41,693 nt of DNA from a virus: the IMG/VR virus record IMGVR_UViG_3300045988_117511; one strand, given 5' to 3'. Every line of letters begins with the position of its first letter. Position 1 is the stretch's first letter. Below, piece after piece: positions 1-41,693 of this stretch. A model generated the notes under the pieces. The model ran no database searches. It was not told the origin of the DNA and saw nothing but the letters and a program-made list of their open reading frames with translations. The position numbers were made by a program, and so were the translations under genes.

Positions 1-119
1 CCTCTCGATCCGGGCACGCTGCTCTTCTGTCGCCAGCTCCCAGTTCTTATGCAGCAGATCGTCGTACTTGTTGATCATACTCTCCAGCGTCTTCTGCGCC
101 CTTGCCTGTGCCTGCAGGA
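1..119. repeat. Terminal overlap, copy 1 (identical to 41575-41693)
   Basis: Base-by-base comparison of both ends shows 119/119 identity. Confidence 0.97.
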
Positions 120-558
120 AATTCCCGTGCTTATCCCAGGCTTGCTGAACTTCCCATTTTTCTCCGCACACATTGCCATCTTTTTCCTCGATCCGTTCGA
201 TGGTCTTGTCATCCCGGTCCTGCACGTACATGATCTGCTGCGCCCGGATGATCGCAGCATAGGCGATCTGGATCTGATCCCAGAGGACGTCCAGCGGATC
301 CTTTGGCATCTCCTCGATAATAGAAACGGTCTCCTCCGGAAGATACTTCCGAAAGAAACCGAACTTTTCAGCGTTATGATTTCTAAGCGGGGCGGACTGA
401 TTCCCGCCGACAGCATTCTTGTTGCCGATCTGGCCGCCTCGTTTCCGAACGTTCGCTTTTTTATCCGAACGTTCGCTATTCCATTTATATGTGTTCTTCC
501 AGCGCCTTACGGTTCCTTCCGGCACCTCCAGCCTGGAAGCAATATCCTTTAATTTCAT
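1..558 (-). CDS. terS: Terminase small subunit, N-terminal two thirds (gene wraps the circular junction)
   Basis: The frame is open from the ATG at 558-556 to the window edge, so it is absent from the ORF track. Manual translation gives MKLKDIASRLEVPEGTVRRWKNTYKWNSERSDKKANVRKRGGQIGNKNAVGG..., an N-terminal HTH typical of TerS. It is in frame with the 41470-41652 ORF through the overlap (558-78 = 480 nt). It lies directly upstream of terL. Confidence 0.85.
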   Translation of the reverse strand, partial: MKLKDIASRLEVPEGTVRRWKNTYKWNSERSDKKANVRKRGGQIGNKNAVGGNQSAPLRNHNAEKFGFFRKYLPEETVSIIEEMPKDPLDVLWDQIQIAYAAIIRAQQIMYVQDRDDKTIERIEEKDGNVCGEKWEVQQAWDKHGNFLQAQARAQKTLESMINKYDDLLHKNWELATEEQRARIER

Positions 559-761
559 TCCCTTGTAAAAAAGCTTTTCAGCTTCGTCTGTCTTTGGGTT
601 TCGTGCTCTTCCCACAACCACCACCTCTCTTCATTCGTTTTGTTTTGGGTATAAGAAAAGAGAGCCGGCTGGCTCTCATACATGATTCTCATTCTATACT
701 CTGAGGGCAAAAGCAGCGTCATCGTGAAATTGATAGTCTCGAAAATTTCAGTCATAGACAT
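555..761 (-). CDS. Hypothetical small protein (68 aa) preceding terS
   Basis: AAGGAGG lies 5 nt upstream of the ATG at 761. The stop overlaps the terS ATG (ATGA coupling). No recognisable motif. The longer 115-aa track ORF lacks an RBS. Confidence 0.4.
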   Translation of the reverse strand: MSMTEIFETINFTMTLLLPSEYRMRIMYESQPALFSYTQNKTNEERWWLWEEHETQRQTKLKSFFTRE

Positions 762-869
762 CGCCTCCTTTTGCTTATAATAGATCCGCCAAAGAATGAT
801 AATCAGCGCAATAACGTACCTACAAATGACACTATAAGCTCCTGCCCCTTCCCTCAGAATACACAAAGT

Positions 870-898
870 ATTGTACACCATGTACTCATTTTCGACAA
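870..898 (-). promoter_or_regulatory. Sigma-A-like promoter upstream of the packaging operon
   Basis: Minus strand reads TTGTCG (898-893), 17 nt spacer, TACAAT (875-870). It sits just downstream of the 901-922 terminator. Confidence 0.45.
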
Positions 899-900
899 CC

Positions 901-922
901 AAAAAACTCCCATCAAGGGAGC
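901..922 (-). terminator. Rho-independent terminator ending the antirepressor operon
   Basis: Minus strand forms a GCTCCC-TTGAT-GGGAG(T) hairpin followed by T6. Confidence 0.6.
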
Positions 923-1051
923 TTTCTGGTACATCGTTAATTAGTTGTTCGCAAAGGAGATTATGTCATAAACCTGCCAAAAGTGTCGTTATGGAATTTT
1001 TCCTAATATCATACTAACACGAAAAAAACGGGCATTGTGGGCAAAGTGAAA

Positions 1052-1246
1052 TCAACCTCTATTTTTCTGTGCCTGCAGATACCCATACTTAAACGCATTG
1101 AGGATAATTCCTAACACATCTGGATCGCTTCGCCTTAGAGCCAACGCTTCATAATATTTCAAATCACAAACCTCGGGGATTTCCAAGGGATCGATTTCAC
1201 TTCTAATTCTGCTGCTTGTTTTTAAAACTCTCATTTCATCATTCAT
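1052..1246 (-). CDS. Hypothetical protein (64 aa)
   Basis: ORF in an operon with 1249-1494. Its C-terminal LNAFKYGYLQA resembles LDAFLKGYEYA of the upstream protein. Confidence 0.6.
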   Translation of the reverse strand: MNDEMRVLKTSSRIRSEIDPLEIPEVCDLKYYEALALRRSDPDVLGIILNAFKYGYLQAQKNRG

Positions 1247-1248
1247 GT

Positions 1249-1494
1249 CTACGACTCCTTTCCACCCATCATCAAAGCATACTCGTATCCCTTTAAAAAA
1301 GCATCCAAGCCGTATGCCAAATATGCTCCGACAAACCCTGATTCCAAGCTGTCTCTCTGGTCAAAAGTAAGACTGTCCTTCAACTCTGCTAAAGCCTGAT
1401 TAAATCTTTCATCGCATTCGATAAACTTTTCCGAATCCAGACTATCCAAACTATTGTACTTTTGAGTAAGTTCCTGTTTTAAAGCCGCATTCAT
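1249..1494 (-). CDS. Hypothetical protein (81 aa)
   Basis: The start overlaps the stop of the antirepressor gene (ATGA). The sequence is acidic and helical-looking. Confidence 0.65.
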   Translation of the reverse strand: MNAALKQELTQKYNSLDSLDSEKFIECDERFNQALAELKDSLTFDQRDSLESGFVGAYLAYGLDAFLKGYEYALMMGGKES

Positions 1495-2303
1495 TACGCC
1501 ACCTCCACATTCTTGAAATTCACATGATAAAATTTGATCTGCCCATCACTTTGAACATATTGAATTTCCCGGGGATAACCATTCTCATAGCACCACGCTT
1601 TAACCATATCAATTACCTGTGGCGCATATTTGCGAACAGTGCCCTGCCATTTTCCTTTAGACTCCCATGTTTCCGTATACAAAGACTCTGAAATGTCTAA
1701 TCTCCGTATGATTTCGTTAACTGGCTTGTCTGCAGGTTTCCCCGAAGCCTGATAATAAATGCCGACCTGTCTGGCGATATGTACCGTATCAAAATACTGC
1801 TGATCTGCATGGATCGTAACCGGAAGTACGATCCCCGCTTTTTCATAAATGGATTTTGCCGTAAGTAACTGAATCTCACTGTTACATCCGGCAGCCTGGA
1901 GCAGTGGAGTCAGAATCTTTACCGCATTGTTCACAGAAGCCAATCTCTCATTCTGCACTTCGGCTCTCGGCGTTTCGTAAAATCCATGCTTCCTGATGGA
2001 TGGGAGGACTTCCGCTGTCACCCACCGCTTGAATTTCTTCGCCGCTGAGAGCTTGCTGGAGAGTATGAGACTGTATAAGCCTGATTCGTTGATAACGGTT
2101 TGATTTGGATTGCCTCTTTTTCCGTCGGAAATTGCTACGGTATTCTTGTCTTCATCATCAACATGGCTTCCTAAAGCATCTCTGGAATTTGTATATCCTA
2201 ATATGTCGGCCACATCTTTGCCGACAAACCACGGTTCGCCATTTTGCTCTATAACTCTAACTTCTCCAAACTCTTCATTCTTAAAAATCTGCAAGTTATT
2301 CAT
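1494..2303 (-). CDS. Bro-N domain antirepressor-like protein
   Basis: MNNLQIFKNEEFGEVRVIEQNGEPWFVGKDVADILGY...SGLYSLILSSKLSAAKKFKRWVTAEVLPSIRKHG is a classic Bro-N/KilA-type N-terminus. Start chosen at the ATG at 2303 (RBS GAGAGGAAAA). The track ORF begins at an upstream GTG (2354). Confidence 0.85.
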   Translation of the reverse strand: MNNLQIFKNEEFGEVRVIEQNGEPWFVGKDVADILGYTNSRDALGSHVDDEDKNTVAISDGKRGNPNQTVINESGLYSLILSSKLSAAKKFKRWVTAEVLPSIRKHGFYETPRAEVQNERLASVNNAVKILTPLLQAAGCNSEIQLLTAKSIYEKAGIVLPVTIHADQQYFDTVHIARQVGIYYQASGKPADKPVNEIIRRLDISESLYTETWESKGKWQGTVRKYAPQVIDMVKAWCYENGYPREIQYVQSDGQIKFYHVNFKNVEVA

Positions 2304-2410
2304 TTTTCCTCTCTTTCTCTTTTGACATCCAGAAAGAGACCTGTTATAATTCACTTAGAATCCTTTCTGGATTTGACTGTGAGTAAATACACTGTTTTAG
2401 CGGACGGTAT

Positions 2411-2545
2411 TTACTCTTTTTCTTTTTGTAAATCTTTTTTGATTAGATGAATTATGTAATCTTTAATGCTACAGTTCAACTCAATAGTTCTAATTTTCAT
2501 TTTCTTGTGAAATTCATCATCGACTTTTATTCCTAACGTTTTCAA
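2411..2545 (-). CDS. Ribbon-helix-helix (Arc/CopG-like) DNA-binding protein, 44 aa, TTG start
   Basis: Not in the ORF track (below the size cutoff). GGGAGGA lies 6 nt before the TTG. Translation is LKTLGIKVDDEFHKKMKIRTIELNCSIKDYIIHLIKKDLQKEKE, which matches the RHH pattern of a beta-strand followed by two helices. Confidence 0.7.
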   Translation of the reverse strand: MKTLGIKVDDEFHKKMKIRTIELNCSIKDYIIHLIKKDLQKEKE

Positions 2546-2707
2546 ACTTATCCTCCCTTCATTACGCATTTCGTATTTTTACTATAATGGTTTTGTCGAA
2601 AATAGTCAAGCATTTTTTTACGATTTTAGTATTTAATGCTTTACGCATTGAGTTTTTAACAAAAATATGGTTTAATATTATTAATACTATAAAGGAGGCT
2701 ACTAATT
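2546..2707. promoter_or_regulatory. Divergent promoter/operator region between the RHH and XRE genes
   Basis: Minus strand carries TTGACT (2609-2604), 17 nt spacer, TATAGT (2586-2581). Plus strand carries TTGAGT, 17 nt spacer, TTTAAT. The repeated word TTACGCATT occurs at 2562-2570 and 2641-2649, with a related TTACGAT at about 2618. Confidence 0.6.
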
Positions 2708-3166
2708 ATGGGATTTGGTAAAAAATTAAAACAGTTGCTTGACGAAAAAAGTGTATCTGTTGCAGATCTTTCTCGTAAAACTGGCATTCCACGAACTACT
2801 TTATACTCAATAATTAGCCGTGACAGCACACCTAAACCAGGAGATGTTCTTGCTATTTCAAATGCATTGAATATCGATATATCAGAATTTGAAATGAATG
2901 AGACTGTATATATCAATAATTTATATTCAGCAATTTATAAGCAAGTGAGTGATTATTTTGATAAAGAGCTTGCAAAATATCAAAATAACGGTTCAAAAAA
3001 TAATAATAAGCTCTCTGGTTTGCAGCTATTCGCTGAACCCTCCATCTCATACAATGCACCACTTGACGTTTCCGACCTTACCAATGACGAAATAGAGCAA
3101 GTCAAACAATATATCGAGTTCCTCAAATCACAACGGAATAAAAATGTCCACTCAACCACCGACTAA
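2708..3166 (+). CDS. XRE-family HTH transcriptional regulator (second repressor-like protein)
   Basis: N-terminus GFGKKLKQLLDEKSVSVADLSRKTGIPRTTLYSIISRDSTP is an HTH_3/XRE motif. RBS AAAGGAGG. It is divergent from the RHH-antirepressor operon. Confidence 0.85.
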   Translation: MGFGKKLKQLLDEKSVSVADLSRKTGIPRTTLYSIISRDSTPKPGDVLAISNALNIDISEFEMNETVYINNLYSAIYKQVSDYFDKELAKYQNNGSKNNNKLSGLQLFAEPSISYNAPLDVSDLTNDEIEQVKQYIEFLKSQRNKNVHSTTD

Positions 3167-3180
3167 GGTGGTTTTATTTT
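3154..3180 (+). terminator. Rho-independent terminator after the XRE gene
   Basis: Hairpin AACCACC-GACTAA-GGTGGTT followed by a T-rich tract. The loop contains the stop codon. Confidence 0.6.
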
Positions 3181-3217
3181 ATCCGCATTATACACCCTGT
3201 TTTTTAATTCTAATATA

Positions 3218-3616
3218 CTAATTTTCAAAAAACATATCACATTTTCTCGCCACAGTCCTCCTGTCATATCCTAAAGATTGTCCTATCTCTGCCCATGTTT
3301 TACCTTTTTGGTATCTGAGTCTAAATATTGTTCTTAGCTCACTATCTTCAACACAATCAATCCATTTCTCCATTTTATCTATTTGCTTAAGGAGTTTTCG
3401 AGTCTTTTGAGCGAGTTTTTTCTGCAAATGGATATATTCCTCCATGTCAATGCCTTTTATCGGTATAACGTGCTTGTCAGTTCTCTCAGGAGTACATCCA
3501 GTAACAGAGTCTATGACTACTTTAGGCTTTAAAGAAATAATATCCCCTGCTAATTCGTCCACTTCTATGTACAACATACGCAAGCTTTCTAACTGCTTTT
3601 TATCCATCATCTCCAA
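3218..3616 (-). CDS. Sigma-70 region-4-like / ArpU-RinA-type late transcription regulator
   Basis: The C-terminus LRTIFRLRYQKGKTWAEIGQSLGYDRRTVARKCD looks like a sigma region 4 HTH. It is the last gene of the early/replication operon, ahead of the packaging genes. Confidence 0.65.
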   Translation of the reverse strand: MEMMDKKQLESLRMLYIEVDELAGDIISLKPKVVIDSVTGCTPERTDKHVIPIKGIDMEEYIHLQKKLAQKTRKLLKQIDKMEKWIDCVEDSELRTIFRLRYQKGKTWAEIGQSLGYDRRTVARKCDMFFEN

Positions 3617-3785
3617 CCTCCACTTTCACAAACCTCACACCAAACTTCTTGTATGCCCTTCCATCTCTCATACTCTGATGCAGATTACTGTCACTTATCC
3701 CATATGCTGTTGCAAGCTGATTGGCCGTATCCTTAACCACGCATGGAAGCTCGTATTTATCTGCTGTTACTGCCATATAAAGCAT
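3600..3785 (-). CDS. Hypothetical protein (61 aa)
   Basis: ORF within a tightly packed operon, with overlapping start and stop codons. Confidence 0.55.
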   Translation of the reverse strand: MLYMAVTADKYELPCVVKDTANQLATAYGISDSNLHQSMRDGRAYKKFGVRFVKVEVGDDG

Positions 3786-4075
3786 TACTCTTCCTCCTGT
3801 CGCATTGCTTCTGCATCTTTAGCACGCTCCGTTTCCTGATCGATGCACATATGACATACCATGAATCCAAATCCTGATTCTGTATGGATCTCCAGCGACG
3901 TAAAGCTTTCTCCGAACTTTACTGGCCTTCCGCATCCTGCACAGGCAATGGCCTTGTCCATCCTGTCTTCCAGGAGCGAACACTTCAGCTCATCTTCTGG
4001 AAGAACGTAAGGCCTATATTTCCCGTGATATGGATCCCACCTTTCAGCAACTCTGGCACTAAATATTTTGTTCAT
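3785..4075 (-). CDS. Hypothetical Cys-rich (zinc-binding-like) protein
   Basis: Contains CAGCG...CHMC cysteine pairs. Its coordinates are operon-coupled. Confidence 0.6.
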   Translation of the reverse strand: MNKIFSARVAERWDPYHGKYRPYVLPEDELKCSLLEDRMDKAIACAGCGRPVKFGESFTSLEIHTESGFGFMVCHMCIDQETERAKDAEAMRQEEE

Positions 4076-4302
4076 TCTGCTTCTCCTTTCACCAGAATGT
4101 CATCTCCGACATCCGTCACGAACTCCTGCCGGGTATGGATCACTACATCCCCGGTATCTTCGTAAACCTCTACCCAGTAAGTATCACCGTCTGCATACTC
4201 TGCTGGTGCATCAGATGATGATACAGCGCCGATACCAATACCGATCCAAAGCATCGTCACAGCGATCACAGCTGAGAGAATGGCCATCATAATCCTACTC
4301 AT
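4072..4302 (-). CDS. Hypothetical membrane-anchored protein
   Basis: The N-terminal segment IMMAILSAVIAVTMLWIGIGIGAV is hydrophobic. Confidence 0.6.
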   Translation of the reverse strand: MSRIMMAILSAVIAVTMLWIGIGIGAVSSSDAPAEYADGDTYWVEVYEDTGDVVIHTRQEFVTDVGDDILVKGEAE

Positions 4303-4597
4303 TGCCTTTTACCTGCACCAGCTTTGAAAAGAATTTTGCAGTCGTAGTAGGGACGTCTGTAAATTCGTCGCCGCCTATTCCAGCTATCAGGATCGTTCCG
4401 TAAAAGTCTGCGTTCATCACCGTGCAGTTATACGGCAGGCTTTGTATGCGCCCTTCTTCGTTACAGACAATCATAAGTTCTTCGGTGAGAGTCACTGTCT
4501 CGATATATCCTCCAACATTTTTTTGGAAAGCTTCCAGTGTGTTATCAATATCCGTAAGCACCGGATCTTTCCCAGGTTCTTTTTTCAGTACGATCAT
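4295..4597 (-). CDS. DUF3846-like protein
   Basis: The sequence LEAFQKNVGGYIETV...MIVCNEEG...LPYN...GTILIAG..GDEFTD resembles DUF3846 from memory. Confidence 0.6.
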   Translation of the reverse strand: MIVLKKEPGKDPVLTDIDNTLEAFQKNVGGYIETVTLTEELMIVCNEEGRIQSLPYNCTVMNADFYGTILIAGIGGDEFTDVPTTTAKFFSKLVQVKGNE

Positions 4598-4806
4598 AAC
4601 GCTTCTCCTTCCATCACTCCCTCTACCGGGATATGTCTCTGTTCCATCACCAGTTCACTGATCCGGTAATAATCCTCATCGTCTTTCGTCTGCACCAGTG
4701 CCCACTTGTCATCCACGGCGCTTCGCAGCTCTTTTACTCTTCCCAGCTCTCCGAAATTCGGATTGCCGATCTTTATGATTTTTACTAAATCTCCTACGTA
4801 CAGCAT
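4594..4806 (-). CDS. Hypothetical protein (70 aa)
   Basis: Start moved to the ATG at 4806, which has AAAGGAG 7 nt upstream. The track ORF starts at a GTG (4827). Confidence 0.55.
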   Translation of the reverse strand: MLYVGDLVKIIKIGNPNFGELGRVKELRSAVDDKWALVQTKDDEDYYRISELVMEQRHIPVEGVMEGEAL

Positions 4807-4830
4807 TGCTTTTCTCCTTTGATTCACCTT

Positions 4831-5235
4831 TCACTCATCCTCCAAGGACTCCATCACGATATAGATCCCCGGGACCTTTGCCCAAAATTTTTCAATATGC
4901 TCGGATGCCACCTGAGCATCGTTTTTGAAAAATCCCAGATCCTCCATCACGTCTTTCAGCATCTTCTCCAGGTTATCCGTATCTGGCTTTGTCGCTTTAT
5001 ACTCACCGTCTCTATGCCGGCCGCGAATCGGAAAGCACCACTTCACCCCGAGCCACACGGGACCAGTAAATCTTTTTTTGGGAACATGCTTTGCCAGATG
5101 TGCCCGTAATTTTTCTCTTGCCTGTTTCAATTCGGCCGGTTCATACACGACCGGTTTTCCATTTCGAATCGTGATGGATTTTTCCTGCTGCGTAATCGTT
5201 GGCGGCAGCATCGCCATAAAAAATTCAAATCTCAC
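4831..5235 (-). CDS. rusA: RusA-family Holliday junction resolvase
   Basis: The sequence LPPTITQQEK...KPDTDNLEKMLKDVMEDLGFFKNDAQV resembles RusA. The start is GTG with a GAGGT RBS. Confidence 0.75.
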   Translation of the reverse strand: MRFEFFMAMLPPTITQQEKSITIRNGKPVVYEPAELKQAREKLRAHLAKHVPKKRFTGPVWLGVKWCFPIRGRHRDGEYKATKPDTDNLEKMLKDVMEDLGFFKNDAQVASEHIEKFWAKVPGIYIVMESLEDE

Positions 5236-5280
5236 GCTTTACCTCGCTAAAGTGCATCCTTTTGTCAAAAAATGTTATTG

Positions 5281-5575
5281 TCACAGGGCAGGGAAAGGAA
5301 GGTAAGGGCGGGCAGCATTTAAGCCCGCCTTACTTTTCCCCTGTGACCGTCAGGGAAAATTCTTTATTACTCCCCTTTAGGGGAGTACCTTTTTCTTCCC
5401 TAGGGAAAATCTCGGTAAATCACCGACTTTTTCCCTCCGAGGGAAAGTAGGGAAAATCCTCGACTTTTTCCTTCCCTAGGGAAAATTTTCCCTTCGACTT
5501 TTTCCCTGTGAAAGAAAATTTTCCCTTCGAGAATTTCCCTGTCAGGGAAAGTGTTTCCCTTCGACTTTTTCCTTC
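5281..5575. repeat. Iteron- and palindrome-rich non-coding region, putative origin of replication
   Basis: CGACTTTTTCC(C/T)T occurs 4 times (5424, 5461, 5495, 5562). (T/C)AGGGAAAAT occurs 4 times (5351, 5401, 5448, 5477). Inverted repeat TTTCCCTG-t-CAGGGAAA lies at 5534-5550, a palindrome at 5368-5387 and a GC hairpin at 5302-5333. Confidence 0.6.
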
Positions 5576-7779
5576 TATTTTTTACCAACAACTCCATCAT
5601 CGATCCAGAATCCTCCATGCTCTTTCAAGCGATTTCTTACAGTTTTTTCCGTCACTCCCATATATTCCGACAGTGCTCCGAGGGTAACTTTGCCATCAAT
5701 ACTGCATGCTCCATATGCCATTTCCACCGATTCTTTTTTCTCTTTTTTGCGATCTTCCGGCGTCTTTTTCTTCTTAAAATTTCGTTTCCAGCTCACCTGA
5801 TCGCCGTCCGGCTGAACGTCCTGAAGGACTCCGCTCTGATCTAAAGAATGAGCCGGATAATCAAACCACAGATTCACTGGAGCAAACTTCGGAAACTCTC
5901 TGAGCGTCCCCTCGATCCGCCACGCGGTGAGGCTCTCTGCTCGCTTCTCAGCCATTCTTACAGCGGCTTCCGCCTCCCGTGCCTGTATGCCCTCTAAATG
6001 GCTGTCGCAGGCTTTTTTCATCTGCACAGCGCTGCACATATCATCCTGGGACACATGATCTTCCCAGCTGTCCGAATACTTATCCAGCGTATCGATACAC
6101 GCCCTACAGGAAAACTCGTTCTTTTTCTGCGTAAGAAGCTCCTCGCCGATCTCAAGCTCGATCAGATCCAGCAGAGCATCTGGGTCCCTTGCGAATACCC
6201 CGGAGCCCGATGCACGGTCCATGGAGCGCTTCTGCCCCTGGCCGCCCTTGCTGTGATGGTGGCAGTAGATCACCGCTGCGCCCAGGTCACTGCATACGAT
6301 ATCGAACTGGTTGCAGAAATGTGCCATCTGATCGGCACTGTTTTCATCTCCGGTGATAACCTTATAGATCGGATCGATAATGATCGCGATGTAGTCTTTC
6401 TTGGCCGCCCGGCGAATAAGCTTTGGCGCCAGCCTGTCCATGGGCACGCTCTTTCCTCTCAGATTCCAAATATCGATATTATTAAGGTTTGCCGGCTTGA
6501 TGTGCATGCTCTCATACACGTCCTTGAAACGATGCAGACAGCTCGCTCTGTCCAGCTCCAGATTAACGTACATCACCTTGCCTTTTGCACAATTCCACTG
6601 CAGCCACTTCTTACCCTCTGCGATCGCTATGCAAAGTTCGATAAGCGCATAGGACTTTCCGGCCTTCGACGGACCTGCAAGCAGCATTTTATGCCCCTGC
6701 CGAAGCACGCCGTCAATGAGCGGCGGTGAAAGTGCCGGCAGATCATCCCAGATATCAAGGAGACTCTCTGGATCCGGAAGATCGTCATTGACGCTTTCGA
6801 TCCATTTTCTCCATTCCTCCCAGGACTCTTTTCCGATATTAGTCTCTACGAGAAACTGCTTTCTGCCGTTTCGAATGATTCCCGGCATCCGGGAAAGCCT
6901 CGAAGGATTCCTGTTCTGGCTGTCTATTTTCAGCCCGTTTTTTCTGCAGACCTCATAAAGATAATCAACGCGCTTTCTGTACTCCTCGTAGCTTCTGGCA
7001 TCCACCTTTACGATGGCATGCAGGCTTTTCTTACCGCTGTAGACAAGGCACGCAACTGGAAGATCCAGCTCTCTGATGATGGCGTTCTGCTCTTCGATCT
7101 CCATATTGTCGGACTCGACCAGGGCAAAGCGGTAATCAGTGACATTCTCATTTTTCACGCCGCGACCATCCAGCGGATTGAACCGGATCCATGCACCGGC
7201 AGCTTCCTTATAGTCGCCGATCACTACTTCTATGTCATTCTTATTTTTCCCCAGAAGTTCGATCAGCTCGCCAGCTGTCCGGTCATATGCTCCCTTGCTC
7301 GGAAGATACTTTCCGTCCTTTTCCCAGCAGCTGGTCACATATCCGACGTTTTCATCGCTATTAAAAAGCGTTTCCAGATATTTGATCAGTTCCCCTGCAG
7401 GATCCCAGTCAGCGCCCGGCTCATGGATTTCTTTTCCTTCCAGCCATTCTTTTTCGACAACGACCAGCTCATCCTTGGTGCTGATCTCGGCGTCCCAGTC
7501 AAGCTCCATCCCCGGATCCGGCTTCCAGCCTCTATCCTTTGCCATCTGCACGATAGTGCCGGCAGTAACCCTGGTTCCGGCCATCCCATGGAAGCTGTCC
7601 CATTTTTTCTGACACTCTCCATTATGGTAGCGTTCCCGGTCAGCTCTGCTCCAGCTGTCCCAGTCAGCTGCCGTATAACCGTCTTCTTTTAGACCCATTC
7701 CTACCGCAAGCCATTCCTCATAAGAAAGATCTCTAGGGTCTATATATTGAATTAAATCTACCAGGCTATATTTTTCCAT
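5575..7779 (-). CDS. Primase-polymerase / RepA-like (AAA_25) helicase fusion with C-terminal HTH
   Basis: The N-terminal region is PriCT-like (LSYEEWLAVGMGLKEDGY). The central part looks like a prim-pol. A Walker A motif is present (LLAGPSKAGKSYAL). The C-terminal tail LSEYMGVTEKTVRNRLKEHG is an HTH. Confidence 0.8.
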   Translation of the reverse strand: MEKYSLVDLIQYIDPRDLSYEEWLAVGMGLKEDGYTAADWDSWSRADRERYHNGECQKKWDSFHGMAGTRVTAGTIVQMAKDRGWKPDPGMELDWDAEISTKDELVVVEKEWLEGKEIHEPGADWDPAGELIKYLETLFNSDENVGYVTSCWEKDGKYLPSKGAYDRTAGELIELLGKNKNDIEVVIGDYKEAAGAWIRFNPLDGRGVKNENVTDYRFALVESDNMEIEEQNAIIRELDLPVACLVYSGKKSLHAIVKVDARSYEEYRKRVDYLYEVCRKNGLKIDSQNRNPSRLSRMPGIIRNGRKQFLVETNIGKESWEEWRKWIESVNDDLPDPESLLDIWDDLPALSPPLIDGVLRQGHKMLLAGPSKAGKSYALIELCIAIAEGKKWLQWNCAKGKVMYVNLELDRASCLHRFKDVYESMHIKPANLNNIDIWNLRGKSVPMDRLAPKLIRRAAKKDYIAIIIDPIYKVITGDENSADQMAHFCNQFDIVCSDLGAAVIYCHHHSKGGQGQKRSMDRASGSGVFARDPDALLDLIELEIGEELLTQKKNEFSCRACIDTLDKYSDSWEDHVSQDDMCSAVQMKKACDSHLEGIQAREAEAAVRMAEKRAESLTAWRIEGTLREFPKFAPVNLWFDYPAHSLDQSGVLQDVQPDGDQVSWKRNFKKKKTPEDRKKEKKESVEMAYGACSIDGKVTLGALSEYMGVTEKTVRNRLKEHGGFWIDDGVVGKK

Positions 7780-9386
7780 GCCGTTTCTCCTTCAGTTTTT
7801 GGCGGTATATAAGTGTGTGGATCAATGGAGTTTGGAACTCTCCAGCCGTTTCCTGCGATCCGGTCGATCAGATGCTTAGCTGCAGTAAATTCCCACGTCC
7901 CAACATGCTGAAAGCCTCTTCCTTCCAGGAAGCGGATCTGCTTTGGCGTCGTAAGTCCTGCTTTTTTTCTGGCATCGAGCCTGTTAAGAAGCTTTGACGC
8001 CTTCCCTGCATTATCGATCTCATCCGGATAGATTCCGAGTTTTTCTAAGGCTTTTGTCTGCTTTTCAGATGGCGGCGCCATCTCCCAGCCAAAAGCCGGC
8101 ACGTACCCGGACAGATCTTCTGCCTGGATGCTCATCTCAAACTGCAATGGATCTACAAGTTTTCTTTTGCGGGTCCTCATCTGCTGCAGCTGCTTAGCCA
8201 GTGATTCTTCACGCTGCGCTACTACATCTTCTGCAGCCTGCGCTTCTGCCTCTTCGATATCTACAGGCGCCGGTGCATCCTTGATGTTTTCAGTCATCTG
8301 CTTTGCTACTTCTTCATTTTCACAGATCAGGTGTGCCGGATGACAAAGTTCATGCCGCTCGGTATGCCACAGAAAATCCAGAAGCAGAAGCTCTGTTTTT
8401 CCGGTCTGCGGGGAAAGACGTGTACCGCGTCCTACCATCTGGCAGTAAAGACTACGCACCTTTGTCGGCCGGAGCACCACCACACAATCTACGGATGGAC
8501 AGTCCCAGCCTTCCGTAAGTAGCATGCTGTTACAGAGGACGTTGTATTTTCCATCATCAAAATCCTGCAGCACCTGCGCCCGATCCATGCTCTCGCCATT
8601 TACCTCCGCAGCAGCAAAGCCTGCTTTATTGAGCATCTCACAGAACTTCTGGCTTGTTTTGATCAGCGGCAGGAACACGACAGTCTTTCGATCATGACAA
8701 ACTTTTCCCATCTCTTCTGCAATTTGCTCCAGATATGGATCTAAGGCAGTGCTGATATCGCCTGCCTTAAAGTCTCCCGCCTGCATACTTACCGAAGATA
8801 GATCTAGCTTTAACGGTATCGTCTGCGCTTTGATCGGACAAAGATATCCTTCCTTGATCGCCTTTGGCAGCGTGTATTCATATGCCAGACTCTCAAAATA
8901 GCTTCCAAGGTTCTTCATATCACCCCGATCCGGCGTTGCCGTCACGCCCAGGACCTTTGCCCCGGAGAAATGCGAAAGCACTTTCTGATAGCTGTCTGAG
9001 ATGCAGTGGTGCGCTTCATCCACGATGATCGTATCGAAGTAATCCGGATCAAACTGCTTTAAGCGCTTTTCTCTCATGAGAGTCTGCACAGATCCGACCG
9101 TTACCCGAAACCAGCTGCCAATGCAGGTCTGTTCCGCTTTTTCGGTGGAACAGTGAAGTCCGGTCGCCGACGCCAGCTTATCTGCAGCCTGATCCAGAAG
9201 CTCACCCCGGTGAGCAAGAATAAGCGCCCTGCCGCCGGCTCTCACCCGATCTTCTACGATCTTAGAGAAAACGATCGTCTTACCAGTCCCCGTTGGAAGC
9301 ACCAGCAAAGTGCGATCGATATCTTCCCATTGCTCATGAACAGCCTGCCTTGCTTCCTGCTGGTACGGTCTCATTTCCATAGCCAT
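7758..9386 (-). CDS. SF2 DEAD/DEAH-box helicase
   Basis: Helicase motifs are present: LPTGTGKT (motif I), VDEAHH (motif II), TATP (motif III) and a later QMVGRGTR. Confidence 0.85.
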   Translation of the reverse strand: MAMEMRPYQQEARQAVHEQWEDIDRTLLVLPTGTGKTIVFSKIVEDRVRAGGRALILAHRGELLDQAADKLASATGLHCSTEKAEQTCIGSWFRVTVGSVQTLMREKRLKQFDPDYFDTIIVDEAHHCISDSYQKVLSHFSGAKVLGVTATPDRGDMKNLGSYFESLAYEYTLPKAIKEGYLCPIKAQTIPLKLDLSSVSMQAGDFKAGDISTALDPYLEQIAEEMGKVCHDRKTVVFLPLIKTSQKFCEMLNKAGFAAAEVNGESMDRAQVLQDFDDGKYNVLCNSMLLTEGWDCPSVDCVVVLRPTKVRSLYCQMVGRGTRLSPQTGKTELLLLDFLWHTERHELCHPAHLICENEEVAKQMTENIKDAPAPVDIEEAEAQAAEDVVAQREESLAKQLQQMRTRKRKLVDPLQFEMSIQAEDLSGYVPAFGWEMAPPSEKQTKALEKLGIYPDEIDNAGKASKLLNRLDARKKAGLTTPKQIRFLEGRGFQHVGTWEFTAAKHLIDRIAGNGWRVPNSIDPHTYIPPKTEGETAWKNIAW

Positions 9387-9914
9387 TTAGAATTTCCCCT
9401 GTTCAAATGACATCTGTGCCTGCTGTGGCTGCGGTGCCGGCTGGCTGGATACCGGCTCATAGAATTTCTTGATTTCATTGTATGTCTTACCGTTATACTC
9501 TCTGGTCCCGACTCTGCATCTTCCTCGGGATCCCGGGACCATCGCCCAGTTCATTTTCAGCTTCTCACCTTTTTTACGCTGCCCTATTCCTGTAAAGAAC
9601 GCACACAGCATTCCTTCTACCTTAGTGTGCAAGAACAGCTGGTGCCGGATGATCGTTATTCCTTCATGTCCACTTGCATCTTTTCCTTTAATTCTGATGT
9701 GTACAATCGCTTTGTTGCACGGCGGCAACTTTTCACTGCCTTCATGCCGTGCACGTTCAAAATCAACTACCTCAAAGTCATAATCTCCTTCCGGGAGCGT
9801 TATGTAATCGGGATTATCCTTTTCGATTTCATCATCCCAGCCAAACTCTCTGTCATCGAAGCTGTCTGCGCTTCCATTCGGCACGAATCCTTCTGGTATA
9901 TTTCCGTAACTCAT
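9387..9914 (-). CDS. DUF669-like protein (putative ssDNA-binding partner of Sak4-type recombinases)
   Basis: Called from its position after the Sak4-like ATPase and from sequence pattern (LPEGDYDFEVVDFE...). The family call is from memory. Confidence 0.6.
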   Translation of the reverse strand: MSYGNIPEGFVPNGSADSFDDREFGWDDEIEKDNPDYITLPEGDYDFEVVDFERARHEGSEKLPPCNKAIVHIRIKGKDASGHEGITIIRHQLFLHTKVEGMLCAFFTGIGQRKKGEKLKMNWAMVPGSRGRCRVGTREYNGKTYNEIKKFYEPVSSQPAPQPQQAQMSFEQGKF

Positions 9915-9927
9915 ATCTTATTCCTCC

Positions 9928-11001
9928 TTAAAATGGTATTTCCTCATCTAAAATAGCTTTATGAACCTGATCCCAGGCTCCCACCAGCACGCCTTTGATA
10001 AAATCATCCGGATAATTCTCGATCGGTGTCTTCGCCGGGAAATATCCTTTTTTTGCAACGATATCCTGAATCTGATTCCTTGTAACCTGATGAGCATTCA
10101 TAAGGTCGTAAAGCTGTGTTTTGGCAGAGCCATCAGAAGCCGGCACCGGATCAGTCTGTGGTGTTTGCGACTCTGGCTGACTTACCGCTGCAGGCTCACT
10201 CATTGCCTGCGCTGCCGCCGGATCTTCTACTGGTGGGGCAGGTTCCGGGATTTCTGGTCTTCCTGCTGATTTATCCGGAATGGCTGCTGCGATCACAGAG
10301 TAATCGAACTCGGCCTTTTCCGGAAAACCCTTTCGATTCTTGGCGTCCCAGCACGGATGGTGTACTGTGTGCATCACCCTGCGGCCGCCTTTCGCCTTGG
10401 CTTTTTTCATATCCCCAGAGCCTTCCTTAACGACAAAGGTCTCATAATTTGCAAAGAGCACCATATCCGCCCATTCTTTCAGCAGCGGTCCGTCTTTTTT
10501 CTGCAGCTTCAGCTCCCAGCGATCATAAGCGCCTGATTCATCCGGCTGTTCAAACTTTCGCATTGTAGCGTGCGCCGTAAACACGACGTTGATTCCAAGA
10601 TCAATGAGATCCGACAGCCGGTTTAAAAACCGGCCAAACTCTTCTTCCAGATACACATAACCCTTCCCGTATCCGAAGCCTTCAATTCCGGACACCTGAT
10701 TTTTTTCACACAGATTATTGATGCAAAGTCTTTCTGCCCAATCTGCAGTATCGATGATCAGCGAGCTGCAGATATCCGGATTTGCTTTCACCTGATCGAT
10801 TTCCCACATAAGGTATTGCCAGCTGGTAGGCGCCGGCAGTCTCCTGACGTCAAGCTCTCCTGTGGATCCCTCTGTATCGATAAAAAGAGGATTCGGAAAG
10901 TGCGCTGCAAAAGTCGATTTACCGATTCCCTCCGGTCCGTAGATCACGACCTTCTGGGCTTTGTTATTGATCTTTCCTGATGTGATATCAACATTCAGCA
11001 T
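9928..11001 (-). CDS. Sak4-like RecA-fold AAA ATPase
   Basis: Walker A motif VVIYGPEGIGKSTFA. Typical gene order with DUF669 and the helicase. Confidence 0.7.
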   Translation of the reverse strand: MLNVDITSGKINNKAQKVVIYGPEGIGKSTFAAHFPNPLFIDTEGSTGELDVRRLPAPTSWQYLMWEIDQVKANPDICSSLIIDTADWAERLCINNLCEKNQVSGIEGFGYGKGYVYLEEEFGRFLNRLSDLIDLGINVVFTAHATMRKFEQPDESGAYDRWELKLQKKDGPLLKEWADMVLFANYETFVVKEGSGDMKKAKAKGGRRVMHTVHHPCWDAKNRKGFPEKAEFDYSVIAAAIPDKSAGRPEIPEPAPPVEDPAAAQAMSEPAAVSQPESQTPQTDPVPASDGSAKTQLYDLMNAHQVTRNQIQDIVAKKGYFPAKTPIENYPDDFIKGVLVGAWDQVHKAILDEEIPF

Positions 11002-12272
11002 TAAAATTCACCTGCTTTCCATGATGGCGCCGGCACTTCCGGTTCATTCGGCTTGCTGTAGCCGTCTTCAATGATGATGGAACACTCATCGCCGGTAGAA
11101 ACTCTCGTTGCGATCACCTGCAGGTTTTCCTGCTGCAGCCATGCTCCAAACTCATTTAACGTATCCATATCCATCTGCTCCAGCTTATCCAGAAGCACAA
11201 AACCGCACTTCGGATTCAGCTTTCTGACGATAGCCACCCCGACCTTCATCTGGTCTGCTCCGGAGAGGTTGTCCCACTTGAATCCTTTATATGTGAGCTC
11301 GCCGTCTTCTACCGACAGACCTTCGAGCGGGAGATTAGATCCTTTCAGAAGATCCGTACGTTCGCTGCGAACCTCTTCCAGCAGCTCTGAATACTCATCG
11401 TATTTCTGGGTGTATTCCTGAGCTTCTATTTCCGCCTTTTCCTTATCCAGATTTACTCTGACTTTCCGGTTGATTTCTTCGATGTCTGAGATGTTCTTTT
11501 CGAGTTCTGCTGTAGATTCGTCATGCAGATCCGCAGCATCCATTCTGGCGATATCGAGATCCTTTTTTACTTTTGCCTGCTCCATTACTAGCTGATCGAT
11601 CTGTTTCTGCAGCTGACTGCTATGAGCCTCAAGCTCCGCCAGCTGATTTCTCTTTTTTTGATTCTCTCCGTTTCTGGCCAGAATCTCCTGTTGCTGCCTG
11701 ATCAGCTCTGATGCAGATATCAGCTCGCTTGGAGCCTCTGGAAAAACGGGAAGCTCTGCTGCATATTTTTTCTTCTGATCGCCGATCTGACCAATTGTAT
11801 GGCGCTGGTTATAAAGTTCTTTTTCCTTCTGGTCCAGCTCATAGAGCTTGTCCCCCACTCCGATCACCTGCAGAAGCGTATTCGCTTTTTCCTTGTTATT
11901 GCCATTCATGAATTTAGGCAGATCCAGCGCAAACTGACTGATAAATTCATTCAGCAACTGCTGTCCTGCTCGATTACCGGAAGGATCGATCACTTTAAGA
12001 TCTGAATTCTTTCCTTTCCTCTCAACCACCAGCCCGTTAGAAAGCGTGATTTTTCCATATGGCGGTGTTACAGAGCCTTCCCGATGCGGTTCACTCGGCC
12101 GGTAGCGATCACCGCCAAGAATCCACATGATGGCATCCAGTACCGATGTTTTACCCTGATTATTCTTACCTCCCACGATCGTTAGCCCCGACGACGTTGG
12201 CGTGATCTGAACAGCTTTGATCCGTTTGATGTTCTCAAGTTCAAGGCTTGTGATTTTGGTTTCTATTGACAT
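11001..12272 (-). CDS. SMC/SbcC/RecF-like AAA ATPase with coiled coil
   Basis: N-terminus LELENIKRIKAV...IVGGKNNQGKTSVLDAIMWILGG, a long coiled-coil middle, and a C-terminal FVLLDKLEQMD (Walker B-like). Confidence 0.75.
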   Translation of the reverse strand: MSIETKITSLELENIKRIKAVQITPTSSGLTIVGGKNNQGKTSVLDAIMWILGGDRYRPSEPHREGSVTPPYGKITLSNGLVVERKGKNSDLKVIDPSGNRAGQQLLNEFISQFALDLPKFMNGNNKEKANTLLQVIGVGDKLYELDQKEKELYNQRHTIGQIGDQKKKYAAELPVFPEAPSELISASELIRQQQEILARNGENQKKRNQLAELEAHSSQLQKQIDQLVMEQAKVKKDLDIARMDAADLHDESTAELEKNISDIEEINRKVRVNLDKEKAEIEAQEYTQKYDEYSELLEEVRSERTDLLKGSNLPLEGLSVEDGELTYKGFKWDNLSGADQMKVGVAIVRKLNPKCGFVLLDKLEQMDMDTLNEFGAWLQQENLQVIATRVSTGDECSIIIEDGYSKPNEPEVPAPSWKAGEF

Positions 12273-12350
12273 TTTTCCCTCCTGTGTTATCCTATAATTG
12301 ATATTTGAGTTGTGCGTCCCTTACGCAGTAGCGTTTTACAGGGACGCTTT

Positions 12351-12578
12351 TCATTTCTTTACAACTGGGATCACATGCTCCTCATAATTCTTTACACCTT
12401 CAAGGGCATCAGGGCTTACTGCATATCTTCCCATTGAAGCGAGCCACAGATTTGCCTTTTCTTCACCCCAGTGCTTCACCATTGCCTGATAATGAGTCGC
12501 CATCAGCAGTGTTATTTCTGCCGAAAGTTCTTCCAGATCACCGAACATTGTGACCTCATGATTCTCTACCTTGATCAT
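12351..12578 (-). CDS. Hypothetical protein (75 aa)
   Basis: Start set at the ATG at 12578 (MIKVENHEV...), preceded by a GGTGGTGAAG-like RBS. Confidence 0.55.
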   Translation of the reverse strand: MIKVENHEVTMFGDLEELSAEITLLMATHYQAMVKHWGEEKANLWLASMGRYAVSPDALEGVKNYEEHVIPVVKK

Positions 12579-12772
12579 TTTTTCTTCACCACCTTTACGC
12601 TGCAGACATGACACTCTGCCTTTATGATTTCTTCCCGATCAATCACCGAAGCGATCCCGCTGCAGCACGGACAAACAAACTCCTGATACTTCCAGGGAGT
12701 ATCCAGCCTGTTCAGTGCTGCTGCTATCAACGCTTCCTTTCGCTCTTTTCTTGTTAATTTTTCTTCTGGCAT
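12575..12772 (-). CDS. Hypothetical zinc-ribbon protein (65 aa)
   Basis: Start at the ATG at 12772 with a GGAAGGAGGG RBS. Cysteine pairs CPCC...CHVC. Confidence 0.6.
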   Translation of the reverse strand: MPEEKLTRKERKEALIAAALNRLDTPWKYQEFVCPCCSGIASVIDREEIIKAECHVCSVKVVKKK

Positions 12773-12927
12773 TTTCGCCCTCCTTCCTTTAACGGTATAA
12801 TGGCTGCTGCAATCACCGGCAGTGCCCATTCAGGTCCGATCCCGAACTCGCCACGCTTCACGTATGCAGCTACGACAACCAGGATCCCGAAGATCGCAAT
12901 AATGAATACTGCTGTTTTAGGTTTCAT
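12754..12927 (-). CDS. Hypothetical small membrane protein (57 aa)
   Basis: Start at the ATG at 12927 (RBS GAAAGGAAG). The sequence TAVFIIAIFGILVVVAAYV is a transmembrane segment. Confidence 0.5.
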   Translation of the reverse strand: MKPKTAVFIIAIFGILVVVAAYVKRGEFGIGPEWALPVIAAAIIPLKEGGRKCQKKN

Positions 12928-13159
12928 TGTTTGAACTTCCTTTCTGAGCTGCCATACGTCTTTCGTAGGCTTCCGCTTCGGCTCTTTCCTCAACATACTG
13001 CTGCAGCTTCGTGATCGGCACTTTCCAGTTGCATCCTACTCTGTATGCAGGGATTTCTCCCCGTTCAATCAGTGGATACACAACGTGTACTCCCGTCCGA
13101 AGCATTTCTGCTGCTTCAATAGCCGATACAACGAGCGGCTCTATGGATTTTGCTTTCAT
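12917..13159 (-). CDS. Excisionase-family (MerR-like HTH_17) DNA-binding protein
   Basis: VSAIEAAEMLRTGVHVVYPLIERGEIPAYRVGCNWKVPITKLQQYVEE is a typical excisionase/HTH_17 sequence. Start at the ATG at 13159 with an AAAGGAG RBS. Confidence 0.7.
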   Translation of the reverse strand: MKAKSIEPLVVSAIEAAEMLRTGVHVVYPLIERGEIPAYRVGCNWKVPITKLQQYVEERAEAEAYERRMAAQKGSSNNET

Positions 13160-13251
13160 AACGACTCTCCTTTCTTTATCCCGCATATGGTTCTGGGCGC
13201 TTCTCCATAGGCTTCCATCTTGTTAATCGTTTCATTTGACACCTCACTTTC

Positions 13252-13280
13252 TTGTCTCGTCCTTCGCGCCGTGATAAAAT
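13252..13280 (+). promoter_or_regulatory. Extended -10 promoter for the DUF4145 gene
   Basis: TTGTCT (13252-13257), 17 nt spacer containing TG at 13272-13273, then TAAAAT (13275-13280). Confidence 0.45.
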
Positions 13281-13303
13281 AGGATCGAAAGGACGGTGAT
13301 TGT

Positions 13304-13978
13304 GTGAAAACTAGAAAAAGAACATTTTTTGCGGGCAGCTCTACCTTGGAATTCGAATCCGAACTTCCACTAGAATGTCCCCATTGCGGAGCATATGGTG
13401 TGCCAGACATTGTCACATCAACTCATGTGGTCTACGGATCTAGCGTTTACCACATACTGATATTGGAACATAGCTGCTGTGATAAAATATCTCAGGCCAT
13501 TTACCGTGTTAATGATGGATCCGGCGAATTACTTTCATTGTTACCGCAAATTATAAAGCGAGGTGATTTCCCAGATTCCATAAAGAAAATCTCGCCACAT
13601 TTTATCGAACTTTACAATCAATGCTATGAAGCTGAACAACGTGGTTTCCTTGAACTTGCCGGATCTGGATATCGTAATGCTCTTGAAGTTCTAATTAAGG
13701 ACTATGCAATTTCTGTACTACACGAGCCTGAAAAAGAAGTAATCAGCTGTTCACTTTCAAAAGCAATCCAAAAATATCTTTCCGAGGTCAAGTTATCTCA
13801 ATCAGCCGATGTGGTTCGTATTCTGGGTAATGATCACACTCACTACGAACGCAAATACGATGACATTGACTTCCAGATCCTAAAAAAATATCTGAAAATC
13901 TTTGTTGACAGCATTGACTGTGAATATTTGATCCGAAACCCTATAGTAAAGACCAATCCTAACCTTCCTCAGGAATAA
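13304..13978 (+). CDS. Zinc-ribbon + DUF4145 domain protein (antisense moron in the early operon)
   Basis: GTG start. N-terminal CPHCG...HSCCD. The C-terminal pattern FIELYNQCYEAEQRGFLELAGSGYRNALEVLIKDYA...ADVVRILGNDHTHY matches DUF4145 from memory. Confidence 0.7.
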   Translation: MKTRKRTFFAGSSTLEFESELPLECPHCGAYGVPDIVTSTHVVYGSSVYHILILEHSCCDKISQAIYRVNDGSGELLSLLPQIIKRGDFPDSIKKISPHFIELYNQCYEAEQRGFLELAGSGYRNALEVLIKDYAISVLHEPEKEVISCSLSKAIQKYLSEVKLSQSADVVRILGNDHTHYERKYDDIDFQILKKYLKIFVDSIDCEYLIRNPIVKTNPNLPQE

Positions 13979-14147
13979 GATCATTAAGCAGATCACGTTC
14001 TGCTAGCAAATTTCCATCAAGATCCCAGTACTGGATAACCTTTCGTACTGGGTCTTCTTTTGTTCCTGTTCCGATTTTCGCCTCAACCTGAATTACAGAA
14101 ACTACTTTGGCTTTTTTCACACTATTACTTCCTGTCAGGTTCTCCAC
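13959..14147 (-). CDS. Hypothetical early protein (62 aa)
   Basis: ORF downstream of the cro-like gene. The start (GTG) is uncertain. The 3' end overlaps the convergent 13304-13978 gene by 20 nt. Confidence 0.5.
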   Translation of the reverse strand: MENLTGSNSVKKAKVVSVIQVEAKIGTGTKEDPVRKVIQYWDLDGNLLAERDLLNDLIPEEG

Positions 14148-14179
14148 CTCCTCTCCTTCAAACTTTCAAAAGTTGGCTA

Positions 14180-14410
14180 CTACTCATTGGATTGCTCAAA
14201 GAGGTTCTCATTTTGAAACTGCTCAAACAGATAGTCCAGAGAACAGTTAGGAAAATAGTTCTTCTTTATTTCCACCATTTCTTTTCTAGTAAATTCAGTT
14301 CTGCAGTAAATCTTGTTCGAAATGGACCTCTCATCTTTTTCTATAAGCTTTGCTAAATCTTTTTGCGAAATACCTGCACGAGCCATTTCTGCTATTAGGT
14401 TTTTTAACAT
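14180..14410 (-). CDS. Cro-like XRE-family HTH regulator
   Basis: ARAGISQKDLAKLIEKDERSISNKI is an HTH. The RBS is AGGAGGTG. It is the first gene of the minus-strand early operon and is divergent from the repressor. Confidence 0.8.
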   Translation of the reverse strand: MLKNLIAEMARAGISQKDLAKLIEKDERSISNKIYCRTEFTRKEMVEIKKNYFPNCSLDYLFEQFQNENLFEQSNE

Positions 14411-14591
14411 CGGCCACCTCCTTTCTACCCCACAGGGTAACTATGTTTTTAATATATACCCCACAAGGTAATTTGTCAACGGTATTTTTACCCTGCGCCA
14501 TAACTTTTTTCGTTCTGTAGTAAATAAATTACTTTACAACGGAAATATTTTGCGGTAGAATAGCCGTAACATATAGAAAGAGGTTTACGGT
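14411..14591. promoter_or_regulatory. Lysis-lysogeny switch region with back-to-back promoters and operators
   Basis: Minus strand carries TTGACA (14479-14474), 17 nt spacer, TATATT (14456-14451). Plus strand carries TTTACA (14533-14538), 17 nt spacer, TAGAAT (14556-14561). The 14-mer TACCCCAC(A/G)(G/A)GGTA occurs at 14426-14439 and 14457-14470, and the second copy fills the early-promoter spacer. A half-site lies at 14489-14497. Confidence 0.7.
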
Positions 14592-14912
14592 ATGAGTTTT
14601 CTTACAAAATTAGATAAACTAATGAAAGATAGAAATATAAACAAGAATCAATTATCAAAAGAATCTGGAGTTCCTTACACTACTATAGATGGTTTCTATA
14701 AGAAAGGAACTGATAATATTAAATTATCTACATTAAAAAAACTGGCAGCTTATTTTGAATGTTCTTTGGACTACCTTGCAGATGATGACGTTCCAGACGA
14801 TTCCATCAACACCATCGCAGCCCACCACGACGGTGAGGACTGGACAGAGGAAGAGCTGGATGAGATTGAGACTTTTAAAAAGTTCGTACTTTCCAAGAGG
14901 GATGAAAAATAA
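14592..14912 (+). CDS. CI-like XRE-family repressor
   Basis: LDKLMKDRNINKNQLSKESGVPYTTIDGFYKKGTDNIKLSTLKKLAAYFECSLDYL is an HTH_3 domain. It is the first gene of the plus-strand lysogeny operon. Confidence 0.85.
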   Translation: MSFLTKLDKLMKDRNINKNQLSKESGVPYTTIDGFYKKGTDNIKLSTLKKLAAYFECSLDYLADDDVPDDSINTIAAHHDGEDWTEEELDEIETFKKFVLSKRDEK

Positions 14913-14945
14913 TTACCTTTGTGGGAAAAATCTTTCCGTAAAGTA

Positions 14946-14974
14946 TTGCAACTTACAGAATAATTTCATATAAT
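14946..14974 (+). promoter_or_regulatory. Near-consensus sigma-A promoter of the type III TA-like locus
   Basis: TTGCAA (14946-14951), 17 nt spacer, TATAAT (14969-14974). Confidence 0.65.
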
Positions 14975-15013
14975 GAGGGTACATTAAGATTGTCGTTTGA
15001 GAGCAGAACGACC

Positions 15014-15115
15014 TAAATCTAAAGACGGCTCAATGGATGATTCTCCTTGTAGAGCGCAAGGAGCTTAAATAAAAGAAAGCTCAATGGATGTACCCTCTGC
15101 ATATTGCGGAGGGTA
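15014..15115 (+). repeat. Two tandem ~51-52-nt units (GCTCAATGGATG at 15028 and 15079)
   Basis: The exact 12-mer occurs twice with a 51-nt period. The flanking TAAAT and AAAGA are also conserved. The hairpins are CTCCTTG/CAAGGAG (15043-15063) and TACCCTCTGC/GCGGAGGGTA (15091-15115). Confidence 0.7.
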
Positions 15116-15122
15116 TTTTTTT
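15091..15122 (+). terminator. Rho-independent terminator between the repeat RNA and the toxin gene
   Basis: A 10-bp stem (one G-U pair), loop ATATT, then T7. It lies 12 nt upstream of the ATG at 15134. Confidence 0.75.
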
Positions 15123-15133
15123 AGGAGAAAACA

Positions 15134-15547
15134 ATGAAATTAAAAATACTTTCCAGAAAATTCTATAGTACATATTCTGATTGCAAAGAAATTTTGAAAA
15201 AATCAGAGAGACCTTATGCCTGTCTGACTATTGAAGTAAACAGTACCCTGTTCGCAATTCCATTCCGGCATCATATACGACATAAATATGCGTTTTTCAC
15301 AATTGGAGAAGCTGGGCTTGACTATACAAAAGCAGTCGTGATTTCTGATACCAGTTACTTGGCTCCAGATGAACCTACTATCGAAAGTAAGGAGTTCGCG
15401 ATCATAAAAAAAGAAGAGCAACAGATAATATATGGCTTTAAAAAATACGTAAATCAGTATATAAAAGCCATGAAGCATAGAGATATACCTAGAAATGCTA
15501 ACATTTTAAAATACAGCGCATTACAATACTTTGAAGAATATCTGTAA
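15134..15547 (+). CDS. Type III toxin-antitoxin toxin-like protein (ToxN/AbiQ/CptN/TenpN superfamily endoribonuclease candidate)
   Basis: 137 aa. MKLKILSRKFYSTY...SERPYACLTIEVNSTLFAIPFRHHIRH...GLDYTKAVVI resembles type III toxins from memory. The locus architecture (promoter, repeats, terminator, ORF) is the type III hallmark. Confidence 0.55.
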   Translation: MKLKILSRKFYSTYSDCKEILKKSERPYACLTIEVNSTLFAIPFRHHIRHKYAFFTIGEAGLDYTKAVVISDTSYLAPDEPTIESKEFAIIKKEEQQIIYGFKKYVNQYIKAMKHRDIPRNANILKYSALQYFEEYL

Positions 15548-15558
15548 GAGGTGACACC

Positions 15559-15942
15559 ATGACGAAACATGAGAAACTCATGGCTGAATATGAAGATTTG
15601 TATATCGAAGAACGACAGATGATAAACGATGGTCTGTACGCTGACGGATGCATCTGGATCAATCAGAAGCTGCCTTCCTGCAAAAAGTTCTCCGTCCTGG
15701 CAGAAGAGATCGGACATCACAAGACCAGTGCCGGCAATATCCTCGATCAGGATGACACCGCAAACCGAAAGCAGGAACTGACTGCCCGCAAATGGGCTTA
15801 TGAAAAAATCGTTCCGGTAGATAAAATCGTCGCTGCCATCGACTCTGGCTATGATGAGGTGTGGAGCTTGGCAGAACAATTCGACGTAGATGAAGACTTT
15901 ATGCGAGAAGCTTTAAAGCATTATGGGATTTTAGATATATAG
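15559..15942 (+). CDS. ImmA/IrrE (M78, DUF955)-like protein with variant EExxH motif
   Basis: IWINQKLPSCKKFSVLAEEIGHHKTS...ANRKQELTARKWAYEKIVP aligns to the ImmA pattern I.IN...F.LAHELGH...E..A..FA.E.L.P. A Glu replaces the first His. Confidence 0.65.
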   Translation: MTKHEKLMAEYEDLYIEERQMINDGLYADGCIWINQKLPSCKKFSVLAEEIGHHKTSAGNILDQDDTANRKQELTARKWAYEKIVPVDKIVAAIDSGYDEVWSLAEQFDVDEDFMREALKHYGILDI

Positions 15943-16011
15943 TCGGATTGATGTACTTAATTTCGATATCTTATTAAAAAAACAAACAGAATATTTTTAA
16001 GGAGCGTTGCT

Positions 16012-16512
16012 ATGATAACGGTAGAAGATGTTTTAAAAAGTAAAAAAAAGATAGCTAAAAAGCGTAAACCTGATTATACTGAAGATAAACAACACTATCG
16101 TATGAATATTGATCTCGTATGCGAGGATTTAGATGTGAAACTAACAATGTTCATCCGGAAATTGAAAAAATCGCCCGACACAGACTTCAGTATAGGTATG
16201 CGTGTTAATGGACCTAGTTTCTTTTCAAACAACACCATTGTCCTTGTGCGTTTCCAAGGCCCTCATGGTGGTCAATCTCAGACCAAAAATCTTAATGACC
16301 TGCACAACAATTATCACATACACCTCTACACTGAAGATGACCGAATCCATCATCGCAAACATGCAAATTATAAAGGTGTTGGTGATTTCAATAGCTTTGA
16401 GCAAGCTATTGCTGCCTTTTTAAATTATTGCCATATAGATGATCCCCATGGCATTTTTGATGATGAGATAGCAATGGCGGAACAATTTAAAATGAATTTA
16501 GAGAATCTTTAG
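16012..16512 (+). CDS. Orphan protein (166 aa), basic N-terminus and His-rich core
   Basis: RBS TAAGGAG. Contains KKKIAKKRKP and HNNYHIHLYTEDDRIHHRKH. I cannot assign a family. The gene is AT-rich. Confidence 0.7.
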   Translation: MITVEDVLKSKKKIAKKRKPDYTEDKQHYRMNIDLVCEDLDVKLTMFIRKLKKSPDTDFSIGMRVNGPSFFSNNTIVLVRFQGPHGGQSQTKNLNDLHNNYHIHLYTEDDRIHHRKHANYKGVGDFNSFEQAIAAFLNYCHIDDPHGIFDDEIAMAEQFKMNLENL

Positions 16513-16521
16513 GAGGTCAAT

Positions 16522-17274
16522 ATGGACATTAACGCCCTACTACTAAATACCCCTGGTACATTATTTCGTACGAAAGAGGCTACTGATGGCACATACCAAT
16601 TAATTGCGCCACTATTTCATGAAGATGGCGATATGATGAGTATTTATTTAAAAGAAAATGATTCGGGGAATATAGAAATCTTTGATAATGGGATGAGCCT
16701 TATGCGTCTTTCTTATACTTTTGACATTGATACAGATAATAAAGAGCGCATTTTAAACGATATCATCCTTGCTAAAAACGCCGAAAATTATGACGGAAAT
16801 ATTATAATGACCGTAACGCCAGAGCAAATATATACCGGCATCATGACTTACTCTCAACTGATCAACCAAGTATGCGGACTCGATATTCTTTCCCGAGAAG
16901 CTGTGACCGATTTGTTTTATGAAAATTTAAGCACCGCTATCGAAACCACGCTTTCTGGAAAGATATATGATAAGGATGTAACCCTCCCTCAATATAAAGA
17001 TATGAAAATAGATTACATCTTTAAAGGCAAAGAGAAGCCTTTGTATCTTTTTGGAATCAAAGATACAAACAAAGCGCAGCAAACCACTATATGCTGTCTA
17101 CAACTAGAACAAAGATCTATTCCATTTAAGAGTGTTGCCGTATTCAATAATATTGATACCGGAATAACTAAATTCGCACGAAATACATTGATGAATACTG
17201 TAGGCAAAGTATTCACTGATTTAGATGGATTTGCAGAGTATGGCAAAAATTATTTAGAAAATGAAATAGCTTAA
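16522..17274 (+). CDS. DUF1828/DUF1829-like two-domain protein
   Basis: RBS TAGGAGG. It starts 9 nt after the upstream stop. The N-terminal pattern YQLIAPLFHEDGDMMSIYLKENDSGNIEIFDNGMSLMRL resembles DUF1828. The family call is from memory. Confidence 0.65.
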   Translation: MDINALLLNTPGTLFRTKEATDGTYQLIAPLFHEDGDMMSIYLKENDSGNIEIFDNGMSLMRLSYTFDIDTDNKERILNDIILAKNAENYDGNIIMTVTPEQIYTGIMTYSQLINQVCGLDILSREAVTDLFYENLSTAIETTLSGKIYDKDVTLPQYKDMKIDYIFKGKEKPLYLFGIKDTNKAQQTTICCLQLEQRSIPFKSVAVFNNIDTGITKFARNTLMNTVGKVFTDLDGFAEYGKNYLENEIA

Positions 17275-17418
17275 AAAACAAAACCCCCTGCGCTAACAGA
17301 GGGTCCGTCCATGAGCTGTAATGATACAGTCCATACAATGCAATCTGATTGTATCATTTCAGCCCGGATTTGTCAAAGCCGGGTATTTTTATGCCCATTT
17401 TTAAGGAGATGATACATA

Positions 17419-18555
17419 ATGGCAACCAAGAAGAACACTGCGGTCCTCCGTGGTGACAAGGAATACAACTACTTCCGGATCACCCGAACCGTTGGTCATG
17501 AGTGGAAAGACGGCAAGAGAATCCCGATCAAGAAGCAGTTCTATGGTACCAGCAAGGGAGATGCGGAAAAACAGTTCCGTGCTTACCAGGAAGAGCAGCT
17601 GCAGAAAAAATATGAAAAAGAGCATGCTGCAGCTGAAGCCCAACGGAAGACCTTTGGAGAATACGCAGAAGAATATACCTACGAAGTCTTCATGAACAGC
17701 ACTTATGCCAAAGGGACCAAGCGCCGATATGAACAAAGCTACCGGGTTCATGTGAAAGATTCCTGGATCACTTCTATACCGATCGGCGAAGTGGACGCGA
17801 AAACTCTGCAGGACTTCTATATATGGCTGCCTGTATCGAAACAAAACTTGGATTCCATCAATAAGTGGATGTCTGCATTTTATAAATGGCTTGCCCTGAA
17901 TAATATTTCCGGGAATATCCTGAGTGCAGTCACCATGCCTGAGAAATATGACAACAAGAAAAAGGATGAGATCATAGTATGGGAGCCAGACGAGATCCAG
18001 ACCATTCTCACAAGCTCTGATGGCCACAGGCTGCGTTTCATGATGTTTCTGATGAATTATACCGGTCTTCGTATATCCGAATGTCTGGGGCTTAAATACA
18101 GCGACATCAGATCTGGATTCGTATGTGTGGATCGCCAATACTACCAGGGTGAAATCGTCCCTCCAAAACATAATTCCTACAGGAAGATTCCGGTTCACCC
18201 GGAGCTGGAGAAGGCGCTGCAGATCCATAAAGAACGATTCGAAGCTGAAGCCAGGCGCAACAATTACAAAACAGAATTTGTATTCACCAGCGATTCCGGA
18301 AAGCTCCTGGAGTATGGCAATACACGCAGATCATTGAACAGATATTATGCCGATATCAATGTTCCACAGAAGAGCCCTCACACCTACCGGGCCACATTCT
18401 GCACCGAGCTGTGCCGGGCAGGCGTGCCACTGGAAGTCGCATCTAAGCTCATGGGACACAAATCTATCGAGGTCACGGCCAAGCACTACGCCCTGGTAAA
18501 GCAAGATGTACAGATTGCAGCCATAAATCGGCTTCCCGGCATAGACGTGAAATAA
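17419..18555 (+). CDS. int: Tyrosine recombinase (phage integrase)
   Basis: The C-terminal catalytic region is LRISECLGL...HTYRATFCTELCRAGVPLEVASKLMGHKSIEVTAKHY (R..HxxR..Y). It is adjacent to attP. Confidence 0.92.
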   Translation: MATKKNTAVLRGDKEYNYFRITRTVGHEWKDGKRIPIKKQFYGTSKGDAEKQFRAYQEEQLQKKYEKEHAAAEAQRKTFGEYAEEYTYEVFMNSTYAKGTKRRYEQSYRVHVKDSWITSIPIGEVDAKTLQDFYIWLPVSKQNLDSINKWMSAFYKWLALNNISGNILSAVTMPEKYDNKKKDEIIVWEPDEIQTILTSSDGHRLRFMMFLMNYTGLRISECLGLKYSDIRSGFVCVDRQYYQGEIVPPKHNSYRKIPVHPELEKALQIHKERFEAEARRNNYKTEFVFTSDSGKLLEYGNTRRSLNRYYADINVPQKSPHTYRATFCTELCRAGVPLEVASKLMGHKSIEVTAKHYALVKQDVQIAAINRLPGIDVK

Positions 18556-18615
18556 TCGTGAAATATTGAGCCAACTTCCGCAAAATGTTGAAAATACTAG
18601 GGTCTGAACGACGCA

Positions 18616-18649
18616 AAGGCCGCAGGTTCGAATCCTGTCATCCCGACCA
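18616..18649 (+). other. attP core: 3' portion of a tRNA-Pro-like gene (T-arm, acceptor 3' strand, ACCA)
   Basis: GCAGG-TTCGAAT-CCTGT-CATCCCG-A-CCA. C1:G72 with A73 is the bacterial tRNA-Pro signature. No matching 5' acceptor strand (CGGGATG) lies upstream, so this is a fragment and not a gene. Confidence 0.7.
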
Positions 18650-18661
18650 GTATCAACAATC

Positions 18662-18697
18662 AACCCATTGAAATTTCAACGTTTCAATGGGTTTTTT
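18662..18697 (+). terminator. Rho-independent terminator after the tRNA fragment and int
   Basis: A 12-bp stem AACCCATTGAAA/TTTCAATGGGTT followed by a T-run. Confidence 0.7.
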
Positions 18698-18821
18698 GTT
18701 TCCCGGGATATTACTGAATTTCATCTTATTTTGCCCTGTTTTACCTGTCTCTTTTCGGCAAAAGTTGTGAAAAAGTCGTGAAACTTTTTGGCAATATCTG
18801 TATTTAATATGACTTAGAGCA

Positions 18822-18848
18822 TAAAAAAAGGCGGGATTTCTCCCGCCC
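18822..18848 (-). terminator. Rho-independent terminator ending the late/lysis operon
   Basis: Minus strand forms GGCGGGA-GAAA-TCCCGCC followed by T7. Confidence 0.75.
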
Positions 18849-18855
18849 ATCGATA

Positions 18856-19098
18856 TTATTTATTCAGATCTTCCAGATCATCGATTCGATGATTTGCCAC
18901 CTTGATTCGCTCGCCTTCCAGCTTTGCCTTTTCTTCCAGTCGATACACCCGGTCAATCAGGTTATTGTGCTTATTCACCTTCTCTTCCAGTTGCCCGATC
19001 CGATAGTTGGTCAGCCGAGCGGATGCGATCACACCGATTGCAGATCCCAGCAGGCCGCCGCCGGATGCGATCATGGCTACAATTACCTCTGTCGTCAT
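18856..19098 (-). CDS. Membrane-anchored coiled-coil protein of the lysis cassette
   Basis: An N-terminal transmembrane segment (VIVAMIASGGGLLGSAIGVIASA) is followed by a coiled coil. It is the last gene after the endolysin. Confidence 0.65.
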   Translation of the reverse strand: MTTEVIVAMIASGGGLLGSAIGVIASARLTNYRIGQLEEKVNKHNNLIDRVYRLEEKAKLEGERIKVANHRIDDLEDLNK

Positions 19099-19107
19099 GC
19101 CGCCCTC

Positions 19108-19809
19108 CTACGAAATATAGACTTTGCCAGATTTCCGGGCGCACACATAGCCCGATGGGATCTGCAACCAGATATCAGATCCGACGACCCGAACAGCCTT
19201 GCAGGTTACCCGCGTGCCGGATTTCAGCACGGCAGAACTGGACGATGTACAATGTGCCCTGGCATTCGCCGTCAGTGCGCTGCGCTTTTTCTTTGCGTAG
19301 TTCGTCCCCGGGCCAGTGCGAACATTCATATTTGCCCGCAGGGTATACGTGGATCCTACCCGGTAACCAGACGATCCGCCGGAAGATGGCGCAGAATAAT
19401 TCGCCATCCAGGTCTCTGGGTTCTGCCATTTCCAGCTGGAAAGGCTACGAACGCCGATGTGTAAATGTATCCCGGTGGATGTTCCTGTGGATCCTGCAAC
19501 GCCCACCTTGGTTCCACGGCTTACAGCCTGGCCCTGTTTTACGGAAATACTGGACAGGTGGAAATAAGCTACACATACGCCATACCGTGCATATTTTACA
19601 TATACATAGTTTCCGGCGGATTTGTCATACCCGCGCTTATAAACCGTACCAGATTCCAGGGCATGGACGGCTACCTTGCCGCAGCCATAATCCACGCCAT
19701 AATGAAATTTTTTCGTTTTCTTGGTTGGATGGACTCGCCAGCCATATCCTGATGTACGGCGATGGCTTGCACCGCCGAAAATGATTTTCAAAGTAGATTC
19801 TGTGCTCAT
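19108..19809 (-). CDS. Endolysin: M23 peptidase domain + C-terminal SH3-like cell-wall-binding domain
   Basis: HYGVDYG and GIHLHIG are M23 zinc motifs. The C-terminus is VRTGPGTNYAKKK...GTRVTCKAVRVVGSDIWLQIPSGYV (SH3_3-like). Confidence 0.85.
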   Translation of the reverse strand: MSTESTLKIIFGGASHRRTSGYGWRVHPTKKTKKFHYGVDYGCGKVAVHALESGTVYKRGYDKSAGNYVYVKYARYGVCVAYFHLSSISVKQGQAVSRGTKVGVAGSTGTSTGIHLHIGVRSLSSWKWQNPETWMANYSAPSSGGSSGYRVGSTYTLRANMNVRTGPGTNYAKKKRSALTANARAHCTSSSSAVLKSGTRVTCKAVRVVGSDIWLQIPSGYVCARKSGKVYIS

Positions 19810-20147
19810 TATTTTTCGCTCCCTTCCTCAACCGGATCCGCCTCAAAGTCTTCCGCTTTGGAGCCGTCCCCATTAGTGGCCGCCAGATCCTTTCCTTCCA
19901 CATACTGCTTGAATACCTGATGCAGACCAGTGGACGCCGCACCGGTGAACGCACCGATGATGATATTTTCCACGCTCACTTCTTCCAACAATACATACAC
20001 GATCGCACCGAGAATCACCATCACCAGCGGAATGATTTTGTTATCCGTTGGCAAAAACTTTTTCATCAACCATCCGACTACCAGACAGCCGACCAGCACA
20101 TACACATTGATTGGAATCTGTGCGATGATTTCACTTAAATTAAACAT
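19809..20147 (-). CDS. Holin
   Basis: 112 aa with multiple transmembrane segments and a charged acidic C-terminus. It lies immediately upstream of the endolysin, with overlapping stop and start. Confidence 0.8.
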   Translation of the reverse strand: MFNLSEIIAQIPINVYVLVGCLVVGWLMKKFLPTDNKIIPLVMVILGAIVYVLLEEVSVENIIIGAFTGAASTGLHQVFKQYVEGKDLAATNGDGSKAEDFEADPVEEGSEK

Positions 20148-20171
20148 TTTTCATACCTCACTTTCTGTACT

Positions 20172-20194
20172 AAAAAAACAGGGCGTATTCCCTG
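20172..20194 (-). terminator. Rho-independent terminator between the fibre genes and the lysis cassette
   Basis: Minus strand forms CAGGG-AATACG-CCCTG followed by T7. Confidence 0.6.
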
Positions 20195-20206
20195 CTTATA
20201 AACTGT

Positions 20207-20599
20207 TTATTTCCATTTACCAAATATGTGAATTGTATAACCGAACGACCCTGCCTTTTGGGATCCAACAGTGTTTAACTGTACTTTTTTAATTGCTGCA
20301 TCCCATCTTGTTCCAGATTGATTTGCCGATATACCAAATCCAGTATCAACTTGCGAATTGTAAAACATTCGTCCGCTACTAACCGAAAACGGAAGATCAA
20401 CATCTACTACGCAATGATACATGCCGATCCATGTTTGAACATATCTGGCAGTCGCAGTGCCGCAACCATATAACTCACAATATCCGGATGCCCATTTCCT
20501 ATAGAACCAAACTCCGGAGATCCCTTGTGATACGATATAGTCAACCTTTGTTTTGGTGCACAACTTCTTTAAGATGGTGAATATTCTCATACGCACCAC
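20207..20599 (-). CDS. Hypothetical tail-fibre-region protein (130 aa)
   Basis: ORF in the AT-rich distal tail cassette. No motif recognised. Confidence 0.6.
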   Translation of the reverse strand: MVRMRIFTILKKLCTKTKVDYIVSQGISGVWFYRKWASGYCELYGCGTATARYVQTWIGMYHCVVDVDLPFSVSSGRMFYNSQVDTGFGISANQSGTRWDAAIKKVQLNTVGSQKAGSFGYTIHIFGKWK

Positions 20600-20609
20600 C
20601 CCATTTCTT

Positions 20610-20933
20610 TTATCTGCCGTAAAGAATTAATTCGGCCGTGTAACCAGTTGGTTGTTTGGATACCGATATGGCTGTTTTGCTTATATTCACATAAATTACG
20701 GAATTGTATGTCCCTACAAAATGTGTTTGAGCACTGCTTGTTAATGTCACCACAGGGATTAAAGTCTTGATACGAACTCCTCCAAAATATGTTATTAACA
20801 GCAATTCGTTGTATTTGTCCGCATTGTATGAAATGGTTCCAGAGCTTTCTGCGATCTTTACCCATTTCTTTGTTTGCTTTGAGGACTTTAGATTTTTTAT
20901 ATCTGCGAAGGCTTTCTTTAAGAGATTGTACAT
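20610..20933 (-). CDS. Hypothetical tail-fibre-region protein (107 aa)
   Basis: ORF in the AT-rich distal tail cassette. Confidence 0.6.
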   Translation of the reverse strand: MYNLLKKAFADIKNLKSSKQTKKWVKIAESSGTISYNADKYNELLLITYFGGVRIKTLIPVVTLTSSAQTHFVGTYNSVIYVNISKTAISVSKQPTGYTAELILYGR

Positions 20934-20963
20934 AATCTATGCACCCCTCTCTTAAAAACCTTG

Positions 20964-21401
20964 TTAAGCAGTACCCCCCCCGATAATATTATTAAGTGAA
21001 TCGGGAATAATAGGATCGATGCCTATAATTCGTTTAATACCGTAAGATTTATTGGGTGCTCCAGGCGTGTTGACATTTACCCATCCCCAATCTAATTTAC
21101 ACGAATCTCCGTTCAAAGACATAAAAAATGCTGTAACACCCATCCATGATGGATAATTAGCGTTCACAGTGCCAGTAAATACAGTATCGCTACGTCTTAT
21201 AGCAATACCACTAACCCCGCCCAAATCCAAGTCAACTTGAATGAGATTATATTTACTTATATCTTTTATAGTCTTGGTTCCGCTATCCCATGATGTACTA
21301 GAATCAAATAGTATTTTATTCTTCTTTTTGAAATAATCAAAAATAGCCTGTAGGCTGTTTCCGGCTTGCTTTAAAAGCAAATATATTTCTTGATCGTTCA
21401 T
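20964..21401 (-). CDS. Hypothetical tail-fibre-region protein (145 aa)
   Basis: ORF in the AT-rich distal tail cassette. Confidence 0.6.
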   Translation of the reverse strand: MNDQEIYLLLKQAGNSLQAIFDYFKKKNKILFDSSTSWDSGTKTIKDISKYNLIQVDLDLGGVSGIAIRRSDTVFTGTVNANYPSWMGVTAFFMSLNGDSCKLDWGWVNVNTPGAPNKSYGIKRIIGIDPIIPDSLNNIIGGGTA

Positions 21402-21413
21402 ACCGCTCCTTTC

Positions 21414-21857
21414 TCATGCGGTACGTTTCCAGAAGTATACGGTTATATATGGTTGAAGGTTGTTGTGAGCTTTGCTGCCGCCTTGATCACGTCCAGCTGG
21501 TTGTGCCTCATTTCCGTTATAAACGTTCCAACCTCTTGCTGATGATCCGTAGGCAGTTAATTTATCAGAGCTAAGATACTTAGCTGTATTTCCGCCCCAT
21601 GCGGATCCTGTATTTGTGTACATATGACCCGGATGTGCGGGCATCTCCGATTCAGTTAATTTAACGGTTTTTTTACCGCCCGTTTTTTCAACAGCATCAA
21701 AGCTTGTATCAGAATCATCAACTCCAACCAAAGTTCTCCCATTAGCGAAACGTACCCATGTCTGATTCTTAAATAATTTGTTTGGATCATAGCTAGCATT
21801 AACCGTCGTAATGATATGACCCACTGGATAGATCCAGTCTATTAATCTAGCTACCAC
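21414..21857 (-). CDS. Phage tail-collar-domain-like fibre protein
   Basis: PVGHIITT...W and the C-terminal HNNLQPYITVYFWKR resemble the tail collar domain signature (HNNxQPY). Confidence 0.65.
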   Translation of the reverse strand: MVARLIDWIYPVGHIITTVNASYDPNKLFKNQTWVRFANGRTLVGVDDSDTSFDAVEKTGGKKTVKLTESEMPAHPGHMYTNTGSAWGGNTAKYLSSDKLTAYGSSARGWNVYNGNEAQPAGRDQGGSKAHNNLQPYITVYFWKRTA

Positions 21858-23229
21858 CCCCCAGCAAATTCATTAGTTCTTGATACTCCGCGTCAGTAAT
21901 CGTGTAGTCAATATTACCTACCCAAAAGCCTTCATTTTGTGCTTCGCCAAATAAACGGACTCCTTTACCTCCAGCTAATCTACTAATCACTGGAGCTCCC
22001 GTAACAATCCGGTTTTCTATGCTACTGATCTTGTCCGTCAGTGTTGCAATAAATTCCCACGTTGATGTCGGATCAGTGCCGCTTACGATCGTTGACGCTT
22101 CAAAACTCCAGCTTGACGTTGTAAGCGTCAATGCTGTATAGGTCGCAGCATCTATAGCTTTATATTTCAAGATCAGCGATCTGCTGTTTTGCCCGGCTAC
22201 CGAAGCCACCAGACCATTGATAATAACCTTCGTGTTTGTCCCGTTTGGATTGCGATTTCCGTTGGCATCACACGGGTAGTACGTCATATTCGTGATTGCC
22301 GGTGCCGAATAATCCACCACTGTAATTGTTTTGGTCAGTGTTCTGGTTCTACCCCTGCTGTCAGTTACCGTAGCAACGATGTCTACGCTCCCTGCCGTAT
22401 TCAGTGCATTCGACTGAAATTCTTCCGACTGATACTTTACACCGTCCAGTGTTACCGCATAGGATTTGATCGTACTACCGTACACACCTGCAGCGTTGAC
22501 CTTCACATTCAGCTGTGACAGCGACCGGACGAACCGGTTTCCAAATGCCGTTGTGACGGCTGTAATGGCCTCGGATGCCGAAATGCTGCTGACTGTAGGG
22601 ACAACACTATCAGGAACTGTTACTGTCAGATTCACAGATTTGCTCCCGATCGTCGTGCTGCCGGATTTAGTCGTTACCGTCACTGTTGCTGTTGCCGACG
22701 TCCCGGAAATAGCGTTGATCCATGTTTTCGGTATCGTGAACGCTGTCCCGGACGTTACTGCTTTGCTATATGATCCCAGACTTACCGTTATCGTATCCGT
22801 AAAGCTACTCGATTTTTTTGTTGCCGTAGCTATCACCGTAGTGGATTCGTCAGCTGGGACGCTTGATTTATTTACCGACAAATCGGACACTCTCGGAATT
22901 GTCGGCAGTGTCAGAGAATTCGATGCTGTTATTGTAGAAAAGCCGCCAACGCCTGCCTCATAGCCACCAGAGACGCTAACTGAACCGGCTCCATTACTGT
23001 TATGATAGACCCTGATCGTACCGCTCCACAATATGGTCGTTGATGTCTTGGGCAACTTGTGAGTAAAACTTGTGTAGTGAGATCCATTTACTTTAATATA
23101 TCCGGACTTGTTATTATCGTTATGCGTATTATTTGTAGTCTTAGCTACGAACTTGACATACACATTTGAATAATTCCCTGCAATACTTTGTGATGAACAT
23201 GATAATTCTATCCATGCCGATAATGCCAT
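21847..23229 (-). CDS. Tail fibre / receptor-binding structural protein (DUF859-like N-terminus)
   Basis: Called from its position after Tal and its S/T-rich beta-type sequence. The N-terminal pattern resembles the siphovirus DUF859 family from memory. Confidence 0.6.
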   Translation of the reverse strand: MALSAWIELSCSSQSIAGNYSNVYVKFVAKTTNNTHNDNNKSGYIKVNGSHYTSFTHKLPKTSTTILWSGTIRVYHNSNGAGSVSVSGGYEAGVGGFSTITASNSLTLPTIPRVSDLSVNKSSVPADESTTVIATATKKSSSFTDTITVSLGSYSKAVTSGTAFTIPKTWINAISGTSATATVTVTTKSGSTTIGSKSVNLTVTVPDSVVPTVSSISASEAITAVTTAFGNRFVRSLSQLNVKVNAAGVYGSTIKSYAVTLDGVKYQSEEFQSNALNTAGSVDIVATVTDSRGRTRTLTKTITVVDYSAPAITNMTYYPCDANGNRNPNGTNTKVIINGLVASVAGQNSRSLILKYKAIDAATYTALTLTTSSWSFEASTIVSGTDPTSTWEFIATLTDKISSIENRIVTGAPVISRLAGGKGVRLFGEAQNEGFWVGNIDYTITDAEYQELMNLLGGGS

Positions 23230-23235
23230 TTTGTT

Positions 23236-26200
23236 CTAGCCTCCGATCCATACATCATTTAAATTGTTGCCAGTCCCTTCGATATGAGCTCCTGGACGTA
23301 TTGCCCAGTTGTCACCAAATCGAATCTGATTCTGCACGGCGATGTTTCGCACCTCCAGCACCTCGTTTGTGAACTTCGCTACAGTCTGGTCGTTATATTT
23401 AAACTCCAGCGCATCATTAGTGAATTTCGCCTGTATTGGGCTGTCCGATTTGCCAATGATAATGTTTCCCTGTTCCAAACGAATGAACTGGTTTCGTTCA
23501 ACGATTTCGTTTCCCACATCATTGATCCGTTCCTCCAGTTGGTTAAATTCCAACTGAAATCCGTCTGAGTTTGCCTTAAACAAGTTCTGCACTTCTTCCT
23601 TATAGGATTCCAGATCCGTTGTTGTTGTGTACCCTTGCAGAATGGAAATGGTAACGTTTTCCGCGGTCTGCAAAATATTTGTGGTCGCATTGCTAATGGT
23701 TTCGTTGACAAACTGCGTATTGTCCTCTGGTGCTGGCGTCCAATCAGATGATGTATTCGATTTTTCCAGCTTTACCAGCTGCACAGTGCAGTTATGCGCT
23801 GCCGACGCTGGCAAATTGTGAATGGTCAGTACATTGGCAGCCTGCGCCGGTCCGCCGGCATATGCCGCCGGACAAGTGAATGTGTATTCATAGCGTCCAG
23901 TATCTGCGTTAATGGCCAGATTATCCAGAATCATCGCATATCCATTATCACGGTATGCTGCAAAGGTTCCGGCCGTTTTGGTAGCCTCAAAAGACAGGGT
24001 ATAGGTTTCACCCACCTCCCAGTCCTCAGACAATTCGTAACTGCCGACCAGCGTTTCTGCGGATACCTGCGGATCCATCGAATCCAGAACGTAGTTCCTG
24101 CCGCCGATCCGCATCTTGCTGACCTTAGTTGCCAATGACAAAATGGCATTGGCGTTCTGAGTTATGCTAGTTTCTGCCGACGTCACCCGGTCAGCCAGAC
24201 TGTTCGCTGCGGACTGTGCCGCTGCCGCCGCGTCTCCTGCAGCTGTAGCATCTGCCTGTGCCTGATCCGCTGCAGCCTTAGCCGCCGCAACTTCTTCATC
24301 CGTCGCATCCGCTCTGTTTTTCAGTTCGGTATACTTTGTCTGCGCTGCATTGGCCGCCTCCTGTGCCTGATCGGCTACTGTCTTGGCTGCTGCCGCATCG
24401 GAAATAGCCGTGCTGGCACTGATCTCTACCTGGTCTACTTTCGTTGCCGTTGAACTGATCTGTGCCGCATTCTGATCGATCCGGGTTCCCAGATCTGTGC
24501 TGATCTGCGTCAGATCACTTTTCTTGGCGTAGCTGGTCGTCATTTCATTGGACAGCGTTTCCAGATTTGCCTGCAAAGCATCTATTTCCTGATTGGCTGT
24601 TTCTAGCTCGCTATTGACTTCCCCGACTTTGGTTAACGCAGAATCGACGGTATTTTTCGCTGTGTTTGCCAGCGTATTTGCAGTAGCTGCTGTTTCATGC
24701 ACTTCGTTCCAGGTCGTTTCCAGGATTCCTTCTGAATACGTCAGCAGGGTCGGGTTCGGTTCTGACCACTCGGTACACCAGCGTGACCACAGGTACTTTC
24801 CTGTCGTCCATTCTGGCAGCACTCTCACCCATTCCCCGCCGGTCATTTCAGTGCTGGACGTAGACAGGTAATACTGCTTCGTCATGGTAACGATGGATGG
24901 CGATGCTTTACCGTCTTTTCCCGTGTCACCGTATACGCCGATGATTTTAGGCGCCAGATCTTCCGTGCTCCCGTCGCTATAGGTCAGGGTCTCATAATTC
25001 CACAGGTACTTCTTTTCTGGCGTCATAGCCGGCACAGATGCTCCCGTACTCCATCCGGTAGTGTCAATGGTGATCCCGCTATCCTGATCGCTGACCAGAT
25101 AATGCTCCGTGATGCTGATCAGGGATTTTCCCGGATCACCTTCCACCTTTGACCATTTATATACGGTCGGATCTGTCAAGTCCGGCTCTATGGTTTTCCG
25201 GTTTGCCGCGATCCCGACATAGACTTTGCCTTCCGGTTCCAGGCTGATCCCGTTTCCGTTTTCATCATCTGCATATACGATCCAGGTATAATAAACCCGG
25301 TTCTTTGCCAGTTCGGCGAACTGGGACGCCAGCGCCTGCACCTTGTCACTGATCCCGCTACTTTTTATCAGATATTCGCCCAGGGTTGCCTTTTGCGAAT
25401 CCTTTGCGATAGATACCTCCAGCTTCAGGATTCTCGCCGACAAGTACAGCTCACCATTGTCATCCACCAAATTGATCCTGTCCCCGATCTTGGCTGCCGG
25501 CGGCAGCTCTGCAATATCGACTTCGTAGTTGACTTCGGTATCACAGATCTTTTTCAGCTCCGTGACAGCATGGGCGCACAGTTCTTTCTGGCTAGTCGTA
25601 TCAAATGAATACGTTTTTTCGATATGCCCTTCACCTGTGCCGGTTTCTGATAAATAACGGCTCCATTTCTTGACTGCTTTCCTCGATTTCAGATACTTCC
25701 CGGAAATGTAAAAATCGCCGTCATCATACTTGTAACCGGCTAAGGTGATGGGATCTTCCTGCCCTTCTGGCGTTCCACCTGTAACATACAACGCAGTTGC
25801 CAGATTAGCTACAGAACTTTTGATCACGATGTTATTCAGATTCTTGTTGATTCTAAACACCTCACCAGTATCTTTGCCCCGTTTTTTATGGATGTTGATG
25901 TACTTGTGCAGCACCTGCAGCTTGTCAATGTCGAACGTATAGCTGATTTCGGCATTATCGAACTGTGTGGCCACACTGGCCAGTCTTTCAGTAACGGTAG
26001 TCTCGCCTTCCCATTTCAGTTTCCGGCTCAGATCAGGGATCTCATTGATCCCGATTTCAAAACCGCTGTCTTCTGTCCATTTCTCTACATACCACTTGAT
26101 AGGATATGCCTCTGTAGCTTCAAATGCCTGCGCCACATCGTTCAGAAGATCCAGACCTGCATCTTCAGCGTACAGGTAGATTTCCTGATCATCAATGTCC

Positions 26201-26451
26201 AGTTCCGAATCAATGATAGTATAAAATTCCTTTTCATCGCCGTTGCTCCGCAGGATGTAGTTGCCCGCCTTGACGACTTCCTGCAGCTGACGTTGTTCGG
26301 ATTTCTCAAATGACACCGTACATTCAAACGATGCAACTCCGGTATCCACGTCTTCGATCTTTTTATCATCAGATGCAAAAAAACCTCGTGGCAGACCTGT
26401 TGATGCCTGCCCGAGGACTTCCATTTTTCTGTTGGCAAAATAAATAATCAT
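23236..26451 (-). CDS. Tail-associated lysin / baseplate hub (Tal, phage minor structural protein N-terminal family)
   Basis: 1071 aa. MIIYFANRKMEVLGQASTGLP... is the typical prophage-tail N-terminus. It has an Ala-rich coiled coil and follows Dit. Confidence 0.8.
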   Translation of the reverse strand: MIIYFANRKMEVLGQASTGLPRGFFASDDKKIEDVDTGVASFECTVSFEKSEQRQLQEVVKAGNYILRSNGDEKEFYTIIDSELDIDDQEIYLYAEDAGLDLLNDVAQAFEATEAYPIKWYVEKWTEDSGFEIGINEIPDLSRKLKWEGETTVTERLASVATQFDNAEISYTFDIDKLQVLHKYINIHKKRGKDTGEVFRINKNLNNIVIKSSVANLATALYVTGGTPEGQEDPITLAGYKYDDGDFYISGKYLKSRKAVKKWSRYLSETGTGEGHIEKTYSFDTTSQKELCAHAVTELKKICDTEVNYEVDIAELPPAAKIGDRINLVDDNGELYLSARILKLEVSIAKDSQKATLGEYLIKSSGISDKVQALASQFAELAKNRVYYTWIVYADDENGNGISLEPEGKVYVGIAANRKTIEPDLTDPTVYKWSKVEGDPGKSLISITEHYLVSDQDSGITIDTTGWSTGASVPAMTPEKKYLWNYETLTYSDGSTEDLAPKIIGVYGDTGKDGKASPSIVTMTKQYYLSTSSTEMTGGEWVRVLPEWTTGKYLWSRWCTEWSEPNPTLLTYSEGILETTWNEVHETAATANTLANTAKNTVDSALTKVGEVNSELETANQEIDALQANLETLSNEMTTSYAKKSDLTQISTDLGTRIDQNAAQISSTATKVDQVEISASTAISDAAAAKTVADQAQEAANAAQTKYTELKNRADATDEEVAAAKAAADQAQADATAAGDAAAAAQSAANSLADRVTSAETSITQNANAILSLATKVSKMRIGGRNYVLDSMDPQVSAETLVGSYELSEDWEVGETYTLSFEATKTAGTFAAYRDNGYAMILDNLAINADTGRYEYTFTCPAAYAGGPAQAANVLTIHNLPASAAHNCTVQLVKLEKSNTSSDWTPAPEDNTQFVNETISNATTNILQTAENVTISILQGYTTTTDLESYKEEVQNLFKANSDGFQLEFNQLEERINDVGNEIVERNQFIRLEQGNIIIGKSDSPIQAKFTNDALEFKYNDQTVAKFTNEVLEVRNIAVQNQIRFGDNWAIRPGAHIEGTGNNLNDVWIGG

Positions 26452-28496
26452 AAGAATGCCTCCCGGTACCGTACCTTTAATGCCGGAGCATATTCATCTG
26501 AAACCCAATACGAATACGCCACACCGATCTGGTTCAGACCCGGCCGGAGTACGAAACTTTCCCAGTCGTTACCTAATGCTCCCAGCTGTGGGGAGCGGAC
26601 GCCATTCAGGTAGATTTCGCCCTGATTGCAGTCCGCCACCAGCACGTCATTGGCACTGAACTTATTCGGTATGTTTTTCCAGGTGTCGCAGTTGTCCTTT
26701 ACGAACTTAGCCCAGTAAATACCGTTATAGGCCAGCGTATTCACAGACGAATACTGCTCAAACCGGAACGTTATTTCAGTTGCTTTGGTTTCTGCAATAG
26801 CTGTATCGGTATATACCTTTTTCAGATCTCCGATAGTAAACGTCACCTGTGATCCGCTTTTTATAATGCTGGATGTCTTCACGGCCGTACTGGAAATGTC
26901 CAGGTCAACCGTTTCTACCTTGGCGTCGTTCACATAAAACTGCAGGCTCGCTTTTTTACCTGCCTTGTTTTTCAGGATCCTGACGCCTGCCAGAATCTTT
27001 TTACTGGATCCAGGTCCCGAAACTGCCAGCACCTGAAATCCGCCCATCTGCGTGCTGTCATTTTTTCCGGATCCTACGCACATCTTCTGTTTATAGGTAA
27101 ATGTGAAATCAGCCGCCCCGGAAATCCCTGCAGAATCCGCAGGAATCATTCGGGTAATGGATGGGCCGTGATACTTGCCCTCGCTGCTTCCGTAGCTGGA
27201 CGCACCCAGGAAATACGTTTCCGGAACGTCTGCCACATAGGCACTGATCGGCATATTAGAACAGCTCGTTTCCGGCATGATACCAGCGATGTTAGCCAGC
27301 AGGGAATCGGTACGCCACGCCTTAAACTTGATTCCTGTGAGTGCCGTTTGATCTGCCGTCAGGCCGGTCACTGTAAAGGATGTGCTGACGGTATGGGCTG
27401 ATCTGCCCTTCCAGTATGCGGATATAGTCTTTACCCAGATATCATGCCAGCTACCACCAACATACACCGACGCCTTGACGCCAAGACCTTTACCGAAATA
27501 GTTTCTATCGGTGCCCAGCGATGCGGTGATCGTTGCCGTGATGGTCACGGCATTGGATGTCCTGCCGGTTGCCCTAAGTGTTACCGTGTAGTAGAAACGC
27601 GGCTTTCCGGCTGGCGTCTGCTTACTCAGAACTGTTCCTGTTGTCGTCTTAGGTGATGCCGGAACGGCATAGGATGCTATTTTCATTCCTACAGATCCGG
27701 CCGCCACACCATCAGCCGGTAACATCTTTCCAGTGTTCTGGCTCCACAGCGCCTTGGCTGCTGTTCCCCAGTCGTCAGCTAATTCAAATGTCTGGTTGAT
27801 CAGGGTCTGGGATTTCGCATACACATTGCTGCCGTCTTCTTCGTCAGGGTCACCGATCTGGATGATCTTTTCCTGCTCATTGAAAAATGCCACATACCCG
27901 CAATCGCCGTGCCCTGTCAAGGTGGTATCTTCGCCCTCCGTTTCCTGGTAGAAATCCGCTTCCAGGATTGGAAACGATTCATATGTGCCGCCGTAGTCAA
28001 CCAAAATCGTACCCTTATCACCATCCAGCGGCTCCGCCTCATACTCCGCCACGGAATATTTCAACGGATCCAGACACAGTATTTTAAACTCGCCTTTGAC
28101 CGAATTCCGACCCGTGTCGATCTCGCTGACCTCTGACGGTGTTCCGATGAAAAACTTATCCGGTTCATCGTTGAAAATGATCTCGGCATCATCTACGTTC
28201 AGGATCCTGCCCAGTTTGTTATAGGCTTCCCGGAACGCCTCTGCGCTTTCTGCAATCAGCTGGTACCCGACCGTGATAGTTCTGGCCGGATACCGCTTAT
28301 TCTTCCTGATTTCGCCGTTTTTTGTGCCTATTTCATAGGTGTTGATCTCCGGGGACAGGACTTCTCTTCCCTGCACATACAGGGTATGGTAGCCCTCGAT
28401 CTGTGTTTCGATCAGTTCCCCGTTGATCTGCAGCGCTTCCGCTGGGATGTACTCTTGCGTTAAATTTTCATTTATGTCTCTGAATTCATACATCAT
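26448..28496 (-). CDS. Distal tail protein (Dit), extended form
   Basis: Immediately follows the tape measure gene. The N-terminus is siphovirus-tail-like. At 682 aa it probably carries inserted domains. Confidence 0.75.
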   Translation of the reverse strand: MMYEFRDINENLTQEYIPAEALQINGELIETQIEGYHTLYVQGREVLSPEINTYEIGTKNGEIRKNKRYPARTITVGYQLIAESAEAFREAYNKLGRILNVDDAEIIFNDEPDKFFIGTPSEVSEIDTGRNSVKGEFKILCLDPLKYSVAEYEAEPLDGDKGTILVDYGGTYESFPILEADFYQETEGEDTTLTGHGDCGYVAFFNEQEKIIQIGDPDEEDGSNVYAKSQTLINQTFELADDWGTAAKALWSQNTGKMLPADGVAAGSVGMKIASYAVPASPKTTTGTVLSKQTPAGKPRFYYTVTLRATGRTSNAVTITATITASLGTDRNYFGKGLGVKASVYVGGSWHDIWVKTISAYWKGRSAHTVSTSFTVTGLTADQTALTGIKFKAWRTDSLLANIAGIMPETSCSNMPISAYVADVPETYFLGASSYGSSEGKYHGPSITRMIPADSAGISGAADFTFTYKQKMCVGSGKNDSTQMGGFQVLAVSGPGSSKKILAGVRILKNKAGKKASLQFYVNDAKVETVDLDISSTAVKTSSIIKSGSQVTFTIGDLKKVYTDTAIAETKATEITFRFEQYSSVNTLAYNGIYWAKFVKDNCDTWKNIPNKFSANDVLVADCNQGEIYLNGVRSPQLGALGNDWESFVLRPGLNQIGVAYSYWVSDEYAPALKVRYREAFL

Positions 28497-31276
28497 TACC
28501 TTACACCCCTCTTTCTTGCTGCTCTCGTTTCTCGCTTATCCAGTTCTTCCTGGGTATATGGCGCCGATACCTTGGCGATGGTTTTGCCGTCCAGTTCAAC
28601 TGGCACTTCAATCACGACGGTTCTGCCGCCGCCATAGTTGTACTGGTCATACAACTGGCCGGATCCGCCGCTGCTTGTCGCCCATGCAATGTCCGGGGTT
28701 GCTACCTTCGGAACATATAACAGCTGCTGTGCAGCCTTCCGGGCCTGACGAACCTTGCCAAGGATTCCATTTACCCAGCCGGCTCCATACCATCCGCCGA
28801 GCTTATCAGCTACCTTGGACGGTGAACCAATCTTCGCTTTGGCTTCGATCGCTTTTTCTGCTGCAGCTGCCAATGCTGCTGCCGCTGCACGTACCGCCCC
28901 AAGCTGGGAACGCATACCGTTGGCCAAGCCTATACCAATAAAACGGCCTGCTGAATATGCGCCAGATGCCGCACCCCGCAGAGTCACATTGATAGAAACA
29001 ACTGCAGACCTGCATGCCGGAACTAACATCATGGCCGCTGCCGTGATGGATGCAAACGCCGCAATAAACGGGCCTACATTCGGTGCCGGGATCGTGAAAT
29101 TAGCAAATGCTGCTTTGAGTAATGTTACGTTAGTCACTACGCCACCGATCATGCCTGATAACGCTGACAGAGCTGCATTGAATGCGGTAATGCCGGCAGC
29201 TCCCATTGTGATCGCCATCATGAGTCCCATCATCCCCGCTGCAACCTGTGGAAGATTTGCTCCCTTAGTAGCGATCGTACCTATTCCCGTTGCTACTGCT
29301 GCCAGAGCCGTTGCTATATCAAACAAGGATAATCCTGCGATCATTTGAATGCCCTGTGCTACAGACTTGAATCCAGTTCCGGCATTCTTTGCGGATGTAC
29401 CTACGGATTCGATCACCCCGGCGATCGCATTCATAGCTGTTGCAAAACCGCCGCTGATCGCATCGACTACGGTAGCTACACCGTCGGCCAGGGTCGAAAA
29501 TCCGTCACAGATAGACTGAACGACCTGGGAAATTACATCCCCGGCAGTCCGCATCACATTGCACAGCGTTCCGCCGATCACAGTAACGATCTGACTGATC
29601 GCATTTGCGATGACTGGAACGATCTGGGCTATTGTGTCGCCCAGCTGTTTGATCATTACCGTTAATGCCTGCACAAACGGCGTTGCAAGACGCATCCCTG
29701 CACCGATCAAGACGATTGCCGCCCCGAATGCCAGCATGCCAACAGCACCCGCTGTCAGAGCTGTTCCCAGTGCGGCGAATACTACCGCAAGACCGGCAAC
29801 AACAATGCCGAAGGCTCCCATGGCTGCCGCACCCTCAAGACCTGTCTGAGCGATCGGAGCCATAGCCAGTGCCATAGCGGCAACTGCTGCGGCAAAAACG
29901 ATGATCCCCGTTGTGCTTGCCTGCAGCTTCGTCCCGACGGATGCCAGAACCATAGCCACAATGCTGACAGCCGATGCAAAGGCGATCAGCGGGGCAACTG
30001 CCGTCGGACCTAACTTACCGATTCCCTGCAGCGCTTTCGCCAGCAGGGCAAGAGATCCGATAATCAGGGCTACTCCGGCCATCTTTGCCAGCGCACCAAG
30101 ACCGCTTTTTAGTTTAAATGTACCCTTAGCGGCCAGATTCCCCGCCTTGCCAGTTTTCTTAAACGTCTCGGATGCACTTTCCAGCGGAGTAAGGCAGCTG
30201 GAAACCTTTTTATATGCCTTGAATGCCATTGCCAATGCTATAGCAGCGGTGGCTGCTTTTGTAGCACCTTCGGCGTGTTTATTTAAAAACTTCAATATAC
30301 CGCCCAGCACCGTGCCTACTCCAGATGCTACTTTTTTCAAAACTTTAAATGCCGGGGTCAGACCGGCGATAATGCCCTTCAAGTTGATCTTTTCGATCCC
30401 CTTGGCCAACTTGTCAAAGACGGCAATGATCTTTTCTTTTGCCTTGTTCGCAGACTCGGCAATAGTTGGCAAGCCATTGTTTTGCAGCATCTTATCAATG
30501 GCTCCGATACAGGTTGCCATTCCCTTTGTTACACCAGTACCCAGATTAGTGAACGCTGTTTTGATGCCGCCGGTTGCACTCTTAGCCTGGTCTTCAAATG
30601 ATGCCAGGCCATCGATACCTTCTTCATTCAGCCTGACCATGGTATCCATGAATTCATCCATGGATACGGTACCGTTACGCAAGCCCTCCCCCAGCGCATC
30701 GGTAGACATCCCCATGGCCTTTGCTACCTGATTCAGCTGTGCCGGCATGGCCGTCTGAATAGATCGCCATTCCTGCATATCCATCTTACCCTTGGAATAC
30801 GCCTGAGACAGCTGCTCAACAGCTGCAGACTGTACCTGTGTGGACATGCCTCCCGCTGTGATGGCGTTGTTCATAGCCAGAAAATACTTGGTGGACTTCT
30901 TGATGTCATTATTCTTGGAAACAAATCTGGTAACCCCTGCTGTCGCTGTATCCATAGTAGTTGGCAAACCAGAAATGCCTTTGTCCAGGTCTTTCATGGC
31001 GTTTTTGGTATCATTGGTAGCAATGCCCAGGTTCTTCATGACCTTCGGGAAATTGTTCAGCTGGTCATACCTGTCGACCGCACTGCCAACATGGGATTTC
31101 ATGGTATCCAGCGCCATATTGACGCCCCGCATTCCCAACTGCAAAAGTGCGCCTGTGCCTATTGTTCGCTTAAATCCGCCATTGAGGGAATCAGCCGCCG
31201 ACGCCGCTCCTTTCAGCGCCGCAGACATATGGTCTTTGACAGATAGAATCGCCTGCACCGCATAGCTTTCAGCCAT
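28496..31276 (-). CDS. Tape measure protein
   Basis: 926 aa. It has Ala/Gly-rich hydrophobic repeats and lies after the G/T chaperones. Confidence 0.9.
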   Translation of the reverse strand: MAESYAVQAILSVKDHMSAALKGAASAADSLNGGFKRTIGTGALLQLGMRGVNMALDTMKSHVGSAVDRYDQLNNFPKVMKNLGIATNDTKNAMKDLDKGISGLPTTMDTATAGVTRFVSKNNDIKKSTKYFLAMNNAITAGGMSTQVQSAAVEQLSQAYSKGKMDMQEWRSIQTAMPAQLNQVAKAMGMSTDALGEGLRNGTVSMDEFMDTMVRLNEEGIDGLASFEDQAKSATGGIKTAFTNLGTGVTKGMATCIGAIDKMLQNNGLPTIAESANKAKEKIIAVFDKLAKGIEKINLKGIIAGLTPAFKVLKKVASGVGTVLGGILKFLNKHAEGATKAATAAIALAMAFKAYKKVSSCLTPLESASETFKKTGKAGNLAAKGTFKLKSGLGALAKMAGVALIIGSLALLAKALQGIGKLGPTAVAPLIAFASAVSIVAMVLASVGTKLQASTTGIIVFAAAVAAMALAMAPIAQTGLEGAAAMGAFGIVVAGLAVVFAALGTALTAGAVGMLAFGAAIVLIGAGMRLATPFVQALTVMIKQLGDTIAQIVPVIANAISQIVTVIGGTLCNVMRTAGDVISQVVQSICDGFSTLADGVATVVDAISGGFATAMNAIAGVIESVGTSAKNAGTGFKSVAQGIQMIAGLSLFDIATALAAVATGIGTIATKGANLPQVAAGMMGLMMAITMGAAGITAFNAALSALSGMIGGVVTNVTLLKAAFANFTIPAPNVGPFIAAFASITAAAMMLVPACRSAVVSINVTLRGAASGAYSAGRFIGIGLANGMRSQLGAVRAAAAALAAAAEKAIEAKAKIGSPSKVADKLGGWYGAGWVNGILGKVRQARKAAQQLLYVPKVATPDIAWATSSGGSGQLYDQYNYGGGRTVVIEVPVELDGKTIAKVSAPYTQEELDKRETRAARKRGVR

Positions 31277-31580
31277 CGTCTTTACCTCCTTTCTTCAATA
31301 CTTTTTCGATGCCTCGAAACCGCGTTCTTTGCTTCGGATTTGAAGACTTCAAAACATTTGCAACCGAATCCTTGTAGTTGAAGAACTTCTGGAACGTCGT
31401 ATAAACCGGCCGGGTCTTGCCTCTGCCTGCTTTTCGTTCCGCTTTAGCCGCAAACGTCAACCAGGCCTGCAGGTGATTCCTGTAGTCCAGATCAACCTGT
31501 TTCAGCATGGCCGCCTTCATCATCAGGGTGTACTGCGGGATCGTCAGCTGATCCACTTGGTCAAAACTCTTGAAATCCAA
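31269..31580 (-). CDS. Tail assembly chaperone T portion (expressed as a G-T fusion by -1 frameshift)
   Basis: This frame stays open upstream through the end of 31631-31993, in the -1 frame. The apparent TTG start has no obvious RBS. Confidence 0.65.
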   Translation of the reverse strand: MDFKSFDQVDQLTIPQYTLMMKAAMLKQVDLDYRNHLQAWLTFAAKAERKAGRGKTRPVYTTFQKFFNYKDSVANVLKSSNPKQRTRFRGIEKVLKKGGKDDG

Positions 31581-31630
31581 ATACCTGAAACAATTCAGCG
31601 CGATTTCCTGATACGTCTCCTCAAAACTTG

Positions 31631-31993
31631 TTACTCGGTCGCTGCTGCTTCCAGACTCTTGAACAGCTTCTCCGCCCTCTTTTTCGTGGCGTTGGATGTC
31701 GTGAAAAAACCGATCACATCATCAAACAGCTTGTCGATGTCCGTATCAGGGGCTTCAATGTAGGCTTCAAGTTCCTGTTTCGTTACCCGTGGCGACTTCC
31801 CCTTGTTGGCCAGATCCAGCACGTTCACCAGGTCAACGACATCGCCATCGTAGATATGCGTCAGTGCCATAGTCAGCCCTGCGTCTTCGGTAACACCGGA
31901 CATTTCTACCTTGACCGTTTTATTGATCTCCCTAACAAACCCGACTCCAAAATTGAATGGGTAAACTTTATCATTTATCGTTAATTCAAACAT
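31631..31993 (-). CDS. Tail assembly chaperone G
   Basis: Called from its position between the major tail protein and the tape measure, and its size of 120 aa. Confidence 0.75.
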   Translation of the reverse strand: MFELTINDKVYPFNFGVGFVREINKTVKVEMSGVTEDAGLTMALTHIYDGDVVDLVNVLDLANKGKSPRVTKQELEAYIEAPDTDIDKLFDDVIGFFTTSNATKKRAEKLFKSLEAAATE

Positions 31994-32013
31994 GATTTTT
32001 CCTCCAGATAATT

Positions 32014-32041
32014 AAAAAGAGAAGGCGAAAATCGCCCTCTC
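32014..32041 (-). terminator. Leaky rho-independent terminator after the major tail protein gene
   Basis: Minus strand forms GAGAGGGCG-ATTTT-CGCCTTCTC (one mismatch) followed by T5. Confidence 0.55.
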
Positions 32042-32066
32042 ATTAGATAAAAAAGTAAGATTTAGA

Positions 32067-32612
32067 CTATGCCCCAGTCTTCTGCGTATCTGCAAAGACA
32101 TAGGCCGCCACTTCCTGCTGCTCCTCGCTGACAGTGACCTCACCAGTAGCACCTGTGCCGTTGATGCCGAACGTCGTTTCCACCTCGGCATGGTCTTCGG
32201 CGCTGGATGTCAGGGTGTATTCTGTCAGGTATCCCTGATAGTACGTGCCCTTGAACTTGCCTGCTTTGGTTGCGATCGGTTCAGCCAGATTAACTTCCCA
32301 GATTTCGATCAGTTCATTAGCCAGCATAGCCGCTTTCATTTTATCGTACATCGTGTCGCCCTTTGCCAGTACAGATGTAGCCGAGATTTCAATTTCCGGT
32401 ACGTTCGGTGTTCTGATCGGGCCATCCTTGGTAGCCGTGGTGTCAGCGTCCGTTGTGATGTTCGTTTCATTTTCCGTTGTGAATGCGATCGCAACTGCAT
32501 CGTCTGTAGCTGCATCCTTCAGAATCCGGTACAGATACATGATCTTTTTTCCGGATACCGCTTCAGCGAATAACTGCAGCTGCATAGCGTGCATTTTCAT
32601 TCTATTCTTCAT
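32067..32612 (-). CDS. Major tail protein (with L27-like LQLFA leader)
   Basis: Called from position and size. The RBS is AGGAGGA. The N-terminus is MKNRMKMHAMQLQLFAE. Confidence 0.8.
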   Translation of the reverse strand: MKNRMKMHAMQLQLFAEAVSGKKIMYLYRILKDAATDDAVAIAFTTENETNITTDADTTATKDGPIRTPNVPEIEISATSVLAKGDTMYDKMKAAMLANELIEIWEVNLAEPIATKAGKFKGTYYQGYLTEYTLTSSAEDHAEVETTFGINGTGATGEVTVSEEQQEVAAYVFADTQKTGA

Positions 32613-32623
32613 GTGTTTTCCTC

Positions 32624-33010
32624 CTAACTAAATTTAAACTCTACTTCCAGCCTGCCTCTAAGTAACGGCTTGCCTGTAGATGTGTCCGGCAAGATCCGCT
32701 GATCAATATTGCGGATCAGCCAGGCAAAGTTATCTGTATGTTCCAGTTTTCTGCAAATGCCCTTGATCTGCAAAAGCATTGCCGAAACTGTACCCCGTTT
32801 TTCCGGTGTGCTGTGCCAGACGTCAATGGTCTGGTAAACTGTCCCGGTCACGACTCCTTTCATTTCCGTGTCGATCAGCTGACTGTCTGCCAGATAGACG
32901 AACGGATAGGGCGTATCCTCTGGCGGCAGGAATCCATCATAGACCTTGCCCGGAAACGCTTCTTTCAGCTGCAACAGCAGTGCTGTGAATAATTCCTGTT
33001 GTGGATCCAT
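32624..33010 (-). CDS. Tail terminator / tail completion protein
   Basis: Called from its position immediately upstream of the major tail protein gene in an HK97-type neck module. Confidence 0.6.
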   Translation of the reverse strand: MDPQQELFTALLLQLKEAFPGKVYDGFLPPEDTPYPFVYLADSQLIDTEMKGVVTGTVYQTIDVWHSTPEKRGTVSAMLLQIKGICRKLEHTDNFAWLIRNIDQRILPDTSTGKPLLRGRLEVEFKFS

Positions 33011-33014
33011 GCTA

Positions 33015-33353
33015 TCACCTCGTTAATTTCTGCAAGTCTGCGATGAACTGGGCTTTAACGGTATTGAACGCCGGTTTGACGTATGGCTGCGCCGCCATTT
33101 TTCGTGTGCCAAATTCAACGTAGGCTGCATATTCGGTATGTGGCTGCACCACAGCAGACAGGCCGCCGTCCTTAATCTGCAGGTCGATGGATCGGAACAG
33201 CGTACCGGTATCGATTGGTGCCCGCAGTTTTGTCCATTGCTGAAGCCTTGTTCCGTTGGCTCTGACGACCGTTTTAACGGCATCTAAGTTCGTTTTTCGC
33301 ATCAATGCGGCAGATAACTCCGCCTGTCCCTTAAATACTACCGTTCCGCCCAT
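33015..33353 (-). CDS. HK97 gp10-family neck protein
   Basis: APIDTGTLFRSI...EYAAYVEFGT is the HK97 gp10 family signature. Confidence 0.75.
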   Translation of the reverse strand: MGGTVVFKGQAELSAALMRKTNLDAVKTVVRANGTRLQQWTKLRAPIDTGTLFRSIDLQIKDGGLSAVVQPHTEYAAYVEFGTRKMAAQPYVKPAFNTVKAQFIADLQKLTR

Positions 33354-33354
33354 T

Positions 33355-33654
33355 TTACACCTCCGATACTACCAGGATCTGTTTAGTACGCAGTTTTCGT
33401 TCAAAATCCACGATATACTGCTTCTCGCCGATCCTGATCCTGTTATAGGTTTTCGTATAATGCTGCTGCAACCTGATCACTTTGCTGTTACGCTTGATGT
33501 CACCGTACAAGATCTGCTTTGTGTCGGTGGAAGTATCTGTCACATCAGCATACACCTTTGTTTCCGCTGGATCACTATCAGCATAATCCCCGGTTTTCGG
33601 ATCATATATTCCCTGTCGGATCAGCTGGAAGTAAATTGGCGTATCGTATCTCAT
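33355..33654 (-). CDS. Head closure / head-tail adaptor protein
   Basis: Called from position and size. The sequence resembles the SPP1 gp16 type. Confidence 0.65.
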   Translation of the reverse strand: MRYDTPIYFQLIRQGIYDPKTGDYADSDPAETKVYADVTDTSTDTKQILYGDIKRNSKVIRLQQHYTKTYNRIRIGEKQYIVDFERKLRTKQILVVSEV

Positions 33655-33980
33655 AAAAATTTAAAGCCTCCTTTCGCTCCCTGCTGACCAAGAGAATCCT
33701 TAAAGCTCTGAATCTCCACCATATACGCATCAAAATCCGAATCAGAAAATGTCAGGCTCTCTCCCTCGACAGAGTGGGAAGCAGTGCCTTCTGATCCGAT
33801 CCTATTGAACCGCACCACGGCCACTTCTACTATAATGAAATTCATTTCTTCTGGCGGATCTGTTCCGCCCAGCAGCAGTTTTAATCTGGATCTTACAGAA
33901 CTGATGATCCAGTTAAGCTTATCGTCAAGATCGGTATCCTCTACCGCTATCCCTAGGATCCGCTTCAGATCTTCCAGCAT
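33651..33980 (-). CDS. gp6-like head-tail connector protein
   Basis: The N-terminus LEDLKRILGIAVEDTDLDDKLNWIISSVRSRL is typical of this family. Confidence 0.7.
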   Translation of the reverse strand: MLEDLKRILGIAVEDTDLDDKLNWIISSVRSRLKLLLGGTDPPEEMNFIIVEVAVVRFNRIGSEGTASHSVEGESLTFSDSDFDAYMVEIQSFKDSLGQQGAKGGFKFL

Positions 33981-33990
33981 ATCTGCCTCC

Positions 33991-34203
33991 TTACTTCTTT
34001 CCTACAGCTTTCCGGACTGCAGCCGGCAGTGCTTCGTCTGCGACCTTTTCAATAAGCGGCATGCCCTGCTTATTCTCACATCCAGAAAGTTCTTTGAGCC
34101 TTTTTTCTGTGACGTTGATCCCGACGCGCGGGAAAGAATCTCCCACGCTGTACGGGTAATCTTCGTCGTGCAGATCGGTAAAGGCTTTGATTACCTTATA
34201 CAT
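33991..34203 (-). CDS. Hypothetical head-module protein (70 aa)
   Basis: ORF directly after the major capsid gene. Confidence 0.6.
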   Translation of the reverse strand: MYKVIKAFTDLHDEDYPYSVGDSFPRVGINVTEKRLKELSGCENKQGMPLIEKVADEALPAAVRKAVGKK

Positions 34204-34213
34204 ACCGATCCTC

Positions 34214-35410
34214 CTATGCAGACTTCGCTGTTACTGTTGCAGATCCAGCCTTAACGGCTCTGAACTCCGCATCACATTCAACGACGGTGATCTTCTTTCC
34301 GGTCTCTGCAGTGATATCCTTAGATCCGTCCCATGCAGTCCAGTTTTTCACATTCTGACCATATGTCACAGTAGTTTCAGTGTCAGCCACCTTGTACTTA
34401 TACGAATTGCCCTCAGCCTTTTCCGGGGAGATCGTCACCTTCGTATCACCGGTTGCTGTGCCTGCGACAGAGCTTACTGTCAGTGTTCCCAGCCTAGAAG
34501 CAGATTCCAGCTTTGCAAAGGCAGTATCCTTAACGATCATGAATGCCACATCCATCGTTACTCTGAGAGCCACCAGTTCCTGCTCGAACAGGTTTACCGG
34601 TGTACCGTCTTCATTGGTAAGTGTGGACAGCTGCGCTTCCTCGGAGATCTTGTAGCTCATGCCATACGGAATGCCGTAATACATGTAATCAAAGTCCCCT
34701 GCATACAGCGTGCCCTTTTCCAGAGATTTCAGATCTACTACCGGGTAGCCATCCAGCGTATTGTTTGCTCTGTCATACAGGGTCTCAACAACAACACCAT
34801 TTTCGATCTTCTGGACGTTGCGCAGCGTGCTTCTGTTCTTCTTTGTGGAGATGAACGCATTAACATCAAAGTCGCCGTCGGACAGGATATCTTCCAGGGC
34901 GAGGATGTTATCATACGTAAGCCCTGTGCTGATGGAGTTTCCGCTCTCCATGATAGACTCCTCCAGGGACTGTGGGAACGGATTGTCCTCATTCAGGATG
35001 ACTGCATCATCGAACTTCTTGTAAAACGCTTCTGCGATTTTCGGCTTCATCTTTTCGAAGAAGTCAGACACTTTGTAGCTCAGCAGCTCTCTGGAGCATG
35101 GAACGATAACGCCCAGCTTCTTAGCAACCATCTTTGCAGTAAGCCACTGCGGCTTGGAAGTTTTGATCTTTTCACCTTCACCTACCCAGTAAGCCCCCGG
35201 GCCCTTTGCAAAGTACTCGAACTTCTTTTCCTTAGAGTCCATTTCCTCATACTTGGCAAGCTGCATCACCTTGCTGCCTTCCATGACATCCTTCAGGATC
35301 AGCTCATTGTACTTATCCGGAATAGTCCCGTCTTTGTGCTCAAAGACCGTTACATTATCCGGATCCCACGTCTGTGCAAATAACTGCAGTTTCATTTCTT
35401 TGTTTCTCAT
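34214..35410 (-). CDS. Major capsid protein, HK97 fold (with L27-like LQLFA leader)
   Basis: 398 aa, positioned after the scaffold gene. The N-terminus is MRNKEMKLQLFAQ. Confidence 0.9.
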   Translation of the reverse strand: MRNKEMKLQLFAQTWDPDNVTVFEHKDGTIPDKYNELILKDVMEGSKVMQLAKYEEMDSKEKKFEYFAKGPGAYWVGEGEKIKTSKPQWLTAKMVAKKLGVIVPCSRELLSYKVSDFFEKMKPKIAEAFYKKFDDAVILNEDNPFPQSLEESIMESGNSISTGLTYDNILALEDILSDGDFDVNAFISTKKNRSTLRNVQKIENGVVVETLYDRANNTLDGYPVVDLKSLEKGTLYAGDFDYMYYGIPYGMSYKISEEAQLSTLTNEDGTPVNLFEQELVALRVTMDVAFMIVKDTAFAKLESASRLGTLTVSSVAGTATGDTKVTISPEKAEGNSYKYKVADTETTVTYGQNVKNWTAWDGSKDITAETGKKITVVECDAEFRAVKAGSATVTAKSA

Positions 35411-35419
35411 AAGTTCCTC

Positions 35420-36094
35420 CTATTTGATAATTCTTGCTTTTGCTGCCATTTCAGCGAGATTCGTCTTGCTTCCGCCGCTCGATCCCTGACCGCCGCCTTC
35501 CAGCGGGGAATCCTGCTGCGCCTTTTTCTTTACGATCTCATTGACAGCCTCATTAAATAACTTCGTGAATGCTTCAACATTAGCTTTCGTTTTAGTCGCA
35601 TCTTCTCCGATCAGGTTTGCCAGAAGCTCATCTGGGATATTGATCCCATCATCGGACAAAGTCTTCCTGGCTTCGGATGCCAGCCCTGCGACTTCTTTTT
35701 CTCGCTTTAACGACGCCAGCTCTTCCTCAAGCTTCTTTGTCTTATAAGCAGCCCTCTCTTCTTTTGTCATCTTGGCCAGCTTTTCTGCCTCAGACAGCTT
35801 GTCATCAGTCAGCGTCCGCCACTTTTCTTCCACGTTTGCAACTGCCGTCTGTACCGCCTTATCTACCCGACGATCGAATTCAGCCTGGTTGCCTTCCTGT
35901 TTCAGAAATTCCTCAAAGGACAGCGTCTCACCGCCAGTTCCACCTTTACCGTCACCTGATCCACCATTGCCGCCTTCGCTGCCGGTTCCACCGCCATTTC
36001 CGCCTTCGGACCCACCGCCGTTACCTTCGCCAAACAGCTGCAACAGTATTTTTCTTTTTCCTTCATTTGCTAAAACTTCCACCATATCTTTCAT
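35420..36094 (-). CDS. Scaffolding protein (with LQLFG leader and Gly-rich linker)
   Basis: Coiled-coil, acidic/lysine-rich protein upstream of the capsid gene. The N-terminus is ...KRKILLQLFGEGNGGG. Confidence 0.8.
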   Translation of the reverse strand: MKDMVEVLANEGKRKILLQLFGEGNGGGSEGGNGGGTGSEGGNGGSGDGKGGTGGETLSFEEFLKQEGNQAEFDRRVDKAVQTAVANVEEKWRTLTDDKLSEAEKLAKMTKEERAAYKTKKLEEELASLKREKEVAGLASEARKTLSDDGINIPDELLANLIGEDATKTKANVEAFTKLFNEAVNEIVKKKAQQDSPLEGGGQGSSGGSKTNLAEMAAKARIIK

Positions 36095-36447
36095 CCTTTC
36101 CGCCCCAGACCATTCACTTCCGCGCCCAGTCCATTGCTTTTATCCTTACTGATCCATATAAGCCGGACGAAATCCGGATACATTTGCTGGATCGCATTGA
36201 TACCAATAAAAAAAGAACGTATCAGAAGATCACATTCTTCCGAGACGCACTTTTCATCAAGTTTTAGAAAAGAATTTCCTTCTCCAAAACCATATTCGAT
36301 TATATCACCCGTAACATCTTCGATAGACCATACCAGAGTTTGAAACAGAGCGCTTACCCCAGCGCATACGATATCCCGTCCCGGCGGACCGAATCCTGCA
36401 TGCCCTTCTACTCTGATCCTGGTTTCATCAACTGTTATTTCAATCAA
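36091..36447 (-). CDS. prp: Prp-like (ribosomal-processing cysteine protease family, DUF464) protease
   Basis: TTG start after AGGAGG. VEGHAGFGPPGRDIVCAGVSALFQTL matches the His...Cys dyad context (GHA....G.DIVCA.VSA) of Prp. Confidence 0.75.
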   Translation of the reverse strand: MIEITVDETRIRVEGHAGFGPPGRDIVCAGVSALFQTLVWSIEDVTGDIIEYGFGEGNSFLKLDEKCVSEECDLLIRSFFIGINAIQQMYPDFVRLIWISKDKSNGLGAEVNGLGRKG

Positions 36448-36602
36448 TATATCAACCTCCTAGTTTTAACTTGCTGATTTGAGTTAATCTACACAAAATT
36501 CCACTGATCAATCATCGATTTTCCATTGTGACTCCCAGTAAAATCAACGATTACAGAGTTAATCGGTAGTTGATAGATTAACTTGCCTGTAACTTGCTGC
36601 AT

Positions 36603-36632
36603 AAAAAGACCCGGGGCCCGAAGGACACCCGA
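36603..36632 (-). terminator. Probable terminator after the YjcQ-like gene
   Basis: Minus strand forms a GC-rich imperfect hairpin with a TTCG loop (CGGGTGTCC-TTCG-GGCCCCG), followed by GTCTTTTT. Confidence 0.4.
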
Positions 36633-36644
36633 GTATGTTCGCTG

Positions 36645-36977
36645 TTATATTCCTGGAATAATATCTTTCACATCTTTCAGCAACTCATGAACTTTTTTCA
36701 TCATCGAATTGCTCTGCAGATATTCAACGCCTTCCAGTGTTATAGACATATCCTCTAACGGAGTGAATATCCTGCCCGACTTCGTCTCACGATATGAAAC
36801 TCCCCGGACATAGCCTCTATCAATAAGTTCAGTAACTATATCTGCCAGATAGCCTGGCGGAATTTGAAATCTTTCCGAGCTTATAACATCAGGATCGATT
36901 CGTTTTCCTGCCTTCTGGGCTTCGTATAATTCTTTCAAAATAACATAAATGATTCTAAAAATATCATCCTTTGCCAT
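36645..36977 (-). CDS. YjcQ-like winged-helix protein (moron inside the head operon)
   Basis: IFRIIYVILKELYEA...YLADIVTELIDRGYVRGV resembles the YjcQ family from memory. The RBS is AGGAGGAG. It is flanked by terminators. Confidence 0.6.
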   Translation of the reverse strand: MAKDDIFRIIYVILKELYEAQKAGKRIDPDVISSERFQIPPGYLADIVTELIDRGYVRGVSYRETKSGRIFTPLEDMSITLEGVEYLQSNSMMKKVHELLKDVKDIIPGI

Positions 36978-37056
36978 GCTTCTCCTCCTGCTTTCTTCAA
37001 CTTCATTAGAAAATAGTATAAAATATTTAAGAGGTTCTGCTATTGCAGGGTTCCTT

Positions 37057-37111
37057 AAAAAATGAGACGCTCCTCCGCCCTTTTGGTGGGGGGGTCAACG
37101 TCTCATTTTTT
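37057..37111. terminator. Bidirectional rho-independent terminator
   Basis: AAAAAATGAGACG...CGTCTCATTTTTT, with a GC-rich inner stem and A/T runs on both sides. Confidence 0.75.
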
Positions 37112-37130
37112 ATACCTGTAAATTCTTTAT

Positions 37131-37313
37131 TTATTCTACTGTCACATTTGGCGTAAACCTAACTTCGTCATTGCATTTATCACACAAAAACGAATGTGCG
37201 GTCTTGTAATCTGCCCCTGCTGGTTTATAAATCCCCTTGCCACATTTCAGACATGTTACCTTTGTACCTTCTCTTAATTCCATGGATATATCTCTATCAA
37301 TACGGCTTCCCAT
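37131..37313 (-). CDS. Small zinc-ribbon protein (60 aa), candidate partner or immunity protein of the MuF C-terminal domain
   Basis: AAGGAGG lies 8 nt upstream of the ATG at 37313. Two CxxC pairs are present (CLKCG...CDKCN). It overlaps the MuF stop by 17 nt. Confidence 0.65.
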   Translation of the reverse strand: MGSRIDRDISMELREGTKVTCLKCGKGIYKPAGADYKTAHSFLCDKCNDEVRFTPNVTVE

Positions 37314-38769
37314 TGAAATAGCCTCCTTTTTTCCATTTAAAATCACCATAGGCATCCTTTACAACACTTATAACATATCGCATATCTTTAATGGTCAGTG
37401 AATCAATGTTTCGCATCTGTCTGAGTTCATTCATGTAGCACAATACTTCTGCTCTCTGACATCCACCTGTGTCGTAATAATGGTGAGTCAATTCATGCAC
37501 GACAGCAGCTGCTGCATAACGCTCATTTGCATTGTTCAAAACATGCAGCTTCATGAAATCGCCTTGACTGTATGCTCGATCTCCGCTGGGTTCTGGACGA
37601 TAACTCAGCTCAAAGTGCAATCCCTTCTCCTCCATATACTGAATCGCCCTCTTCCCAATCCTAGTCTTGTTTAACTCGTCGAAGATGCCCTCCGCTCGTA
37701 TATCGCTATTGGCCGGAAGACTCGAATATGTAAATACTGTGTTTGCTTTCGCTTTATTTATTATACCACGCTTTTTTGTCCTTGCGTCATTTTTATTTTC
37801 CTGCCATTCCTTAAAGCTCATCCCGTGCTCACTATAACCATCCAACCACTTCTCGTAAGCATTCAGATCCATATGCGCCGTAGTGGAGCATCGGCAACAT
37901 GGGTGCATCGGCGGGGAGTTCGTCCCCGTTTCCTCTTCATCCACTTTGAAAATCTTGCCGTCTAACGCCTTACAGGTCGCACAGACCTTGAAATCTCGTG
38001 CCGTCAGGTATTCGTATTCGGCGAATCCGTTATCTTTGTAGGATTGCATCTGTGCAGCGGTCTGAACCCTCGCCAGCTCCGTCCATAACAGCCGCAGCGA
38101 ATTGAAAATAGACGCCTGAAACGTCTTGCGCAGTTCTCTGGCCAATGCACGTGGGTTTTTCCCTTGAACCATTCCCCTCGTCAGCAGCTTTCCCAGCTCA
38201 TTCCTAAGAAGATCCTGATGCATCCAGATCCGCTCGGAATACTTTGCATTATGAAACGATGCATTGACAATAGTCGCCGCCATCACTGCCGCATTGTCAG
38301 GAACAGACGATCCCAGGATTCCGGCCTGCCGTTCAAACTCATCCAGCGTCCGATCCGTCAGGATCTGTTCATAAAACTGCTGTAGCTCATCAAAAGCACT
38401 GACAAGTTCAAGTCCGATGCTCGCCTTTAAAAGCTCTAACCGGTTGACCTTCATAGTGAGATTGTACAGCTTCATTTCTTCGTTGGCTTGTTTGGAGAAG
38501 TTCTTTTCCTTGACGTACTTTTTCGCCTTCCGGGAGTATTCCTCCATATCAAGCTTGGATGCCCGCTTCTTAGCCTGGGCAATAGTTATACCCTCGTCCT
38601 TGGCGTATTTTGCATAGAACGAATCTATTTCCTTCTGGATCTGATCCATAGCAAAATTATACGTCTGTTGGATCTCTTTCGCATACTCCGCTTCAGACTT
38701 GAGGTTCTTTCGCAAATTTTCCTGTTCCCGCTTTTTCCAGTATTCACTATTCGTTGCCATCGCCGTCAC
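37297..38769 (-). CDS. MuF / SPP1 gp7-family head morphogenesis protein with a C-terminal HExxH domain
   Basis: It follows the portal gene. The N-terminal 300 aa or so are MuF-like (CATCKALDGKIF...PPMHPCCRCS). The C-terminal 160 aa or so contain VVHELTHHYYD. The start is either the GTG at 38769 or the ATG at 38760. Confidence 0.8.
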   Translation of the reverse strand: MTAMATNSEYWKKREQENLRKNLKSEAEYAKEIQQTYNFAMDQIQKEIDSFYAKYAKDEGITIAQAKKRASKLDMEEYSRKAKKYVKEKNFSKQANEEMKLYNLTMKVNRLELLKASIGLELVSAFDELQQFYEQILTDRTLDEFERQAGILGSSVPDNAAVMAATIVNASFHNAKYSERIWMHQDLLRNELGKLLTRGMVQGKNPRALARELRKTFQASIFNSLRLLWTELARVQTAAQMQSYKDNGFAEYEYLTARDFKVCATCKALDGKIFKVDEEETGTNSPPMHPCCRCSTTAHMDLNAYEKWLDGYSEHGMSFKEWQENKNDARTKKRGIINKAKANTVFTYSSLPANSDIRAEGIFDELNKTRIGKRAIQYMEEKGLHFELSYRPEPSGDRAYSQGDFMKLHVLNNANERYAAAAVVHELTHHYYDTGGCQRAEVLCYMNELRQMRNIDSLTIKDMRYVISVVKDAYGDFKWKKGGYFNGKPY

Positions 38770-40231
38770 CGCCGAACATGTCCCTCATCACAGGATCCTT
38801 TTTCTGTTCCTCTGCTTCCTCCTGCAGCCGTTCCTGCTCAGTCTTGATATTCTCAACAAACGACGCCAGCTCCAGGAGCGTTTCCTGGCTGAACTCGGCT
38901 CCAGCATCCACCAGAGCTTTCAGTTCCTCCAGCACTGCCTTTGGTAGATTCGGGGTAAAGGTTACCGTGAAATTCCCCAAATCGTCGTTACTGGCTTCGT
39001 TGACAAATTTTTTGATATTCAGCAGCAGCCGGTACCGTCTCACAAGGCCCTTCTTGAATCCCCTCTGGCTGTCCTTTGCAGTCTGCTGGAATCCGAACAG
39101 CTTATATTTCATAGCTTCTCCGGACTGATTCCCGGAAAAGGACTCATCGGTCAGGTCTGGCACAAAGGAGATCTTGTGAATATCGCCTTGCAGCCGCTCC
39201 TTGTAGGCTTCCGTTCCGCTGACGTCATACTGCTTGTAGATGTACTTGGCGTCAGTCTGCGACTTGCTGCCGTCAGGATTGACACCGTTGGCAAGCAGTA
39301 GCAGGTTTGCCTTCTTCATTTCGACAACTTCTTTTACCGTGTACTTTGACAGATCCAGATCACCAGAAACGACCAGCGTAGCCTCATTCAGATCTGTCAT
39401 GTAGTTCGAGGTATCGGATTGTGCAGCATCATAAAGATCGATCAGAGGAATCACATCCTCGAATCCGCTCTGCCGGTATCGATCCGGGGAGTACTCCGTG
39501 ATCGGAACTTCTCCCCAGTAATGCCGCTCTCTTTTCTCCTCTACCAGCTTCAGCGCTGCCATAGTGGTCGGCCGATATGTGATGATTTCCTTGTCCGTGT
39601 AAACACTGACCGTCACTTCCTCCCGGATGCCGATCCGATATCTTGGATATCGCACTGCAAAGAGCGGGGTTCGCTCTACGTCCAGACCATAGCAAACAAA
39701 CGTCTCGAAGGCGTTACTGATCACCGATCGATCTTCGTCGGCTCTGTTTCTATACTGCAGCTCATATGCCCTGCCGTACTTTTTGAAGTCCCGCCAAAGT
39801 TCCGAATCCAGAGATTCTACGTCATTGAGTTTGTCATACTCGGTGACCATCTCGTTGATTTTCTCATTATCACTGGATTTCTTGATCGGGATTCCGGTGT
39901 TATAACCTACATCAAACACATTGATGATCTTTGCAAAATTGTGGGCTGCACGGTGATCTGCCTTACCTTCTTCGACCCGCCGGTTCTCATCGTTATAGAT
40001 CCCGGTGTTTCTCGCCTTCATGTAATCATCCAAAGCGGCAAGCCGCGGGCACTGTTTTTCATAGTGATCCTGGATCATCTCCTGCAGCTTCTTCACATCT
40101 GACAGGATCTCATCTGCCGTGTGAGCCCGGTACGAAAAGTTTGCTTCTGGTCCGTAGAGCTGCTGAAAGCTCTTAGACACGTTATATGGGCGGCGATCTT
40201 CGCCATGTTCAAATTCATTTACTTTATCCAT
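38747..40231 (-). CDS. Portal protein (SPP1 gp6-like)
   Basis: 494 aa, positioned directly after terL, with an acidic C-terminus. Confidence 0.88.
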   Translation of the reverse strand: MDKVNEFEHGEDRRPYNVSKSFQQLYGPEANFSYRAHTADEILSDVKKLQEMIQDHYEKQCPRLAALDDYMKARNTGIYNDENRRVEEGKADHRAAHNFAKIINVFDVGYNTGIPIKKSSDNEKINEMVTEYDKLNDVESLDSELWRDFKKYGRAYELQYRNRADEDRSVISNAFETFVCYGLDVERTPLFAVRYPRYRIGIREEVTVSVYTDKEIITYRPTTMAALKLVEEKRERHYWGEVPITEYSPDRYRQSGFEDVIPLIDLYDAAQSDTSNYMTDLNEATLVVSGDLDLSKYTVKEVVEMKKANLLLLANGVNPDGSKSQTDAKYIYKQYDVSGTEAYKERLQGDIHKISFVPDLTDESFSGNQSGEAMKYKLFGFQQTAKDSQRGFKKGLVRRYRLLLNIKKFVNEASNDDLGNFTVTFTPNLPKAVLEELKALVDAGAEFSQETLLELASFVENIKTEQERLQEEAEEQKKDPVMRDMFGGDGDGNE

Positions 40232-40232
40232 A

Positions 40233-41480
40233 CTAAATCATTCCTTTCAGTTTCTTCGCTTGATCCATCTGCTTGTCCGGCTCTGGATTGGTGCTGACAG
40301 TCATATCTGAGTAGATCCCGTACCGGATCGCACACAGCACGTCATCCATTTCCTTTAGTGGCTCGGCCGAGTTCTTCTTCCAGATGTACTTGAAGATCTC
40401 TTCCCGAAACCTCGGACATTCATCATACACGATCTGAAACAGATCATTCTGCATCAGCGTGGCTACAGCCTCGATCCCGGAAAGCACTCTGTTGTTTCCG
40501 AAATAAGCCTGGATGCCAGCCTTTTGAAAAGCTGCAATGTGCTCTGGTCTTGCCGGGTCACAATAAAAAGGGATATTGCCGTATCTGGTAATCATCCCCT
40601 TTGCAGCTTCTATCCATCCATTTATGTATCTATGCTTTGTTGCATCCTCCTCGATCACGCAATAGCTTCTCCCTTTTACGCCAATCACAACAATTGCTCC
40701 GTAGTGCTCCCATCCCCAGTCAACACCGGCGATGATCCGATCGAAGTTGATCTGCCGTGCCTGATCAGCGGTGATGGAGTGCTTCTGCCGATCAAACTGC
40801 GGATAAACGACCCCGTCTCCGGAAACCCACAGGCCTTTAACGCCCCGATCGTAAAACATTCCCTTCGGGGTCGTCGCTTTGATCTCACGGACATACCTTT
40901 CATCCAGGAATGTGTTATCATCCAGGGAAAAGTGATTGCTCAAGATCCCGGATGCTCCCGACTTGATATAGTCTTTCAGCAGCCAGTGCTCCGGATGATC
41001 CGGGTTGGTATCTGCGATGATCCTTGCGCCCTTGCCGCTGCATCTTGCCTTGATCTCATCGAAGACTTCCTGATTGGCAAGCGACGCCTCGTTGATGTAT
41101 GCTCCGAATGCTGTCATACCTCTGATCCGGCCAAGACCTGATATGGATCCGTGTGAGGTCTGGATCACCTTCACGCCGAACAGGTTGAAGTTATTGTATT
41201 TATCAAACTTGAACTCAAAACCGTACTTATTGGACAGCTCCGTCAAGATATTATCCTGAATATTTCCCAGCGAATACCCTGCAAGGATATACTGCGGCGT
41301 ATCGATCCCCAGCTGATCTGCCGTCTGGCGAACCTTCTGAAGCTCTGCCAGGAACAGATCGTTATCAAGCTGCGTCTTTCCGGAACGCTTGGCGCCGTGG
41401 TTTATAAGCATGAACCAGTCAGAATTTCGACAGGCTTTGAGGATCTCTATCTGCTTCGGTGTGTAAATCTTACTCAGCAT
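40233..41480 (-). CDS. terL: Terminase large subunit
   Basis: Walker A motif NHGAKRSGKT, a C-terminal nuclease-type region, and a position between terS and the portal gene. Confidence 0.92.
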   Translation of the reverse strand: MLSKIYTPKQIEILKACRNSDWFMLINHGAKRSGKTQLDNDLFLAELQKVRQTADQLGIDTPQYILAGYSLGNIQDNILTELSNKYGFEFKFDKYNNFNLFGVKVIQTSHGSISGLGRIRGMTAFGAYINEASLANQEVFDEIKARCSGKGARIIADTNPDHPEHWLLKDYIKSGASGILSNHFSLDDNTFLDERYVREIKATTPKGMFYDRGVKGLWVSGDGVVYPQFDRQKHSITADQARQINFDRIIAGVDWGWEHYGAIVVIGVKGRSYCVIEEDATKHRYINGWIEAAKGMITRYGNIPFYCDPARPEHIAAFQKAGIQAYFGNNRVLSGIEAVATLMQNDLFQIVYDECPRFREEIFKYIWKKNSAEPLKEMDDVLCAIRYGIYSDMTVSTNPEPDKQMDQAKKLKGMI

Positions 41481-41693
41481 CGAGCTCAGCCCCTATCGCA
41501 TCAAAGAGCTTGGCGACCTTATCCTCCGTGGATGCCTGTTCACCGCCCTTGATTCTTTCTGTATCTGCCTTGATCCTCTCGATCCGGGCACGCTGCTCTT
41601 CTGTCGCCAGCTCCCAGTTCTTATGCAGCAGATCGTCGTACTTGTTGATCATACTCTCCAGCGTCTTCTGCGCCCTTGCCTGTGCCTGCAGGA
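41470..41693 (-). CDS. terS: Terminase small subunit, C-terminal part (continues from 1-558 through the overlap)
   Basis: Same reading frame as 1-558 once the 119-nt overlap is collapsed. The stop codon overlaps the terL start by 11 nt. The joined gene is 663 nt, about 220 aa. Confidence 0.85.
   Translation of the reverse strand, partial: LQAQARAQKTLESMINKYDDLLHKNWELATEEQRARIERIKADTERIKGGEQASTEDKVAKLFDAIGAELDAE
41575..41693. repeat. Terminal overlap, copy 2 (identical to 1-119)
   Basis: Base-by-base comparison of both ends shows 119/119 identity. Confidence 0.97.

Follow-up and report, generated by a model that had tools for sequence, protein, structure and literature searches.

A very probable TenpIN-family type III toxin–antitoxin cassette among the lysogeny genes of a temperate phage

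[quoted passage not shown] The tenpIN loci tabulated by Blower et al. 2012 (PMC3401426, Table 2) have repeats of 39-57 nt (mean 50.9) in 1.9-3.0 copies and toxins of 70-259 aa. Nadig et al. 2025 (PMC12283969) have catalogued TenpIN systems with imperfect repeats in Firmicutes, Caudoviricetes and prophage genomes. The same study proposed an H-type pseudoknot with an A-rich linker and imperfect repeats for tenpI, and invoked the model of CptIN, in which the A-rich tract makes A-minor contacts in the pseudoknot (PMC12283969).

We analysed a 41,693-nt stretch of viral DNA (IMG/VR record IMGVR_UViG_3300045988_117511), here called the window, which corresponds to the metagenomic contig ENA ERZ27229663 (41,694 bp). 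An earlier reading of the bare letters, the original prediction, had proposed that 14946-15547 holds a type III toxin–antitoxin-like locus. That reading is borne out by an NCBIfam TenpIN match and by a repeat array and terminator that are conserved with covariation: the cassette at 14946-15547 is very probably a TenpIN-family type III toxin–antitoxin (abortive-infection) system that a temperate phage of ~41.7 kb carries in its lysogeny module. Our confidence in the architecture is high; in the biological role, which is drawn from the family, it is moderate. The features are as follows, all on the plus strand:

14592-14912, +, flanking CI/Xre-type repressor gene (HTH_26/HTH_3), outside the cassette
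14914-15546, +, exchangeable cassette of tenpI promoter, array, terminator and tenpN (blastn against viral contig L109)
14946-14974, +, predicted sigma-70-type promoter, TTGCAA-17-TATAAT (consensus scan)
14988-15038, +, tenpI unit 1 (repeat search; covariance model, 65.5 bits)
15039-15089, +, tenpI unit 2, also a match to Rfam 6A, RF02925 (repeat search, covariance model, Rfam)
15090-15122, +, intrinsic terminator with a 12-pair stem, a loop of 3 and T7 (pattern scan, folding)
15123-15127, +, ribosome-binding site AGGAG, 6 nt 5' of the ATG (sequence read directly)
15134-15547, +, tenpN, 137-aa type III toxin, predicted endoribonuclease (NCBIfam NF047358, fold prediction)
15559-15942, +, flanking ImmA-like M78 metalloprotease gene

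The open reading frame at 15134-15547 encodes 137 residues, as had been stated, and matches the NCBIfam equivalog NF047358.1 (“type III toxin-antitoxin system TenpIN family toxin”) with a score of 141 bits (E 2.8e-41), above the cutoff of 90, its residues 6-137 aligning over model positions 1-141. This match establishes family membership and assigns to TenpIN a toxin that the original prediction could not place among the ToxN, CptN and TenpN families. The profile comparisons with the other two families that it had proposed gave nothing: neither Pfam (no family at E ≤ 1), PADLOC (no model match) nor a PDB search with the single sequence and with a profile (no relative, hence no solved TenpN structure found) related the protein to ToxN/AbiQ, and no CptN match was returned by NCBIfam at E ≤ 1, a library that may hold no CptN HMM, or by PDB sequences. 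PHROGs returned only phrog_8049, a family of unknown function. In the large protein database that we searched there are 279 homologues, none of them annotated; 31 columns are invariant among the 33 that we aligned, and the window copy keeps all 31. The identical protein occurs on 12 contigs from different samples. There is no annotated close phage, since tblastn against GenBank phages gave a single match, to a distant Vibrio phage.

The AlphaFold model built on the 33-homologue alignment (pLDDT 94.4, pTM 0.89) has as its best whole-protein match in the PDB the ToxN chain 4ATO_A of the Bacillus thuringiensis ToxIN complex (Foldseek; probability 0.99, TM 0.63, with a weak E of 0.06); a comparison with ToxN had been suggested. 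The next PDB matches are MazF chains (TM ~0.3, also a weak E of ~0.06), and a fold search of BFVD gave only PemK-like matches, all weak.

The window locus resembles described TenpIN systems in its toxin model match, in the order of promoter, repeats, terminator and toxin, and in its two 51-nt copies, which lie within the family range; its repeats, too, differ from each other and combine an A tract with a predicted H-type pseudoknot. It differs in belonging to a Clostridia/Lachnospiraceae-type subfamily distant from the tested Photorhabdus system, in its short toxin (137 aa against a family mean of 164) and in its position within the repressor-immA operon of a phage. The operon logic and the tandem-repeat pseudoknot antitoxin are shared with ToxIN (Pectobacterium atrosepticum; Bacillus thuringiensis, PDB 4ATO), whose toxin is the closest match to our predicted fold; however, ToxI has shorter repeats, averaging 38 nt (36 nt in the founder system, as originally stated), which are nearly identical and present in 1.9-5.6 copies, and the ToxN cleavage motif is not transferable to the window RNA. 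CptIN (Eubacterium rectale) is also a Firmicutes type III system, with ~45-nt repeats in ~2 copies, but its toxin family is distinct from that of the window’s TenpN. Because TenpIN is already catalogued in Caudoviricetes and prophage genomes, the window locus belongs to a known kind, of which it is a new but ordinary member.

The predicted promoter, described correctly in the original prediction, has its -35 box TTGCAA at 14946-14951 and its -10 box TATAAT at 14969-14974, separated by 17 nt, and agrees with the consensus at 10 of 12 positions in the pattern scan; transcription of tenpI is predicted to start near A14981. A promoter at the equivalent position is seen upstream of most homologous loci, and the terminator is found at the same position in related tenpN loci. 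The terminator stem-loop spans 15090-15116, and its T7 run covers 15116-15122. Its position and the T7 run had been given correctly, and the stem, described there as 10 bp, has 12 pairs (6 of them G-C) with a loop of 3; the T-run and the ATG at 15134 are separated by 11 nt, not 12. The arrangement of promoter, units, terminator and open reading frame is far beyond what chance would give.

Prophage “moron” or defence hotspots carry accessory cassettes in lysogeny modules. The window cassette resembles these in having its own promoter in the repressor-integrase region and in being exchanged between near-identical phages; it differs in its unusually tight slot, which extends from the repressor stop codon to the immA ribosome-binding site and therefore places the terminator inside the repressor-immA transcription unit. 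On the viral contig L109, the repressor, cro and immA genes are 97-99% identical to their counterparts in the window. In blastn the homology of this contig to the window (97.8%) stops at the repressor stop codon (14913) and restarts at 15547 (97.5%), 12 nt 5' of the immA start, and the slot between these points is occupied by hicA (Pfam E 6.6e-23) and hicB (5e-14). In a further locus, L110, the slot is empty and the repressor gene directly adjoins immA. Because homology breaks and resumes around hicAB in L109 and the slot of L110 is empty, 14914-15546 is, as judged from these alignments, an exchangeable cassette and the repressor-immA split a lineage-specific insertion at a variable slot; the comparison establishes that the cassette is mobile. 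The location splitting the repressor-ImmA pair, which had been noted as unusual, is thus confirmed, and its oddity is explained by the exchange of cassettes (hicAB, tenpIN or none).

The order repressor-tenpIN-immA also occurs in L081/L111 (toxin 82% identical) and L105/L106 (80%), making three phage lineages with tenpIN in the slot. Elsewhere tenpIN is found with an S24 repressor on one side and PBECR3 and an integrase on the other; downstream of immA, Mrr/TerB and Abi_2 genes and ahead of an integrase (L102-L104); and alone in a chromosome, between ileS and pnp. In the window the gene order is a Cro-like gene on the minus strand, repressor, tenpIN, ImmA-like M78, DUF6978 and DUF1828 genes, integrase (17419-18555) and lysis genes. 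Only 11 nt, and no terminator, separate the stop codon of tenpN from the start of immA, which is therefore probably co-transcribed with tenpN by read-through.

By analogy with its family, the system may serve superinfection exclusion or abortive infection, or prophage addiction. We consider it unlikely, though on arguable grounds, that the main role of the same TenpIN cassette is prophage addiction or stabilisation by post-segregational killing and not anti-phage defence. The position within the immunity operon speaks for addiction, as does the near-identical phage that has in the same slot hicAB, a classical type II toxin–antitoxin pair, and prophage-stabilising toxin–antitoxin systems are discussed in PMC12283969. 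Against this, the sole tested TenpIN shows abortive infection (PMC3401426); the lysogeny module of the window has other candidate defence genes, namely the DUF6978 and DUF1828 genes, which resemble PADLOC PDC-M24A/B, and a PD-T7-4-like candidate; and the neighbours of tenpIN in L102-L104 are Mrr/TerB and Abi_2. Addiction and defence are, moreover, compatible with each other.

The antitoxin array of the TenpIN cassette consists of two tandem 51-nt copies that are 73% identical in the repeat search, in agreement with the tandem units of about this length originally proposed. The 12-mer GCTCAATGGATG had been reported at 15028 and 15079, and these are indeed its only two occurrences in the 41.7-kb window, 51 nt apart; with one mismatch allowed, ~0.36 matches would be expected by chance. 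In unit 1, a hairpin (14992-14998/15006-15012) with the loop GAGC (15001-15004) is followed by an A-rich linker (15013-15027), the pseudoknot partner GCUC (15028-15031) and the junction AAUGGAU. The corresponding parts of unit 2 are the hairpin 15043-15049/15057-15063, the loop GAGC at 15052-15055, the A-rich linker at 15064-15078 and GCUC at 15079-15082. The functional order within a unit, as predicted from these elements, is therefore hairpin, A-rich tract, GCUC, and the predicted units match the H-type pseudoknot model for tenpI (PMC12283969).

The register chosen in the original prediction, with each unit starting at TAAAT, is off by about half a unit and leaves out the first hairpin (14992-15012). 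It had also taken each unit to end in a stem-loop, mistaking the terminator for the stem-loop of the second unit, and had counted 22 of 26 identical positions at the unit starts, where we count 20 of 26 at the 51-nt offset. Tandem Repeats Finder reported no repeat on the array; non-identical tenpI repeats are typically missed by this program (PMC12283969). The units score 65-72 bits against the covariance model described below, to whose training set both sequences belonged. The single-sequence minimum-free-energy fold recovered the hairpin of unit 2 and the terminator and paired unit 1 differently; for unit 1 we preferred the comparative data.

Could the cassette be a decaying insertion remnant, with an inactive toxin or a single working repeat? 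We rate this as very unlikely. The modest identity of the two units would fit decay, as would the Rfam 6A model, which detects unit 2 and misses unit 1, and frameshifted copies do exist elsewhere (split tblastn matches in L013, L031 and L034). However, the unit hairpins (GUCGUUU/GAACGAC in unit 1, CUCCUUG/CAAGGAG in unit 2) differ by compensatory changes, which account for most of the 27% divergence, and this difference between the units is a conserved one, since homologues have the same two unit types. The open reading frame is also intact, with every one of the family-invariant residues and the identical copies on other contigs described above.

The TenpIN architecture recurs widely. We gathered 94 loci of TenpN relatives, 80 genomic (mostly MAGs of Lachnospiraceae and other Clostridia, plus Treponema, Veillonella and others) and 14 on viral contigs. 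In almost all 94, the 230 nt upstream contain a promoter, two ~50-nt units, a terminator and a ribosome-binding site, which establishes both the architecture and its conservation. The units of homologues follow one plan: a hairpin with the loop xAGAGCx, an A-rich tract and GCUCAAUxGAUGA. The distant subfamilies L059, L061 and L069-L079 share the logic of the layout with unrelated repeat sequences. A covariance model built from 88 units gave 96 matches in 742 kb, 95 of which immediately precede tenpN and share its strand.

Covariation of the RNA is likewise established by these loci. In the hairpin, compensatory changes occur at all seven pairs and 94-97% of alignment cells are paired (94% on a structure-free MAFFT alignment), against 34-41% with a slid partner. 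The pseudoknot helix GAGC:GCUC is 99.7% paired; slid controls taken together reach 27-41%. Its compensatory changes, seen at 2 of 4 pairs in the MAFFT alignment and 3 of 4 in the model-aligned set, include GGGC/GCCC, GAAC/GUUC, AAGU/GCUU and GGGC/GUCC and are few (5-6 sequences out of 82-88). The original prediction had pointed to conservation of the array upstream of homologues as a check, and there the array is conserved together with the terminator, its hairpin and pseudoknot covarying. It had also listed findings that would speak against a type III system, among them a lack of similarity to type III toxins by profile or structure and the absence of repeats at homologous loci; on each of these that can be judged in silico, the profile and the upstream conservation came out in favour of the type III reading, and the predicted fold, closest to ToxN at a weak E, pointed the same way.

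The 6A motif is an orphan from the survey of Weinberg et al. 2017 (PMC5737381). Its Rfam entry (RF02925) is typed as an sRNA, carries no function and annotates the hairpin alone; unit 2 of the window adds to this a covarying pseudoknot. Unit 2 matches the model over its full length (positions 1-52 of 52); its 47.8 bits exceed the gathering score of 41.2 and correspond to E 1.7e-6 for a search of the whole window. Unit 1 is not reported even at E ≤ 10. Among 17 diverse tenpN loci, 11 have matches above the gathering score, directly upstream of tenpN and on the same strand, often in tandem; in those loci 6A matches are confined to this site. The model misses the repeats of more distant TenpIN subfamilies. 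It is likely, in our judgement strongly so, that Rfam 6A is the tenpI antitoxin repeat, to which the pseudoknot is to be added. We found the link between 6A and tenpI in no paper in the literature; a remark in the supplement of Weinberg 2017 is possible.

It is likewise very unlikely that the 140-nt leader is only a cis-acting attenuator or 5' UTR and the open reading frame a conserved phage protein of other function: the terminator directly 5' of the frame, the unknown role of 6A in Rfam and the missing Pfam annotation of the protein would suit it, but the protein has a strong match to the curated TenpIN model and a predicted fold closest to ToxN, and tandem unit pairs, pseudoknot and junctions, conserved in every subfamily and persisting with entirely different unit sequence (L059, L069, L071), are the signature of toxin-processed antitoxin repeats. 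Both a plain attenuator leader and a decayed remnant are thus rated unlikely on the toxin match, the conserved units and the intact open reading frame.

For the TenpIN cassette, RNase activity, processing, neutralisation and the abortive-infection phenotype are those expected from the family, and they suggest the following course of events. The two tenpI units would be transcribed from a constitutive promoter, and the intrinsic terminator would stop most transcripts, giving an excess of antitoxin RNA over toxin mRNA; a minority would read through into tenpN and probably also immA. TenpN, a putative ToxN-like endoribonuclease, would cleave the precursor around GAUGAUU, in the conserved sequence that joins one unit to the next. 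Each freed unit would fold into the H-type pseudoknot, with its 7-bp hairpin, the GAGC loop paired to the downstream GCUC and the A-rich linker running along the stem, and would bind and inhibit TenpN. Were transcription of the locus to collapse, for example because a second phage infects the cell or the prophage is lost, the antitoxin RNA, being labile, would decay, and free TenpN would degrade cellular and phage RNA, aborting the infection.

The cut sites of ToxI and CptI reside in single-stranded tails. By analogy, the expected cleavage site is the conserved (G)AUGAUU junction, of which there are three copies: one ahead of unit 1, one where the two units meet and one ahead of the terminator. 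TAAAT, which had been proposed as the boundary of the units and as an A-rich motif like those cut by ToxN-type enzymes, is unlikely to be either. It belongs to the A-rich tract that links the hairpin to the pseudoknot's 3' strand, internal to a fold supported by covariation, and a cut there would split the antitoxin fold.

We also noticed complementarity between the leader and the terminator. GAGGGTACAT (14975-14984), just 3' of the tenpI -10 box, is complementary to ATGTACCCTC (15088-15097) in the 5' arm of the terminator; a longer version pairs ATATAATGAGGGTACAT (14968-14984) with ATGTACCCTCTGCATAT (15088-15104). Diverged loci retain complementarity with other sequences, as in the 10-nt pair TTACAGTAAG/CTTACTGTAA of L014. 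The longest complementary run averages 6.75 nt with a locus’s own partner and 5.45 ± 0.19 nt with swapped partners, a rank test of partner swaps among 24 representatives gives P ~3e-4, and 20 of 36 loci reach p ≤ 0.05 against shuffled leaders, all of these statistics being confounded in that loci are related, that their GC contents are correlated and that a discriminator rich in G pairs with a stem rich in C.

One reading of this complementarity, which we regard as doubtful, is that the cassette is wired into the immunity operon through a terminator/antiterminator that depends on the promoter of origin. Transcripts from the tenpI promoter, starting near 14981, would lack the leader segment and stop at the terminator, so that only antitoxin is made; those that read through from the repressor promoter (14533-14561) would contain it and could form the antiterminator and express tenpN and immA. 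If so, the dosage of toxin and ImmA would be coupled to the activity of the repressor operon, and it would be explained how a cassette with a terminator is tolerated between the repressor gene and immA.

The window locus leaves the current understanding of type III systems unaltered, and its new points are limited to three: the assignment of Rfam 6A to tenpI, the base-precise swap with hicAB and the possible leader-terminator pairing. It confirms that raw sequence is enough to recognise type III toxin–antitoxin loci; it is itself placed in TenpIN, a family with a single tested member. If 6A is tenpI, many genomes of gut Clostridia and of phages would be better annotated. The slot, occupied by tenpIN, by hicAB or by nothing, offers a clean natural setting for probing the role of prophage toxin–antitoxin systems, be it superinfection exclusion or addiction.

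The repeat unit of tenpI is matched by an orphan Rfam family, 6A (RF02925), which co-occurs with tenpN, the type III toxin gene of the TenpIN family, in 11 of 17 diverse loci and is frequently found there as tandem pairs. This match and the co-occurrence suggest that 6A is the repeat of a type III antitoxin; no published link between 6A and tenpI was found in the literature searched. The matches lie just upstream of tenpN, as follows:
Window 15039-15089: 6A match, coinciding with tenpI unit 2.
Homologous loci L001, L012, L014, L018, L020, L024, L030, L037, L089 and L099: 6A matches.

A second orphan Rfam motif, the skipping-rope RNA (RF02924), scores 64-74 bits in two prophage loci, in both cases downstream of tenpN by a few hundred bases (L099, 4888-4965, flanked by a PBECR3 gene and an integrase; L089, 4568-4640). 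None is present in the window.

In the tenpI terminator, the 5' arm (window 15088-15104) is complementary to a segment near the start of the transcript:
Window 14968-14984: complementary leader segment, covering the -10 box and discriminator as well as the first bases predicted to be transcribed.
This complementarity also occurs in L014, L029, L085, L089 and other homologous loci, and in diverged loci the sequences differ with the complementarity kept (partner-swap test, P ~3e-4). The leader segment may act as an antiterminator for transcripts reading through from the repressor promoter.

Between promoter and tenpI unit 1, several homologous loci (L012, L022, L025, L027, L085 and L089) carry one more small hairpin, such as GTGGAgaaaTCCAC, 20-30 nt before that unit. 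This hairpin, which is missing from the window, may be a 5' stabiliser or what is left of a third unit. In L013, L031 and L034, the tblastn matches to TenpN in the tenpN region fall in two overlapping or adjacent pieces, which suggests that the toxin gene is frameshifted (pseudogenised) in some genomes, or that there are assembly errors. The tenpI repeats are still kept in the genomes with split matches.

The slot between repressor and immA differs in content among related phages. In L109, whose repressor, cro and immA genes are 97-99% identical to those of the window, it holds a type II toxin-antitoxin pair, and in another relative, L110, it is empty (about 2978-3000):
L109 2254-2988: hicA/hicB, in the exact position of tenpIN (window 14914-15546).

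The lysogeny region of the window includes three further genes:
13304-13978 (within 13177-13978), + strand: DUF4145 protein, 224 aa, phrog_1305.
16012-16512, + strand: DUF6978-like gene, between immA and integrase.
16522-17274, + strand: DUF1828 gene, between immA and integrase.

The DUF4145 gene, which lies on the strand opposite to that of its adjoining genes, is missing from the near-identical L109, an absence that makes it a second variable insert. Its product weakly matches PD-T7-4 of PADLOC (E 7e-5), and it is a possible defence gene. The DUF6978-like and DUF1828 genes are similar to PDC-M24A/B, a candidate defence system in PADLOC (E 0.007 and 7.6e-11), and from this similarity the lysogeny module of the window looks like a small defence island.

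Follow-up and report, generated by a model that had tools for sequence, protein, structure and literature searches.

Two coupled genes in the immunity-integrase interval

What do two small, adjacent genes encode that a temperate phage carries between its immunity genes and integrase, and do they act against other phages? The question is raised by a 41,693-nucleotide stretch of viral DNA (IMG/VR record IMGVR_UViG_3300045988_117511, hereafter the window), for which an initial annotation, made from the sequence alone, had proposed an undescribed anti-phage system at this location. The ORF call places two co-oriented genes where that annotation had put them, namely gene A (16012..16512, plus strand, 166 aa) and gene B (16522..17274, plus strand, 250 aa). 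Homologues of A and B number in the hundreds and are spread across phyla, and both ORFs are therefore real genes. Reading of the sequence places an AGGAG Shine-Dalgarno motif (16000..16004, plus strand) 7 nt 5' of the ATG of A, whereas B is served by a TAGGAGG motif (16510..16516, plus strand) that ends 5 nt before its ATG. The first three letters of the latter are the TAG stop codon of A (16510-16512), leaving a 9-nt gap between the genes; gap and motif are both as first annotated. This overlap of stop codon and Shine-Dalgarno sequence indicates that translation of A and B is coupled.

Directly 5' of A is a gene for an ImmA/IrrE-type M78 metalloprotease (15559..15942, plus strand; Peptidase_M78, E 1.1e-6; phrog_87, E 8e-30), and farther upstream a Cro/C1-type HTH repressor gene (14592..14912, plus strand; Pfam HTH_26, E 7e-13) lies near a promoter-like site at 14533-14561. 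A tyrosine integrase gene (17419..18555, plus strand; Pfam Phage_integrase, E 2.7e-24) is found 3' of B. A terminator scan detected no terminator between ImmA and A, and a sequence scan detected no consensus promoter ahead of A. On the basis of their common strand and the absence of intervening signals, co-transcription of A and B with the repressor is plausible, and we infer on the same grounds that the two proteins would probably be made in the lysogen. The spacer between B and the integrase gene has strong secondary structure (MFE -41.6 kcal/mol, z = -4.2), and the hairpins and T-runs noted there previously are present. It includes a G+C-rich hairpin directly 3' of the B stop codon (17281..17306, no strand assigned), which, with its T-run on the minus strand, has the score of an intrinsic terminator in that direction, and a 12-bp inverted repeat identified by RNA folding (AATGATACAGTC / GATTGTATCATT; 17320..17358, no strand assigned).

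A and B are inherited as a unit

The suggestion that homologues of A and B might co-occur as a pair was borne out. Of 76 informative genome loci, 66 have an A-family ORF directly upstream of B on the same strand, and these loci represent at least 10 phyla; a reciprocal test of linkage was positive in 4/4 viral contigs and in 3/3 look-ups that started from A. The two ORFs overlap by 4 nt in 34 of 62 pairs, and across these 62 pairs A and B diverge together, with a Mantel r of 0.913, where permutations reached at most 0.28. Comparison of these sequences indicates that A and B form a genuine conserved, translationally coupled and co-inherited unit. Among catalogued phages the pair is uncommon, being found in 4 IMG/VR contigs (via the A pattern) and 3 INPHARED records; a megablast search with the locus found nothing among INPHARED phages, nor did tblastn with B find a match in plasmids. 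At non-phage loci the neighbours are mostly unrelated housekeeping genes, and some copies of the pair have ordinary chromosomal surroundings.

Full-length B without an adjacent A was found at seven loci, with every conserved B residue kept, and at one other locus (L088) a truncated A lies beside a B that retains all conserved residues. A 149-aa ORF that overlaps B at two loci (L015 and L036) was considered as an A relative and rejected, with an hhalign probability of 0.2%. The loci without an intact A bear on an alternative explanation, in which the pair is a toxin-antitoxin (TA), or addiction, module. B would be the nuclease toxin and A the protein that neutralizes it, and the primary role would be to stabilize a prophage or genomic island, not to counter phages. 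Two small genes that overlap by 4 nt with the smaller gene first would suit such a module, as would the mobility and patchy distribution of the cassette, the nuclease-like fold predicted for B, and the presence of TA modules nearby (tenpIN in the window, HicAB in L094 and ParE in L108). However, if A were required to neutralize B, conserved B with no intact A neighbour would be unexpected, a copy of A elsewhere in the genome being possible in these cases. Furthermore, A lacks the DNA-binding or disordered features of an antitoxin, a Pfam search of A and its relatives giving no HTH or RHH match, and it has an invariant, catalytic-looking Arg/His site. Addiction and defence roles can also coexist. 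We therefore regard a module that serves primarily for addiction as unlikely.

B joins DUF1828 to a nuclease-like domain

The predicted model of B (pLDDT 83.8) contains two domains connected by a low-confidence linker at residues 122-126. The initial annotation had read the protein as DUF1828 followed by DUF1829, and the first part of that reading stands, as residues 30-116 (16609..16869, plus strand) match DUF1828 (PF08861) with E 8.8e-14 at 52 bits, the gathering score being 22, and DUF1828 is likewise matched by 48/48 B relatives. The second part does not, because a Pfam HMM search at E <= 0.1 found no DUF1829 (PF08862) in B or in the 48 relatives, and PF08862 never appears in the precomputed Pfam list of B homologues, in which PF08861 is present. 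The N-terminal domain is predicted to run E16-19, E24-28, E41-45, E51-54, H58-66, H72-84, E87-90, E93-98, H100-118 (E, strand; H, helix). Residues 1-120 are strongly acidic, with a net charge of -11, and the residues H33-E-D-G-D37, D55, R62, Y65 and K74 of the DUF1828 domain are invariant in 62 independent pairs.

The C-terminal domain of B (aa ~125-250; 16894..17271, plus strand) is predicted to belong to the PD-(D/E)xK-nuclease-like fold class, its elements H125-143, E149-155, E158-167, E174-179, H182-197 and E203-208 forming an alpha-beta-beta-beta-alpha-beta core. The top Foldseek matches of B in the PDB, all of them PD-(D/E)xK nucleases, are Can2, Cdn1, Card1, VC1899, R2 RLE, Hjc and T7 endonuclease I, and each is marginal (E 1e-3 to 0.1, probability up to 1.0, TM about 0.3; best E 1.3e-3 with TM about 0.34). 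A nuclease-like pattern guessed earlier for this half of the protein, from KIDYIF (beginning at residue 162) to LYLFGIKD (at residue 174), is thus backed at the level of the fold. Conserved residues in the domain are E134, D164, K180, D181 and K229, of which K229 is invariant, D164 in strand 2 is kept in 61/62 pairs and E134 in helix 1 in 59/62. Strand 3 is followed by G-x-K180-D181, where K180 is replaced by Arg in 11/62 pairs and by Asn in 4/62, and the motif is non-canonical because the acidic position of (D/E)xK is Gly. Sequence-profile searches of the PDB with the A and B families returned nothing significant.

The cyclic-oligonucleotide-activated nucleases Can2, Card1 and Cdn1 (PDB 8bao, 6xl1 and 9u49, respectively), the best structural matches of B at about 10% identity, are used in immunity and place a non-catalytic N-terminal domain ahead of a C-terminal PD-(D/E)xK effector, a layout to which that of B is analogous. 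The Rossmann-like CARF sensor of Can2 and Card1 probably has no counterpart in the N-terminal domain of B, a DUF1828 domain predicted to be built of beta-hairpins, and A-B has no linked cyclase or CRISPR genes, the partner instead being a small DUF6978 protein. DUF1829 has recently been implicated in a validated defence system, DS-6/HipAD, whose component DS-6B consists of DUF3037 and DUF1829 (DefensePredictor, PMC13092281). Unlike that component B has no detectable DUF1829, and no HipA-like kinase partner is located beside A-B.

A is a divergent DUF6978 protein

Protein A had been described as an orphan that could not be assigned to any family, a view that the profile searches overturn. The alignment of A with Pfam DUF6978 (PF22398) covers positions 6-133 of the 133 in the profile, with E 1.3e-4 and 22.7 bits, which does not reach the gathering threshold of 29.6; DUF6978 is matched at E <= 0.01 by 37/57 A relatives (best 2e-10). 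Over nearly its full length A also aligns with the PDC-M24A HMM (E 0.0074, 14.6 bits), to which 19/57 members of the A family match with a best E of 3.7e-9. These profile matches indicate that A is a divergent relative of DUF6978 and probably of PDC-M24A. The A family comprises about 1173 representative clusters, every one of them stand-alone.

The basic N-terminus (KKKIAKKRKP, beginning at residue 11) and the histidine cluster (HNNYHIHLYTEDDRIHHRKH, at residue 98) to which attention had been drawn are both present, but conservation within the cluster is confined to H98, H102 and H104 and does not extend to the RIHHRKH part. The other conserved residues are K12, R49, R80 and G83-x-H85. The predicted model of A is confident (pLDDT 90, pTM 0.85), and a structure search of the PDB with it found no analogue. 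The invariant Arg/His site would be a pocket, probably one that binds metal or phosphate. A confident fold that has no solved analogue, combined with an invariant Arg/His pocket, means that the chemistry of A could be new. Two other assignments were examined and rejected. A weak PDB sequence match to the SH2 domains of NCK1/2 (E 0.06) would make A an SH2-like phosphotyrosine binder, but the confident model has no SH2 match; and identification of the His motifs as HNH, HIT or histidine-phosphatase (RHG) sites fails since conservation is missing at the Asn and hydrophobic positions and there is no fold match.

The pair corresponds to a catalogued defence candidate

The PADLOC phage defence candidate PDC-M24 is a two-gene cassette, FAM_00129>>FAM_00065, that was derived by its embedding in BREX, DISARM or type I restriction-modification (RM) loci (Payne et al., bioRxiv 10.1101/2024.01.29.577857). 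B, and more weakly A, maps onto PDC-M24, and the system is therefore a catalogued one and not undescribed as first proposed. Residues 17-144 of B align with positions 21-147 of the 255 in the PDC-M24B HMM (E 7.6e-11 and 2.5e-10), which is matched by 48/48 B relatives (best E 1.5e-18); B additionally matches phrog_5059 (E 1.4e-24). Gene order, sizes (about 146-170 aa for the first protein and about 250-256 aa for the second) and, probably in the case of A, families agree between PDC-M24 and the pair in the window. Some relatives of the pair are located inside methylase-based defence operons, the kind of embedding by which the candidate was defined. The copy in the window is nevertheless divergent, with an E of only 0.0074 for A and an alignment of B that is limited to its N-terminal half, and it occupies a prophage lysogeny module rather than an RM, BREX or DISARM locus. 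A search of the literature on PDC-M24, the DUF families and the Pseudomonas carrier phages found no functional or experimental report.

Methylases are the commonest neighbour genes of the pair. At four loci, A-B is co-oriented with flanking ResIII, DUF499 and N6_N4_Mtase genes, in the orders ResIII - A - B - MTase (L063), DUF499 ATPase - x - A - B - MTase (L073), A - B - MTase (L037) and MTase - A - B (L055). A phage-borne pair whose relatives have RM genes nearby could conceivably be a counter-defence pair, anti-restriction or anti-immune, that is aimed at host systems. However, the chromosomal relatives are co-oriented within the bacterial methylase-based defence operons themselves, many loci of the family are not in phages, and in the window the pair lies on the lysogeny strand and outside the early lytic genes, so that we consider a counter-defence role very improbable.

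The cargo slot is variable

In the window, A and B belong to a swapped immunity and cargo module of low G+C (14167..17339, plus strand) that contains the repressor, the tenpIN type III TA genes, ImmA, A and B. The AT-richness ascribed to the pair was confirmed, as its G+C content of 0.354 compares with 0.47 in the flanks and is among the lowest 2.2% of equal-size windows; single 60-nt lines of the pair range from 0.27 to 0.47. By gene, G+C is 0.346 for Rep, 0.331 for TenpN, 0.359 for A and 0.349 for B, so low G+C marks most of the swapped module and not A-B alone. The defence or TA genes near A-B in the window are tenpIN and a DUF4145/PD-T7-4-like gene. Repeats upstream of TenpIN were found by a repeat search and Rfam; Tandem Repeats Finder gave nothing.

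Four sister phages (L099, L100, L101 and L105) do not carry A-B, and their flanks are 93-98% identical to the window on both sides and their integrases 98-99% identical. Colinearity by blastn restarts at position 17340 of the window in all four, a right-hand mosaic breakpoint that falls in the loop of the inverted repeat at 17320..17358, whereas the left edge of the module is variable, at 13176, 13300 or 14166. In place of the module the sister phages have different repressors, accompanied by Abi_2, Abi_alpha or KilA-N genes; Abi_2 (E 3e-27) occupies the allelic position of A-B in L099 and Abi_alpha lies within the corresponding module of L105. More distant integrase relatives have MazF-like or HSDR_N plus NYN nuclease genes in the slot. 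Other prophages carry A-B in an equivalent slot with differing repressors and integrases of both classes: HTH - M78 - A - B - serine recombinase (L001), S24 repressor - SNIPE - HicAB - A - B - serine recombinase (L094), HTH - A - B - tyrosine integrase (L092/L093) and HTH - ParE - M78 - A - B (L108). Three temperate phages of Pseudomonas aeruginosa that are in culture, 5371 (cI - x - A - B), 5399 and phita81A, likewise have a homologous pair downstream of cI. These sequence comparisons indicate that A-B is accessory cargo in an immunity-integrase hot-spot of a temperate phage. A-B thus resembles the Abi/TA "moron" cargo in its allelic position, its lysogeny strand, its low G+C and its module, but has no sequence or fold kinship with Abi_2/AbiD-like or Abi_alpha proteins and consists of two components rather than one.

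The same comparisons weigh on an accessory or housekeeping role in mobile-element DNA transactions or DNA modification, such as repair, processing or regulation, with no immune function. Integrases of two classes and methylase or helicase genes adjoin the pair, and the conserved sites are acidic and His-rich, as such a role might require. The pair is nonetheless dispensable, since near-identical phages with the same integrase have Abi genes instead, and it accompanies unrelated integrases at some loci, has no integrase at others and also adjoins unrelated housekeeping genes. From these varied contexts it follows that the pair is not bound to one recombinase or methylase, and we think a purely accessory role distinctly unlikely.

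An int-proximal position that is expressed in the lysogen is typical for the superinfection exclusion genes of Gram-positive phages, and the locus had initially been assigned to a superinfection-exclusion slot. The site is indeed a variable int-proximal cargo slot, which near-identical sister phages fill with known Abi or toxin genes. Classical superinfection exclusion, an envelope-level block of adsorption or DNA injection, is another matter. By hydropathy A and B are acidic to neutral soluble proteins, with Kyte-Doolittle 19-residue maxima of 0.69 (A) and 0.81 (B) and no hydrophobic segment, and because both are soluble exclusion at the membrane is unlikely; together with the nuclease-like fold predicted for B, this leaves the position of the pair as the argument for an explanation that we find scarcely credible.

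Proposed function

The surrounding genes and the slot favour a defence role for A-B. The reading that we prefer, to which we give a probability of roughly 55%, is that A-B is an autonomous, horizontally mobile cassette, a divergent one of the PDC-M24 type, that acts in intracellular defence against phages, or against mobile elements, with B as nuclease effector and A as its partner. We infer nuclease activity, a complex between A and B and a division of labour in which the C-terminal PD-(D/E)xK-like domain of B would cut nucleic acid, the acidic DUF1828 domain would gate it, and A would be an obligate partner, either a sensor of infection or a regulator or activator of B. A bolder version, which we put forward tentatively and with considerable doubt, would give A an unseen fold whose four-residue His/Arg site is catalytic or binds metal, and would have A sense infection or generate the signal by which B is activated. 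B would then represent a new class of PD-(D/E)xK nuclease, gated by a ligand or a partner with DUF1828 as receiver, and the pair a mechanistically new two-component abortive infection system, ranging from prophages of Firmicutes to Proteobacteria, Acidobacteria and Planctomycetes.

If A-B is validated as a defence cassette, the candidate PDC-M24 would become a real defence system, and DUF6978, DUF1828 and the unannotated C-terminal domain of B would each receive a first function. For experimenters, the analysis provides evidence of one co-inherited unit and a list of residues for mutation, and the near-identical phages with and without the cassette constitute a natural allelic series. The immunity-integrase hot-spot is sharply bounded in this family of gut Clostridia phages and could be mined for more defence genes, and the three cultured P. 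aeruginosa phages offer carriers of a homologous pair.

Linkage of A and B

Two plus-strand open reading frames (ORFs), gene A (16012-16512, 166 aa) and gene B (16522-17274, 250 aa), lie in the window where the initial annotation had placed them, and the peptide motifs it cited are all found in the two proteins. Gene A has its own AGGAG (16000-16004), and the TAGGAGG that had been noted before B (16510-16516) contains the TAG stop of A, with the ATG of B 5 nt further on. We surveyed B homologues in reference genomes that span at least 10 phyla; of 80 loci, four were cut by contig ends, leaving 76 to be counted. An A-family ORF lies immediately upstream of B on the same strand at 66/76, with a displaced A fragment at one locus and no A at nine. 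Starting from A, B is immediately downstream in 4/4 IMG/VR contigs and 3/3 look-ups. The two ORFs share a 4-nt overlap in 34 of 62 pairs, and A and B pairwise distances are closely correlated (Mantel r 0.913; permutation maximum 0.28). Therefore, A and B are one co-inherited, translationally coupled cassette, and the proposal that they form a genuine pair, with homologues linked in other genomes, is borne out from both sides.

B copies that lack A retain every conserved residue, which argues against A as an essential antitoxin and weakens the case for a toxin-antitoxin (TA) or addiction module, an explanation that we consider unlikely. Two Terriglobia/Bryobacterales metagenome-assembled genomes (L015 and L036) have a 149-aa ORF (7501-7950) that overlaps B by 4 nt; comparison with A ruled it out as a relative. 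Tandem B copies without A are found at L061 (6623-7243 and 7950-8714), and at L088 B is intact but accompanied by a truncated 67-aa A remnant (4634-4837), with P4 cII-like and RES-domain genes nearby.

The pair is AT rich, as first described: its GC content of 0.354 places it among the lowest 2.2% of windows of that size, compared with 0.464 for the window and 0.47 for the flanks. Low GC (0.33-0.36) is common to the repressor Rep, the toxin TenpN, A and B, whereas the metalloprotease ImmA (0.451) and the tyrosine integrase Int (0.474) have the composition of the phage itself. Hairpins anticipated between B and int are also present, as the 144-nt spacer folds at -41.6 kcal/mol (z = -4.2 against shuffles) and contains terminator-like hairpins. 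A promoter scan found no consensus promoter upstream of A and a terminator scan found no terminator between ImmA and A; therefore, transcription from the repressor or tenpI promoters could plausibly continue into the pair.

Relationship to a catalogued candidate family and predicted function

Protein A had been regarded as an unassignable orphan, and B as DUF1828 followed by DUF1829, together making an undescribed system. None of these three labels stands, so that the initial interpretation is supported in part. Over its full length, A can be aligned to Pfam DUF6978, at E 1.3e-4 and short of the gathering score, and to PDC-M24A of PADLOC (E 0.0074); among 57 relatives, 37 match the former and 19 the latter. 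In B the DUF1828 domain is clear (52 bits, Pfam), and the PDC-M24B profile matches both B (E 7.6e-11) and 48/48 relatives, whereas the DUF1829 profile matches neither B nor any relative. DUF1829 has been tied to defense through DS-6B/HipAD (PMC13092281), but this domain was not detected in our pair. PADLOC gained 145 "phage defence candidates" through guilt-by-embedding; PDC-M24 is among them, a bioinformatic candidate entered as cassette FAM_00129>>FAM_00065 (count 153; bioRxiv 10.1101/2024.01.29.577857). The family was thus already flagged, and A-B, a real and well-conserved pair, joins it as a new, divergent member. The papers searched give no account of function for DUF6978, DUF1828 or PDC-M24.

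An exhaustive profile search places A in a family of approximately 1173 representative clusters, the best 150 of which are all stand-alone proteins of approximately 160 aa with no fusions. K12, R49, R80, G83, H85, H98, H102 and H104 are near-invariant; the previously noted histidine cluster is present, with conservation limited to H98, H102 and H104. AlphaFold gives a confident model of A (pLDDT 90, pTM 0.85); a structure search with it found no analogue in the PDB (best E 0.7), and the sole match among viral models is an uncharacterized siphovirus protein.

The model of B (pLDDT 83.8) has two domains, with a predicted alpha-beta-beta-beta-alpha-beta core in the C-terminal one. All of the top PDB hits for it are PD-(D/E)xK nucleases (Can2, Cdn1, Card1, VC1899, R2 RLE, Hjc and T7 endonuclease I), with marginal statistics (E at least 1.3e-3, TM ~0.3), so that the speculative nuclease pattern holds at fold level. 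Conserved polar residues form two clusters, one in DUF1828 (H33-E-D-G-D37, D55, R62, Y65 and K74) and one in the nuclease-like domain (E134, D164, K180/D181 and K229). The B model also aligns with AF2093 of Archaeoglobus fulgidus (PDB 2ph7; 209 columns, E 8e-3, probability 0.69, TM ~0.22), a structural-genomics protein without assigned function; among solved structures, this may be the two-domain relative closest to DUF1828 proteins. The two do not match at sequence level, and a literature search on AF2093 gave nothing.

Our preferred reading, to which we assign a probability of roughly 55%, is that A-B is an intracellular two-component defense. B would act as a PD-(D/E)xK-type effector gated by its own DUF1828 domain, and A, with an Arg/His pocket that probably binds metal or phosphate, would be an obligate sensor or regulator. 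Both proteins are predicted from sequence to be soluble, and we therefore rejected exclusion at the membrane, the least probable of the explanations considered; a role in counter-defense is scarcely more credible.

A swappable cargo module

The window phage is colinear with four IMG/VR phages (L099, L100, L101 and L105) on both sides, at 93-98% nucleotide identity. Colinearity on the left stops at 13176, 13300 or 14166, and on the right it resumes at 17340 in all four, approximately 65 nt past the stop of B and in the loop between the arms of a 12-bp inverted repeat (17320-17331/17347-17358). These mosaic breakpoints are sharp. Their integrases are 98-99% identical to that of the window, yet Rep, TenpN, ImmA, A and B are all missing from them; another repressor is present instead, together with Abi_2 at the site of A-B, with Abi_alpha, or with a TPR protein and KilA-N. 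More distant integrase relatives hold a MazF-like protein, or HSDR_N and NYN nucleases, there. Thus, all of the immunity and cargo genes are exchanged together, in one block whose right edge is fixed, A-B is swappable cargo in a prophage defense hot-spot, and the original argument from its int-proximal position holds. This replaceability weakens the alternative that A-B is a non-immune accessory in DNA transactions, which we rate as improbable, below a TA module.

The pair occupies the same slot in other prophages, whose repressors differ and whose integrases are of both classes: HTH - M78 - A - B - serine recombinase (L001), HTH - A - B - tyrosine integrase (L092/L093) and HTH - ParE - M78 - A - B (L108). 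In prophage L094 (1490-7452), where B is 78% identical to that of the window, four accessory modules are stacked between repressor and recombinase (S24 repressor - SNIPE/T5orf172 nuclease - HicA - HicB - A - B - serine recombinase). The pair recurs likewise in temperate phages of P. aeruginosa that are available in culture, 5371 (PQ758388.1, 3254-5702), 5399 and phita81A, as cI - 84 aa - A relative - B relative with a 4-nt overlap, all annotated "hypothetical protein". The A relative has 172 aa (hhalign probability 99%) and the B relative 29% identity, and these phages offer tractable experimental systems. In non-phage genomes the commonest neighbors are DNA methylases, with co-oriented ResIII - A - B - MTase, DUF499 ATPase - x - A - B - MTase, A - B - MTase and MTase - A - B loci; many other neighbors are unrelated housekeeping genes.

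Other elements around the module

At the right edge, a strong minus-strand promoter-like site (17376-17348; TTGACA-17-TACAAT, extended TG, 11/12 matches), with its -10 element in the right arm of the inverted repeat, is directed into the end of the module and is followed by a minus-strand terminator (17306-17281). Although possibly a chance occurrence, it may specify an RNA of ~40-60 nt starting at the 17340 breakpoint.

The repressor and ImmA are separated by a complete type III TA system (14946-15547), with promoter-like TTGCAA-17-TATAAT (14946-14974), two tandem 51-nt repeats (14988-15038 and 15039-15089), an intrinsic terminator (15090-15116) and a TenpIN toxin ORF (15134-15547; NCBIfam NF047358, E 2.8e-41). 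The second repeat matches the Rfam "6A RNA" (RF02925, 47.8 bits against a gathering score of 41.2); given this arrangement, the 6A motif may be a TenpI-type antitoxin RNA. Because Rep directly adjoins ImmA in another sequence (L104), tenpIN looks like an insertion.

A Cro-like 76-aa HTH gene (14180-14410, minus strand) faces the plus-strand repressor and, with divergent promoter-like sites at 14479-14451 (minus, 11/12 matches) and 14533-14561 (plus, 10/12), marks a probable genetic switch (14180-14561). Upstream of it on the lysogeny strand is a plus-strand gene for a 224-aa DUF4145-like protein (13304-13978; phrog_1305, E 9e-34; PADLOC PD-T7-4, E 7e-5). This is probably a second defense-cargo slot, because the corresponding site in sister phage L105 is taken by an Abi_alpha gene (E 1.5e-48).
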